Below are positions 1-64,000 of a stretch of 64,000 nucleotides of DNA, piece by piece. The stretch is taken from positions 96,001 to 160,000 of the forward strand of contig CAWJTV010000015.1 in assembly GCA_963845755.1 (NCBI GenBank), written 5' to 3'. The position numbers and the translations under genes are program-made. Origin of the DNA: an uncultured Planctomycetota bacterium (GTDB lineage Bacteria; Planctomycetota; Planctomycetia; Isosphaerales; Isosphaeraceae). Below the pieces are notes generated by a model. It was given only the letters and a program-made list of their open reading frames with translations. It did no database searches and was not told the DNA's origin. Within the stretch, counting starts at the first letter, position 1; each line of letters opens with the position of its first letter.

Positions 1-108
1 GTCGCCAATATCTTCGAGGCCATCGCGTCGGACTACATCGCCGCGACCCAGCGCGTCTATCGGACTGCCGAACGCGCGACGCACATCGAGCTGCGGATCG
101 TACCTTGA
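1..108 (+). CDS. 3' end of CocE/NonD family hydrolase (partial, runs off window start)
   Basis: Frame 1 reads VANIFEAIASDYIAATQRVYRTAERATHIELRIVP*, which resembles the C-terminal tail of CocE/NonD (PepX_C) hydrolases. Confidence 0.65.
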   Translation, partial: VANIFEAIASDYIAATQRVYRTAERATHIELRIVP

Positions 109-268
109 TTCGACCGATCCGGAATCGGTTGCGGTCTCGGGACCCATTCGAGAATTGCCGGAGGAGCACGTTGACCCTCGACGGGGGCGGAGTTACAATC
201 GGGACAGCGATAGACATCTTGAATGCACCGATGAACTTTTCGCCACTGAGATTCAAGGGGGGCTCGAT

Positions 269-1951
269 ATGCGGTCCCGAATCAGGTTACCCGAGTGCAG
301 TGTCAGAGGTTGGTTGCTGGTGGGTCTGGCGGCCTGCGTGACCTGGAGCGGTGCGACAGCCGCGGCCGAACCAGACGTTCCCGAAGGGATGCTTGCTCAG
401 GGCCGCGACCTGTTCACCCGGGAATGGCTGCCCGGCGATCCGGGGAGCCATTCGGGCGATGGCCTCGGACCGGTTTACAACGATACTTCCTGCGCGGCCT
501 GCCATAATCAGGGTGGGGTCGGAGGGGCCGGGTCGAGAAGTAAAAACGTGGACTTCCTTGCGGCAATCGTGACCCCCGTCGAGGGCGAGTCCAGGTTCCG
601 GAACGACGAGATTTCGCGGATGGTTCGGCAGATGAGCGCCCTCCAGTCCCAATCGAAAGGGGCCCAGCCCGTCAAGCCGCGGGCCAAAGGCGAAGATCCC
701 GACCGTGGTCCGCTCCTGAAGCTGCATCGCGGGTTTCGTGACGCGTCGAGCTTGGTCCTGCATCGCTTCGGACCAGGCACCAACTACCAGGCATGGCGGG
801 TGGGGATTCTGAACCCGATGATGAACGATATACTCCAGCCGGCGTTCTCGCTCATCGGTCCATCGATCGAGGAAAGCGCGATCGTGTTCAGTGTGGATCG
901 ACACCTGGCTTCGTTGCCGATGGAGCACGGACATTTCACTCTGGTCCAGTCGCAGCTCAATCCGCCTCCCCTCTTCGGCGCGGGCCTGATCGACAAGGTG
1001 CCTGATGCCGACCTGGAAGCCGCGGCGGCGTCACCGGACCCCAGGTTCTTTGGGATCCAGGGCCGGGTCTCGCGCCTGGCGGACGGACGGATCGGGCGGT
1101 TCGGCTGGAAGGCCGAGCATGCGTCCCTCCACGGGTTCGTGCTCACGGCCTGTGCGGTGGAACTCGGCCTGGAAGTGCCCGGCCGGCATCAAGGCATCAA
1201 GCCCGATGATCCCGACTATCATTCGCCGGGGCTGGACTTATCTCAGGAGGAATGTAACGCGCTGGCCGCCTTCATCAGGAATCTCCCCGCGCCGGTCCAG
1301 CGGCGGCCGGCGACCCAGCGCGAGATGGAGGCGATCCAATCCGGCCGAGCGTCCTTCGACCAGATCGGCTGCGCGGCATGCCATCGGCCGAAGCTCGGTC
1401 CGATCGATGGCATTTACAGCGATCTCTTGCTGCACGACATGGGCGAGTCGCTCAGCAACAGTGCCTCGTACAGCTCGGTCCTTCCCGATCCTGCCGAGGA
1501 GCAGGGGCCCCTGGCCGACGCCGATTTCCCGGCCGGCCCTGATGCGTTCGCCGGAGAGCCGCAACGGGCCCGATTGCCGTTGAGGCGGGAATGGCGTACG
1601 CCGCCATTGTGGGGCCTCCGCGACTCTGCGCCCTACATGCACGATGGCCGCGCCGAGACATTGGAGCAGGCAATCGTCCTCCACGGCGGACAGGCAGAAT
1701 CGGTCAAGAGCCGCTATTTCAGACTCCGACCCGAGCAGCGGCTCGCTATGCTACTCTTCCTGAAGTCCCTCCTCGCTCCTTCGACCGAGGCGCAGCGCCG
1801 TGCGTCCTCCTCTTCCAGACATACCAGTCCATGGACCGATCTTCAGTGCCGAGTAGATCCGCAGAAGCAAGGTCCGGCGCGGACCTCAGGTTATCCGAAT
1901 TGTCGTCTCCGTCCGCCGAAACACCGTCCTATCCTCAGGTTGGCAGTTTAA
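269..1951 (+). CDS. Di-heme oxidoreductase (DHOR) family exported protein
   Basis: Signal peptide; GDGLGPVYN..SCAACH and GCAACH heme motifs; PPLFGAGLID, GRFGWKA, YSDLLLHDMG, WRTPPLWG, YMHDGRA. ATG at 269 chosen as start. Confidence 0.9.
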   Translation: MRSRIRLPECSVRGWLLVGLAACVTWSGATAAAEPDVPEGMLAQGRDLFTREWLPGDPGSHSGDGLGPVYNDTSCAACHNQGGVGGAGSRSKNVDFLAAIVTPVEGESRFRNDEISRMVRQMSALQSQSKGAQPVKPRAKGEDPDRGPLLKLHRGFRDASSLVLHRFGPGTNYQAWRVGILNPMMNDILQPAFSLIGPSIEESAIVFSVDRHLASLPMEHGHFTLVQSQLNPPPLFGAGLIDKVPDADLEAAAASPDPRFFGIQGRVSRLADGRIGRFGWKAEHASLHGFVLTACAVELGLEVPGRHQGIKPDDPDYHSPGLDLSQEECNALAAFIRNLPAPVQRRPATQREMEAIQSGRASFDQIGCAACHRPKLGPIDGIYSDLLLHDMGESLSNSASYSSVLPDPAEEQGPLADADFPAGPDAFAGEPQRARLPLRREWRTPPLWGLRDSAPYMHDGRAETLEQAIVLHGGQAESVKSRYFRLRPEQRLAMLLFLKSLLAPSTEAQRRASSSSRHTSPWTDLQCRVDPQKQGPARTSGYPNCRLRPPKHRPILRLAV

Positions 1952-2038
1952 GGATCTTCGGTCGGCCCAGCGGCAAGGTCAGGAGACCCTGTCTCACCGT
2001 CCTGGGTGCACTATTATCAAGCCGCAGCGAGGCGATCC

Positions 2039-2800
2039 ATGAGACGGCTCGGGATACTCGAGATCTCGGTCCTGCTCAACGTGGAAATGACCGGCGATTA
2101 CCGATTCGGCAATGGATTCGTCTACGAGCATCTTCTGGTCAGCTTACCGGGACGGTATCAATATGGCTGGCACAGCGACGTGCACCATCCTGACGATCCG
2201 CACGACCGGGACTGATACCAGAGTCAGGGCACATGCTCGGAGGTGGACGGCGTGCTGCGGCTGGTGCCCGAGGGGCCGATCTCCTCGGACCTGCGGCACT
2301 CGATCGGACACGACTTCCTCCCGATCCGGTGGGAGAAGCGGTGTTACTTGATTCCCGAGAAGGAACAGCTGGTCTTCTGTAGCCTCGTCAACCAGGGAGT
2401 CTTTCCGCACTATATGCGGAGAGGTCCGTTTTCCATGGGCGATTCTGAACGCCCGAAAGGCGTCCCGGAGGTCCCCCCCGAGTGGGCTCCGTTCCTGCTC
2501 CAGAAGCCGGTGAATGGGACGATCACCAAGATCCTGTCCGATTCCAACGCGATCATGAACCTCGGCGCCAGGGACGGAGTCCGGTCGGGAATGGAGTTCT
2601 TGCGGAAAAAATGGCATCCCTGGACTGTGAAGGTTCTCTTCACGGAGACCGATCGATGCATCATCCGGATCAAGACAGGTAAACCAGGGACGATTCCTGA
2701 CGCTACGTTCGAACCGGGCCACATGTACCCCGGGTTGCGGCCACTCGAGGTGGGAGAGATCATCTCGTCCCGATCCTCGGACCAGAAGTCGAATCGCTAA
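2039..2800 (+). pseudogene. Hypothetical protein interrupted by an in-frame TGA at 2213-2215
   Basis: ORFs 2006..2215 and 2243..2800 are in the same frame and read through as ...HDRD*YQSQGTCSEVDGVLRLVP... Confidence 0.5.
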
Positions 2801-2892
2801 GCGAAGCATTTGGCAGGTCCTACCGAGCTCTCTCACAACAAGGTCAACGGCAGCCAGGCGTGCCCCGGCAGAGTCGTCGCGGTCCAATCGAC

Positions 2893-4693
2893 TCATGGGA
2901 CAGTCGCATTCGCTGCCGGTGGGTTGCGGGGCCTATAACCTGGGCCGCGAACGATCTGGCCCGGTTTCGCTCCGGTGTGCCGGCTCTCGCGGACCACGGC
3001 CACGCCGTTGACAATAACTTGGCGGACGCCGATCGAGACCTGATGAGGCTTCTCGAACGTGGCCCGGTCGGCGATCGTCTCGGGATCGAAGACGACGACA
3101 TCCGCGTGGAAGCCTTCGCGCAACAAGCCACGATCGCGGATCGAGAGCCGCGCGGCGACCGCCGAGGTCATCTTGCGAATCGCGTCCTCAAGAGGGATGA
3201 CTCGCTCCTCGCGGACGTACTTGCCCAGGATGCGCGGGAATGTCCCGTAGGAGCGGGGGTGAGTCAGAGTCTTAGCGTTCTCGGGGTCGGCGCCTTCGGC
3301 GTCGGTGCCGAACTTGATCCAAGGCTGACGCAACTGGAGCTTGACATTGTCCTCGTTCATCATGAAGTAAACTGTGCCGAGGCTCTGGCGTTCGGAGAGG
3401 ATCAGGTCCATCGCGGCATCGAGCCAGTGCTTGCCCTCGGCCTGGGCGATCGCGGAGAGCCGCTTGCCGGCATACTTGGCGTTCTCGGGCTTCTTGAGCT
3501 CGAGGACCAGGATGCCTTCCGGTGAGGCGAGGATCCCCATGTTCTCCCAGTCGGTCTTCTGGTCGAGGACTTCCGACCGGATCCGGGCGCGTTCGACCGG
3601 ATCGGCAAGGCGGTCGAAGAGCTTTCCACCTGCGGAGGCCGAAGGCGGAAGGACCGCGGTCAATCCGGTCGAACCGGCGATATAGGGATACATATCGGCG
3701 CCAACGTCCTGGCCCCGAGCGCGGGCGGCCGCAATCCTCGCAATGGCAGCCTCGGCCTTCGACCAGTTCCGCCGGCCCGCTGCCTTGAGGTGGTAGATCT
3801 CGACCGGCACAGCTCCGCCGCGACCGATCGCGATGGCTTCGTCGATCGCTTCGAGCAGGTGATCGGCCTCGGATCGAATGTGGGAAATATACACTCCGCC
3901 ATACGGTGACATGACTTTCGCAAGCTCGATCAAATCCGCAGTGCCGACGAAATTGTCTGGCGGGTAGATCAGGGCCGAAGCGATCCCGAAGGCTCCGTCT
4001 TCCATCGCTTCACGAACGGCCCGGCGCATGGTGTCCAGCTCCTGAGGCGTCGGCGCGCCCTGATCCATCCCCTTGACAAAGGCCCGGATCGTCGCCGACC
4101 CCACGAACGAGCCGAAGTTGACCGAGGACCCGCGGCGCTTCATGGCCTGGAGCCACTTGTCAAAGCCGTGCGGACCCATGAGCTCCCGGGCGTGCTCGGT
4201 GGCATCGGGATCGAGCACCTTGATGACGGCGAGGGTGCGATCGCTGACCGGGGCATTCGTCCAGCCCTCGCCCATGATCTCGGTGGTGACGCCCTGAGTG
4301 ACCTTGCTGACGACCCGGCCATCACCGGAGAGCAGGGCATCGCGGGAGTGGCTCTGGATATCGATAAACCCCGGACAAACGACCAACCCCTTGGCGTCGA
4401 TCCGTTCCTTGGCGGATGCGTCTCCGAGCATGCCAGCCGGTGCGACCCGTGCGATCCGGTCACCCCGAATGGCGAGGTCGCCACGGAACCAGGCGTTGCC
4501 CGAACCGTCGACCACCCGGCCGCCCAGGATCACGACGTCGTATGGGCCGGCATCTGCGGCTCTGGATACGGGCGCGTACCGGCTCGTCGTGGGACCTCTC
4601 TGGTGAGTCGGCGGCGTGGCCGATCGGCGCGAGTAGGACGCTGATGAGGAGCAGTCCGTAGCGAGCCAGCCGGGGGCGAGTCAGGGTCTTCAT
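2893..4693 (-). CDS. N-acyl-D-amino-acid deacylase (amidohydrolase family), exported; signal peptide offset by a frameshift
   Basis: YDVVILGGRVVDGSG, PGFIDIQSHS, QGVTTEIMG, YISHIRSE, HPRSYGTFPR, ADVVVFDP. The signal peptide MKTLTRPRLARYGLLLISVLLA (ATG 4693) lies in another frame. Confidence 0.88.
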
Positions 4694-4844
4694 GGGCAGC
4701 GAGGCTCCGTGAGTGAAACACGAGGTGAGCGTCGTAGGGCGGTGTCGAACGATCCTTGGCATCGTGAAGGCCCACCTATGACCACGGCACTCCGGTGGGC
4801 CTTCGCCGCGAGAACGCGCGGCTCGACACCACCCTACTACGGCT

Positions 4845-7465
4845 TCATGGCCTCTCGCCAGCCCGCAGAATCAGGCGATCGACGTCGGCCCAGAGGGCCT
4901 GCCAGGTTTTCCGCTTGGCCCCGGGGAGCTTGATCAACGCATCGGGATCGCGGACGCCGGCTAGGTCGCTGTCGGCGTTCCAGTGTTGGAGGGCCTGTGC
5001 AACGCTCGCCCGCTGCTTCGGATTGCCCCCATCGAGGATTCGGCCCCAGGCCGCCAGTTCGGTCCTGAGCCAGTCGAGAGCCTGGCCGCGGAGTTTGGCA
5101 CGCGCGGGCTCGTCGGGCGCGGGATCATCCTTGCCTTTACCGCAGCCGGCCAGCGCCGCAGTGCAAGCGGCGTTGTAGGCGTGCTGAGCACGGCGATCAT
5201 CGCCGAGTTTCGGGTCGGCCGTCAGGGCTTCGGTGTACAGCAGGGCGGAGGCCGCGCGCTGTCCCTGGTTGTAGAAGAGAACGGCGAACTCGATGCCTTC
5301 AGCCGGGGTGGCGGGGTGGTCTTGGCCCTTGAGGATGGCAGGGAGGCGACCAGCGTGGGCGACCAGCCACTCGGCCTGGCGCACCCACTCGGCCGAAAGC
5401 GCACGCCATCCGGGCTGCTTCAAACCGAGTTCGGGTCCCGTCTTGTACTCGCGGAGCGATTCTTCATAAAGCCCTTGGGCGCGCAAGGCTTCACCGAGAT
5501 TGGTGTGGGCCGTGACGTTGTTGGGCGTGAGTCGGACAATGGTGAGGAATTCGTCGGTCGCCTCATCGAGTTTACCTTGATCGCTCAGGGCGACGCCGAG
5601 ATTATGATGGGCCAAGACGTCGTCGGGCTTCAGTCGGATGGCGGAGCGATATTCGGCGAAACCCTCGTCGTGCATTCCCTGAGGCGCAGGGCGTTGTCGA
5701 GGTTCCTGTGGGCCGTGGCGTTGCTGGGCGTGAGTCGGACGATGGTGCGGAATTCGGCGATCGCCTCATCGTCCTTCCCCTGAGCGAGGAGGGCGAGACC
5801 GAGGTTGTGATGGGCTGCGGCGAGGTCGGGCTGGAGTCGGGTGGCGGTACGATATGCGGCAATCGCCGCCTCGTGCTTCCCCTGAGTGCGAAGGGCGTTG
5901 CCGAGGTTGTGGTGGGCCAGGACGTAGCCGGGGTGGAGTCGGATGGCGGTGCGATACTCGGCGATCGCCTCATCGTGCTTCCTCTGGGCAGACAGGGTGT
6001 TGCCGAGGTACGTCTGGGCCGGATTGCTACCGGGCCGGATCGCAATCGCGGCCGTCAGGTGCCGCACCGCCTCCTCCGGTTGCACCGCATAGGCCAGGTC
6101 GTAGTTCACCCAGAAGTCGTCCGGACGCAATCGCCAGGCCTGGCACAGAGCCGCGCCGCACCGTCCCGATCGCCGACCGCCTTCAGCCGCAGGGCGAGTA
6201 GCCGCAGGCTCTCGGCGGGCTGAGCGTCCAGTGCCTTCTCATCACCGGCCAGCTTGTGGAGGGCCTCGACCGGCGCGGCGTCCCTGGCACTGGAGCCGGT
6301 GCGCAGGGCATCGCGCAGGGATCGGGGTCGGCGGCGCGGGCCGCCGCTATCAGCCGAGCCGAGGCTTTCTCATCGGCGCGGGCCGCACGGCGGACCATGG
6401 TCCAGTCGTCCAGGAAGGAGGCCAGCTCAATCGGCGCGCTGCGGCCGGCGATCCAGGCGCCGGCCTGCTTGGGGTCGGTGGCATCCTGGTCAAGTCCGGC
6501 CTTGCGGAAGGCGGCGGCATACTCGGCGTTGGACCGCTTTGGATCGTTTTGGTCGGCGCGATCGCCACGGGCCGCTTCCAAGTCGGCCAGGAGTTTGCGA
6601 TCGGTCTCGAGCCGCTCAGCCTGGAGCAAGGCTTCCTGGCGGCCTCGCTCCCGTTCGGCGATGACGCGGACGATCTGGTCCTTGCGCTCCAGGTCGGCCA
6701 GTTCCGGCATCTGGTCGGCGGCGCGGTTGGCCTCGGCCATCGCTTCGTCCCAGGGACTGACCGTGCCGGCCGGGGCGGCGTGGGCCCCTGGCTTTCAAGA
6801 CGATGACGTGGTCCAGGATCCCGGCGATCTCGTGGGCAACCACGGCACGGCGGGCGTTGCGGTCGGAGACCATCCAGGCCGCCCCGCCACCGCCCAGGAT
6901 CAAGGTGGCGACGATGGCCGCGGCCAAACCGGCGGTCATACGCCGCGCCCGTAGCTCGGCCCGGGCCTTGCGCTCGGCCTCAACGGCGCGGGCGGTCTCA
7001 TCCGCCCGGGCCAGTTCGGCGGTACGCAACCGCTCCTGGACGCCGGCCTGGTAATCGGTCAGTCGGTCGACCACGATCCGCGGGCGGTCGAGTAGCTCGG
7101 CGCCAGGCAGGACCTGGCCAGCTCGATCAGTTCAGACTCGGCATCGCTGGCGTCAACCCGGGCGAAGGCGTCGGACAGGTCGTCGCGGAGGGCTTTGCGG
7201 AAGACGGAGCTGCCGTCCGGGCCGGTGTAGGGCGGAGAACCGGTCAGGATTTCGCAAAGGATCGCGCCCAGGCCGAATACGTCGGCCCGCCCGTCAAGCG
7301 CCTCGATGTCGCCGTGGCCTGCTCGGGGGGCATGTAGGCCGGCGTTCCCATCACGCTGCCGGCCTGCGAGGCGTCGGCATCGGAGCCGGTCCGTAGCGTG
7401 CGGATGACGCTCACCTGCTCACGCCGCTCGACGGCCCGAGTTTCGTCGGCCACCCCGCCCGAGGC
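4845..7465 (-). pseudogene. Ser/Thr protein kinase with TM segment and TPR repeats; N-lobe deleted, several frameshifts
   Basis: GSVMGTPAYMPPEQA, D.RADVFGLGAILCEILTG, a TM helix, TPRs (AHHNLGNAL) and the planctomycete STK tail YNAAC.AALAGCG...ALDWLR..L..W. No GxGxxG, VAxK or HRDxK motifs are present. Confidence 0.85.
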
Positions 7466-7924
7466 CTGCACCTCGGCCAGCAGGGTGAGCGCCCAGTCGC
7501 GCTCGAAGAGCCGTTCCGGAGTCAGGTCGTGGCCTTGGTCGGCGCCGGAACGCCCTTCCGCCGCGCCCGAGTCGATCGACACGAATGTCCGACCACCGCC
7601 GCGTGTGAACGCGACTGCTCGATCATGTGCGTTGGCCAGGACGTGTATGCAATCCGTGAGCAGGAACGCGCGGAACCGCCCCTTATGGCGGTCGGCACTG
7701 GCGAGCACGGGTTTCTCCAACAGGCGGACGAAGTAGTCCTGGGTCAGGTCGAGTGCAGTGCTGGGATCGTGCCCCTTACGCCGAATCAGCGCATAGACCG
7801 GGAACCAATACGTGGCGCACAGCTCTGCCAGGGCGTCGCGCGCGTCGGGATGCCCTGGGTCGGCGGCGGCGACGCGGCTCCAGCACGTCGAAGGGAAGCG
7901 GGCATCCGAAGGTCTCTCGGATAT
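7466..7924 (-). pseudogene. Kinase-associated ECF sigma-70 factor, N-terminal part (region 2 and linker; region 4 missing)
   Basis: RFPSTCWSRV...ALAELCATYWFPVYALIRRKG...DLTQDYF...KGRFRAFL...RGGG...PERLFERDWALTLL; it then runs directly into kinase sequence. Confidence 0.85.
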
Positions 7925-7977
7925 GGTCCGTTCCGTGCAATGGGGAGCGATTGGGTGACACGCGCAAGTGCGAACCG

Positions 7978-8478
7978 TCACGCCAACTCACCGACCTTCG
8001 CCTTGACGAGGCGCTCGATTTCCTCGACGGCAAAGTCGGTCGCTTCTTGCACCCGGCGTTGCGAGCCGCGCCCGGAGGACTCGATCTGCTTGCGAGCCTG
8101 CTGCCGTATCGACCGAATGGCGACCTTGGCATCCTCGCCGAGCTTCTTGACGTACCGGGCGATCTCCTGTCGCTGCTCGATGCTGATCGGTGGTACGCTG
8201 ACGCTGACCGTCGTCGGGTTGAGCGCGTACGCGCTGAGCCGCGACTCGTTCAGCGCCTTGACCATCGCCGGGACGTTGACCCGATCGAAGGGGATGATCA
8301 GGATCCGGTCCCCTCGTGCCTGGACAGCCCCGAGGCGTTTGATGGCGACCAGGTTCCCCTGGCACGAGACCCGGACAGTCTCGATCATTCCGATGCTGAT
8401 CGTGCCCGTCCGGATCCCGCGGAGCTGATCGGCAAAGTGCCGGACCATTTTCTCAATCCTGGGCTGCCAGTCGTTCAT
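7978..8478 (-). CDS. frr: Ribosome recycling factor, divergent stand-alone paralog (166 aa)
   Basis: LRGIRTG, LIIPFD, NP..VSVSVPPISIEQRQEIARYVKKLGEDAKVAIRSIRQQA, VQEATD...IE.LVKAK match the RRF pattern. Not in the rpsB-tsf-pyrH-frr context. Confidence 0.85.
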   Translation of the reverse strand: MNDWQPRIEKMVRHFADQLRGIRTGTISIGMIETVRVSCQGNLVAIKRLGAVQARGDRILIIPFDRVNVPAMVKALNESRLSAYALNPTTVSVSVPPISIEQRQEIARYVKKLGEDAKVAIRSIRQQARKQIESSGRGSQRRVQEATDFAVEEIERLVKAKVGELA

Positions 8479-8576
8479 GTGCAGTCCTGTGTTGATCGAT
8501 GATCCCGAACCCGTGCAGAATCCGGCGCATCTGCCTCGTGATCGGATTCCGATAAAGCTTGGAGGGATCAGCCGCC

Positions 8577-9479
8577 ATGAGCACCTTGCAACGACTGACC
8601 GACCGCGGCCTGATCAAACCTCCACGATGGCTGCCGGGCGGTGTCCAGTACGAGACGATTATGGGCTCGGTCGCCTACGGCGTCTCGTCCGACACCAGCG
8701 ATCTGGACCTCTACGGCTGGGCGATCCCTCCCCGAGACGACGTCTTCCCCCACCTCAGGGGGGAGATTCCCGGCTTCGGCACTCCGAAACCCCGGTTTCA
8801 ACGATATCAGGAGCACTACGTCGTTGACCACGATGCCCTCGGTGGCCGTGGGCGAACTTACGACCTGCAGATCTACGGAATCGTCAAGTTCTTCAACCTG
8901 GCGATGCAGAATAACCTTAATATCATCGACTCGCTCTTTACACCGGTGAACTGCGTCCTGCACAGCACGCGTGTGGGGGATCTCGTGCGCGAGAACCGGA
9001 AACTGTTCCTGCACAGAGGCTCCTGGTCGCGATTCAAGAACTATGCGTACTCGCAATTGCACAAGCTGTCCACGAAGAGCGCCCAGGGGAAGCGGGCCGA
9101 CATCGTGGCCGAGCACGGTCTCGACACGAAGTTCGCCTACCATGTCGTTCGCCTCATCCTCGAAGTCGAGCAGATCATAGTCGAGGGCGACATCGACCTT
9201 CAGCGGAACCACGAACAGCTCAAGGCCATCCGTCGGGGAGATTGGACCGAAGCGCACCTCCGGGACTGGTTCTCAGCCAAGGAGTCGGAGCTCGAAAAGG
9301 TCTACTCCGAGAGCAAGCTCCCGTCCGCACCCGATGAAGATCAGATTCGATTGCTGCTGCTGAACTGCCTGGAACACCATTACGGCCTCATGGAGGACTG
9401 CGTCGTCGATCCGGACCGCGCCGTGGCCGCCTTGCGGAACGTCCAGTCGGAATTGGAGAAGGTGAGAGATCTTCTATGA
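8577..9479 (+). CDS. DNA polymerase beta superfamily nucleotidyltransferase (RlaP / PF10127-like)
   Basis: MGSVAYGVSSDTSDLDLYG (GS...DxD motif), KFFNLAMQNN.NIIDSLF, DTKFAYHVVRL, LKAIRRG. RBS GGAGGG at 8561. Confidence 0.88.
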   Translation: MSTLQRLTDRGLIKPPRWLPGGVQYETIMGSVAYGVSSDTSDLDLYGWAIPPRDDVFPHLRGEIPGFGTPKPRFQRYQEHYVVDHDALGGRGRTYDLQIYGIVKFFNLAMQNNLNIIDSLFTPVNCVLHSTRVGDLVRENRKLFLHRGSWSRFKNYAYSQLHKLSTKSAQGKRADIVAEHGLDTKFAYHVVRLILEVEQIIVEGDIDLQRNHEQLKAIRRGDWTEAHLRDWFSAKESELEKVYSESKLPSAPDEDQIRLLLLNCLEHHYGLMEDCVVDPDRAVAALRNVQSELEKVRDLL

Positions 9480-10266
9480 GTCATCCCGACGAGAACGATC
9501 CGGCCGCCCCCGATCGGTTGCAGGCCGTCGTGTCCCGGCAGTCGTATCCTCTGATTATCGTGACGATCAGCGGCGCGCACCTCTAAGGCTTTCCCTCGCC
9601 AGATTCGGACCACGACCTGCGAGGCTGCCAATTCCTGCCCATCGAGGAAGCCGCCGGGCTCGATGCGGGACGAGAGACCATCGAGTCTTCGACGGACGAA
9701 TCAGGCGTCGAGGTCAACTTGGTGACCCACGATGCCAGGAAGTTCTTCAAGCTGCTGCTCGCGAAGAACGGCTACCTCCTGGAGCAGTTGTATTCGCCGC
9801 TGGTCGTCCTCACAACGCCCGAACATGAGGATCTGAAATCCATTGCACGCGGATGCATCACTCGGCATCATAACCACCATTACCGTGGTTTCGCGAGGCC
9901 CTGTGGCGGCTATTCGCCCGGGACATCCCGTCGCGAATCAAGCCGCTGCTGTATGTGTATCGCGTACTGCTGACGGGTATCCACCTCCTGCGAACGGGTG
10001 AGGTCGAAGCGATCCTCCTGCGTCTCAACGAGAACGCCCGACTTCTCCAACTCGGTGACCTGATCGTTCGCAAGCTCGAAAGGACGGAGGGAGTCCGCTT
10101 GGACGATGGCGACCTGGAGTTCCATGGGCGCGAGTACGAACGACTCCAGGGCGAACTGGAACAGGCCCACCGCGATAGCCGGATGCCGGAAGGACCGACT
10201 GCCCGACAGGCGCTCAACGATCTACTGGTCCGACTCAGGTTCGCGACCAACCGTCAAGGCCACTGA
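9476..10266 (+). pseudogene. Second RlaP/YcgL-like nucleotidyltransferase with nonsense codon (TAA 9584-9586) and frameshift (~9897)
   Basis: ATGA overlap with the upstream stop. ISGAHL*GFPSPDSDHDLRG, VTHDARKFF.LLL.KNGYLLEQLYSPL, KPLLYVYRVLLTGIHL. Confidence 0.85.
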
Positions 10267-10308
10267 TTCCGTGATCCCCCATCGGGTGGCCAAGGACCGG
10301 TTTCCCGT

Positions 10309-10701
10309 TCAATCGGTCTTGCCAAGCCGCTTGAGTGCTTTCGCCGCCAGGTCGCGAGCGCGGGAGTCCTTGTCGGTCTTGCTCAGCGTGTCGAGCTGGT
10401 CCTTGATCGCATCACCGGGCTGTTTCAACTTGACCACCGCCAGGACCGCGTCACGACGGACCAGCGGGTCGGTATCGTGGAGCGCCTCCGCCAGGGCGTC
10501 CGCCACCGTGGGGTCGGAGTCGCCGACATTGCCGAGCTTGAGCACCGCTTGCCGTCGCACCTGCGGCTTGGGGTCATGCAGCTCGGCGATCCAGGATTTC
10601 ACCTCGCGGCCGCCCGCCAGTAGCGGCCCAGGCGCCTCGCCGCTGCAGCCAGCCAGCACGATCGCGAACAGCAAACTTGACAGAACTTGGGTCCGTTGCA
10701 T
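10309..10701 (-). CDS. HEAT-repeat lipoprotein
   Basis: Lipobox LAGC; HEAT-like units LHDPKPQVRRQAVLKLG, LHDTDPLVRRDAVLAV, DKDSRARDLAAKAL. Confidence 0.8.
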   Translation of the reverse strand: MQRTQVLSSLLFAIVLAGCSGEAPGPLLAGGREVKSWIAELHDPKPQVRRQAVLKLGNVGDSDPTVADALAEALHDTDPLVRRDAVLAVVKLKQPGDAIKDQLDTLSKTDKDSRARDLAAKALKRLGKTD

Positions 10702-10713
10702 GCGCCATCACTT

Positions 10714-11694
10714 TCAATACGAGTCCGAGCTGATGACCTCGCCGCCGGCCCGCGTACCGAGCGCCTGGAGGACCAAACTCGAAGGGGTATAACGGGTCGA
10801 GCCGTCGGGGTTGACGCCCGCGTCGTTCGTAACGTTCCTGAGGAAGTGTACCGACCCGTCGGCGAAGAGGGCGTTCGCGCCTCCAGGATGGAAGCTCGAC
10901 GGATCGTCCAGGCCGCTGTCGGTGTCGGCATTGGTGTTGAGCAAGTGGCAATGCGCCAGGACCAAACACGGGGCGAGATAAGTCGCATACGCCGATCCAG
11001 GACACGGGTTATATGGCCCGCGTAGAACGACGCCACCCGGAACCGCCCCGCACCAGGTCCCCTCCGTGTCTCCCCAGGCGCGCTCCAGGAGTAAGATCGT
11101 CTGGCTCGTGCCGTCGACGATCGCCGCCATGCGCACCCCGCTATTTCGGTAGAATGGGCCGTTGCCCGAGCCATCGTTGTTCAGACCCAGGGCGACGTCG
11201 GCAGCGTCGCTGCCCGTGCTGGCCGCATAGGAGCTCGCCGCGACCGTCGCGACCGTCGTTCCCAGCCCGTCAGTGACCGGGTACGTCCCGCCCATGGTAA
11301 GCTGATCGGATGGGCAGAGGAATGCGCTCAGGATTGTCCGGGTGCCGGTCGTATTCGCCGGGGTCTGGATGGGGAGCCAGACGTTGATCGACGAATACAA
11401 AGGTGCCTGGTCGAGTTGCGGCAGGATCATCGCCGCCCAACTCCAGCCCGGCGACGTGTCGGTCTCACCATCGATGAATCGGCTCGCAGCGATGTAACCC
11501 GGCGGGAAGATCAACAAGGCATCATGATAGTTGTGCAGGGCCAAGCCCATTTGTTTCAGGTTGTTCACGCACTGAGTTCGCCGCGCCGCCTCGCGCGCCG
11601 CCTGCACCGCAGGGAGCAGCAAGGCGATCAGGACGGCGATGATCGCGATCACCACTAAGAGCTCAATCAGAGTGAATCCACGCTGCCGCTTCAT
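10714..11694 (-). CDS. DUF1559 domain protein (prepilin-type N-terminal cleavage/methylation site, H-X9-DG motif)
   Basis: [73 protein letters not shown]. Confidence 0.95.
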   Translation of the reverse strand: MKRQRGFTLIELLVVIAIIAVLIALLLPAVQAAREAARRTQCVNNLKQMGLALHNYHDALLIFPPGYIAASRFIDGETDTSPGWSWAAMILPQLDQAPLYSSINVWLPIQTPANTTGTRTILSAFLCPSDQLTMGGTYPVTDGLGTTVATVAASSYAASTGSDAADVALGLNNDGSGNGPFYRNSGVRMAAIVDGTSQTILLLERAWGDTEGTWCGAVPGGVVLRGPYNPCPGSAYATYLAPCLVLAHCHLLNTNADTDSGLDDPSSFHPGGANALFADGSVHFLRNVTNDAGVNPDGSTRYTPSSLVLQALGTRAGGEVISSDSY

Positions 11695-11747
11695 GGAGGA
11701 GTTTCTCCCAGACAGATATCCAACGACAGGGAAGCTCCGCCTCAATT

Positions 11748-11764
11748 AGCAAAGGGCATACCAA
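11748..11764 (-). promoter_or_regulatory. Putative sigma-54 (-24/-12) promoter of the DUF1559-HEAT operon
   Basis: Minus strand TTGGTATGCCCTTTGCT = GG-N10-GC with TTGC, ~55 nt upstream of the ATG, in an AT-rich stretch. Confidence 0.65.
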
Positions 11765-11912
11765 GATTCAAGAATGATTTATCTGCTGTGTAGATCAAGA
11801 GTTATAGCAAATAGTCCAGATGTAACTGTCTGGTAGCGAAGGCGAACAGATCGCCGATCAGTGGCCAAGGACTGTCCAGCGCGATTCAACCTCGGATCGA
11901 TTCCAACTCAAC

Positions 11913-11948
11913 AAAAAGGGCGAGTGGACTCGCTGGAGTCCACTCGCC
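11913..11948 (-). terminator. Rho-independent terminator after the metalloprotease gene
   Basis: Perfect 13-bp stem GGCGAGTGGACTC / GAGTCCACTCGCC with a 4-nt loop, followed by a T run on the minus strand. Confidence 0.8.
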
Positions 11949-11984
11949 TCTCATCGAAATCCGTCGCGCTCCTGGTCGTTGGCC

Positions 11985-14900
11985 TCAGGGTTCGTTTACG
12001 TTGAGATTCGCGTTCAAGACTTTGCTGATCCGGAACTGGATCTCCTTGAGGTGGGCCAGGGTGGTGTCCTCCATCTTGAGGTCCTTCTTGCCCACGAGGG
12101 TCTCGATCTTCCGGCCGACTTCGTCGAGGTGCAGCCGGGCGAGGTTCTTGGCGTCCGGCGGGGGCGAGGACTGGCCGCCGTAAAAGAGGATATACCGGTA
12201 GCCGCCAAGTGAGTAGTCGTTCTTGGGCCCGAGGACCATGTCGCTGAGCCGCTTGACGTATTCGCGCTGAAGGTTGCGGCGAATTGTCGAGATCGTGAAC
12301 GGCGAGCTGCCCGAAGGTGGCGCGCCCAGCTCGGTGAAGATCCCGTCGCTCAAGGAGCGGAAGACCTCGGCGATCTTCAGCGGGTTGCTGCCGGCCTCGC
12401 TCTGCGTCTCCTGGTTCTGGATCCGCTGGAGCACGCTGGAATCGAGGCACTGATCCAGTGCGATTTCCTGGAGGTTGAGGATCATCCGGTAGATGGGGTA
12501 ATCCATGCCGCCGTAGAAAGAGTAGCGACTGTCCTGCCACGACTCGGTCATGAGCTTGCGCAGCAGGCCGGGCGAGAACTGAAACGCCTTGTCGCTGAGG
12601 ATCTGGTCCACCAGCAGTTTGAGGGCGTCGCGCTGGCGGGCGCCCACGATAGGCGTGATGGGATCGCGCGCCTTGTCGGTCCCCTTGAAGTCGCGGTTGA
12701 CCGACTGACCGCCGATGTATTCGGCCGCGAGATAAGCCCCATTGCCGAACTGGCTGATGCAGGAGGAGAACGCGCTGCGGAGCCGCGCCGAGGATTCCCC
12801 GTCCTTGACGACCTTCTTGTCCAGGTCCTTGAGCAACTCGCCGGCCAGGGTCATCCGCATCTTGCCATAGGCCAGGGTGTCGGAGGTCAGGTCGTACGTG
12901 TTGACCTGGGGATCGTTGTTCATGAAGTCATCGTCGGTGGCGAAGGCCAGGTCCGGCTCGGGCGATCGGGAGGCGAGCTTCTTCAGCTCGGATTCGTCCG
13001 TCGTGTAGGCATACGCGATCGCCCAGTAGTCGTAAGGCCCGATCGTAGTCGAACGCGTAGTCCCCCTGCTTCTGGCCCTTGGGAGCCACGTTGATAGGGT
13101 TGTAGTCCATCACGCTGCCGGCCATCCCCTTGACCCGGGTGATCGCAGTATCGTTGACCTCCTCGGGCTTGAGCATGATGCTGGCCTTGAAGTTGTGCCG
13201 CAGACCCAGCGAGTGGCCGACCTCGTGCATGACGACTTCCTTGATCGCCTGGCCGAGGAACTCATCCGGGAGCTTGACTTCTTTCTCCTTTTCCTTGTCC
13301 TTCTTGTCCTTGTCGGCGTCCTTCTTGTCCTTGTCGGCGTCCTTCTTCTTGTCCTTGTCGGCGTCCTTCTTCTTGTCCTTGTCGGCGTCCGCGTCCTCCG
13401 AAGCGGCCATGGCCAGGGCCAGGCTGGCGAACCGCATCTCGTGGGACTTGGCCGCCGCGTAGTTGCAGGTGGCCAACCGGCCGTTGGTCAATCGCTGGCG
13501 GAGCTGGACCTGGATCGGATCCCATCCTGCGGGCACCACGTCGAGCGCGACGGGGATGTTCCCGTTCGCTGGCGCGACCGAGCCGGGCAGGCCGTTATGG
13601 CCGAGCAGCGCCGCATTCAGGGCCGCGGCGCGTCGGGTGCCCGGCGGGGGCACGGGCAGCCCATAGCCTTGTTTCATCGCCATGATCGGGCTGATGATCT
13701 CCCCCATGGCCAGGGGGACCATGCCGGCGGAGAGATCGGCCCGGGTTCCCGTGGCCGTTGGGGTCGGTACGCCGACCAGGAACGCGTACTCTTCCTTCCA
13801 CGTCTTGATCCAGCTCGCGTCGAAGATCACGTCGCCATCGATCATTTCGCCAGTAATCGGATTGCTACGGAGTCCCGACATCGCGAAGGTCGAGCCCGTG
13901 GTAATCCAGCGCAGGGTGCAGTAGTTGATGTCCTCCGGTTCGAAGTCATCGCGCTCGTTCTGCCAGCGCACGGCGATGGCGTCCTTGAAGCCGATCTTCT
14001 CGAAGGCCTTGTTCCACTCGAGGATCCCCTCCTGGACATAGGGCCGATATTCATCGGGCACGTTGTCTTCGATGTACCAGACGATCTGCTTCTTGGGGGG
14101 AGAGCTTGGCGCCGTGGTTGGCCTTCTCGAGCCGCCACCGATTGATCATTCGCTTGGCGTTGGTGTCCGGATTGGGGTTGGCGAAGTCGGTGACCGCGTT
14201 GAGGAAGTGGCCGACGCGGTAGTCCGCCATCCGGGAGTGATATCCGGGATCCGGCGTCTTGCACAGGCTGTAATGCAACACCAGGGTGATGCCGCGCGGG
14301 TCGACCACGGGCGATTCACCTCCGAAGTAGTACCTTCCGAATCGGCCGCCGCTGAAGGTCGCCTCCACCTGGATCTCGACATTCTCGGGATAGGCGCGGA
14401 TCTTGAACCATCGCGAGCGGTTGCGGTCCAGGAACCCGTAACCGATCTCGGCGAAATCGGTCATGAAGATGTCGGCGAAGTCGATGACCAGCCCGCCGCC
14501 CCTGGGGCTGATGCTCAGGATCGGCAAGGCCATGAGGATCGAGTCGGTGTAGTTCTGCTTGACCGCCTTGTCCAGCGGGGTTCCCGACGGCGCGGTGAAG
14601 TGGATGTTCTTGCGGATGAGCTGGAGCTTGTCTCCGACCCGGTGGAACATCAGCACCCACTCATCGCCGAAATTGAGGGGCGTCCCCGCGCTGGCGGAGC
14701 CCCGGGCGATGACCATCGGAGCCAGGATCGGATGATCGAGCAGTTGCGGCTTGATCTCGGCGTAGAGGTGCTGGTCCTTCTCATGGAGCGTGATATAACC
14801 TTCGTAGGTCTTCGCGCCCTGGGTCAACTGGTTGAAGTCCTGAAACTGCCGTCCTGGCGTCGGGCGGCCGAACTGTCGGGCCGTCGACCGGACCTCGACC

Positions 14901-15004
14901 GCGACAGGGGGGTCTTCGAACTCCTGGGCGTACGTTGACTGCGCGATGCCCCCAGTCGCTAACAAACCCCCGGAGAGCGCCATCAGAAGCACTCGCTTTA
15001 TCAT
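11985..15004 (-). CDS. Exported zinc-dependent metalloprotease (DUF5117/DUF4953, EcxA-like); two frameshifts (~14095, ~13050)
   Basis: Signal peptide; AD.RVGHF, INRWRLEK, GILEWNKAFEKIGF, HEVGHSLGLRHNF zinc motif, SVMDY Met-turn. Split over three ORFs. Confidence 0.9.
13282..13395 (-). repeat. Coding tandem repeat (21-24 nt units) giving a DADKDKK(K) charged linker
   Basis: GTCCTTGTCGGCGTCCTTCTT(CTT) repeated about 4 times inside the metalloprotease. Confidence 0.9.
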
Positions 15005-15218
15005 CGCTTCGTCCCCCAATCAAGGTTGCTCGTGAAATGGTGTCGTGATCGACATGATCAATCCGAAAAGTCAGCCTCGGCCTTGCGGTTTCGCCATGCG
15101 TCAAAGACGATGTACCTAGAATACACCTCGCCTCGGACGATAGTAAATGTTCTAGTGAATTCGGTCGGCGGGTCTTCGATCCTTAGTCCATGGTCTTTCG
15201 TCCTTTGTGATCAGACGC

Positions 15219-15858
15219 ATGACACGACATTTTGCAAGCGGGCTCGGCTTCGCGAGGGGTTTGCCACATTTGATACGGTTCATCGTGTGCCTCGCCCTTC
15301 TGGCGGCCCCGGGCTGCTGGCACGGGGAGCCAGTCCCCGCGGACGATCCGAGCCGGCTGACGATCACGCTCGGTAGCCGGGCTTTCTCCGACGGCGGGAT
15401 AATCCCCAAGGAGTACACGTGTGATGGTGCGGATCGCTCGCCGCCCCTGGAATGGTCGGGAGTGCCGCACTCGACTCGATCCCTGGCTTTGATCTGCGAC
15501 GATCCGGATGCACCCATGGGGACCTGGTCGCACTGGGTCCTCGTCCATCTGCCGCCCGGGGTGAAGGCACTGAAGGAGGGGATCCCGCCCGAGAAGGAAC
15601 TGCCGCACTCGGCCATGGAGATGACCGAGAACTCGCAGCCCCAGGCGCCGGCAGCTCCAGGGGAAGAACGACTTCGGCAAGTTCGGCTATGGGGGACCAT
15701 GCCCTCCCGGTGGGACCCACCGGTATGTCTTCCGGCTCTATGCGCTGGATCAACAAATCGAGCTGGCCTCGTCTCCACCGACGCGTTCCGACGTCCTCAA
15801 GGCGATCCAAGGTCACATCCTGGCCGAAGGGCGCCTGGTCGGAAAGTACGCGCGATGA
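15219..15858 (+). CDS. YbhB/YbcL (PEBP, Raf-kinase-inhibitor-like) lipoprotein; frameshift ~15660
   Basis: IPKEYTCDGADRSPPLEWS, LICDDPDAPMGTWSHWV, then after the shift GKNDFGKFGYGGPCPPGGTHRYVFRLYALD...GHILAEGRLVGKYAR*. Confidence 0.9.
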
Positions 15859-17427
15859 AGCGTGAGGTTTGACTGGTTGAAATCGACCAGGTGGATCTTC
15901 CTCATTCGGTTGTGCGGAGCTCATCGGAAGGTCGTTCGGATCGACGATCGCCGACCGAGGAAGGGCCGGGATGGCTTCGTTTTGCGATGTCTCGTGATCG
16001 ACCGCCGGAGCCTTGGGTTCGATTCGCGAATCACCATGAGTTCGGACTGCGTACACGAGGATGACGATGAGCATCATCGCGGAGATCAGGGCCGGTACCA
16101 GCGGCACCCGGCGATGCGAGATCGCCGCGAACTTCGGCGAGGTGGGTTGGTTCGGCGGATTCTCGCGATCGAGCGGCGGGGACGCGGATTCGAGTTGCGG
16201 ATTCCGCACCTCGCTCGTCCCGGTCGTCGATTCAGGCTCGGACATCATCGCGACGACTCCGCTCGCCCGCTCGATCCCATCAACTTCCCTCGCTCCGTCA
16301 TCGCTTTGCCCGACTTTGATCTCCGCGACGTATCCGTTCCCGTGTTCTGTCCTCTCGGTTTTTGTCTCAGCGTGCTCTGCGATCGCTGGGAGGACGGTGT
16401 CCACTTCACTCGAGGCGGTCACGCCGGATCGTCGGAGTTTGAGGAACGTATCGAGGCTGCGGAGCAGCGACCGACTGCACGAGAACTGGTAGCGACGCAG
16501 CCGCTCGCCCTCGGTGCTGGTGTCGAACGACAGGAGGGCCGCTTGCCGGGCCACATCGGCCTCGGCGCGACGGCGATGCTCGGCGGTCAGCGGCTCCAGC
16601 CGCGCGATCGCCCGGTCCGCGACGCTCCGCAGCTCCTCGATCGTCGCCGCCTGGTCCTGCGCCAGTCCCTCGACCAACTGTCGGTCCAGCTTGCGCGCCA
16701 GGTACCCGTCGATCTCCGGGTGCGGGTTGGCCCGCCGGCGCTCGCAGTGGTTCTCCCACTCCTCGGCCGTCAGGTTCAGCGGCGGTTTCCCCAGCAGGCG
16801 GATCGCCCTGGACTTCTCGATCGATGGCCAGGGCTGGCCCTGGTCGAGGAGGGTGCGGAGCTCGATCCAGCGGTCGAGCATCCACTGGCAGCCGGGACCG
16901 GTGGATTCGAGCCGGCGGACGATGGCCCCGGCGTGATCGAGGACGTCGAGGGGCCGGGAGGTCTGGGACTTGCGGCCCGGGAGTAGGGCTTCGAGGATCT
17001 GGCTCTGAAGCTTGATGCTTCCCGATCCATTGCGATCGCTGAAGAGCCGACGGCCCAGCGCGGCGGCCTCTTCCTGCTGACGGTTCGCTTCCAGGACCGG
17101 CAGCGTTTCGATGATGTGGGACAATCGGGCGACCTCGGCGCGATCGGCCCGATCTAATTTCCAGGAGGACTGCACGGCCTGCTCGACCAGGAACTGCTCG
17201 ACGTCGTTTTGAGGCTGGAGGTTGCCGATCCAGGAGTCGAGTCGCTCTTGAAGCGCGTCGGGATCCTCGCCGGGCAAGACGAGGGTCCTGGCGGTCATGC
17301 CGTGCTTGACGGCGTTGAACCGGGAGCGGTTCTTGCCCTCGGGTGTCCGGGGTCCGGTGCTCTTCTGGGCATTGCGGCGGTTGATCTCGGCCCGATCGGG
17401 CCTGGACAGAGTCGCGGTCGCGGTCAT
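15364..17427 (-). CDS. Hypothetical protein of the 'NRRNAQKSTGPRTPEGK..SRFNAVKHG' family; true 3' end uncertain
   Basis: The N-terminal motif is common in planctomycete hypothetical proteins. The last ~500 nt overlap the YbhB gene antisense and are probably not real coding sequence. Confidence 0.7.
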   Translation of the reverse strand: MTATATLSRPDRAEINRRNAQKSTGPRTPEGKNRSRFNAVKHGMTARTLVLPGEDPDALQERLDSWIGNLQPQNDVEQFLVEQAVQSSWKLDRADRAEVARLSHIIETLPVLEANRQQEEAAALGRRLFSDRNGSGSIKLQSQILEALLPGRKSQTSRPLDVLDHAGAIVRRLESTGPGCQWMLDRWIELRTLLDQGQPWPSIEKSRAIRLLGKPPLNLTAEEWENHCERRRANPHPEIDGYLARKLDRQLVEGLAQDQAATIEELRSVADRAIARLEPLTAEHRRRAEADVARQAALLSFDTSTEGERLRRYQFSCSRSLLRSLDTFLKLRRSGVTASSEVDTVLPAIAEHAETKTERTEHGNGYVAEIKVGQSDDGAREVDGIERASGVVAMMSEPESTTGTSEVRNPQLESASPPLDRENPPNQPTSPKFAAISHRRVPLVPALISAMMLIVILVYAVRTHGDSRIEPKAPAVDHETSQNEAIPALPRSAIVDPNDLPMSSAQPNEEDPPGRFQPVKPHASSRVLSDQAPFGQDVTLDRLEDVGTRRWRRGQLDLLIQRIEPEDIPVGPTGRAWSPIAELAEVVLPLELPAPGAASSRSSPWPSAAVPSRAGSPPSVPSPRAADGRGPSATRSPWVHPDRRRSKPGIESSAALPTIPGAASDPHHHTCTPWGLSRRRRKPGYRA

Positions 17428-18057
17428 GAGGTAGGCCCCTGGTGCGGATTCCTCGGCAGTCGTCCTTAGCGTCAGATCGTGTCGCCTGGCTCGACGGCGC
17501 CGCGCCGCCGTTTACCCATACGATCCGCACGAGCGCGCTCCCAGTTGCATAAAAATTGTTGCATGTCGGGGTTTTCCGATGGCGGAGCGCCGGGATTGTG
17601 TCTACAACCCATTATCGAGTCAACAGTTACACCGAAAGGTGAGCCGTGTGATATTTCCTGGAAAAACCGAAAGTGGTCATGCGCCCGGATCGGGAAACGA
17701 TCGTGAGGTTTCCCGGGGCCGAGAGTCAACGTTGCGGTCGCCGGAGCAACCCGAAAGTGAGTGGTATGAATTCGTCAGTCCCTGTTGAGGCCCCCGGGAC
17801 CGATGCCTCGCCTCACGAGGGTTTGACGCTGGTGCAACGAACCTGTGCCGCGGTATCCTTAACAGAGGCCATGGTCCGTGTTGTGAACGTATGACAACTG
17901 CGAGAGAGGTGCGGTTTACAAATATCCGCTGTATAAACGGTGAATATCCCCATCCTATCAACGGAATCCGTGACGTCGCGAAAGGAGATAGGTCAAGACT
18001 GCGGTGTCAAGCCTCGACTAGTATCCACCCTTGCCAGTTGGTCAGGGAGGATTAAGC

Positions 18058-18270
18058 ATGCGATTACCGAGGATGACGATGCGCCGGTGGATGATCACTG
18101 TGGCTCTCCTCGGGATCGGCATGGCAGTCTGCTCCCATTGGAGGGCATTACGCGCACAGCAGCCACGAATCCGCATAGACCTCTTCCCGATTGACCCGCC
18201 ACCTTTGCCAGAGGGAGTCGATCCTTACGACCAAGATCGCCCGCCCTATCCATCGTCGCTCGACCTGTAA
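18058..18270 (+). CDS. Small membrane-anchored hypothetical protein (MRLPRMTMRRWMITVALL family)
   Basis: RBS GGAGG upstream, a hydrophobic helix and a Pro-rich tail. Its N-terminus is paralogous to the next gene. Confidence 0.65.
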   Translation: MRLPRMTMRRWMITVALLGIGMAVCSHWRALRAQQPRIRIDLFPIDPPPLPEGVDPYDQDRPPYPSSLDL

Positions 18271-18355
18271 GCGATCATTCATACTTGAGCCGGACAGGCG
18301 GGCGCGGGACGACGGCCGGACGTGCAAGGGGTGATCCAGAGATCAGACTTGCCAG
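18264..18355 (+). repeat. Copy A of a conserved ~90-100 bp intergenic element
   Basis: CCTGTAAGCG...CATA.TTG...CGGACA...GGCGCGGGACGA...GGGTGATCCAGAGATCAGACTT aligns without gaps to 24822-24908. Confidence 0.85.
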
Positions 18356-18364
18356 GAGGGACCC

Positions 18365-18792
18365 ATGCGAGTGCCCAGGATGACGACGCGACGATGGATG
18401 ATGTTCGTCTTGGTCGTTGCGCTGTTGATGGGCATGATCGTTGGCGGAGTCCGGCTCAGGCAACGACGTGAGGACCTCGCAATCCACGCCATTCACCACG
18501 CGATGCAGAAGGCTCAGTGCGAGCCCTCAAGGTTAACGCAGAGGAAATGCTCATCTTCCGTTCTCTTCGTCTTCAGATATTGGGGCCAGAGCGAAACGGG
18601 GGATCACCTGATCCCCCATCAACTGACAAAGCGCGCATGGATAGAGCGAAAGCTGCCAAGCCAGATTGGCAACACGAAGTGAGCCGGATGGAGCGAGCGA
18701 TCGCTTACCATGCCGCGATGCGACGCAAGTATGAGGATGCTGCCCGGCGCCCGTGGTTCCCTGTCGCACCCGATCCGCCGGAGCCGAACTGA
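18365..18792 (+). CDS. Small membrane-anchored hypothetical protein (MRVPRMTTRRWM...YHAAMRRKYE.AARRPW.PV.PDPPEP family); one frameshift
   Basis: N-terminus from ORF 18365 and the characteristic C-terminus from ORF 18517. RBS AGGAGGG. Confidence 0.75.
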
Positions 18793-18825
18793 AGACTCCG
18801 GGTGCATCGCGTGATCGATAACTGA

Positions 18826-19759
18826 GAACGGGCGCGGGAATCCTAGGCAACCCGAATTCCCGCCGTCTCCTGGGTCAGGCGCCGCAACATCAAGCGAATC
18901 ATCGCCACCTGAACCATCGCTTCACCGGTCTCGTTCCAGTACTCGTAGTGCTTGCTCAAACGGCGGCAACTCGACAACCAGGAGAAGGTCCGTTCTACCA
19001 CCCAACGCTTCGGCAAGAGTTTAAATCCCTTGACATCATCATTTCGCTTGACGATCTCCAGGATCCACTCACAGAAGGAGCTCACCCAACGGATCAACTT
19101 TCCCGCATAGCCACCGTCGGCCCAGACCCGCTGCAACCGCGGCCACGATCCCAAGAGTTGGGCCTTGGCGAAGACCAGTTTGGCGCCATCGCGGTCCTGG
19201 ATGTTCGCCGGGTGTACCACCACGGCCAGCAACAACCCCAGCGTATCCACCAAGATATGCCGCTTGACTCCGTTGATCTTCTTGCCCGCATCATAACCCC
19301 GCTGACCACTGGTTCGAGTCGCTTTGACGGTTTGACTGTCGATGCTGCCGGCGCTGGGTTCGGCGTCTCTCCCAGCGGCTTGCCGGACTTGACTGCGGAG
19401 CGTGTCGTGAATCCGCTGCCACAGCCCGTTACGACGCCATTGGTGAAAATAGTCCCGGACTGTCCCCTCGGGAGTGAGAAAATCATGAGGCAAAGCCTTC
19501 CAGGCACAGCCCGTGGTCAGGACGTAGTAAATGGCATTGATCACCTCGCGAAATGGCGTCTTCCGCGGAGCACCCGCCGGCAGAGGCGGCGGCAACAACG
19601 GTTCGATGATGGCCCATTCGGCGTCGGTCAGGTCACTGGGATAGGGCTTGCGGGGGGTGGTGGCCATGCGAGACTCCCGGGGTTGAGACAACAGTTGCCA
19701 GCCGTAGTTGACCCAAACCCCTGATCCCTGTCCAGACCCTCAAGATTCCCGCCCCGTTC
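18826..19759 (-). mobile_element. Complete IS5-family (IS1031-like) insertion sequence
   Basis: Terminal IRs GAACGGGCGCGGGAATC (18826) and GATTCCCGCCCCGTTC (to 19759); 3-bp TGA duplication at 18823-25 and 19760-62; intact transposase. Confidence 0.9.
18843..19667 (-). CDS. IS5 family transposase
   Basis: YPSDLTDAEW, TGCAW..LPHD, IDSQTVK, GYDAGKKINGVKRHILVDTLG, WADGGY, KRWVVERTFSW. Confidence 0.97.
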   Translation of the reverse strand: MATTPRKPYPSDLTDAEWAIIEPLLPPPLPAGAPRKTPFREVINAIYYVLTTGCAWKALPHDFLTPEGTVRDYFHQWRRNGLWQRIHDTLRSQVRQAAGRDAEPSAGSIDSQTVKATRTSGQRGYDAGKKINGVKRHILVDTLGLLLAVVVHPANIQDRDGAKLVFAKAQLLGSWPRLQRVWADGGYAGKLIRWVSSFCEWILEIVKRNDDVKGFKLLPKRWVVERTFSWLSSCRRLSKHYEYWNETGEAMVQVAMIRLMLRRLTQETAGIRVA

Positions 19760-20078
19760 TGAGACGTGACACGCGGACATCGGCTCGGCCGGAAGGTGTA
19801 AAGTGTGGTCCGGTATCGAGACCTGCCAGGGTAGAGCCATGCGTCATCCGCCTGCGGCGTTCTACGGCGGACTTTGCCGGGGTGCCTTGCTCGCTCTTGG
19901 CGTCGAGATCGCCTCCCCGCCACCACGCAAGACTCGCTTCCGGCTGCTGGCCAGGCTCTGCCGGCCGGGATTCGTTCACCCGCAGGGTCGCGACGAAAGG
20001 TCTCCGAGTTCGAGCCTCTTCCTCTCTCGAGCTTGCCTGACGCTACGACACCGATTTCCCGCCCCCGGGGGATGCTCA

Positions 20079-23000
20079 TCATTTCCTCTTGGAGGCGATC
20101 TCGGCCAGTGTGCCTAGCACTTCGCTGATGACAACGGAGTCGATCTTGCGGAGCGGGATGCGCTCCTTGCCCCTGGGGTGCCCTTTCGTAGGGTTGTAGA
20201 TCCCCTGAAAGAAGAAGCATCTCTGGACCTCTTGATCCTCCGATTCCCTCTCGTGGCCGATCCATACGCCATCATATTGAATGACGGCGGTGACGTCCGC
20301 GGCTTCGAATGGCTTGGAGTGCTCGCAATAACCGCCGCCGCCGAGCTCGGTGCTGCCCCGGGTCCAGCCGTCCCGCTCGAGGGTCCCGACCAGGCTGATC
20401 GCCGGCACCTTGAACCCCTCGTTGCGGACGATCTCCTTGGCCTTCACCTCCTCGGGATCGAGCCGGTGGATCGCGCGTCCGAGCTGCGGGAACGGCGGGA
20501 TGATCTCGTAGTCGCCGAAGATCTGGCCCCAGGCCGACCGCTGCGCGTCGCTCAGGTGCAGCGGGTGGACGACCCCCACCCGGGCCAGGCCCTCCAGGCG
20601 ATGGGTCGAACTCGTTGACGTCGGCGTAGTCGCGCTCCTCGGTGACGCGGAAGGTCGAGACCAGCTTCCCGGTCTCGTCATAGCCGCCCCAGAGGAGGAG
20701 GCGCACCAGGTGGATCATGAGCGGATGGCGGACCAGCAGCGCCTCGAAGTCGGCCGGGCTCCAGCGCCGGCCGGTGACCATCGCCTGCTCCAGCCGTTCG
20801 GCCTGCACCTTGGCCACCTCCCGCACCTGCTTCTTCAACTGCTTCCACACCTCGACGGCGGCACCGGCCAGCGCCGCGTCGTCCTTGGCGGCCGGCCTGG
20901 GCAGATCGTCCTTGAACTTGCCCTCCTCGTCGCGGACCATCGGCTTCATCTCTGGCCCGAGTGCGAACCCGAACCGGCGCGGGCCGAAGTCGAAGACGCG
21001 GCCGCCGCGCTCGTCGAGGTCGCAATCGGGGACGATCCGGTCCTCCAGCTCGGGGCGTGACAGGCCCCGATCCCGGGCGATCGCCTCCATCATCTCCGCC
21101 GCCTTGGCCTTGAGCGCCTTGAACGACAGCTTCTGGGCGATCCCGTTGAGCTGCATCAACGCGGCATCGGTCCCGATCGCCCGCAGGCACTCCAGGCCGA
21201 GGACGGCGCGCTGATGCTGGTTCTCGCCGGGCCAGGCCCGGACCAGCGGGCTCAGCTTCAGCGCCGCGGCGTCGGAGCCGAGCAGGCCCAGGCGGCCCAT
21301 GGCCCACTTCTCCTTCGGCGGACCACCATCGGCCAGCCAGCGGTCGAACAGGGACAGGACGAAGGCATCCAGCGATCGGCGATCGGCGTGCGCCTTGAGT
21401 GCGGCGACCAGCGGATGGGGCGAGTCGAGCGTGCTCCGAGCCAGTGCCGCGAGGGCCGTCTTCACTTGCTCCGGATTCAGCCTCTTCCCCGCCACGAGGA
21501 TCGGCTGGAGCTGGTCGGGATCCACCCAGCCCGGCGGCCTGAGCGGCTTCGCCCCGGCGAGAGCCGTCCGGAGCCAGTCGGGCGTCGTGTCGTCATCGAG
21601 TGCCGGGATGGCCTGGTCGGCCCGCTCCAGTACCTCACGCCGGAGCTTCTCAACCGTCTCCGGGGGGGCCGCGGCCAGGCACTCGCGGATGAATCCCTCA
21701 CGGCCCTTGCCGCTCTGGGCGCGGAGGTAGTCCACGGCGGCGTCGGCCAATTTCCCCCTGGCGGCAGCCACCGGAATCAGGCCGGGGATGGCATGGCCGG
21801 GATGCTGGTCCAGCCACTTCCGGCGCCGCCGGGGGCCCTCGATGCCAACCTCAGCTCGAGCATCGGCACGGCCGCCCTGGGCGATTTGACCAGCGCCAGG
21901 ACGTCGATCAGCTCCGCGCAATGCTCCTTGTTGGCCGCGGCCAGGATGCTGTCCCGGATGAGGTCCAGCGAGTGATCCTCGGTATGGGCGAGCCAGCCGC
22001 GGATCTCGTCAGGACTCTTGAGTAGGAGTTTCAGCCGGCGCAGTCTCCGAATCGACGGCCGCCGGGCTCTCGAGTCCCAGGACGAGGAGCTGCGGCCGCT
22101 GACGTTGATCGCCATATGGCTCCGAAACATAGAAATCATCGGGGATACTCTCGACGAGGCGGCGGACTTCCTCGTGGAGTCCCAGTGCGGCGGCCAGGTA
22201 GTGTGCCAGTGGGAGGCGGCCATAGTGGTAGAATGGGGGGGGCGAAGTCTTGCGCAGGCTGGCCCGCACTTCATCCTGCATGGTGCGGTGTTCCAGGTCG
22301 TCGAGATAGGGCAAGACGTGTCGGTGGAACCAGGCGAGCACCTCGTCGTCCCCGCCCTCTTCCGGGGTCTCCTCCAGGCCCCAGATCTCCCGCGCCACGG
22401 CGAGAAAGTTGCCTGGGGTCAAGAGACCGAAGGCGACGTGGCCCACATAGCCCTGCCCGATTAGCTCCGCCGTTTCCTCGGTGGTGACGGGTTTGCTGAA
22501 GGCCTCGCTCTGGGAACGGACGGCGTCCATGAGCTTCGTTGGGGGGCGATCTTTCAACCTGACCGAGTTGGCCACGGACATGGCGACGATCCAGAAGCGG
22601 GCTTCCTCGCGGCTCATGATCGTCGCGCGCAGTGCCTTGCTCCAATCGTCGACATAAAAGGCCCCGGCACTTCGCCTCACTCCGGCCAGACGATCCAGGC
22701 AATCCTCCAGGTCGAATGGCGGCGGCTCGGGCCGTGGCCTCGGCGAGCGGGGCCGCCAGGTCGCCCAGAGCCAGTCGTCGGGATCGAGCTCGATGACGCG
22801 GGCCGCCGAGCCGGCGGCCGGCGCCGCCTCGGCGGCTGGGGGCGCCGACGCGGGCTCGGGAGGTGATGCGGCCTCGGCCTGAGCGGGCCCGGGCGGGGCC
22901 GTCGCGCCGTCCGACGGCCCGGCAGAGCTGGCGGTGGCACCGACCATCTCCGAGTAGCCCTTCTTGAGCTTCTCGGCGATCAGCTTGTCATGCGACGTCT

Positions 23001-23151
23001 TCGCCTCGTCCGTGGTGGCGAACTCCTTGGTTTGAGACTGCCCGGCCGTGCCGATCCGGCCGAACCGGACCGTGTGCGCCGTGCCGTCCAGCTCGATGCA
23101 CCAGAACTTCCGGATCGCGCCCTCGATGAGCTGGAACTCGCGCCGACTCAT
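20079..23151 (-). CDS. WGR + DUF4132 domain protein (MolR/YehI-like); at least 3 frameshifts
   Basis: WGR domain KFWCIELDG..HTVRFGRIGTAGQ...K.IAEKLKKGY; WPGE..HQRAVLGLECL.AIG, ELEDRIVPDCDLD, QAERLEQAMVTGRRW, FGDYEIIPPFPQLGR. Confidence 0.88.
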
Positions 23152-23268
23152 GGATCGCCTCCAGTCCTTCGTCGGATGTCGTTGCTGGATGCGTGATAAC
23201 CATCGACAGCGTATCGCCAACGAGCCGCGTTGGAAAGCGGCCGGCGCCTCCCCGACCGACCGGGCGAC

Positions 23269-23452
23269 TCATGTTCCTTTCGATTCCAGGACACCCAGGG
23301 TCGCCAGCACCTCGCTCGAGCGCCACCGGGTCCACTGCGCCCAGCGGCAAGACATCCTCGCTCTCGGAGCCCCACCTGGGCGTATAGAGCCCCGGCACGA
23401 AGAAGCACTTCTCGAGCTCCTGGTCCTCCCAGCCTTCCATGAAGGGATCACT
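23269..23452 (-). pseudogene. C-terminal remnant of a second, tandem DUF4132 paralog
   Basis: EDQELEKCFFVPGLY...LPLGAVDPVAL/SEVLATLGVLESKGT* parallels EDQEVQRCFFFQGIY...IPLRKIDSVVISEVLGTLAEIASKRK* of the downstream gene. Confidence 0.8.
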
Positions 23453-23631
23453 TCAGAAGTTGCACACTATCGTACGCTAAGGCCGTCTCTATATGATTCG
23501 TTTTAGGGACGCTGCCGACCTTGGCCCTGAGAATCGGGTAAAAGCCGTCCCAATAATCCATCCATTTATTACGGGGCGTCTCGAATGACGTTCGGCCTCG
23601 GGACCGCCGATCACCCCGTCGGAACGCGACG

Positions 23632-23774
23632 ACTCGTTCCCACGCTCGGCGTGGGAACGAGTTAAATTGAAAGATTGAAAATCATAGAAATTTTGACACG
23701 TTAGCGAGGTCTCCGGGTGATCTCGATCCGACGCGGGATTGTGACTCGTTCCCAGGCGGAGCGTGGGAACGAGT
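23632..23774. repeat. Two REP-like palindromes (ACTCGTTCCCACGC-N3-GCGTGGGAACGAGT)
   Basis: Perfect 14-bp stem at 23632-23662 and a near-identical copy at 23744-23774. Confidence 0.9.
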
Positions 23775-23867
23775 TATGACCTCGAACAATTGTCAACCGA
23801 GGTGTGAACGCATACCTCTGTGACTCTGTGGTGAGTCTCTTTTGATTGGTTGGTTGCGGCTCGGCCA

Positions 23868-24090
23868 CGCTGTGTGTACTTCATGGCGTTGTTAGTGGAG
23901 TCGCTGCTGGAGCGAGAATTGAGGCGAGCGATGGAGAGCGAGGGGATGGAGAGCCTGCCGTTGTACCCAGAGGGTCGGGCGTGTCGCCGACCGACCGCTC
24001 GGAAGGTGATCGACCTGTTCGAGGACGTGCAACGGTACGAACTGTCAGCGGGCCACCGGCCGGCCGTGGTCTTCAACACGAAACTTATAT
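23868..24090 (+). pseudogene. IS1634-family transposase C-terminal remnant
   Basis: CVYFMALLVESLLERELRRAM..EG.ESLPLYPEGRACRRPTARKVIDLFEDVQR. Confidence 0.7.
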
Positions 24091-24308
24091 CCATGCTCAT
24101 CAATACCCCATCCCATAGGCGAGCCCACGTGAGGTGTCAGGCTGATGCGACTTGAAGAGCGACCGACCGTTTGCCCACGATGCGGGTCGTCTCGTACGGT
24201 TCGCCTGATCTGGAACTGCGTCTACTCGTTCGGGGAAGACGAGAAGGACGTGGATGCGGGAACGGCGTTCGTCGTCAACCCAGCGGATAGGGATTCCTGG
24301 GGACGGTC

Positions 24309-24767
24309 GTGGTCGGTCTCGTGATGATCGCCGGACCGGCCGTCGCCGGGTGCCTCCTGCTCGCCGTCGCCGCACTCGTGGCTGCCGATGCCCTCTTCTA
24401 CCGGCGATGGCCGTGGCTCTCGGTCCCGGCGGCCGTTGCCGGTGGTGCATTCGTCCTCTGGGCGATCGTCCTCAACGCCAGGGCGAGGCGTCGGATGATC
24501 GCGGCGATCAAGGGCCGGGTCCTGGATTGCCCCTCCTGCGACGCACCCCTGCCGCGCTGGGACGGCTCCTTCGCATGGTTCCCGCCCGAGCCCGGCGAGA
24601 TCGACTGGATCGGGCCCCCCCGAAGGGAGCGTCCGATTGCGTTGCGACCGCTGCCTTCGCGATGCCTGGTTCTATGCCCACATCGACGGGAGCGTCAATC
24701 CGTACTGGAGCCCCGATCGGCCCGACGGCATCGCAGTCAACCTTGGTGGCATCGTCGTCAACCTTGA
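24309..24767 (+). CDS. Hypothetical membrane protein with a CxxC motif; start uncertain
   Basis: Two to three hydrophobic helices followed by CPSCDAPL. Confidence 0.4.
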   Translation: MVGLVMIAGPAVAGCLLLAVAALVAADALFYRRWPWLSVPAAVAGGAFVLWAIVLNARARRRMIAAIKGRVLDCPSCDAPLPRWDGSFAWFPPEPGEIDWIGPPRRERPIALRPLPSRCLVLCPHRRERQSVLEPRSARRHRSQPWWHRRQP

Positions 24768-24801
24768 TGAATCTGAAGCATGAGGAATCTCGGTCACGGG
24801 T

Positions 24802-24911
24802 GGCGCGGGACGATGCAGGAGCCTGTAAGCGGTGATCCATAGTTGGCGCGGACACCCAGGCGCGGGACGATGCGGGAACCTGTAACGGGTGATCCAGAGA
24901 TCAGACTTTGC
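24802..24911 (+). repeat. Copy B of the conserved intergenic element, with an internal 38-bp direct repeat at 57-bp period
   Basis: GGCGCGGGACGATGC(A/G)GGA(G/A)CCTGTAA(GC/CG)GGTGATCCA at 24802-24839 and 24859-24896. Confidence 0.85.
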
Positions 24912-24989
24912 AATCTTCTCGCCCGGCCAGGTCGAGCGCCGTGTCCTGCTCTCGGGACGGCTTCTACGATCTTGATCGGAGGACGAATC

Positions 24990-25934
24990 ATGAGAATCCC
25001 GCAGCGATCAGGTCACCTTGGGGCCGGGCGGGCGATCCTCCTGGCCGTCGTCCTGGCCGCGCCGCGCCGGGTCTGCGGCGCGGAACCCCTGGAGACGATT
25101 TGCGCCGCGTTCCACGCCACGTCGCAAGGACTCACTTCCGGCATCGGGAAGGGGACCTATCGCCATTATGAGGCGGTCACCGGGGGCGACTGGCAGCTCA
25201 AGCAAGATGCGGATCTGACGACCTACTTCGACGGCAAGAAGTACCACATCGAACTCAAGTATCATCGCGATGAACTCCCGACGGTGCATGTGGATTCCCG
25301 CCGGATCATCTTCGACGGTAAAACGATCACGGAGGCCATGTTTTCGCCGAGGATCCACCCTACGGGAGCCCAGGGCCGCGTCCTCCAGCCACAAGACTTC
25401 GGCAGCGGCGTGTCCAAACCCTCGGAGGTCGACTTCCCGTGGGACGTCGCCCTGCTCGTTGGCAATGTCTGGCATCCCGAACGACTGATCGAGAATGTGA
25501 CTCCACAGCGGATCGAGATCAGGCAGACCCCCGGAGGGGACCTGGTGGGGAGCTATCCGCTCGCGAATACCGATCGCGTCCGAGTGCGGTTCGAGTGTCC
25601 TCGGGATTCCGGATTCAATCTCGCCCGGCTGCAGGTCTTCAACGTCGGCCAGGCGGAACCGGCCGAGGACGTGCGCATCGAATGGAAGCAGAGTCCAACC
25701 GGCTTGTGGTACGTCCGGTCGGTCGATAAAACGGACGTGTTGCGCGACCCGAGGATTCCGGTCGCGAGGATCCGTCATGTCCTGAAATACACCGAGTTCC
25801 AGCCGAACGCGAAGGTCGCTCCGAAGCTCTTCACGCAAGCCGCGCTCGGGCTCCCTTCTGGGAGCCCGATTTTGGACTGCGCCCCGAGGCCAAGGATCCC
25901 ATTCGCCGTGTGCCCTGATCCGTTCTCTCCGTAG
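24990..25934 (+). CDS. Exported hypothetical protein (possibly LolA-like beta fold)
   Basis: RBS GGAGG; signal-like N-terminus; beta-strand-rich sequence ending F.PN.KV.P.LFT..ALGLP.G. Confidence 0.7.
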   Translation: MRIPQRSGHLGAGRAILLAVVLAAPRRVCGAEPLETICAAFHATSQGLTSGIGKGTYRHYEAVTGGDWQLKQDADLTTYFDGKKYHIELKYHRDELPTVHVDSRRIIFDGKTITEAMFSPRIHPTGAQGRVLQPQDFGSGVSKPSEVDFPWDVALLVGNVWHPERLIENVTPQRIEIRQTPGGDLVGSYPLANTDRVRVRFECPRDSGFNLARLQVFNVGQAEPAEDVRIEWKQSPTGLWYVRSVDKTDVLRDPRIPVARIRHVLKYTEFQPNAKVAPKLFTQAALGLPSGSPILDCAPRPRIPFAVCPDPFSP

Positions 25935-26158
25935 TGCGATGGTCCCGCCCGGCGAAGTCGGGTCAAAGCCCATGATCGTCGGACGATCCCGCAGGCTGCT
26001 TAGTTCGAAGGGTGGGGGGAATAAGTCTCAGCCCGGCTCCGACGTGAAGCTCATGCGGTGGATCATCATTTTTCCTCGGAGAACAATGAAGGGAGGTCGG
26101 GGTAACGGCGACGCAGCTCGTTTTCTCTCTTCCCGTTTCTATTCCCAAGGCAGATGCG

Positions 26159-26650
26159 ATGGCCACGGTGCTGTTCCTGCACGGTTGGAATTCGAATCCG
26201 GGCGGCGTCAAACCGACCTACCTGGCCGGGCACGGCCATGTGGTGATCAACCCGGCGCTGCCCGACGAGGACTTCGACGAGGCCGTCCGGATCGCCCAGG
26301 AGTCGTTCGACCAGCATCGGCCGGATGTGGTCGTTGGGTCATCGCGGGGCGGGGCCGTGGCGATGAACATCGATTCGAGCGGCGCGACACTCATTCTCCT
26401 CTGCCCGGCCTGGAAGAAATGGGGAGCGGCCAGGACCGTCAAACCGGACACCGTGATCCTGCACTCCGAGGCCGACGATGTGATCCCGATCGCGGATAGC
26501 CGCGAGCTCGTCGCTCGCAGCGGTCTGGCGGATTCGGCGCTGATCATCGTCGGAAACGACCATCGACTGGCCGACCCGGGGCCGCTGGCCGCGATGGCCT
26601 TCGCCATCGGTCAACTGTGCCCCAGACGCATGGGACACGAGAGCGCTTAA
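26159..26650 (+). CDS. Small alpha/beta hydrolase (YqiA/UPF0227-like)
   Basis: LFLHGW.S, nucleophile elbow VVGSSRGG, ILHSEADDVIP, GNDHRL (Ser-Asp-His triad). Confidence 0.9.
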   Translation: MATVLFLHGWNSNPGGVKPTYLAGHGHVVINPALPDEDFDEAVRIAQESFDQHRPDVVVGSSRGGAVAMNIDSSGATLILLCPAWKKWGAARTVKPDTVILHSEADDVIPIADSRELVARSGLADSALIIVGNDHRLADPGPLAAMAFAIGQLCPRRMGHESA

Positions 26651-26726
26651 CGGTTGGCTTTCACACGCTCGGAGTCCTCGACCGAAGCAACGCCCCGAAC
26701 GCGGCCTTCGGCCGCAACCCAACCGG

Positions 26727-26929
26727 GATTCGAGATTCGAGATTCGGGATTCGAGATTCGAGATTCGAGATTCGGGATTCGGGATTCGAGATTCGAGATT
26801 CGGGATTCGAGATTCGAGATTCGAGATTCGGGATTCGAGATTCGAGATTCGAGATTCGGGATTCGAGATTCGAGATTCGGGATTCGAGATTCCGGATTCC
26901 GGATTGCCGATCCCGGATTGCCGATCCCG
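26727..26929. repeat. Heptamer tandem array (GATTCGR)x23 plus 6 degenerate units
   Basis: Counted directly: 23 GATTCGA/GATTCGG units at 26727-26887, then GATTCCG/GATTGCC/GATCCCG variants. Intergenic. Confidence 0.97.
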
Positions 26930-27276
26930 GATGAAGAAGGATTGGGGAATCGGGCATTCGGAATGAAGGATCCCCCGGATGCGCGCATGCGGCAGGGGGC
27001 CTATGGAGGTCGACTCTAACGCGGCCAAAGCCTGCCTCAGGCACTCTTCCGTGACGGGGCTCCAGGGCGGCACGGGCTGCGCGGTTCGACATGATGCACC
27101 GATGACCATCGATCGGCGGCCAATTCCTCTGGTCAGTGCGGCCGGTTGCGGGTAGAACTCCGTCCGGTTTCTTCGTTGGCGAGTTGTCCCGGCAAGGGCT
27201 GGTCCTTCCGATGGCGGAGACTTCCTTGAGTCGCCCCCGTGGCGACCGACGGACTGACTCGGGAGGATCACGGCCG

Positions 27277-28311
27277 ATGTCAGGGTCGCGAGCATGGATG
27301 GTCCTCGGCGTCCTGGTTGGTGCATCGCTGGTGGCCGGTCGCGCGGTGGAAGCCGCGGCGGATGTCCGGTTCGACAAGGATTTCCTGGCCGGGATCATCG
27401 AAAAACTACCGCCGGTCGCCTTCCAGACGCCGGGGCAGCTTCGCGGGATGGTCCACGATTTCCGCCTCATCGCGATCGAGGCTCGTGCGCGGCAACTCGT
27501 GGTCACCTGCCGGATCGACGGCGCGTTTCGCGCTCCGGTCAACGGCCCGATCACGGACCGGGTCGCGAGGAGCCCTCAGACGCCGGAGGGGTGGCGGAAG
27601 TTCAGTTTCGACGTGCGGTCGCGGGTCAACGTCGAGCCGGGCGGCGACGCGGCGCCGCGGTTCCGGATCGTCATCGATGAGGTCAAGCGGCGGGAGCTCG
27701 ATGGCTTCAGCGGGATCATCGCCAAGGTCCTGGGCCAGTTCTTCGATGAGCTGGTCACGCAGCTCGCCAATGGCCGGGCCTCGCGGCTGAGCGAAGAGCT
27801 CAACGCCGAGATCGTCCGCCGCGTCGCCCTGTTCAAGGAGTACGGCGTCTTCTACGGGATCGAGTACTCCCCGGGCGAGCTGGTCCTCCATTTCGACCTG
27901 ACCCGGCTCCGATCCGAGGGGATCGCCGGTTACGTCTTCACCAAGCCGCAACCGGGAAGCGTCCCACTCTACCGATGGCTTCACCCGGGCGATCACTCGC
28001 ATTATTACACGCTCCGGCCCGGCGCACCCGATCGGCCCCGTGCGGTCCTCGAGGGTGTCGCCTGCTACGTGCTGGACCATCGCGAACCCGACACCGTCCC
28101 GTTCTATCGCTGGTCGAACCCACGCGACCACTTGTATACCACCGCGCCCGACGGCGAGCACGTCAGCCGCCTCGGTTATCGGCCCCGAGGGATCACCTGC
28201 TACATCTACCACGATCCCAAGCCGGGAACTGTCCCTCTCTACCGCTTCTTCGACCCGAGCCGTCGCCAGCATTTCTACACGACGCATGCCTTCGCCGAGT
28301 TCCTGAAGTGA
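27277..28311 (+). CDS. Exported protein with three C-terminal 'PLYR...HxYT...GY..EG' repeats (DUF5648-like)
   Basis: Signal peptide, RBS GGAGG; VPLYRW...HYYT, VPFYRW...HLYT, VPLYRF...HFYT. Confidence 0.8.
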   Translation: MSGSRAWMVLGVLVGASLVAGRAVEAAADVRFDKDFLAGIIEKLPPVAFQTPGQLRGMVHDFRLIAIEARARQLVVTCRIDGAFRAPVNGPITDRVARSPQTPEGWRKFSFDVRSRVNVEPGGDAAPRFRIVIDEVKRRELDGFSGIIAKVLGQFFDELVTQLANGRASRLSEELNAEIVRRVALFKEYGVFYGIEYSPGELVLHFDLTRLRSEGIAGYVFTKPQPGSVPLYRWLHPGDHSHYYTLRPGAPDRPRAVLEGVACYVLDHREPDTVPFYRWSNPRDHLYTTAPDGEHVSRLGYRPRGITCYIYHDPKPGTVPLYRFFDPSRRQHFYTTHAFAEFLK

Positions 28312-28351
28312 TGAAAGACGAAGGATGAGTCCGAACTCCGCCGGTCTTGAT

Positions 28352-30091
28352 TCAGCTTTCCGGCTTCCTCCTTCCCTGTCGTCCGTCGCCACCAAGGGGA
28401 GGTTGTGCCTCCTCGGCCCATTCGACCACGGAATTGACGGGCACATTCACGCGGCTCTCGACCCGCCCCGAGGGCCAGCGGATCTCCAGGCGGTTGACGA
28501 CCTCGGCGACGCCCAGCCCGAAGTGGACGCGCGGGTCGCTGGCGGAAATGTAGCTGCCGCCGCCGTCGTGCGTGCGGACGATCGTTCGACGACCGACCTG
28601 CGCGATCAGCCGTGCCGCCGATCGCGTCTCGATGGGGAGATCGGCCGCTCAGCTTCACGATCAGCCAGTTGCCGCGGCGGGGTGACTCGTTCCAGAGGAC
28701 GACGCTCGGGGCGTGGTGGTGGACGATGACGAGATCCAGGTCGCCATCCTCGTCGAGGTCGCCACAGGCGAGCCCGCGCCCCATGTGGAGGGCCCGGAAA
28801 TAGTCGCCGGCCCCGGCGGTGACGTTCTGAAAACGGCCGGCGCCGATGTTGCGCCAGAGGATCGGCGGATTCTCGTAGGGATATCTGCTGGCCGGGTTCG
28901 CGGCGGATGTGGCCGTTGGTGGCGACCAGGTCGAGCCGGCCGTCGAGATCGAAGTCGGCGAAGCCGGTTCCCCAGCCCGTCAAGGGGCGCGAGTCCACGC
29001 GCCAGGCCCGCCTCGTTGGTCTGGTCCTGATAATACAGGTCCTTGCCGGGAACCCCGAAGGCCCGCCAGAGCGTGTCGTGCTCGCCCCAAAAATGCGTGA
29101 TCAGGATGTCGGGCAGGGCGTCGTCGTTGCTGTCGCCGAAGGCGATCCCCATGTTCGCCTCGGCCTGCCCGTCGCCGTTGACCGCGACGCCGAGCACCTC
29201 CGCCCGGTCCTCGAACGTACCATCGCCGCGATTCCGCCACAGCGCATTGCTCATCGCATCGTTGGCGACCAGGAAGTCGATCCGGCCGTCGCCGTCGAAG
29301 TCGGAGGCGACGACGCCCATCCCCCGGCCGCTACCTGCCACGCCCGCCCGGGCGGTCACGTCGGTGAAGTGGCCGTTCCCCTCGTTGCGATAAAGGACAT
29401 CCGGCTGACCCGGGAAGTCGGCAGGCATGCCATAGTCGGCCGCTCCGGTCGCCGGATCCCGGCGAAACGGCGCCTTGGCCTGATCGAAGGTGAAGTAGGT
29501 CGCGACGAACAGGTCCAGATCGCCATCGCCGTCGTAATCGGCGAAGGCCGCGCCCAGACTCCAGAGCCCGCAGCCGACGCCGGCCTCGTCCGTCACATCG
29601 GTGACTCGGCCCCGATCATTGCGCCAGAGGGTATTGCGGCCGTAGCGGGTGACGTAGACGTCGGGGTCACCGTCGCCGTCGAAGTCGGCCACGGCCACAC
29701 CCTGACCGTAGCCCTTGGGGCTCAGTCCGGCCTGGGACGAGACGTCTTCGAATCGACCGCTGCCCAGGTTCCTGAGCAACACGTCGGCCCGGGCCGGCTT
29801 GCCTGGCCGCAGAGGACCGCCCTGTGCGAAGAAGAGGTCGAGCCGGCCGTCGCCGTCGAAATCGAGGATGCCCACGCCGCCGCCGGTGGTCTCGACGGGC
29901 CACGCCGCGCCCGTCTCGCCCCGCTCGTAGAGAAAGGGGAGCTCCTGGGCGCGGAACCGAAGCGGAGCGGCCTCGTTCCCGGCCTTCACAGAAGCCGAGC
30001 GATCCGGCTCCTTGCGACAACCGATGGGGAATGCCAGCAACGCCAGCCCCAGTGCGGCCAACCGAGCGCGAATCGGACGTTTCCACCCCAT
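28352..30091 (-). CDS. CRTAC1-family FG-GAP/VCBS repeat + ASPIC/UnbV lipoprotein; frameshifted
   Basis: DFDGDGRLDLF-type repeats, GYGQGVAVAD, EANMGIA, C-terminal GGGSYISASDPRVHFGLG..RWPSG. Confidence 0.9.
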
Positions 30092-30270
30092 CAATATCAC
30101 GAAGACCACCTCCACACTCGCTCGCCGCTTTACCTCGATTCGACGTCGACCCGCCACCTTATGACAAACCTTCGTGTTGCCTCAAGCCCTCCTTGACGCG
30201 ACAATCCGGTTGGCCGAGTGGAACCGGTGATCTTGCGATCGGATCCCGCTCATCGAGAAGGGAGTTCGTC

Positions 30271-30562
30271 ATGAGACGAGGAATCATCGTCGCGTGTTTG
30301 ACTCTGATGGTGCCGGCGTTGTTGCTGTTCCTGGCCGACCGAAGCAGGACGACCGCCCAGGAGGCGGCCCGGGTCGCTCAGCGCCAACTCGTGGAGGTTG
30401 GCAAGACCTACAACTTCTGGACAACATCGAGGTGGATGCACTGTAAAGTCGTCGAGTGCGCCCCTTGGCAGATGGGTCAGGGTGGAGTACCTCGATTTCG
30501 ACAAGCCGAAACGCGGTTGGATCAATCTGGATATGATCGGGGCCATCACGGACGAGGAGTAG
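30271..30562 (+). CDS. Small exported hypothetical protein; frameshift ~30460
   Basis: RBS AAGGGAG; MRRGIIVACLTLMVPALLLFL...VEVGKTY...(shift) RWVRVEY...WINLD.I.AI. Confidence 0.5.
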
Positions 30563-30622
30563 CCAGACGTTCGCCCGAGGGGCCGGCGAAGCATCGATCG
30601 AGCTGAAGAGAGGCGCGGGGGC

Positions 30623-33492
30623 ATGTCAGAATCATCGGCCGGTGTGTTGCAAGGGGCGAGGGCCTTGCTGGGAAGCGGCCGGCTCCTCAACATGACCTGT
30701 CTCTCGGTTCTCCTTGTCGCCTGTTACGGGGGAGTACTCTTTGGCGGCCGGCAGTTCGGGTTCCGGGACGCAGCGCATTTCTACTATCCCCTTTACTGGC
30801 GGGTGCAGCAGGAATGGTCGGCGGGGCGGCTACCGCTCTGGGAGCCGGGCGAGAACGGCGGGACTCCGCTGCTCGGAAGCCCGATGGCGGCGGTCCTCTA
30901 TCCCGGCAAGATCCTCTTCGCCCTGATGCCGTACGCCTGGGCGTTCCGGCTCTACACGATCGGGCACGTGGTGCTGGCCTTCGGGGCGATGGTGGTGCTA
31001 TTGCGGTCGTGGGGCGTGAGCGGGACCGGCTCCGCGATCGCCGGCCTGTCCTATGCGTTCGGCGGGGTCGTACTCTCGGACTACTTCAACATCATCTACC
31101 TGGTGGGAGCCGCGTGGCTGCCGCTGGGCTTCCGGGCCGCCGACCGATGGCTTCGGCTGGGCCTTCGGTCCGGCCTGGTGGAGCTGGCGGTGGTCCTGGC
31201 GATGCAGGTCCTGGGGGGCGACCCGGAAGCGGCTTACCTCACCGTGCTCTGCGCATTCGGTTATGCCCTGGGCCTGGCGAGGTCTCCGGGCGGTTCGCCA
31301 GCCCGGCCATGGAGGTGGGGGTTGATCCTGATCGGCGCGACTGCCGGATGGATCTGGGCGGGACCGAGGATCGTTCCGGGGATCCACCGCTCCGGTGGAG
31401 CGTGGGGTCAGGCGATCCTTACGGCGGTCTGGGGACTGGGGCTCGCCATCTACCTGGTAACCCGTCGCCGCGGTCGTCGGGCCCGAGTGTCGACGATGCT
31501 CCTGGGACTGGCGGCGTCTTGCACCCTGGCGCTGAGCTTGTCGGCGGTCCAGCTCCTGCCGGTCCTCGAGCACATCGCGGCGAGCGTCCGGTGGGAGGGG
31601 GCCGGACTGGAAGACCTCTATGATTCCAGCCTGCTGCCGTACCGGGTCGTCGAGTGGATCTGGCCGAATGTCTTCGGCACCTTCACGGCGGGAAACCATT
31701 ACTGGATGCCGTTGCTGCCTCCGGTTGGCGGAGCGCGGCCCTCGCCAATGTCCTTGTACTGCGGCGCCTTGCCGATCGTGCTGGCCCTCGGTGCGTCGGG
31801 ATTCCGCGCGGGCCCGCCGTGGCGGGCCTGGATGACCGCGGTCGCTCTCCTGAGTTTCTGGGCGGCCCTCGGCGAGTTCGCGGGCGTTGCGCGCTGGTCG
31901 GTCGTGCCGCCGTCTCCCACGACGGGCGACGATAGCTTCTACGGCCTGATCGCGGCGTTCCTGCCGGGCTTCCGGCTGTTCCGCCTGCCGTTCAAACTGC
32001 TGGCGCTCACGAGCCTGGCCGTGTCGTCGCTGGCCGGGCTCGGCTGGGACCGGATCGCGGCTGGTGTCGGTCGCCGTAAGGTCCTGGCCATCACGGTCGG
32101 GTTGCTCGTCATGACCGTGGTGGCGCTGGCAGCCACGACGGCACTTCAGGGCCGGATCGTCGCGGCGATCACGGCGCGAGAGGCGACCCACGGTGTCTAT
32201 GGTCCGCTCGATGCCTCCGCGGCGGTCGGCGAGATGTTGCGGGCATCGGTCCACGGGGCGATCGCGCTGTCGGCGAGCGTGATCGTCCTCGCCTGGGCCA
32301 GTCGCCGGATCACGCCGGCCGGAGTGGCCGCGTTGGCGATGTTGACGGCCGATCTCGCCATCGCCAATGCCCGGCTGGTGATCACGGTCCCTCAGGCCGA
32401 TTTCGAGCGCGAGCCCGAGATTGTCCGCGTCATCCGCGACGCCGAGCGTGCCGACCCGAGCCCGGGACCCTTTCGTGTCCAGCGACTGCCGTCATGGGTG
32501 CCGATCGGTTGGGGCGGAACCGGGTCGTCTCAACGGCTGCGCGCGCTGGTCAACTGGGAGATCGACACGCTCCAGCCGGGATTTGGTCTACTCCATGGGA
32601 TGAGTTACGCGTACGACGACCAGAGCCAGACCGGTCGCGCCGAGCTCAAGCAACTCTTCCGCCCGGCGTACCAGTTCGCCGATTCCGAGACTGCGGTCGT
32701 GCTCGGAGTGGAACCCGGCCGGCCGGTGCTCTTCCACCCGAGAGGGGCGTTTGATCTCTGGGGTGCCCGCTACTTCATCATCCCGGCCTATCCCGGCGAC
32801 TGGACGCGCGACAATCGCAGCTATGCCGCGTTCCTCGACCAGACCGACCTGATCTACCCCGATCCGTCGACGATGGCGAGCACGGACCAGATCGCGGATC
32901 GCCAGCATTGGCTCTTGAGCAAGGACGTGCAGGTCCGTCGAAACCGGATTGCCTATCCGCGCGCTGGGTCGTCCACCATGCCTGGCTTCTTCGCGACGGC
33001 GAGCTGATTCCCTCGATGGATTCGCCCGAACCCTTCTCCCGCGACATGATGATGGCGCGGCTTCGTGCGGCGGAGGATCTCGGGACAACCGCGTTCGTCG
33101 AGACGGACGATCTGACGGCAATGCGTCTTCATCTGAGCGACGGCGACGGCCCAGTCGGCTCGAACGAGTCCGTCACGGTGCGCAACGTCTCCTCGACGCA
33201 CGTGGTGATCGACGCCCGGCTCGAGCGGTCGGGGATCGTCGTCCTGGCCGATACGTTCGACGACGGGTGGCGACTCACGATCGACGGATTCCCCGCCCCG
33301 GTGTTGTGCGCCAACCTGCTGATGCGCGGCGCGGCCGTCACCGCGGGCTCGCATACGTTGGAGTATCGTTACGAGCCGACTTCGGTGCGGATCGGTGGGT
33401 ATGCCTCGATGGCCGGCCTGGCGGCCCTGGCCGGCCTGGCTTTTTGGGTTCATCGCAGGCCGATCGCTCCGGCCGTCCTGGGAGTCGGCTGA
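30623..33492 (+). CDS. YfhO-family polytopic membrane protein (GT-C-like); frameshift ~32965
   Basis: FRDAAHFYYP, GRLPLWEP.E.GG.P..G.P..AVLYP, many TM helices, AYPRAW, VVLADTF..GW..TIDG..A.V..ANL.MRG.AV.AG.H.LEYRY.P. Confidence 0.88.
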
Positions 33493-35482
33493 GTGAGAGC
33501 GGGGATGGGCGACTCTTGATCGAGATGACGACGGAGACGCTCCAGCACGGCCTGCATCGCGTCGGACTGGATGAGGTTTCGCGATTCGCCCGGGTCCGCG
33601 AACTGCTGGTAGAGTTCCTCGGTTCCGTTCGACCTGGTTACGGATGTAGACGAAACCGTCCTCGGCCAGCGAGATCAGTGGGCCTCGGCGCGCAGGCGAC
33701 CGGCCCTGATTTGGATCGTAGGGGTTGGGCTTGGACAGTTCGGAGATCACCTCGTCGCCGCTGGAATGGTTCGACGGGTCGGAAGGCTCCCGCCAGAACC
33801 GCGCCAGCGAACGGCCCGGGAACGGCGATTCGTCGCGCAGTCCGACGAGGTCGACGATCGTGGCCGGCAGGTCGCGCAGACTTACCGTATTCGGCACGTG
33901 CCCCGTCATCCGCGAATTCGACGGCATCATGATCAAGAGCGGCACGCGGATCTCCGGCCGATAGAGGCTCTCACCGTGGTTGAACAGGCCGTGCTCGCCC
34001 AGTCCTTCGCCGTGATCCGATGTCAGGATCACCAACGTGTCGTCGAGCACGCCGCTGCGCAGCAGATGCTCAAGCAGTTCGCCCAGGCGCTCGTCCAGGT
34101 AGGCCACGCAATTGTCGTAGGAGTCTCGAGCGAGCTCCCGATACGCGGGAGGCAACGTCAGCTTGTCCATCGATTCCCAGTACTCGCCCAGGAAGATGAA
34201 ATCGTCGGCGCTGACGGGGTTTACGCCCGAATCGGTAGTTCATCCCGACCGGAAGCACATAGGGTGCGTGGGCGTCGTAGTAGTTGAGAAACGCGAAGAA
34301 AGGGCGGTCGGGCTGGCGCCTTCGTGAGAGCCATTCCGCGAACGCGACGTTGATCGATCGCGCATCCTTCCGCAATTCCCGCAGGAAGAGGGACGAGATC
34401 CAGGACTGCTGGAGTGGGCGGAAGGGACCGATGTCGAGTTTGCGGCCGACCAGAGCGCCGACCTCGAAGATGCCTTGAAGGCAGTGGTTGACCAACCAGG
34501 CTGTCCGCAAGGGCAGCAGGGAGTCGAGGAGATAATCCTCGAAGTGCGTGAATCCGCGGCTCAAGCCCGTATCATGGGAACAGTATGTGGTGTTGCCGGC
34601 AAATCCGGCCGTCGCATAACCGTGTGATCCGAGATACTCGGCCAGCGTGGGATAACTCTTGTCGAGCGGCGTCAGCCATCTCACGCCGAGCTCGTGAGGC
34701 CAACGGCCCGTGAACATGGTCGCGTGCGACGGAAGGGTCCAGGACGCAGCGGAGCGAGCCTCATCGAAACGTACGGCCGCCCCCGCGACCTTCTCGAGCA
34801 CCGGAGAGGTGTGGCGGCCATACCCGTAAAGGCTCAGATGATCGGCCCGCACTGTGTCGAGTGTGATCATCAGGACATTCGGCGGCCGGCCGGGCGGTAA
34901 GGCGCGACCACTCTCGCGACGCTCCGCCAGCCAGTCGCCCCCGAATACCATGCCGGCGAGGATCAGGACCAGGCCCAACAATCCCGGAAAGCTCAGGAGC
35001 AGGCCGCGGCGCAAGCCGGTCATCCGCCGTTCCAGGAATCGGACCACCTGAAGCGCCGCTCCCAGGGCGAGGGCCGACCAGGCGATCAGGTAGATCTGGG
35101 GGCCCAGGACCGCCAGCACGGGCAGGATCGCCAGGAAGACGACGAGCCGAGGCCCGATCCATTGGCCAGACCGGGGCCGGACCTTCGCCAGGACGGCCAG
35201 GAGTACGCCGATGAACGCGAAGAGCGCCAGGTCCGACAGCGGGGTCAGCCAGACGAAGTGACGGCTCATCAGGTAAAGCCGGTGCTCGGGAAAGAGGGTC
35301 TTGGCAACGGTCCGAGCCCCGACCTCGATCAGGCCGCTGGCCAATCCACACCAGGCGGAGAAGATCAGAAGGTCGATCGGGCCGAGCCTCGGTGCGCTCG
35401 GCGAGGCGGGACCAGGCGAGGATCCCGAGATGTCACCGCCAGCCTTCGTCATTCCGCTCACGTTCAAGTTTCTCGTCTCCAT
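33450..35482 (-). CDS. Membrane-anchored sulfatase-like (alkaline phosphatase superfamily) protein; two frameshifts
   Basis: About 5 N-terminal TM helices, PNVLMITLDTVRADHLSLYGY, SWTLPSHATMFTG, PFFAFLNYYDAH.PY, TSDHGE, RVPLLI. Confidence 0.9.
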
Positions 35483-35548
35483 GCTAATCCAGTCCGGGCA
35501 GGGACCGATCGCAGACCCCGCGATCACGGTGGGACAGTGGGGGTAAAG

Positions 35549-35592
35549 GATTGTAAATCTCGATTTAATGCAAGCATGAACACTTTACAATC
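35549..35592. promoter_or_regulatory. AT-rich inverted repeat GATTGTAAA-N26-TTTACAATC between divergent genes (possible operator)
   Basis: Perfect 9-bp inverted repeat, plus a nested TAAATC-TC-GATTTA palindrome. Confidence 0.4.
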
Positions 35593-36030
35593 ATTAACGA
35601 TATGGACGACCTCCCCGTGCGCATGCGCGTACCGGCGCCTCGATCGCTCAAGGCGGTCAAGCGAGCGACTTTGTTATTGAAGAGCGCCCGTAGTAGGTTG
35701 GAGCGCCCGGGCGCAGAACGAGCCCTACCCGCGGAACGCTGGTTCGCAGGTGAGGTTATCTAAAAGTCCGATCTGGTTAGTAAGCGACGAACCTGGCGAC
35801 CCTTGCCCCGGTTTCTTTCCGACGTCCGACGGGTTCTCGAGCCGTCCGAGATCCTGATGAAATGGGCGTGGAGTCTCGCGCCTGGTTGAGCCGGTCGCGT
35901 CGAAGGAGCCAGCTTTCATCGAGGCTGGACCCGACGGCGTGGATTGGATCATTCGCGGATCGACAGGTATGATCGGAGGGGGTGCGGTTGTGACAGTGGC
36001 CCGGCGAGGGCAACGACGACGGAGCGCGGG

Positions 36031-37670
36031 ATGTCGAAGGTCATGGGTCGATTGTGGGGACGATCGAAACGGTTGGTCCTGTCCTCGATGATCGTCGTAT
36101 TCTCGCTGTCCCTCTTCGCAGGATATCGCTGGCATCGCGGCCGGACCCATTCGGCCCTCCGCGCCGGCAGCGTGCCGGTTCTCGGTCGCTCCGCCATGAC
36201 GATCGTGCCGGGGATCCACATCCTCGGCGGCCTGGCGCCCTCGGCGGCGTACGTGATCGAAACTGCGGACGGGCTGATCCTCGTCGATTCGGGCCTCGAC
36301 GACGACGCCGGTCCGCTCAGGTCCCAGATGGCCGAGTTGGGGCTCGATTGGAAGGAGGTGCGCGCGATCTTATTAACGCACGCACACGGGGATCATACCG
36401 GGGGTGCCGAGTCGCTAAGATCGGCGACGGGAGCGAAGGTCTACGCCGGGGCAGGGGACGCCGAAGTGCTGCGGGCTGGTCAGCCGCGCGAGGCGTTCTT
36501 CAGCACCTTCTATATGCCCGATCACACGACCCACCCGACCACGGTGGATGTCGCGCTCGCAGGGGGCGAGACGATCGCCATGGGCGACGTCCGCATCGAG
36601 GCCATCGCCGCGCCGGGCCATACGCCGGGGAGCTTCTGCTACCTGCTGCATCGCGGCGGCCTCCGCGTGCTGTTCGCCGGGGACGTGATCATGATGCTCC
36701 GCGGCGATGAGACGCCCCGGACCCAATTGGGCATCTACTCGGCCTACCTGGCTCCACGCTATCGGGGCGACGCGAAAGATTCGCTCGCCGCACTCCGCGT
36801 GTTGCGGACGTTGCCGGTCCCCGACCTCGTGCTCCCCGGTCACCCCCGCGCCGAACGAGTCCTCCAGAGTCCTTGCCTGTCCCCGGCGGCGCTGGGAATC
36901 GATGCTGGATGGTGGTATTCGTGAGATGGAGACGCTCCTGGCCCGATACCAATCCGACGGCGCCGATTTCCTGGACGGGATTCCCAAGACTGTGTTACCG
37001 GACCTCGATTACCTGGGAGATTTCGGGGGTTCGGCCGTGTACGGATTCTTCGTCGCACCCCGGTTCTTCCTCGTGAATGCTCCGGGCGGGCCGGGACTGG
37101 TCGAGTTCGTGAATGGTCGTCTCCGTCAACTTCACCGAGAGGTGGCGTGTCCGACCGACGTTCTGCTCACGGCCTGTGGCACCGAGGAGACCGCCGGGCT
37201 CCCGGAATTGGTCGCGAAATGCCACCCGCAGGTCTTCGCCGCCCCTGGCGGCATCGACCGGCTCAGGGATTCGTTACCCGCCGGGACCGTGGTCCTCCCG
37301 GCCAGCGACCTGGCCGGCAAGGGATGGTTCCCCGTCGAGTTGATCGCGGTAGGCGGTCGCGGACAGGCGCCAGTCGCTTACCGGATCACCTGGGCCGGCA
37401 AGACCGTGCTGTTCTCCGGACGAATCCCCTCCAAGATCAACCAGGAGTCGGGCGGACGCCTGATCGCCGACCTCACCGGTCCCGCGGGCGACCTTCGCAC
37501 CTACTTTGAAAGCGTCACGCGCTTGTTCGCGGTCAAGCCAGACCTCTGGTTGCCCGCCGTTCCGGTTGAACGGCCAGAACGCCAACCTCTACCAGGGCGA
37601 GTGGCAGTTCGAGATCGAGGAGAACCTCAAGGTCATCAAGGTCATCATCTCGAGCCTGAAGAAACGATGA
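36031..37670 (+). CDS. Membrane-anchored metallo-beta-lactamase-fold hydrolase with a second degenerate MBL domain; two frameshifts
   Basis: LILVDSG, LLTHAHGDHTGG, PGHTPGS, LFAGD, LVLPGH; the second repeat has LLTACGTEETAG and LFSGR in place of the metal ligands. Confidence 0.88.
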
Positions 37671-38098
37671 CGTCTTCCCTCGACCGGTATCCGGTTCAAA
37701 CCGAGGCACCGAGGCTCCTCAAGACGCATCGGAATGTGACTGGTCTCAAAAAAAGGAAGCCGATCGCGGATTCCGAGGCCAACGGCCCGATTCTTGCCGC
37801 CTAATTACTAAGCTATTGGGGCTCTCAGGAAGAGAGTGCGCGAAAAACCAGGCTCCGGAGAAGCGGCTCTTGCCCTAAGTATCCTCGAACTCAGTTGATA
37901 CGCCAATTCGGCGGCCTTCCTTACGTCGATGAGCCCACTTCGATCCATCGAAGTGTCCGGTCGATTCTGCGCTCATCGCGCAACCCGCTCGCTTGTTAGC
38001 AAACCAGTATAAACTCATTTGTACAGTTTGCGACATGTACGATCGAACATCAGGACCGGTCCAGGAAAACCCTCGGGCTCGTCGATCGAGGATGAACG

Positions 38099-40504
38099 AT
38101 GCGAAAAACGGTGCGAGTTCTGCTCGTCGGCTTTTTCTGCGCCGGGGCGGCGGCCTGTGCGGTCATGTTCCTCCTCAACCCCCATTTGATGAGTGGGGTC
38201 TGGGCCGATCGGGCGGTGCCGAGCCCTACGCGGGTCCAGAAGGGCGGAGGCGAGGACGCTCCGAGACGTGTCACGGGACAGGATCAGTCCCCATCGGGCC
38301 GGATGGCCACCTACGACATCATCCTGGACAAGTTCGAGGACGGCGGCTACGAGACCGCCGTCAAGTTCATGCCGCCGATCCGCGATCCCCGGTCACTCCA
38401 GGAACTGCGGGAGGCGGTCCGGGCTCGGGGACGGACGGGGATTTCCACGCTCAAGGCGCAGCTACGAGAAACTGAATCTCGATTCGCCGCCGACGCGAAA
38501 GCAAATCCTGGAAAGGGTCTCGCTCCAGCAGTCGATCGGCTTCCTCTATATGTACGAAGGAAAATTCCGGGAGGCGGCGGATTGGTTGGAGAAGGCGCTC
38601 GAGTCCAGCAAGTACCCGAGCGTGCCGGCGACGACGCGGACCCGGCTGCTGGCCGTGCTCGGGATCATCGCGATGCGCCGGGGTGAGATCGAGAACTGCC
38701 TGGAGTGCCTCGGGCCGTCGAGCTGCATCGTCCCGATCGCCAGCGACGCCGTGCATCGGAATCCGTCGGGCTCGCGCGAGGCGGTGAAGTGGTTCCTCGC
38801 GTATTTGAAGGAGATGCCGCGGGACCTTCGGGTCATCTGGTTGCTGAACATCGCCTACATGACGCTGGGTGAACACCCTCAGAAAGTCCCGCCCGAGTAC
38901 CAGCTCCCGGCCGATTTGTTCCGGACCAAGGGAGAGGTCGGCCGATTCGAAAACGTGGCCGCGATCGTCGGCCTGACGTCGCGCGGCCCCAACGAGGCCG
39001 GCGGAAGTGTTTTCGACGACTTCAACGGCGACGAGTTGCCCGACCTGTTCACGACGTCGCTCGACGCCGATCTCGGGGCCTCGCTCTTTCTCAATCGGGG
39101 CGACGGTACCTTCGAGGACCGGTCTGCGTCGGCGGGACTGGGCGACCAGATCTACGCCTTGAACGTCCGAGGCGCCGACTTCGATAACGACGGCGACCTG
39201 GACGTGCTGCTCCTGCGCGGCGGCTGGGAGCGGCCCTTGCGGCTTTCGCTATTGCGAAATCGCGGGGACGGCCGCTTCGATGATGTGACCGCGGCCGCCG
39301 GACTCTCGGAGCCCATCGCCACGGAGTCGGCCGCCTGGGGCGATTATGACGACGACGGCCTCGCTGATCTGTTTGTCTGCGGCGAGTACCTGTCTCCCGG
39401 CGGCAGCCCCGGTTCGGGCCGACAGGATCCGCGCAACCGGTGCCGGCTCTACCACAACCGCGGCGACGGCACGTTTGTGAACGTCGCCGCCGCGGTGGGC
39501 GTCGTCGACGAGCGGTGCGCCAAGGGGTCGGCGTGGGGCGACTATGACGGCGACGGCAGGCTCGACCTGTTCGTCTCGAATATGGGCCAGCCGTGCCGGC
39601 TCTACCGGAACGCGCGGATGGCACCTTCGAAGACGTCGCGCCGAAGCTCGGCGTCACCGGCACCGATTACAGCTTCGCCTGCTGGTTCTGGGATTACGAC
39701 AACGACGGACACCTCGACATCTACGTCAACGACTACCGGGCTCGGCTCGCCGAGGTGCTGGCCAGCGCCATGGGCGTGAAGATCCGGGGGTCCAGCCGCC
39801 CCCGGCTCTATCGCAACCTCGGCACGGATGGCTTTCGCGACGTCACCGTCGAGATGGGACTCGACCGGGCCATGGCGCCGATGGGCTGCAACTTCGGCGA
39901 CGTCGACAATGACGGCTACCTGGATCTCTACCTCGGGACCGGTGATATGTCCTACGAGGGCCTGGACGTCAAACTGATGTTCCGCAACATCGAGGGCCAG
40001 GGCTTCGAGGATGTGACCATCGCCTCGGGGACGGGCCACCTCCAGAAGGGACACGGGGTCTCGTTCGCCGACTGGGACTGTGACGGTGACCTCGACCTGT
40101 TCGTCGAGCTGGGCGGTGGCACACCCGGCGACCAGGCCTACAATGCCCTCTTTCAGAATCCCGGCACCGATCGCCACTGGCTGAAGGTCAGGCTGATCGG
40201 GACCAAGACCAACCGCTCGGCCTTGGGTGCGAGGATCCGGGCCGACGTCAAGTCGGCCACCGGCCAGGTGCGATCGATCTACCGGACCATCGGCAATAAC
40301 TCCAGCTTCGGGGGCAACGCGCTGGTCGAGACGATCGGCCTGCAGGACGCCATGCAGGTGGCGGCCCTGACGATTTCCTGGCCGACTAGCCGGACGATCC
40401 AGACATTCCACGACCTCCCCGCCGATCAGTTCATCGAGATCGCCGAGGGCGAATCGGAGTGGAAGGTCCTCCGCCAGAAACAGTTGATACCGCCCAATCC
40501 GTGA
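38099..40504 (+). CDS. CRTAC1-family protein (TM, TPR/Cys-motif, FG-GAP repeats, ASPIC/UnbV), paralog 1; two frameshifts
   Basis: RRGEIENCLECLGPSSCI, WLLNIAYMTLGE.P, many DxDxDGxxDL repeats, GTGHLQKGHGVSFADWD.DGD.D, NRSALGARI, GNNSSFGGN. Confidence 0.9.
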
Positions 40505-40811
40505 CGCGTGTGCGCAATGACCCAAGCCGCCTCAGGGTCCAGATCCCTGGGGTGTGCCGCACGAGTCTGGGCTTTGATAAGCACGCCCTCGGCGCAGGAG
40601 GCGTGACAGATTATGTGGCTGCCGCCGGTTGATTGGTGTGATATCAGGGTGGCAGGGTTCCGTTTCAGGCGGCCTGATTAACGCACACCCAAAAGCTAAA
40701 TCGCCAAGTCCCGCAACATCTCAAGACGGATCTCATCGACACCTGTATGCCTCCAATCAGGTATCTAAGAGTACGAAAGTGTTAAGAGATATTGACTCGG
40801 CTCTTTTTTTG

Positions 40812-40841
40812 TTGACAGCAGATCGAAGCGGTGTATAGAGT
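40812..40841 (+). promoter_or_regulatory. Putative sigma-70 promoter upstream of the lipoprotein-DUF1559 operon
   Basis: TTGACA at 40812 with TATAGA (16-bp spacer) or TAGAGT (18-bp spacer), preceded by a T tract. Confidence 0.55.
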
Positions 40842-41241
40842 TGGGATGCTCTACAGTTTCTAGATAAGTCGTGACCGTATTCGATACAAGCCGATACCTG
40901 ATCGGCATCGATTGTTTTCCGTGGGCTCTCATTGCGAGTGAGCAGCCTGGTGGGGATAACGAGCGTGCCTTTCTGTCGCTGAAAGGATTGAGAGGTTCCC
41001 GGCCTGCGACGGTTTCGATGGGGCGGGAGGTTTGTCGTTCCTCTGAATCGTCCCCATCGGACTGAAATCGCGGGCCGAGCTGACGAGTTGCGTGACTCCT
41101 CTCGAATCACGAGCGACCGAGGCGCGATCGTCGGGGCGAGCGGCTTCGGCCCCACGATCCGGGAGGCGCGAGGCAAGGGCAAGAGTTTGTGATTCCGTTT
41201 TCGCTGTTCATAAGTTAAGGTCTTCAACAGGAGGGGTTCTC

Positions 41242-41487
41242 GTGAATTCGTTCACTCGCGGGTTGGGGTTGGCTCTGGTAGTCGCGGGCATGCTGGGAGT
41301 GACGGGTTGCTCGACAGACAACGAGTCGGAAGCGGCCCGAGCCAAGCCTCTGGGGGATGCGGGCGTCGTCAAGACGGATCCCAATGCGACCAAGAATGAG
41401 GCGCCGAAGAGTCAGAAGGAATGGATGGAGCGAAAGGGCGATCCTTACAAGGCCGCAGGCTATCCCGGTACGACCAAGTCGAAGTGA
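41242..41487 (+). CDS. Small lipoprotein (DUF1559 partner)
   Basis: RBS AGGAGG, GTG start, lipobox LGVTGC. Confidence 0.8.
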
Positions 41488-41605
41488 TCCTAATGTCTCG
41501 CCGCACGGTCGAAATCCGTCTTTACCGTTTCCGTTTCGCGTTCTCTTACAAGCACATCATACCGATGTGCGCATTCATTTTCGTTGGTTTTCAGGGGGTC
41601 CATCC

Positions 41606-42750
41606 ATGAGTCGTAGACTTCGAGGATTCACGCTGATCGAATTGCTCGTCGTCATCGCGATCATCGCGGTGCTCATCGCACTGCTCCTTCCGGCCGTACA
41701 GGCGGCCCGCGAGGCCGCCCGCCGGGCGCAGTGCACCAATAATCTCAAGCAAATCGGCCTGGCCATGGCCAACTATGTCAGTGCGTACACCAACGTACCG
41801 CCGAACTCGGTCAACGCGTTCTGGGTTCCACCGACCACCAACACCCAGGTCATGCCGCACCAGAACTGGTCGCAGCTTGCCCGGCTGCTCCCGTACCTGG
41901 AACAGCAAACGGCCTACAATGCAATCAACTGGTCCTTCGGCGCCCGCTGGAGCGATGGAGACAGTGTGTACACCGACGGCGGTAATGATATCAATGCCGC
42001 CCTAGGGGCCGATGCGGAACCTCAGGTCACGGTCCTGACGATGCAAATCCAGACCTTCCTGTGCCCCTCGGACACGATGAATCCCGGTGCGTCGGGACTC
42101 GTCAATCTCAACGGAACGGCGCGGCTGATCGGGTCCTTCAACTACCCGTCAAACGTCGGGCTGAACCGGTATGTCAACTCTCCGACCTGGCAAGCGAATG
42201 GTCCCGGCTACGTCATCACCAACTGGGATACGATCCTTATCCAGCGACAGGTCAGCATCAACACCTTCACGGATGGGACGAGCAACACGGCCATCTTCTC
42301 CGAATGGGTCAAGGGACCGGGCACGTCAACGGTATCCCGGCCCACTCTGGGCATGATCTACAATATCGGTGTCGCTTCCGCGCCACCGACGACCGACCAG
42401 CAATTCGCGTTGATCTGTGCGGCCGTCAAGCCGCTCCCAACGAACCAAACCGGTACCTGCCGGGCTGCCAGAGCTGGGGCTGGAAGGGTGAGTGGTGGGC
42501 CTTCGGCGGAACCTCGATCTATTCGCACACGGCCATGCCCGGTCGCTACCCCTGCGACTATTCCGACCAGCGCGAGGACGGCCGAGGTACGATCACACTG
42601 GTCAACGCCACCTCGAACCACCCTGGCGGGCAGAATGTGCTCTTCATGGACGGCTCGGTCCGGTTCATCAAGACTTCGGTCAACATCATCGCGTGGCAGG
42701 CCATCGGCACCACGAACAACAACGAAGTCGTGAGCATGGATGCGCTTTGA
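41606..42750 (+). CDS. DUF1559 domain protein; frameshift ~42455
   Basis: [81 protein letters not shown]. Confidence 0.95.
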
Positions 42751-42948
42751 GCTAAGGATTCGCTCGTCGGGATTACTTGGCGTTTGATCACGGGGACACG
42801 ACCTTCGGCGATTGCCGGGAGGGCGTGTCCCCTCATCCATTCATGGCATTCGGTAGGAGCCCGAGAATCCACTCGCTGGCGCGTCGGCCTTGTAGGAACG
42901 GATTTCACCAATCTCGGGCCATGAGCCACGCTCTTTTGTGCGACCGCG

Positions 42949-44051
42949 ATGAACACTGATGAAAAACGGGAGAAATCGCCGATTGCAAGGGTCGGATCGA
43001 GGCGATGGGGGTACAAACTTCTCTCAGCGTTACTTCTGATTGGGTTAACGGCCCTGACGGCCTGGAACCTGACCCGATCGTCCGCCCTGGAGGAAGCGCA
43101 ACGGGATTATTCGCGGGTCGACCTGGTTTCTTGCTTGCAGCATGCCCTGGATCACCTGGAGCGAAGGCCCTGGAGCCATGACGCGGCGCTGCTCGCCGCA
43201 AACTGCCTGAGCCGGATGGATTACTCGGTCGAGGCCGAGGCGTATTATCAGAGGGCCGGGCGGTTGTCCGTGAACGATCTCCAGATCCGCGCCTTCGGCC
43301 TCGTGCGCGGGCCGCATCCGGATCACGCGATTCGGGCCTACCAGCAGATCCTCGAGCGCGAGCCCGAGAATATCGCCGCCATGCGCCGGCTCGCCGCTGT
43401 GATGTTGTCGCAGAACAACACGACGGAGCTGCTAAGGCTATCGGATCGCCTCAGCCACATCCCCGGCGGCGAGGTCATCGGCTTCATGCTGCGGGGGGTG
43501 GTTTATCATAACGACCGGAATCCGCAACAGGCCGTGGCGGCATTCGAGCGCGTCCTGGAGCTCGACCCTGAACTCAAGGAGATGCCCGCATCGCGCAAGA
43601 TGTTCTGGATGCATTTCACCGATGACCTGGCCAGGAGCGGCCGCCTTGACGACGCCGGCAAGTACCTGGCCCAGGAGGTGGCGAGGACACCGGACGCCGA
43701 GCTCATGAACCGGCTCGGCGAGACCTATCTCCTCCAGGGAGAATCCGACGAGGCGGAACGTTGCTTCCGCCAGGCCGTGGAGTGGGATACGAAGAGGTAC
43801 GCTCCCCACCTGCAACTGGCCAAGCTGGCGATTCAGCAAAGACGGCGCGACGAGGCTCTGCAACACCTAAACCAGGCCAGGCTGCTGGCGCCCGGCAGTA
43901 CGGCGTTCTGTACAACCTGGCTTCCGTATATCGGCAGCTCGGCCGCGTCGAAGAGGCCGACCGCATCCAAGAGGCCATCAAGCAGGTGCGCGAAGATGCG
44001 GCCTCGGTGCCACGCGCCCCGCGGGGCGAGTGGCCCCGGTATGCCCTTTGA
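42949..44051 (+). CDS. Membrane-anchored TPR protein; frameshift ~43890
   Basis: N-terminal TM helix and TPRs (AVAAFERVLELDP, AERCFRQAVEWD). The C-terminus VLYNLASVYRQLGR is in ORF 43761..44051. Confidence 0.85.
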
Positions 44052-44106
44052 TTCGATCGAGGCGTCTCCTCGGTCGGGCTTGCATCGGTCCAGGCATGCC
44101 GGCCCT

Positions 44107-45419
44107 TCACGGGGTCGTGGCAGCCTGGTCCGGCGTCGCTGCCGCCTGCGCCTCATAGTAATTGGCGAGACCCGGCTGTCCTTTCTTGCGATAGTAGTCG
44201 GCCAGGAGGCGATTCATCGCGGGATGAGACGGCTGAGCTCGGAGGACCAGGTTGGCCCATTCGATGGCCTCCTCCTCATGACCATGGGCCATCAGCCAAC
44301 TCGCTGCCGCGCTCCGAAGCGCCGGGTCAAGGGGCGAATCGCGCAGCGCGATGCTGATCCGCTCGAACTCCTTCTCGTCCTTGTGAAGCTGATCGACAGC
44401 CCGGAGCTCGGCAGCGGACTCGGTCTTCCTCCCGAGCCGGCTCAGGATCAGCATGCGCTGATACCGGAGGGCGGAATCGAAGGGATCGGCATTCACGGCC
44501 CGATCATAGTAGGCCAGCGCCGATTCGAACCGACCATGGCGGAGCTCGACCGAACCGCGGGCGGCCAGCACGACGGAATTCCGAGGCGACAGCGTCAAGG
44601 CGCGGTCGAGCAACCGGACCGCGGAGGGCTCGTCGCCCTGATCCAGCGCATTCCGCCCCGCGCCGAGATAGCCCATCGGGTCCTCCGGCTGCCGCGACTG
44701 GTAGGCTGCATATTCGGCGGCGGCTTCGTCATGACGGCGCAAGAATCGGAGCTGCTCGGCCAGCCCGAGCCGCGCCTTGTCGAGGCCGGGATCGCGCTCG
44801 AGCGCCGCGCGATAGCGTGCGATGACCACCTCGGGAGCGGCATCGTGCCGCATGTCGATCTCGGTCCGCAGCAGGTGGGGGCGACCGTCGTCGGGCACCT
44901 CGCGCGACCAGCGGTCCAGGACCGCGTCGGCCTCGCGCAATCGAAAGGAGCCGAGATAGATCCGCGCCAGGGCCTCTGCGACCTCCGGATCGGCCTTCTT
45001 GCTGCCCTCAAACGCCTCGCGAAGGTACGGCTCGGCCGCGGAGGATTGGTTGGCTTTGGCCAGGACCAAGCCCTGGAGCGGTACCAGAAACTGGCGGGGG
45101 TATCCCAGCGCCCGGGCCCGCTCCACTTCGTCGTGGGCGGTCGACAGGTCGTTTCGAGCCCAGGCGATTCGCGCCTTGAGGTAGTGGGCCTCGCCCGAAC
45201 GCGGCGCCGCCTTGAGCCAGCGCCCAGGCTTGCGGATGCCTCATCCAGTCGTCCGGCGTCCAGTGCACGGTGGGCAAGCCTTGCGTCCCGCGCGACCAGC
45301 CAGCGGTTTCGCAGCCAGATCCCTGCGGCAATCGCCCCCGCGGCGAGCACCACGAGATACAGGACCATCATTTGTCGCCGGCGCGAGGGGCCGGCGGCGG
45401 GCGGCGTTGCTGGCGACAT
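44107..45419 (-). CDS. Membrane-anchored TPR protein; frameshift ~45225
   Basis: TM helix MMVLYLVVLAAGAIAAGIWL, then TPRs (YRAALERDP, LDRALTLSP). Confidence 0.85.
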
Positions 45420-45820
45420 CGAACTTGCCAGGGCCTCCGGCATCCTCCCGATAAGCGGGCTTCTGAGATCGGCCCGGATCCGGTCGTGAGAGCGGTGAAA
45501 AAATCGGACGGACGATTCCGAGCAACCCGCCTCTCCTGGCGGTCAAGGATAGCGCGTTTCGGGACCGTGGACAAGAGCCGGCGAAGGAGGCGGGGCTGAT
45601 TCCGTAACTTGGCGAGCCGCCTGGCTCGGGCCGGGATTCTCCGCCAATCCGGGCCGGTACGATCGATTCTGGGGTTACGTTCCTGCCGATGTCGCCTGAT
45701 AGAATAGAATGCCTAAACGGTTGGCTTGGACACGCTCGGAGTTCCCGACCGAAGAACCTCCCTAACCCCAATACCGTTGAATTAGCGCTAACCAGGAGTA
45801 AGGACAGGACTTGCGAACGA

Positions 45821-45953
45821 CTTGTTCCCACGCTCCCGCGTGGGAACCACCCTTCTGGGACGCTCCGCGTCCCCGCGGTGTCTCCACTGCGGCGTGACGC
45901 AGCCGACGCGGAGCGTCGAGGACGGCATTCCCACGCGGGAGCGTGGGAACGAG
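45821..45953. repeat. REP doublet (REPIN-like) of the TTCCCACGC...GCGTGGGAA family
   Basis: Outer palindromes plus inner GACGC(T/G)..GCGTC palindromes; same architecture as 51606-51724. Confidence 0.9.
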
Positions 45954-46002
45954 AACCAGGCCCTTTTCTGCCTTCAGTTTATCACGAATTCAACGGTATT
46001 GC

Positions 46003-46085
46003 CCTAACCCCCCCTTCGTAAGGGGGGGAAAGGAAACGGGCCATTCCGCCTCAGTTTCCCCTCCTTACGAAGGGGGGAATCGGGG
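46003..46085. repeat. REP-like doublet CCCCCCTTCGTAAGGGGGG / CCCTCCTTACGAAGGGGGG
   Basis: Two inverted copies of a C6-G6 hairpin. Confidence 0.85.
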
Positions 46086-46173
46086 CATGGATCGCCTGCG
46101 CTGTGCGTGCCGGCCTTCGATCGTGCGAGACACACGTCGCGGTCGAGGGCCGTCGAGTTGAAAGGAACACGCG

Positions 46174-48565
46174 ATGAAAGGTCTCGTCCGGCTCTTGGTT
46201 GCGGGGGCCTTTTGCGTTGTGGCGGCGGTCGGGGCGATCGTCTGGATTACCGGAGGCATGGATTGGTCTCGCCTGGTCCGCCCGTCGGTCCCACCCGCCC
46301 CTCCGGGGACGAGCTCGGAAACCGAAGATCCCAACGTGACGTGGTATCCCGACCCCAACGCACCGGGAACGGATGCCAGGGTTTGCGTCGACCGGCGGCT
46401 CGCTGGATGTTGCTATGGGCGTCAACGCATTCGCGTTCAAGGGAACGATCCGGGACCCCAGCTCGCTGGGTGAGGTGCGTGAAGCGATCCGAGTGCGCGG
46501 GCCGCGAGGGCTCGCCGCCAAGCGCAGGAGTACGATCGGCTCGGGCTCGACGCTCATCCCACATTCCAGCAAGGCCTCAAGGCCATCCCATTGGCCGGCG
46601 AGGTCGCGTTCTACTACATGCACGAAGGGGATTTCGCGCAGGCCGAATCGTGGCTGCGACGAGGACTGGACCTGTGCCGGAACCTCGGTTTCCCCGCGGA
46701 GATCCAGGGCGAATTCCACGCGTTGCTCGGCATCTCCGCCCTCCGTCGCGGCGAGATCGAAAACTGCCTGGAGTGTCTCGGCCCGTCGAGCTGCATCTTC
46801 CCGATCGATCGCCAGGCCGTCCACATCCAGAAGGAAGGCTCACGCGAGGCCGTCCGGCACTTCTCGGATTACCTGAAACTGCGGCCCTGCGACCTTCGAT
46901 TCCGATGGCTCCTGAATATCGCCTACATGACCCTGGGCGAGTACCCGGAGCAAGTCCCGAGAGAATACCTCATCCCGATGGATGGGTTCCGCTCGAAGAT
47001 GGACGTCGGAGCCTTCCACAACGTCGCGCCCCGGGTAGGACTGGGCGTTCGCGGCCCGAACCTCGCCGGCGGGAGCTTCTTCGACGATTTCAACGGCGAC
47101 GACCTTCCGGACCTGTTCGTCACCTCGATCGACGTCGATCGGGGAGCTTCGCTGTTCCTGAACCGGGGCGATGGGACGTTCGACGATCGTTCCGCGTCCG
47201 CGGGACTCGACGCCCAGGTCTACGCCCTGAACCTGGCACGCGGCGATTACGATAACGACGGCCATCCCGACGTGTTGTTGTTACGCGGCGCGTGGGAGAA
47301 GCCGGGTCGGCTCTCGCTGCTCAGGAACACGGGCGACGGCGTGTTCGAGGACGTGACGCTCAAGAGCGGGCTGGGAGAGCCGATCTCCTCCGAGTCGGCC
47401 GTCTGGGGCGACTACGATAACGATGGTTGGCTCGACGTGTTCGTCTGCGGCGAATTCCACACGACCGATCCCAATCCCCGCGAGCGCTGCCGGCTCTATC
47501 ACAACCAGCACGATGGCACGTTCAAGGATGTCGGCCCGGAAGCCGGCGTCGCCGGTGATGGGATCGCCAAGGGATCGGCCTGGGGCGATTATGATGACGA
47601 CGGCCGACTCGACCTGTTCGTCTCGTACATGGACCATCCCTGTCACCTCTATCATAACGAGGGCAATGGCCGCTTCCGTGACGTCACCACCGAGCTGGGG
47701 ATGGCGGGACCGGCCCACCTGCGCTCGTTCGCCTGCTGGTTCTGGGACTACGACAACGACGGCAACCTGGACCTCCTCGTGAATGATTACTACGGCGCGC
47801 TCGTCAACATCGTGGCTCAGGCGATCGGCGTACGCGAGAAGGAAGACGCCGGACACCCTCGCCTCTACCGGAACCTGGGCAAGCAAGGCTTTCGCGACGT
47901 CAGCGATGAGGTTGGCCTGGATTCGACCATCGACGCGATGGGGGCGAATTTCGGGGACATCGACAACGACGGTTATCTCGACACCTATTTCGGGACGGGC
48001 GAGATGTCGTATTCGGGGCTGGTGCCGAACGTGATGCTCAAGAACGTCGAGGGACGGCGCTTCGAAGACGTAACGGACTCGTCCCGGACCGGGCATCTCC
48101 AGAAAGGTCATGGAATCTCGTTCGCCGACTGGGATTGCGACGGCGACCTGGACCTGTTCTGCGTCCTGGGTGGTGCGTTTCCCGGCGACCAGGCTTATAA
48201 TGTGTTGTTCCAGAACCCCGGTCACGGCCGGCACTGGCTGAAGGTCAAGCTGGTCGGCACCCGGACCAACCGATCCGCGATCGGGGCACGGATCCAGGCC
48301 GATCTGAAGGACGCCGACGGCCGCTGCGCGGTCGATCTACAGGACGATCGGCAACAACGGCAGCTTCGGGGGCAATTCACTGGTCGAGACGATCGGCCTG
48401 GGTGGCGCGACGTCCGTGACCAGCCTCAGAGTGACCTGGCCGACCAGTCGAACCACCCAGGTCTTCGCGAACGTAACTGCCGACCAACTGATCGTGATCA
48501 GTGAAGGGACCGATTCGTACAAGGCCGTTCGCCAGTCTCCCTTGAAGCCGCCGGCCGCCCGGTAG
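46174..48565 (+). CDS. CRTAC1-family protein, paralog 2; about three frameshifts
   Basis: Colinear with 38099..40504: RRGEIENCLECLGPSSCI, GPNLAGGS, TGHLQKGHGISFADWDCDGDLD, GNNGSFGGN. Confidence 0.9.
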
Positions 48566-48645
48566 GGAAGGCGGTGCCCCTCAGAGCACCGCCGTATGAT
48601 GCGGCGCCCCGTCCACCCTGCCTTCGAGTGTCCATCGAACGCTCT

Positions 48646-49969
48646 ATGGAACAACGCAACGGGACATCGAGCCGTGTACGTCCTCCCGGACTCGTGATCG
48701 TGATCGCCCTTGTGGGCTGCATTGGCGGGATCGTCGCGATCGGCGCGCGTCGATGGCGGGAGCCCGGGTACGCGCCTGAACGAAGTCCGGGCCCTCGCGC
48801 GTGCGGGAAAGTTCGAGCAGGCCCGGGAGGCGTTGCGCCCTGACCTGCGGGCCAGGCCCGATGACTCGCACGCTCACCTCCTGATGGCTCAGCTCGCCAC
48901 CGAGCCGCCGCGTCCCGATCCGAAGATCGCCCTGGAACACCTTCGTGCCGTCCGCACGAGCGGCCCGAGGGAGGCCGCGATCGTGAAGTTCTTCGAGGGG
49001 AAGGCGCAGTATCAGCGCGCGGTACGACCTGGCCGAGGACTGCTGGAAGGAGGCACTTCGCCTCGATCCCATCGTGCCGGGAGCGGGCTGGGCGTCATGG
49101 ACCTGCTGGACAAGGAGGGGCGGACGGAGGAAGCCCATCGGCTCGGCATGAGGATCCACGAGAGCGAGCCCGACCCGGTTGACCGGGTGAAGATCCTTCT
49201 GGAAGTCGCACGAATTGACATCGAGAAGGTCGCCCCCGGCTCGCAGGTCCAGTTGTTCGAGCCGCTGGCGAGGGAACACCCGGAGAACCTCCCTCTGGAC
49301 CTGTCGGCTGGCCTGGCCCTGGTCCATGACAGTCGGGGCGAGTCGGGGGTGGAGCTGCTGGAGGGGGCTCTCCGCGGCCACCCGGACTCGGCCGAGGCCT
49401 GGGATGCCTGGATGACCGGGTTGTTTGACGCAGCCCAGTTCGATCGATTCAGCGAGGAGTTTGCTCGCTTGCCCAAGGCGATCGCCGCCGATCCACGGTT
49501 CGCCAAGCACGAGGGAAAGCTGGCACAAAACGCCCGCGACTGGCCGCGGGCCGTCCGGGCTTATCGCCGCGCCCTCACACTCGATCCCTCGGACCAGGCG
49601 ATCCTCTACCGGTTCTGGTTCGTCCTTCGTCAGTCCGGGCAGACTGCGGAATTCGAACGGATCGACCGCGACTATCAGAGCTATCGCGAAGCCTATCGCC
49701 AGTTGCGCGGGACCACCTTCGATCTGGACCCGTCGGCCATGAAGCCGAGCTCGAATGCGGAGGAGCTCGGAAAGCATCGCGGCCTCTACTACGAGGCGAT
49801 TGCCATGCCGACGCTCGGCGTGGTTTCCCAGCCGGATCTCTATCATCGACTGGCCGACCTCCGCGAGCGAATGGGCCGGCGCGACGAGGCGCGCGCCTGG
49901 CACCTCCTGGTGCTGCGGGATCGCCCGGGCGACGCGGTCAGCCTGGCGGTGCTCGAGCGGTTGAAGTAA
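48646..49969 (+). CDS. Membrane-anchored TPR protein; frameshifted
   Basis: TM helix LVIVIALVGCIGGIVAI, TPRs, C-terminal LADLRERMGR.DEARAWH.LVL. Confidence 0.85.
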
Positions 49970-50190
49970 CATGGAATCGTCCCAGCCCGATACCATTGCA
50001 CCTGAGTGCGTGGCTTCGGATGGTGCGTAGCCCACCGACCTCGGCGTCCTCCCGATCCGATGGGCTGGGTGAAACGCACCGACGTGCGAGGCAAGAGGTA
50101 CCCCGTCCGAACCACGGTCTCACGACCGGGGTCACCGTGAGCGGCAAGTGATCAGTGAGCAGTGGGCTCGTTGTGGCAAGCGACAAGAGA

Positions 50191-51486
50191 ATGATCTCCG
50201 AAACGGAAGTGGCCATTCCCTCCGAGGTTGAGCATTCGGTCGCTCAGGTTGAACGATCGGTCGCGGTGCCCGTGCCCGTTCGAGCGAGTCGGAGACGCCT
50301 TCGTTGGCTGACAACCTTGGTGGTATCCGCGGCAGTCGTCGGTTTGCTCGGATTCAATGCCTGGTGGTACTGGCGCGACACACGTCCGATCGCCAGCCTT
50401 CGAACGATCGAGGCCTGGATCGTCCGGGAACAATATGGTCCGGCCGAGGACGCGCTGCGGGCACGCCTCAGGCATGCCCCGCATGACGCCGAGGCTCGTA
50501 TGATTCTGGCGCGGGTCCTGGCTGCGCGGGGTGACACGGCGGGCTGCGCTCGAGAGCTGCATCAGGTTCCGCACTGGTGGCCGAACAAGCCCGATGCCCT
50601 GTTCCGCGAGGCTCAGGCTTACTTGATGATCGACCGGGCGAGGGAGGCCGAGGCCGCGCTCCTGGCGGTGATCGAGGCCGACCCACTCCATCCTCCAGGC
50701 TCGGAGCTCGCTCACGACGCGAGCCAGGAACTCCTGAAACTTTACGCGATGGAAGACCGATGGGAGGATGCCTACGGTGTCCTCTGGACGGCCTACGATC
50801 GTTCGGCGCCCGCCGACCGTCCCGTGTTGCTCTCGATGCGGATCCGATGCGAACTGCAGCGCGTGGCACCGACTGAATCGATAAAACTGCTACGTCGCTA
50901 CGTGGCCGCCGACCCACAGGACTGGGAGGCGCGACGTTCCCTGGCGAACGTCGAGATGGCGCTGGGCCACGGGGCGGAAGCGGTCCGCGAGATGCGGGCG
51001 TGCCTCGAGGGACGTCCGGACGATTCCCGCACCTGGCGCGACTATCTGACTCTACTCCAGTCGCTGGGCGATCTCGACGCCTTCAACGCCGCCCTGGAGC
51101 GGCTCCCCAAAAGCGCCGACGAGGAGCCGGAGATCTGGCTCCTTCGCGGCCAGGCGCGCGAGCGGAACGGCGACTCCGCCGGCGCCGCCGAGAACTATCG
51201 CCAGGCTCTCCAGCTCAACCCCAATCTCGTCGCCGCTCGCTATCGCCTGGCGATGATCGAGGAGCGCCTGGGCCATCGCCAGGAAGCCGCCGCCCACCGG
51301 AAGCGCTGGCAGGAGATCCGAGACGCCCGCGGAAAGCTGGCCCAGGTCTACTCGGACTACTACGCCGCGTTCGATCGACCTGCCCAGGACCTCCGCGACG
51401 CCGTCAAGAAGCTGGCCTCGATCTGCGAGACAATCGGCTGGCTACGGGTCGCGGAGGGCTGGAACCGGTACGCGGCCACCCTGTGA
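50191..51486 (+). CDS. Membrane-anchored TPR protein (intact; start may be 50155)
   Basis: TM helix WLTTLVVSAAVVGLLGFNAWWYW, multiple TPRs (YRQALQLNP..ARYRLA). Confidence 0.88.
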   Translation: MISETEVAIPSEVEHSVAQVERSVAVPVPVRASRRRLRWLTTLVVSAAVVGLLGFNAWWYWRDTRPIASLRTIEAWIVREQYGPAEDALRARLRHAPHDAEARMILARVLAARGDTAGCARELHQVPHWWPNKPDALFREAQAYLMIDRAREAEAALLAVIEADPLHPPGSELAHDASQELLKLYAMEDRWEDAYGVLWTAYDRSAPADRPVLLSMRIRCELQRVAPTESIKLLRRYVAADPQDWEARRSLANVEMALGHGAEAVREMRACLEGRPDDSRTWRDYLTLLQSLGDLDAFNAALERLPKSADEEPEIWLLRGQARERNGDSAGAAENYRQALQLNPNLVAARYRLAMIEERLGHRQEAAAHRKRWQEIRDARGKLAQVYSDYYAAFDRPAQDLRDAVKKLASICETIGWLRVAEGWNRYAATL

Positions 51487-51605
51487 GTACGCGGGACGCA
51501 ATGAGGAAACGACCATGAGCGGCGCATTCTTCTCTTCACTGCGTACGACCCTACGCGGTCTTGGAACGCTGACGGAACAACTTCCCGGAATCGGACCAGC
51601 CCTAA

Positions 51606-51724
51606 CTCGTTCCCACGCTCTGCGTGGGAATGCCTTCTTCGACGCTCTGCGTCGCGGCCTTCGGCCCCGCCCGTGGGACGCGGAGCGTCCCGGACGGCAT
51701 TCCCACGCGGAGCGTGGGAACGAG
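51606..51724. repeat. REP doublet (REPIN-like) CTCGTTCCCACGCTCTGCGTGGGAATG...CATTCCCACGCGGAGCGTGGGAACGAG
   Basis: Terminal inverted palindromes with inner GACGCTCTGCGTC / GACGCGGAGCGTC. Confidence 0.92.
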
Positions 51725-51852
51725 GGGAAATCGGGAGGTTGTTTCGTCAGCGTTCCTCGGCCGCAAGCTAGAGCGCGTAACGATTGCGTTGCGCATGCGC
51801 CCGCCGCGAGCGATCGAGCCCACCGCGGCCAGTGGGGGACGATGTGCGGCGG

Positions 51853-52041
51853 CGGCCCGCAGGGCCTCAGGAGCAAAGCCCCGGGTGAAACCCGGTGTCC
51901 GCGGCAAGCCGGCCTTCATCCCCGGAGGCCTGAAGGGCCGCAGGAGACGTCCGGCACCCCTTCAGGGTGCACGAGGAAGGCGCGGGGTGCACGAGTCCCA
52001 GGGTTTCACCCTGGGCTGGGTTCCCGCGGCCCGTCAGGCCG
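51853..52041. repeat. Third REP-like family (GCCCCGGGTGAAACCCGG...GGCCTGAAGGGCC...CACCCCTTCAGGGTG...CCCAGGGTTTCACCCTGGGCT)
   Basis: Nested short hairpins arranged as a long imperfect inverted repeat. Confidence 0.75.
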
Positions 52042-52130
52042 CAGAACATCGGAAATGTTGAATCACGAATCGGGGCTTCCCGACTTGTCGCACGACCCAG
52101 GGATCCTACGGAGGAAGACTCGACTGACCA

Positions 52131-54004
52131 ATGACCAATCCCCAACGATGTCTTCTGGGCGTGATCGTGCTGGGAGCATCGCTCCTTTTCGGCTGGCTTG
52201 GGTGGTCGCGGTACCGGTTGACGACCGACCCATTGAGCATGGCGCGAGAGGCGTATTCCCGCGGCGACTGGGAGTCTGCGGCCGGCCTGTGCGTGCGCGG
52301 CTCAAGTCGGCGCCCGAAGACGTCCCGGCCTTGCAACTCCTGGCCCGGGCGTCGGTCCGGCTGGGGCGAGACTCCGTGGCGACGGCGCTCTATCAACGGC
52401 TTGGCTCGTTGGCCCCGACAGCCGAAGACCTGTATCTCCAGGGGCTGGTCCTGTCCCGGTCCGACAAGCCCCGGCGGGCGGTGGCCACCTGGGAGCACGC
52501 CCGGACCCTGGATCCGGATCATCCTGAGACGCTTCTCGAGCTGACCCGCGCTATCGCGCCCGCGGCCGCCTCGACGACGCGGAGCAGGTCGGTACCGCAC
52601 TGGCAACTGCGCCACGGTTGGGAGTCGCGCGCCGAGGCGATGCTCGGCATGATCCAGCTCGAGCGGAACGACCCGGCGGGCGCCGCCGCCTACTGGCTGC
52701 GTGCCCTGGGGCGAGCGGAGGTGGTGAAAGACGGGGTGCCCCGGCCGATCGTGCCGCGCAAGGAACTGGCGATCGCCTGGCTGCGAGCGGGGCGACCGGG
52801 CGATGCCCGGGACCAGCTCCGCATCGTCCTGGCCGCGAAGCCCGATCCCGAAGCCTACTGGCTCATGAGCCGCGCCGCACTTCAGGAGGGCGCCTGGGAT
52901 GAAGCCCGGTCCGCGTTCCAGAAGGGGAGCGCCTATCGCGACGAGCATCCCGAGGTCTTCGACCCGGCCCCGTACGTCGGCTCGGAGCCGTGCGCCGCCT
53001 GCCATACCGCCGAGTTCAAATCGCAGCAGGCTTCGCGTCATGCCCGGACGTTTTTCCGCGACGCCGAGCTCGGCGGCCTCGTGCTCCCCGCCTCGACGGT
53101 CGCCGATCGCTTCGATTCCAGGACCACACACGCGCTCTACCGGACCGCCGACGGCCGGTTGCGGCAGGAGACCCGAAGGGACCGTCAGGTCTTCGACGCG
53201 GTCGTCCAGTATGCGTTCGGCTCCGGGGACCGGGGACTGACTCTCGTGGGGCGCGACGGCAAAGGGAAAGCCTACGAGCTTCGGCTCTCGGAGTATCCCG
53301 ATGGCTCCGCCGCGACCTGGGACCTGACTTCAGGTCATCCACGCAATCCGGGCCGGCCCGAAGAGTTCCTCGGCCAGCCGCTGACCGAAGATGCGGTCCG
53401 ACTCTGCCTGTCCTGTCACGTTACCGAGCCGAAAGCCGTGCTCGACCGATCCGGCCCGTGCGCGCTCGACCGGGGAATCGGCTGCGAGAAATGTCACGGC
53501 CCCGGCGGGAACCACCTGAGGGCGGTCGAGGCCAAGCTTGTCGAGTCGGACCCGTCGATCGGCCGGCCATCGATGGTCGCCGGCGCCCGGCTCGTACACA
53601 TCTGCGCCCAGTGTCACACCCCGTCCAACCACGAGGTCTCGCGCGACGACCCGACCTCGGCCCGCTTCCAGAGCACCACGCTGACCTGGAGCCGCTGCTT
53701 CACCGAGAGCAACGACTCGCTGGATTGCGCGACCTGCCATAACCCGCATCGGGATGCCTCGACATCGATCCCACACTACGAGGCCCGGTGCCTGTCGTGC
53801 CATTCCAGCCAGGGTTCGGGACCGAGATCGCCTCAGACCGGCGACTCGAGGCCGCGTCGGCACGCGCTCATTCCATCCTCGGCTCGCACGATCTGTCCAG
53901 TCAACCCGGTGCAGGGCTGTATCGGCTGCCACATGCCGGCCGTCAAGGACATCGTCCCCCACTCGTCCTTCACCGATCACTTCATCCGCGTGCACCGAGA
54001 TTGA
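52131..54004 (+). CDS. Membrane-anchored TPR + multiheme c-type cytochrome (7 CxxCH); frameshifted N-terminus
   Basis: CAACH, CLSCH, CEKCH, CAQCH, CATCH, CLSCH, CIGCH; YVGS..C, YAFGSG, FTDHFIR. The TM helix is in ORF 52131. Confidence 0.9.
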
Positions 54005-54007
54005 CGA

Positions 54008-55391
54008 TCATCCTTCCCTGGGCTCGAGAGGCGTCGCGATCGATGCGGCCGATGGATTTTGGGTCGCCGTAGGCGAGCCCGGAGACGGCGGGGAACCGGT
54101 TGGGAAATCGTATTCGGTAGCGAGCACATCGGCGAGGGAACGTCCGGCCCCCTCACGGCTCGCTTCGTTCCGTTTGAGCTCGTTGAGGTGGTGCCGAAGA
54201 TCCTCACGGTCCGGATGCATGGCGATGGCCACGGTCAGGTTGGCCCTGGCCCGGAAACCCTGGCCGAGCTGTTCGGCCAGGCGCGCCATCTCCACGGAGT
54301 CGCGCACTGGTTGATTGCGCCGATAGAGTTTCTGGTAGCGCGCCTCGAGTCGCTCGATCTCGCCCTTCCGAGTTTGCAGATCGGCGGCGCGGGACGGTTG
54401 GCCTTCCTGGGTCGCCAGGGCGGCGAGCCGGTCGAGAACGGCATGGTCGGCGGGATCGACCACGATGAGGCGTTCGAGGGCCCGCCGTTCGGCACCAGGA
54501 TCCCCGCGCCTGCGCGGCTAGCCAGGCTGCAAGGCGCGGGGCCTCGGCGGGAGGCGATTCCGCGACGGGGAGATGCTTCAGCGCTTCGCTCGCCGCCGCA
54601 ACGTGATTGGTCCTCACCGCCCAGTCCAGCCGGGCTCGCCAGACCGGGATATCCTCGGGCCGACGCTGCAGACAGGCATCGAGCCACCGCTTCGCCTCGT
54701 CGAACGATCCGCTACGGATCGCCAGGTTGGCCTTCCCGAGCCAGACCCGATCGTCGTCCGGAGCCAGGCTTGCGGCCTGGTCGAGGATGGAACGGATCGC
54801 GTCCGGCGACATGGGGTTTTGCTGGTGCTCGATGTGCGACCGGACCAGGTTGATGGCCTGCTCGGTAGCCCCTTCACCCGCCCGGTCCAGCGCATCCCAG
54901 CGCCTCTCGATCAAATGAAGGGACTCCGCGAGGCGACCTTGATATCGATAGAGCGGTTCGAGCAAGATCAAGACACTGGATGCCTCGACCCGAGGATCGT
55001 CTCGTGCGTCCCGGATGATCTGCTCAGTCTCCGAGAATCGCCCGCGCTCCGTCTCGATCTTCATCCGACCCAGGAGCGCACTGGCGGCGAACGGAGAATC
55101 GGGCGCCACCCGGGCCCAGGCCTCCGCGGCCGGTTGGGGCCGCCCTCGAGCCAGCTCGCAGGTGCCCAGGAGATAAAGAGCCGCGTCCGAGCCGGGCTTC
55201 CGGGCCAGTAGCTCATGCAGTCTCCGCGTGGCGGTCGCGTGTCGCCCGTTCTTGATCTCCTGCTCGATCTCCGCGATGGCGATGCGATCGCGCCGGACGT
55301 CCCACCCTTTCCAACCGACGCGGAGCAGCACCGCCCCGGCGACGATGGCCAGCAACCCCACGAGCCGCCAACGCCCCGCGCGCTCCCTCAT
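54008..55391 (-). CDS. Membrane-anchored TPR protein; frameshifted ~54500
   Basis: TM helix WRLVGLLAIVAGAVLL, APDDDRVWLGKANLA, WLDACL.RRP.D..VWRARLDWA. Confidence 0.82.
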
Positions 55392-55569
55392 CCCGATCTC
55401 CCGTCGTAAGAGTATCCGGGCCACGTGAGCCCAGCCTTCAATCAGTATGTCCAGCCGGGGCCGTGGCCGGCAATCCGACCCGGTCGCTGGACGCCTTGAC
55501 AGGTAATCCATGCCTTGCCAAGATGCAGAGATCCACCGTTCGATCCCCGATTGCGATGGGCCGACGCCG

Positions 55570-57570
55570 ATGACGCCTGAGACCGCTCTGCTCGACGAGG
55601 CCAAACCCTCCGGCGCGTGGTCTCCCGATCGCGACACCAGCCGCCCTGGCCTCATTCGGTTCCTGGTGCTGTCGGCCTGGTGCGGGCTCCTTGCGGGCCT
55701 GCTCGAGGTGGGTGCGATCATCGTGCGGAAACAGGTGTTCGATTCCAATCATCTCTACTGGATCAGCCATCATTTCGTCTGGCTGATCCCCTTGCTCAAC
55801 CTGGCCCTTTTCCTCGTCGTCGGCGCGCTGCTGTCGATCCTGAGGTTCTGGCGCGCCGCGACGCGGCCGATGGCTCGCCACCCGGCTCCTGGGCGCGCTG
55901 ACCGTGCTTCCCCCCATCTGGGCCGGTTTCCCGCGGATTTACGGCCCGGCCGGATTTCTCCTGGCGCTGGGTATCGCGGCGCGGTTGGTCCCGTCGCTGG
56001 AGCGGCATCCTGACCGCTTTCGCCGGATGGTCCGGGCCACCTTCCCGGTCATCGCCGGTCTCGTCGCGATCGCGGCGGGCTCGCTCTGGAGTCAAGATCG
56101 AATCAAGGAATGGCGCGAGGCGGCCCGGCCCCTACCATCGCCGGGCAGCCCCAACGTCCTGTTGATCGTGCTGGACACGGTGAGCGCCCAGCATCTGAGC
56201 CTCCATGGCTACGATCGTCCCACCAGCCCGACCCTCGAAGAGTTGGCGAGCCAGGGGATTCGCTTCGATCGCGTACGGGCGACGTCGTCGTGGACCCTGC
56301 CATCCCATGGGAGCATGTTTACAGGAAGATGGCCTCATGAGCTATCCGCCGGCTACTTCACCCCGCTGGACCGGACGGATCCCACGCTGGCGGAGTTCCT
56401 GGGATCGCGCGGCTACGCGACGGCGGGCTTCGTCGCCAACTCCGGGTATTGTGGGACGGACTCCGGCCTGGCTCGCGGCTTCACCGATTACCGGGATTAT
56501 CAGTTCCCTCGGCTCACCGCTTTCCGGAACGCCGTCCTGGTGGCTCGCCCCATGGAGGCGGGACTCGCGGCGATGGGGGATTTCCTCGAGAGCTGGCCGG
56601 CCCTGGTCGCCCTGGCCCCGGCGGTAGCGGACCTCGGGTGGTATCTCCTGAGCGATCGGAAGGATGCGGCGGACGTCAATCGCGAGTTCCTCGACTGGCT
56701 CTCCCATCGCCGGCAGCCGGCGCGGCCCTTCTTCGCCTTCCTGAATTATTTTGACGCCCACGTTCCGTATCAGGTCCCGGAGCGAGGGCTCCACCGGTTC
56801 GGTGCGAAGCCGCGCAATCCCGCCGAGCTGACCGTGACCAAGTACTGGGTGATGGTGGCGAGGGAGGGACCTTCCCCGCAGCAGATCGAGTTCGCTCGCG
56901 ATTCCTACGACGACTGCGTCGCGGACCTCGACGAGCAGCTTGGCTGCTTGATCGATGAGCTCGCTCGTCGTGGCGTTCTCGAGCGGACCTGGATGATCGT
57001 CACGGCGGACCACGGCGAAAGCTTCGGCGAACAACCCGGCATATTCGTGCACGGAACGAGTCTCTACCAGGCCCAGCTCCACGTTCCGCTGGTGATCGTC
57101 CCCCCCGCGGGCGGCCCGCCGCCGACAATCGTTGACCAGACGGCAAGCTTGCGGGACCTGGCGGCGACGATCGTTGATGTCCTGGGTTTTCAGGCCGAAT
57201 CCCCCTTTCCCGGGACGACGCTCGGCCGGTTCTGGAAGGGGTCGTCCGCGCCAACGTCCGCCCAGTCCGCGGCGTCGGAGCCGGCCCTTTCCGAAGTCGT
57301 CCCCCTCGGTCCCTCATTCGAACCCGATCCCGGCAATGGCCATTGGCCGCCTTGACCGACGACGATTGGACGTACATTCGTCATGAAGAAACCGATCGTG
57401 AGGAACTGTACCGCGCGCGCGCGGACTCCAAGGAGCAGCACAACCTCGCCGTTGACCCGGCCATGAAAACCAGGCTGGAACGGCTGCGGGCCACCCTGAG
57501 CCGACTCACGGCCGGCCCGCTGACTGCGCCAGCGATTCAATCCCTGAGCGTGGGTGAGAGACAATCCTAG
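55570..57570 (+). CDS. Membrane-anchored sulfatase-like protein, paralog of 33450..35482; two frameshifts
   Basis: SAWCGLLAGLLEV, PNVLLIVLDTV, SSWTLPSHGSMFTG, PFFAFLNYFDAH.PY, TADHGE. Confidence 0.9.
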
Positions 57571-58455
57571 CGTCGCAATCGCTCGGAGAGGCCGCGAACG
57601 GCGGCGTCGCTGGGTGCCAGACGGACGGCCTGCTCGACGGCGCGGAGGGCATCCGTCCGTTTGTTGTCGGCCTCGAGGGCCAGGGCCAGGTGGACGAAGA
57701 CCTCGGCGCGACCGGGTGCGCGCTCGGCGGCCGAACGGAAATCGGCGATCGCCTCCGGGAGATGGCGAAGTCTCCAGTGGGCGAGGCCGCGGAGGTCGCG
57801 GGCTTCTCCATTGTTGGGGGAGAGTTCGACGGCCTGGTCCAGTCGGCTGAGTGCCTGGTCGGGCTGGTTGGCGGCGAGCTGGATGGCCGCGATCCGGAGG
57901 ATCACCTCGCCGTTGTTCGCCTCGAATTCCAGGGCGCGGAAATAGGCCGCGAGTGCCTCGTCGGTCTGGCCCATGGCTTCGAGCATGCGGCCCATCGCGA
58001 GGTGCGCCTTGGGGCGATGCGGGTCGATCTCGATGGCCGACTCGAATCGCTTCAGTGCCGATACCCCCTCGCCCCGCCGGGCCTCGAGATCCCCCAGGCC
58101 GATCAGGGCCTCGACATAGTCCCGGTCGTGGCCCAGCGCCTGCGCGGTAACACGACTCGGCTTCCGGGTACCGGCCCTCGTGCTGCAAGACGGTACCGAG
58201 GCGCTGGAGGGCCTCGGGGGAATCCGGCTCCTCGCTGACGAGGTGCTCCAGATCGACCCGGGCCGACTCATACTCCCCGCGGTCCAGGGCCGCCTGCGCA
58301 CGCTCGCTGATCTGCTGGATTCGCTCGAGTTGCCGGGGATTGGCGGGAATGCGGTCTTCGCGACCGCGCACACCCAGCCAGGCGCAACCCGAGGACGACG
58401 CGAGCGACAGCCCGATCAACAGCCTGTACGCGGCGATGACCGTCCGTCGCCTCAT
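57567..58455 (-). CDS. TPR-repeat lipoprotein; frameshift ~58142
   Basis: MRRRTVI...SSSGC lipobox-like signal and canonical TPRs. Confidence 0.85.
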
Positions 58456-58635
58456 GAATTGGACCTTGTCCCTTCCTGGGACCCCGCTCGTCCGTGAAAC
58501 CGATAGTCCGGCGAACCTTACGACACCAGTCGGTCCTGGTCAAGGCCGGTCATCCGGCCCTCACGAGAATTCCCGGAGTTCCCCTGTCGCCCCGGAACGA
58601 GGAACGTCTCCCCCGCCCGTGTTTGCATGCCGAGT

Positions 58636-60057
58636 TTACAGGTCGCCGACGGCACGGCGCAGACGGAGCATGGCGAGGTTCTCGTCGTAGATGGCGTTGT
58701 AGAGGTTGTTTAACGATTGGACGCGACGCGTTTCGGCGTCGAGGACCTCGGTGTAGGTACTCAAATGTTGCCGGTAACGGTCGGTAATCACGTGGGTGTT
58801 CTCCTCGGCCTGAATGATGGCCAGCCGGGCCACCGGCACCTTGCGGCGCGACTGCTGGAGGTCGAGCCATCGAGTGCGAACTTGCAGCGCAACGTCGTCG
58901 GCGGCATCGTCCCGGCGCCTCAACGCGGCGCGTTCCTGCTGCTGAATGGCCGCGGCCCGGCGCCGGGTGGCTCCACAGTCGGTGATCGTCCAGTCCGCAT
59001 AGAACGTCGCCGCCCCGATCCCCTGAGGAGCCAGGTTGTTGCTCCCCAGGTAGACGAATCCCATCGCGAAGCCGACCTGCGGCTTGATGCCCGCGAGGGT
59101 CGCCTGAGATTGGCGCGCCCAGTCCGCGAGCCTGTGCGGCCAAGCCGGCCAGTTCGGGACGAGCGCGCGTAGCGCCTGCGCCGTCAACTCCAGGACTTCA
59201 CCTTCGCTGTCCGCCGTCTCCGCCTCGCCATCCTTGATCGCCTGCTCAGCCATCGCTCTCCAGTCCGTGGTCTTCGGGAGGACGGTCAATTCCTCGAGCG
59301 GCACGACCTCGGTGAGGGGGCGGCAGAGGTATCGGTTATACGTCGCCCACGCCGACTTGAGCGCGGTCCGTGATTGGATCTCGGCAAGCCGGGCATTGGC
59401 CAGCGAGACCTGCGCGGCGAGGTCGTCGCTGCGAATCGCCAGCCCTTGCTCGAGACGGTTGCTCACATCCTTGGCAAATGAGGTCAACTGCTCGACGTTG
59501 CTCCGCGCGACTTCCAGGTTCTTGCGCGCTCGCAGGACCCCGACGTACGCCTCGCCCACGGTGAGCTTCAAGTCGAGGGCCGTGCGAAACTCCTCGGTTC
59601 GCTGGGCGCCAAGCTGGGCCCCCGCGGCCTCGATGCTCCTCAGGAGTCGTCCCCCTGTATAAATTGGGAGGTTTGCAAAGGTGAGCGAGACCGGAATATC
59701 CCTCTGTCCGGGGCCGAGAATCTGGAACGCCGACGGCAATCCACCGAGCATACCGGACGCGCCCGTTCCCGCTCGAGATCCTCCGCCGGAAGACCCGAAG
59801 AACGAGCTCGTGTTGACGGTCGGTGCAGCCGTCAGGAAGGCGTTGAATGTGAAGCTACGGATCGACGGCAATCGATCGGATCGGGCGGCCCTGAGATTCA
59901 ATCCCGCCGCCATCGATTCCGACTGCTGCGCCTGCACCTGTGCGTTGACTCTCAGTGCGAGATCCCATGCCTGCTGTAAGTCCTCGCTCAGGGCCGCTTC
60001 AGGTGACCTTCCGACGAGCAGACCGAGCACGATGACGATCGCTGAAATCCGTCTCAT
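58636..60057 (-). CDS. TolC-family outer membrane efflux protein (start 60057 or 60090)
   Basis: AL..N..V.A, LPIYTGGR, L.V.EAY..VLRA, DDL.AQV.LA, RY...LST.TEVLDAE, LRRAVG.L. Confidence 0.9.
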   Translation of the reverse strand: MRRISAIVIVLGLLVGRSPEAALSEDLQQAWDLALRVNAQVQAQQSESMAAGLNLRAARSDRLPSIRSFTFNAFLTAAPTVNTSSFFGSSGGGSRAGTGASGMLGGLPSAFQILGPGQRDIPVSLTFANLPIYTGGRLLRSIEAAGAQLGAQRTEEFRTALDLKLTVGEAYVGVLRARKNLEVARSNVEQLTSFAKDVSNRLEQGLAIRSDDLAAQVSLANARLAEIQSRTALKSAWATYNRYLCRPLTEVVPLEELTVLPKTTDWRAMAEQAIKDGEAETADSEGEVLELTAQALRALVPNWPAWPHRLADWARQSQATLAGIKPQVGFAMGFVYLGSNNLAPQGIGAATFYADWTITDCGATRRRAAAIQQQERAALRRRDDAADDVALQVRTRWLDLQQSRRKVPVARLAIIQAEENTHVITDRYRQHLSTYTEVLDAETRRVQSLNNLYNAIYDENLAMLRLRRAVGDL

Positions 60058-60592
60058 CGCGTGTCCGACTCCTCTCTCCGGAGCCGCCATGGAGCGGCCC
60101 GGACCACCGAACCCTGAGATTCTATTCGACCCCTTCCACCGCCACTATTGATCCTGAACATGGTTCTGGTGGGACCATTTCTGTTCGATCGACCGGTCGC
60201 GCCGGATGGGCAAAAGCGATAAGCTGCTACTCCCCTTCGCACGACATCCTGTTATTTTGATCGACCTCCCTTGCGAAACTCCGTTCTCGTTGGGGTTTCA
60301 CACACCTCGCGTGACCACTTCCTACTCCGGGTTTCTCATTTGATTCGTCTGAGGTGGATCCAGGGAACTGCGTCGACCTTGACGATTTCCCGGATTATGC
60401 CTGTTTTATGGATAATTCCATGAAGTTCGGGAAGGCCATCGCCGATGGAACTTCGGAAGAGGGTTTCGGTCGAGGTTGAAGGCGAGTGCTTTTTCATTCA
60501 CGTCGAGCAGAATCGCCCGGCGCCGCATCGCACACGGACGTTTGTCGAGCGAGCGAGCGGGTAAGGTACGCGGTGGGGGTGTCTTGGGGCTC

Positions 60593-63500
60593 ATGCGCAA
60601 GGGATGGCGCGAGGTCCTGGGTTTATGGGGGATGTTCCTGATCGGGACAGCCCTTGCCGCTGCGCCTCAAGAGGGAAAGCGAGAAACTCGGGGAACTGGT
60701 GTCGAATCGGTACGCTTGACGGTTGAGTTAAGTTGGGGCCTATCCGCAGGAGGGGTCGGCGCGGCTGGAATCCAGCCTGAGGAAGCCGTGCCGGAGGTCG
60801 TCCTGGCGTTGACGGAGGGACGGGTCCTTGAGGTGATCGGGTGGCCTTCGGGGGAACCTGTCGGGGGATCGGATGTTTCCTCGATGGGTCCCGGCGCGGA
60901 GGGAAGGTGGCGGCTCGGGAGAGCGCGTGACGGGCGAGTGCGCGCCCGGCTCGAGCTGCCGCTGGAGGCGAGTCTCACGGTGCGTTGCGGGGACCAGGTC
61001 GTGAAGGTTCCCCTCGTGGCGATCCTGGAGCGGGCCTACCGGACACCGGCGACCGCACCGTTGACGGTGTCGGTGGAGCGGCTCGCCTGGGACGCGATGG
61101 CCGTTCGACCTGAGTTCCTCGGCGGGATCAGGGATCGTCGCCCCGGGGGCGGAAATCCCGGTCTCGGTGGCCTTCAATATCCTCTGGCCCGAATCGGTGG
61201 ATGTCTCCGTCCGGTTCTCGGCCGTCCTCCGCGCCGTGGAGGGGGGAGAAGTGCTGTCGCGAGACGATCAGCAAGCGACGCTGCCGACGAACCGATCACA
61301 GCCGGCGTCGCGATTATTGAGACTCCGGCGCCCCGGAGTGAGGGAACCTATGTGGCGGAGGTCCATGCAACCTGGGAGCCGACGGTCCGGGACGGCTCGC
61401 GACTGGGCTGGATCATGCGTCGTCGCAAGTCGGCGGCGGTGTTCGACCGCATCGTCCCGCCGTGTGGTCCTGACGGTCCTGGAGCCCACCGTCAAACCGT
61501 CGGTGATCGTGGGGAAGCCGCCCACGCGGGACGGGCGCAAGGGTGAGTCCGAGGTCGACTCGGTGGACCTGACGCGGTCGCGAAGTCTCCGGCCACTGGC
61601 CTCGGGCCGATCGGCCCTGGCCGAGCCCGGCCGCTCGTCGTGGGGTGTGCCGGCCGCGGCGCTGATCGAGCCATCGGCGCGCGGCCGATGGCGCGGCTGG
61701 TTCCTTCGGACCGGTGCCGAGGCGGCCAAACTGGACCCCGCCGATGGGTCGGGCCTGGCCTGGTCGGCCGTCGGGCTCAAGGTCGCACATCCCAATCGGC
61801 CCCACCGTCTGACCCTCAAGGTTAAGGAGGGTGAACCCGCGGCGCTGGGCGTGGCCCTGATCGAACCCGGTGACGAACGCCGCGACCGTCAACCCCGCGT
61901 CCTGCTCGACGCGTGTGCCGCCGGTCCTCCGATCCTCGAGGATGGGCCGCCGCTGGTCTTCTCCTGGCTGGTGTGGCCCGGCTCGACCGAGTCCGTTTTG
62001 GTCCTGGTCAATCGCGACACCGAGTCGGCCGTCCGTCTGGGTACGGTCACGCTCACCGAGCTCGATGACGTCCCGCCGCCGCCAGCCGTCCGCGAGCCGG
62101 AGAAACCGCCCGCGCGGACATTGGGTCTCTATCTCACGGGGACGCAAGCCCTGGACCCGTTCCGTGACGACGCCGGGGCGGGTGGTGCGCTCGCCTCCGC
62201 GCGGAACCTGGCGAAGTACCTGGGCTATTGTGGTGCGACAGCCGTGGTCGTCCCCGACGACCTGTCCGACCGGCGCGGCGGCGGGCGCTCGACGGCCAGG
62301 CCGACGAGGATTCGACCGGTCCCGATCTCCTGGACGTCCTTCGCCGCGTGCTCGAGCGCCAAGGATGCTCTCTCTGGCTCGAGGTGTCTTTCGACCGTCC
62401 GAACGCCTTGCCGGGGCTGCCGCCGCCGGATTCGGAGGATGCGGTCCGTCGCGGCCTCGTGCGTCTCAACGGTCAGGGGCACGCCGATGGACCGGCCTAT
62501 CATCCCCTTCACCCCGAGGTCCGCGAGGCCATGAAGCGCCGGATCGTCGCGGCACTCACGCGGAGCCGGACGGCCCCCATCGCCGGCACGCTGGCCGGCC
62601 CCACGACGTCGGGATTGGTCATCCGTCTCGGTCCCGGCCCCACGCTGCTGGGGACACCCGACACGGGTATCGACGATATCACCTATGAGCGGTTCATCCG
62701 CGAGACCTTCGCCGCCGATACGGCGCAGGGCATACCCGGATCGGGGATCCACGACCCTGAACGGTTCGCCGTTCGCTTGCAGTATCTCGCCGGTGCCGGC
62801 CGGATGCCCTGGTTGACCTGGCGCTCGCGGGCCATGGCGGCTCTGTACGCGGAACTCGCCGCGGCCGTTCAGGAGGCGGCGCCGGGGACCGTGCTCGCCA
62901 TCGTGACGCCTGACCTGGATGGCGGCCCGGCCGGCAGCGAGGCCCGGCGCGTTGACCTGGCTGGACTGGCTCCCAGCGAGGCCTGGCGGAGCGTGGGACT
63001 CGACCTGCAAGGATGGCCCGCCGACCTGATGGGTCCGGTGCTGCTCCGCGGTGTCTCCCTGTCAACCGACGCCCTGGCCCACGACCTGGCGACCAGCCCT
63101 GACCTTGACGCCATCGTGGCGGGCCGGACTCGTCGCGGGGTGCTGCTCACCATCGACGAAGGAGTCCCGCAGCGGCGACCAATCGCCTCCTCGCAGCGGC
63201 CGATCCCCGATGTTTCCGCGGCCCCGGCCGCCGACCGTGGCCCGGTGCCGGGCGGGGCGACGCTCTGGTTATCGGCCCTGCCGCTCGGTGACGGCCCCGA
63301 AGCCGACGAGCCGCTGGGTCACGCCCTGGCTGCTCTCGATGCGCAGTGGGCGTTCCTCGCGGCCACGGCGGTCGCGGGCCACGAGGAACGGCTCAGGCAG
63401 TTCTCCAGGGTCTTCCGAGCCCTTCCCGCCTGGCCCCTCGGCGCTCCAGGGCCTTCGGCCGACCCCCACTCCCTGCCCTTCGGCGTCGCCATCCGCACGA

Positions 63501-64000
63501 GCGGCGATCCCGCGCAGACATACCTCGAGCTCGCCAACGACTCGCCCTACCCGATCCGGTTAGCCTGCCGCCTCGAGGCGCCGACCCTCGGCGCCGGTGG
63601 ACGACCTCGGACGCGGTCTTCGTCTGGCACCGGCATCCGAGGCCGGCGGCCGCAACCTGGTCCTGGACTTTCTCCCCTTCGGTGTCTCCGCGATCCGGGT
63701 TGGAGCGCCCGGCGTTGAGGTCACGTCGGTGACGCCTTATCCTTCCGAGGCCGTATTGACCAGCATGCAGGCGCGATCCCGTGAGCTGTCCGCTCTCCTG
63801 GTGCGGCTCAATCGGGGGCTGGCCGGTGGCGAGGGAGAGCCCCCGAATCCGGGCTTCGAACCTGATTCGGGGCCGTCCCCCCGGCACGAGCCCAGCACGG
63901 ATCCCACCAATCCGATGCCGCCCCTCCCCGCGGACATGGACCCGGCTCTCGAGATCACGGGGGCTGGCGCGATCCCGGCCGCGCCTCCCCTCGGTTGGCA
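60593..64000 (+). CDS. Very large exported protein with a glycoside-hydrolase-like (GHL10/DUF187-like) region; many frameshifts, runs off window end
   Basis: Signal peptide. ORFs 60476, 61167 and 62228 join into one protein: AKYL.YCG.TA.V, DLLDVL.R...RQG, YHPLHPEVREAM, G.DD.T..RF, WL.WR....ALY, NPGFE. Confidence 0.6.

Follow-up and report, generated by a model that had tools for sequence, protein, structure and literature searches.

A short-type second ribosome recycling factor beside RlaP-type nucleotidyltransferases in a planctomycete genome

Genes and reading frames at the locus

We analysed a window of 64,000 nucleotides from an uncultured Planctomycetota bacterium (contig CAWJTV010000015.1 of assembly GCA_963845755.1), in which a gene for a protein resembling the ribosome recycling factor (RRF), here called RRFp, lies divergent to two genes for nucleotidyltransferases (NTases), NT1 and NT2 (Table 1). 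The first-pass annotation, made from the letters of the sequence, had described an intact 166-aa RRF-like gene starting 98 bp from a translationally coupled NTase pair and away from pyrH, tsf and uppS. We can confirm the frame of RRFp, which is free of interruptions, as well as the distance, measured from its ATG to that of NT1. RRFp is adjoined by the NTase pair and by sigma/kinase fragments, with tsf, pyrH and uppS not among its neighbours.

Table 1. Features of the RRFp locus (coordinates are those of the window)
Feature	Coordinates	Strand	Evidence or remark
RRFp, short-type RRF paralog	7978..8478	-	Uninterrupted 166-aa ORF, PF01765 match
Divergent intergenic spacer RRFp/NT1, 98 bp	8479..8576		Between the two ATGs
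NT1, intact RlaP-family (PF10127) nucleotidyltransferase, 300 aa	8577..9479	+	PF10127, 56.5 bits
NT2, second PF10127 gene, disrupted (pseudogene or assembly error)	9476..10266	+	Two Pfam pieces
Premature in-frame TAA in NT2	9584..9586	+	Tyr of SGAHLYGF in G020, G046, G048 and G070
HEAT-repeat protein, conserved flank (context only)	10309..10701	-	HEAT_2, 51.3 bits

Against Pfam PF01765, RRFp scores 97.8 bits (gathering threshold, 29.7), with residues 16-165 aligned to positions 2-163 of the 164 in the profile. With TIGR00496, the NCBIfam frr equivalog, it gives 82.7 bits and stays under the curated cut-off of 149.1, whereas the canonical RRF of the same genome lies above it with 193.2 bits. 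Automatic annotation names proteins of the RRFp type plainly "ribosome recycling factor". Comparison with three orthologs revealed purifying selection, with dN/dS values of 0.13 to 0.30, and the GC3 of the gene (0.86) is similar to that of neighbouring genes. RRFp is a real, intact and constrained gene.

Regarding NT1, the RlaP-type identity proposed in the first-pass annotation is supported by its match to PF10127. The start codon at 8577 is backed by a conserved M1-S2-T3 in 25 orthologs, among which the mean column identity is 85%. Orthologs were found in 32 of 81 genomes of the family; they align over almost their entire length at 68-93% identity, and dN/dS values are 0.03 to 0.08. As for the pair, the tandem arrangement stands, since the two genes overlap by an ATGA (9476-9479) and both belong to PF10127; what does not stand is the idea of two live genes, NT2 being broken by the premature TAA and by a frameshift. 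The PF10127 match of NT2 is split in two, with 78.3 bits for one piece and 34 for the other (threshold, 23); the intact NT2 of one relative, G070, gives 176.8 bits. The frameshift, of 1 nt, lies near 9890-9897 and takes the reading from frame 2 to frame 1. NT2 is also intact in G020, from the same genus, and in G046, and it is frameshifted in G048.

The reads that we checked for the two lesions came from a single soil study, with four DNA runs that yielded sparse contigs only. A 151-nt short-read soil-metagenome contig (9580-9730) agrees with the TAA, which is near the end of that contig, the frameshift site being outside its coverage. The frameshift may be a sequencing error, because the assembly shows other broken genes. 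NT2 follows NT1 in 20 of 25 loci, is missing in 5 of the 25 and is damaged in 3 others; with the copy of the window broken too, the NT cassette is therefore decaying. Both proteins show, when read by eye, a G-S...DxD stretch that we take to be catalytic in meaning. Judged by their sequence, the two genes beside RRFp are an RlaP-type cassette, with NT1 alive and NT2 broken in this genome. The RlaP family is described as adding 1-2 nucleotides to damaged RNA 3' ends, and in the available excerpts of the same preprint NMP addition to the RNA 3'-OH is reported for two Pseudomonas enzymes only (bioRxiv 10.64898/2025.12.29.696909).

RRFp as a second, short recycling factor

The first-pass annotation had supposed that a canonical frr should exist elsewhere in the genome, and we found it in a tsf-pyrH-frr operon on a separate contig (C40). 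RRFp is thus not the sole frr but a paralog. Its clade is present in 33 of the 81 sampled genomes of the family (Isosphaeraceae, by the name that one source gives) and was not found in 227 genomes belonging to 21 other families of the class, nor in about 400 other genomes of the phylum. All 33 genomes with RRFp also gave a canonical-type RRF match. A dedicated EF-G partner for RRFp was considered and rejected, as genomes most often have 3 copies of PF03764 whether or not they carry RRFp. Search scores are bimodal, with 173-342 bits for the RRFp clade and at most 94.5 bits for canonical matches, and in RRF trees RRFp forms a distinct, well supported clade. Its occurrence within genera is patchy. 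The branching order of the clade in the free tree tracks genus groupings, which fits long vertical descent. We conclude that RRFp is a true second RRF belonging to a separate short type, which the genome retains beside the canonical frr.

The AF2 model of RRFp (pLDDT 91.8) has helices at residues 4-21, 100-135 and 140-165 and a beta-rich insert at 36-94. According to this model, the protein is predicted to keep the two-domain, L-shaped fold of RRF, with a three-helix bundle (domain I) and an inserted alpha/beta domain II. Foldseek retrieved 27 PDB RRF chains with it at E<=1e-3; the structure of an Arg132Gly mutant RRF is among the matches. The canonical RRF of the same genome has 186 aa, against 166 in RRFp, and its helices span residues 3-26, 108-145 and 151-185. 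At the domain-I tip, RRFp lacks about 6-7 residues of helix 1 and as many of helix 4 but only 2 residues of helix 3, so that the tip is thinned and not uniformly shortened. The tip loop that the first reading found missing is indeed absent, with 10-14 alignment columns lacking at the helix3-helix4 loop. Equally, the IRTGTIS noted in place of IRTGRA is seen when both proteins of the genome are compared (GIRTGTIS in RRFp, GIRTGRAN in the canonical RRF), the Arg of RTGRA being replaced by Thr; T26 and S28 are near-invariant across the RRFp clade. Domain II is re-patterned, with SAYALNP where the canonical RRF has LGLSPN. The only invariant columns among 62 aligned paralog, short and canonical RRFs are R122 and R125 (IRxIR, helix 3), which presumably correspond to Arg129 and Arg132 of E. 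coli RRF.

RRFp and RRFs of 155-170 aa have deletions in common at the N-terminus, at the helix3-helix4 loop and at two 1-residue gaps in domain II (alignment A3), and it is by these deletions that we have defined here the short (phage-type) RRF group. Identity between RRFp and metagenomic short RRFs is only 30-40%. Uroviricota is the commonest phylum in the ESM Atlas cluster nearest to RRFp, and short RRFs occur on nine IMG/VR contigs of 47-390 kb; phage contigs with a short RRF also carry tape measure, tail chaperone and RNA ligase genes. In free trees, obtained by quick tree searches, all canonical RRFs are on one side and RRFp is with the short RRFs (SH-aLRT, 97-98). A tree grouping RRFp with the canonical RRFs of its own lineage was not rejected by the AU test (p = 0.154, for a group chosen after the tree had been seen). 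Judging from these alignments and trees, RRFp may derive from a phage-type gene or from a duplication within the family.

A BFVD fold search gave 0 matches at E<=1e-3, and tblastn against GenBank phages returned only canonical-like matches of less than 31% identity, many of them in host-looking records. Viral contigs searched with single proteins gave no match, and genome contigs searched with P0143 gave no relative. In metagenome contigs, the pattern taken from alignment A2 matched canonical RRFs too: 79 of the 80 loci kept gave an RRF match with an ORF, and all RRF ORFs were of at least 179 aa except that of L104 (150 aa), so that these loci were of no help for the gene context of short RRFs. 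PADLOC gave 0 matches. A prophage origin of the window locus was rejected, as there are no phage families in its flanks.

Gene order around RRFp and proximity to RNA-repair genes

The recurring linkage to PF10127 expected by the first-pass annotation was not found in that form, since the NT pair adjoins RRFp in 5 of the 33 paralog loci. The spacer measures 97-99 bp in four of them (the window, G020, G048 and G070), and those of the window, G020 and G048 align well; these four adjacencies fit one inheritance. With G046, whose spacer has 165 bp and is unalignable with the others, there are at most two origins, and RRFp and the NTases therefore form no conserved module. Among the 81 genomes, 23 carry RRFp and NT1, 10 only RRFp, 9 only NT1 and 39 neither, and in 18 of the 23 with both, the two genes are far apart or on other contigs. 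We scored no sigma-70-like promoter (0 sites) in the RRFp-NT1 spacer and obtained 0 Rfam matches for it. In the window, G020, G048, G080 and G039, the genes c3, DUF1559 and HEAT form a block upstream of RRFp; in G039, HEAT is the immediate neighbour of RRFp and the NT pair is absent from between them. Neighbours are otherwise scrambled: STAS and thioredoxin genes occur in 5 loci each, and unrelated genes elsewhere. The complex prediction for RRFp and NT1 gave scores of 0.00 and 0.00, which carry no weight for or against binding. From its distribution, the adjacency of RRFp and NTases appears to be a lineage-specific arrangement, not an obligate operon.

The broader proposal of a specialised RRF tied to RNA repair draws some independent support from ligase neighbours in one relative and on three phage contigs. 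In the relative, G073, a stretch of 5 kb holds RNA ligase-STAS-RRFp-orf-RNA ligase-SmpB, where both ligases flanking RRFp are of PF09414, SmpB is 2.6 kb from RRFp and the NT pair is 13 kb away. Elsewhere the NT pair is near Hen1 (G002), and NT2 adjoins an RNA ligase (G017), which makes 2 of 23 loci with 94 of 140 called ORFs scanned. In G057, G078 and G073 the distance to a ligase is 12-18 kb, and the PF09414 ligase of the window genome is on another contig. In 3 of 7 annotated phage contigs, and 3 of the 5 records searched for such ligases, the short RRF is at most 1 kb from the sole Rnl1-type (PF09511) ligase of the record. These three RRFs (37-48% identity, without the IRTG motif) belong to one subclade, so their ligase adjacencies are not three independent events.

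In 27 of the 33 RRFp loci, the flanks examined are free of RNA-repair genes. RtcB, TROVE and PrfH, named by the first-pass annotation as neighbours to look for, were found in none of the 149 flanking ORFs scanned (of 189 called). Taken with the ligase neighbourhoods, the gene contexts suggest that short RRFs are near RNA-repair genes often enough for a role when RNA is damaged, and a function of RRFp in RNA damage or ribosome rescue seems plausible.

Possible roles of RRFp and comparison with known systems

Several times, in this family as in large phages, short RRFs lie in loose proximity to RNA-repair genes, and the adjacency of RRFp and the NT genes could be one such case. These neighbourhoods lead us to rank highest, if tentatively, the explanation that RRFp is a short-type second RRF used as an accessory recycling or rescue factor under RNA damage, and not part of a two-protein machine. 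RRFp would dock on the 50S subunit like RRF and would work with one of the three EF-G-like proteins of the cell. In the available part of one structural account, domain I of canonical RRF clashes with the P/P tRNA and has its tip near the PTC (PMC9067457). The tip trimmed in RRFp would be this same end near the peptidyl-transferase centre, which in canonical RRF collides with the P/P-state tRNA. Its trimming might let RRFp act on ribosomes closed to the normal factor, for example those blocked by damaged tRNA or rRNA; that the shorter tip relieves the clash is something we only infer.

A more ambitious reading of the gene contexts, which we consider rather unlikely, would make short RRFs the ribosome-side partner of RNA-repair pathways in phages and Isosphaeraceae alike. 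The thinned domain-I tip would admit the short RRF to ribosomes with a damaged or cleaved P-site tRNA, and together with EF-G it would split or clear them; the broken RNA, once free, could be mended by RlaP, Rnl or Hen1 enzymes. Large phages would deploy the factor against anticodon-nuclease defences and Isosphaeraceae would keep a chromosomal stress system, of which the RRFp-NT1 pair of the window and the ligase-STAS-RRFp-ligase-SmpB cluster of the relative would be remnants.

One could also argue, and we take this as a serious possibility, that RRFp is an accessory or back-up recycling factor functionally unconnected with NTases and RNA repair. A few related genera, in a family whose genomes are heavily rearranged, would then simply have inherited an accidental gene order. 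An accident would agree with an adjacency limited to 5 of 33 loci, four of them with one spacer length, with the separation of RRFp and NT1 in 18 of the 23 genomes that have both, and with the unrelated genes found as other neighbours of RRFp. The dead NT2 has no visible effect on the constraint of RRFp, and the co-occurrence of RRFp and NT1 (23/10/9/39) can stem from shared ancestry in part of the family. However, G046 has the same divergent arrangement, yet its RRFp is distant in the tree and its spacer cannot be aligned; in G073, RRFp is placed between two RNA ligases, near SmpB and with the NT pair 13 kb off; and three of the five phage records searched have the short RRF beside their sole Rnl1-type ligase. 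By a rough, informal estimate, chance alone would hardly produce such proximities repeatedly in genomes of 6-16 Mb.

It is less probable that RRFp is a domesticated phage gene, or one captured by phages from such bacteria, with a role in phage-host conflict (sustaining or blocking translation during infection) and not in housekeeping. The idea draws on the short RRFs of 47-390 kb viral contigs with tape measure, tail chaperone and RNA ligases, on the prevalence of Uroviricota in the nearest Atlas cluster, on the free trees, on the patchiness of RRFp within genera and on the listing of RRF among huge-phage genes by Al-Shayeb et al. 2020 (PMC7162821), the available excerpts of which describe no short type. 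What makes us regard it as improbable is that the flanks of RRFp are without phage genes, PADLOC gave no match, the GC3 of 0.86 is host-like, the branching by genus fits long vertical descent and an in-family duplication is compatible with the AU test. We give hardly any credence to the alternative raised in the first-pass annotation, in which the NTases are a protein-modifying pair that nucleotidylates RRFp or another translation factor. The characterised RlaP enzymes used RNA only among E. coli macromolecules, as the available text has it (10.64898/2025.12.29.696909), RRFp and NT1 are unlinked in most genomes, and 9 sampled genomes have NT1 orthologs without RRFp. The divergent adjacency is the one point in favour of nucleotidylation, for which no result spoke, the complex prediction having returned no answer.

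RRF is usually regarded as a single-copy, invariant core factor, and specialisation is known for EF-G paralogs. The tip of RRF decides which states of the ribosome the factor can enter; a second RRF under constraint in which this tip is remodelled would mean that ribosome recycling can be specialised as well, through a short variant common to one bacterial family and large phages. If the proximity to RNA ligases, RlaP, Hen1 and SmpB is functional, an accessory RRF used under RNA damage would supply a missing step of RNA repair, the removal of broken tRNA from the ribosome, and would offer a testable reason for phages to carry their own RRF. If it is due to chance, RRFp still stands as a clear-cut case of an RRF subfamily not described before.

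Compared with canonical Frr (PF01765, TIGR00496; PDB 1ge9, 1ek8, 4v9d), RRFp has the same two-domain fold, helix-3 Arg pair and Pfam family and a similar helix-3 length. It differs in staying under the equivalog cut-off, in its size (166 vs 186 aa), in having helices 1 and 4 trimmed at the domain-I tip, in RTGT for RTGR and SAYALNP for LGLSPN, in lying outside the tsf-pyrH-frr operon and in being present only as a second copy. With the RRFs of large phages it shares the short length (157-167 aa in these), the N-terminal and tip-loop deletions, the two 1-residue gaps of domain II, an AY motif and the side of the tree, but its gene is part of a chromosome, has a high GC content and descends vertically within a single bacterial family, and the protein keeps the IRTG motif that the phage copies beside RNA ligases lack.

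NT1 and the pieces of NT2 belong by Pfam to the RlaP NTases (PF10127), and Hen1 or an RNA ligase is beside the pair in two relatives. In the available excerpts, RlaP operons are described with RtcB or a 5'-P ligase and with no RRF neighbour (Carruthers, Fatma and Huang, bioRxiv 10.64898/2025.12.29.696909; Iyer et al. 2021, PMC7824862), whereas here we find a conserved tandem of two diverged paralogs, usually with no ligase nearby, and NT2 disrupted in the window. Finally, the RtcB-PrfH (RFH) systems, as presented in the available portion of their description, encode a translation-factor paralog with an RNA ligase, sometimes with a Pol-beta NTase, in a tight and conserved two-gene core (Burroughs and Aravind 2019, PMC6514570). 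The factor there is a release factor and here an RRF, and the linkage here is loose and lineage-specific, with no RtcB or PrfH in the scanned flanks of RRFp; as far as that portion goes, the logic of both is nevertheless the same: each encodes, beside RNA-repair enzymes, a paralog that has diverged from a core translation factor.

A second RRF and its distribution

The genome that holds the window (14.27 Mb in 49 contigs, 87.9% complete) carries its canonical tsf-pyrH-frr operon on contig C40. With the NCBIfam frr equivalog model, which has a cut-off of 149.1 bits, the C40 protein scored 193.2 bits vs 82.7 for the product of the short gene RRFp. RRFp is a paralog, the second RRF of its genome, and the canonical frr that the first-pass annotation had wanted confirmed elsewhere is present. 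We also considered as a third frr a near-identical tsf-pyrH-frr (L002, G000:C44:113163-114935) that has several frame breaks and runs out where contig C44 stops; more likely it duplicates the C40 operon in poorly polished form. Judged by its pairwise dN/dS (0.13-0.30, three orthologs) and a GC3 of 0.86, similar to that of adjacent genes, RRFp is a long-resident gene under constraint.

Positions of the genes in the window (nt) and of helices in the predicted RRF models (residues)
Feature	Position	Strand	Description
RRFp	7978-8478	-	unbroken 166-codon ORF; full-length Pfam RRF match, 97.8 bits
NT1	ATG 8577 to 9479		divergent, 98 bp upstream of RRFp; PF10127 (RlaP), 56.5 bits
NT2	ATGA overlap at 9476 to stop 10266		second PF10127 frame; frame change at ~9890
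NT2 premature stop	9584-9586		TAA; SGAHLYGF at this site in relatives
Helix 1	RRFp 4-21; canonical 3-26		predicted models
Helix 3	RRFp 100-135; canonical 108-145		predicted models
Helix 4	RRFp 140-165; canonical 151-185		predicted models

The RRF matches in 81 genomes of the family, a sample in which many genomes are incomplete, split into two score groups. Thirty-three genomes encode a protein 52-100% identical to RRFp (173-342 bits), and all 33 also hold a canonical-type match of at most 94.5 bits. One member is labelled "Isosphaeraceae bacterium" by one source, and presence of the paralog is uneven inside genera. A class-level search at E<=1e-30 recovered the paralog clade from 26 of 73 additional genomes of the family and from none of 227 genomes belonging to 21 other families. 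When a phylum sample of 401 genomes was searched with a short-RRF profile, only the window genome gave two matches; at E<=1e-25, 358 other genomes gave one and 42 none.

Regarding the DNA just past RRFp (4845-7981, minus strand), a 245-aa ORF starts with a GTG at 7981, overlapping the RRFp stop by 4 nt, and matches Sigma70_r2 weakly; read by eye, it also contains GTPAYMPPEQ, which resembles a kinase motif. Beyond it lie ORFs that overlap one another and pieces of TPR (5630-6130 and 4845-5675), and all of this looks like a single large sigma/kinase/TPR gene in fragments. A DUF4058 gene occupies this position in three relatives (G020, G044 and G070).

Fold and kinship with short RRFs

The AlphaFold2 model of RRFp (62-sequence alignment, pLDDT 91.8) has the RRF architecture and matched 27 RRF chains in Foldseek at E<=1e-3. 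We compared it with a like-for-like model (pLDDT 94.4) of the canonical RRF encoded in the same genome. Counted from the conserved anchors GIRTG, IRxIR and Q..TD, helices 1 and 4 of RRFp are each ~6-7 residues shorter on the tip side, and helix 3 is shorter by 2. Besides, Thr replaces the Arg of RTGRA and the canonical LGLSPN has become SAYALNP. When paralog, short and canonical RRFs are aligned together, R122 and R125 in helix 3 are the sole columns without variation. A review (PMC9067457) describes a collision of P/P-state tRNA with RRF domain I, and places the tip of this domain, the point at which the mitochondrial N-terminal extension leaves it, near the peptidyl-transferase centre. We infer that a trimmed tip would alter the set of ribosome states open to RRFp, which most likely still acts on the ribosome.

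A search of 1.84 billion representatives returned 12 clusters at E<=1e-30 and, next below, many RRF-like proteins of 155-170 aa (30-40% identity) that outscored typical 185-aa RRFs. Like RRFp, they carry deletions at the N-terminus and at the tip, and domain II has the same two gaps of one residue each. RRFp belongs to an undescribed short RRF subfamily. Among known phyla, Uroviricota is the most frequent in the closest ESM Atlas cluster (score 0.92, 165 aa, 112 members), and pattern scans of IMG/VR, which miss divergent members, located short RRFs on nine contigs that measure 47-390 kb. One of the nine also encodes RNA ligases, a tail chaperone and a tape measure; passages of PMC7162821 also report RRF as encoded by huge phages. 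In another IMG/VR contig (L083, 157.8 kb), the short RRF at ~8000-8490 spans two frames in translation and may be frameshifted. In two metagenomic proteins, P0126 and P0171, the RRF paralog or short RRF makes up the C-terminal part of a longer ORF. One ORF has 433 aa and the other 256 aa with, by eye, a LexA-like winged-helix start; they are either fusions or mis-called starts.

In quick IQ-TREE trees (LG+C20, 78 and 83 rows), 19 canonical RRFs, the genome's own copy included, formed one side of a branch with SH-aLRT values of 98 and 97, and phage and metagenomic short RRFs intermingled on the paralog side. In these quick trees the paralog formed a clade of its own (support 99 and 97), the point that the first reading had asked to check. 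The shared indels favour an origin of the paralog in a short-type lineage. It may instead have arisen by a duplication inside the family followed by fast divergence: an AU test did not reject a tree that joins the paralog clade to the canonical RRFs of its lineage (p = 0.154), a group picked after the tree had been seen.

The NT pair and other neighbours

NT1 keeps its first residues in 25 orthologs, and near-full-length orthologs (68-93% identity) occur in 32 of the 81 family genomes, with a mean column identity of 85% and dN/dS of 0.03-0.08. NT2 carries a premature TAA and a frame shift that are both absent from relatives, in which the frame runs unbroken across the shift site. Hence, of what had been described as a tandem pair, NT1 is alive and NT2 is disrupted. 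The TAA is matched by a short contig from a metagenome, near that contig's end, and the frameshift site lies outside its coverage. Since the assembly has other broken genes (a frameshifted EF-G, a degraded tsf-pyrH-frr and, in the window itself, a three-piece met-zincin gene), the NT2 indel is possibly an assembly error. NT2 directly follows NT1 in 20 of 25 loci and was undetected in the other five; it is frameshifted in G048, has one in-alignment stop each in G040 and G023, and bears two lesions in the window.

One of the genome's three EF-G-like genes (L068, G000:C36:505470-508838) is split by a frameshift after ~460 residues, which suggests assembly indel errors. At 11985-15019 on the minus strand of the window, three abutting ORFs correspond to DUF5117/DUF5118 and to the first and last parts of Met-zincin DUF4953; the middle ORF holds a long repeat rich in Asp/Lys. 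They are probably a single metalloprotease gene split by frameshifts.

The NT pair lies divergent from and adjoining the paralog in five of 33 paralog loci (window, G020, G048, G070 and G046). The RRFp-NT1 spacer measures 97-99 bp in four of these genomes, alignable among the closest three; in G046, whose paralog sits on a branch distant from that of RRFp, it measures 165 bp and is unalignable. In G039 the same DUF1559-HEAT upstream block abuts the paralog without the NT pair, which G044, sister of G070, also lacks at this place. These observations point to one inherited arrangement and at most one more. The adjacency is not a conserved operon, and the module put forward by the first-pass annotation, half-dead in the window itself and seldom conserved, is left weak. 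Of the 81 genomes, 23 have both genes, 10 have the paralog without NT1, nine have NT1 without the paralog and 39 have neither; these genomes are related, so the counts do not amount to a test. Where both genes occur, they are far apart or on separate contigs in 18 of 23 genomes (13 kb apart in G073). No NT1 was found in the G071 genome, whose contig stops 400 bp upstream of the paralog.

For the flanks, we scanned with Pfam 149 of 189 crude ORF calls, picked in relatives by GC3, within ~3.4 kb of the paralog at 32 loci, omitting one 1,374-aa ORF for its size and the 39 farthest ORFs. RtcB, TROVE and PrfH, for which the first-pass annotation had wanted neighbours scored, were absent from these 149 ORFs. 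Recurrent neighbours were a STAS-domain protein (five loci), thioredoxin (five) and DUF4058 (three). The most suggestive paralog context was in G073, where an RNA ligase (PHA02142 OB-fold plus PF09414), STAS, the paralog, a 152-aa ORF that matches no family, another PF09414 ligase, encoded on the opposite strand, and SmpB lie in this order within 5.3 kb (L039, G073:C3:153417-167911, ~5400-10650). Other PF09414 ligases lie 12 kb (G057) and 18 kb (G078) from NT1 and 34 kb from the paralog (G070); the remaining ones in the family, window genome included, are hundreds of kb off or on other contigs. Around the NT pair (23 loci, 94 of 140 crude ORF calls, the omitted ones being mostly short ORFs and calls over NT2), we found Hen1 nearby in G002, an adjoining OB-fold RNA ligase in G017 and SmpB 2.6 kb off in G025.

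Phage context and possible roles

Three of the seven viral contigs with annotated flanks (L081, L186 and L187) have an Rnl1-type ligase no more than 1 kb from their short RRF, with a gap of 14 bp in L186. In L187 the ligase forms a fusion with a phosphoesterase, and genes for a peptide deformylase and a kinase-like AAA_33 protein are close by. Among five whole viral records searched for PF09511, four gave exactly one match, and in three of these four it adjoins the short RRF. The three ligase-adjacent RRFs form one subclade (37-48% identity) in which the IRTG motif is gone; the ligases beside them share 26-56% identity and stand on differing sides of the RRF. The association is old within this phage subclade and does not represent three independent events. 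L187 (IMG/VR, 97.7 kb) encodes at 4166-8438 the peptide deformylase, the AAA_33 kinase-like protein, the Metallophos-Rnl1 fusion and the short RRF, with a BrxL-like Lon ATPase, an Rnl2-type ligase and a DNA ligase in the vicinity and an RlaP gene 17 kb away.

Taken with this phage linkage, three juxtapositions in the family (the RlaP pair, the RNA ligases with SmpB, and the separate arrangement of G046) make a functional connection of the short RRF with RNA damage plausible. A role of RRFp itself in RNA damage or rescue stands close to an even chance, a little under it. That the gene order is pure coincidence, as the many genomes with distant genes could be read, we hold to be a real possibility and on balance doubtful; our remarks on how probable such proximities are remain rough estimates, not tests. 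A part for RRFp in phage conflict, for which its kinship with phage RRFs could be cited, is unlikely. Nucleotidylation of a protein by the NTases is very improbable, and RNA is the substrate in the characterised cases: according to passages of bioRxiv 10.64898/2025.12.29.696909, two RlaP enzymes add 1-2 NMPs onto RNA 3'-OH ends, favour damaged RNA and are required to restore heavily damaged tRNA.

Among the papers listed, which leave out subscription journals and supplements, we found no title on a second bacterial RRF or a short phage RRF type, nor one joining RRF to RNA ligases. In the portions of a jumbo-phage review covered here (PMC7824862), the RNA-repair section leaves RRF unmentioned, the term "RRF" occurring 0 times; the same portions state that RlaP carriage in jumbo phages tracks RNA ligases.
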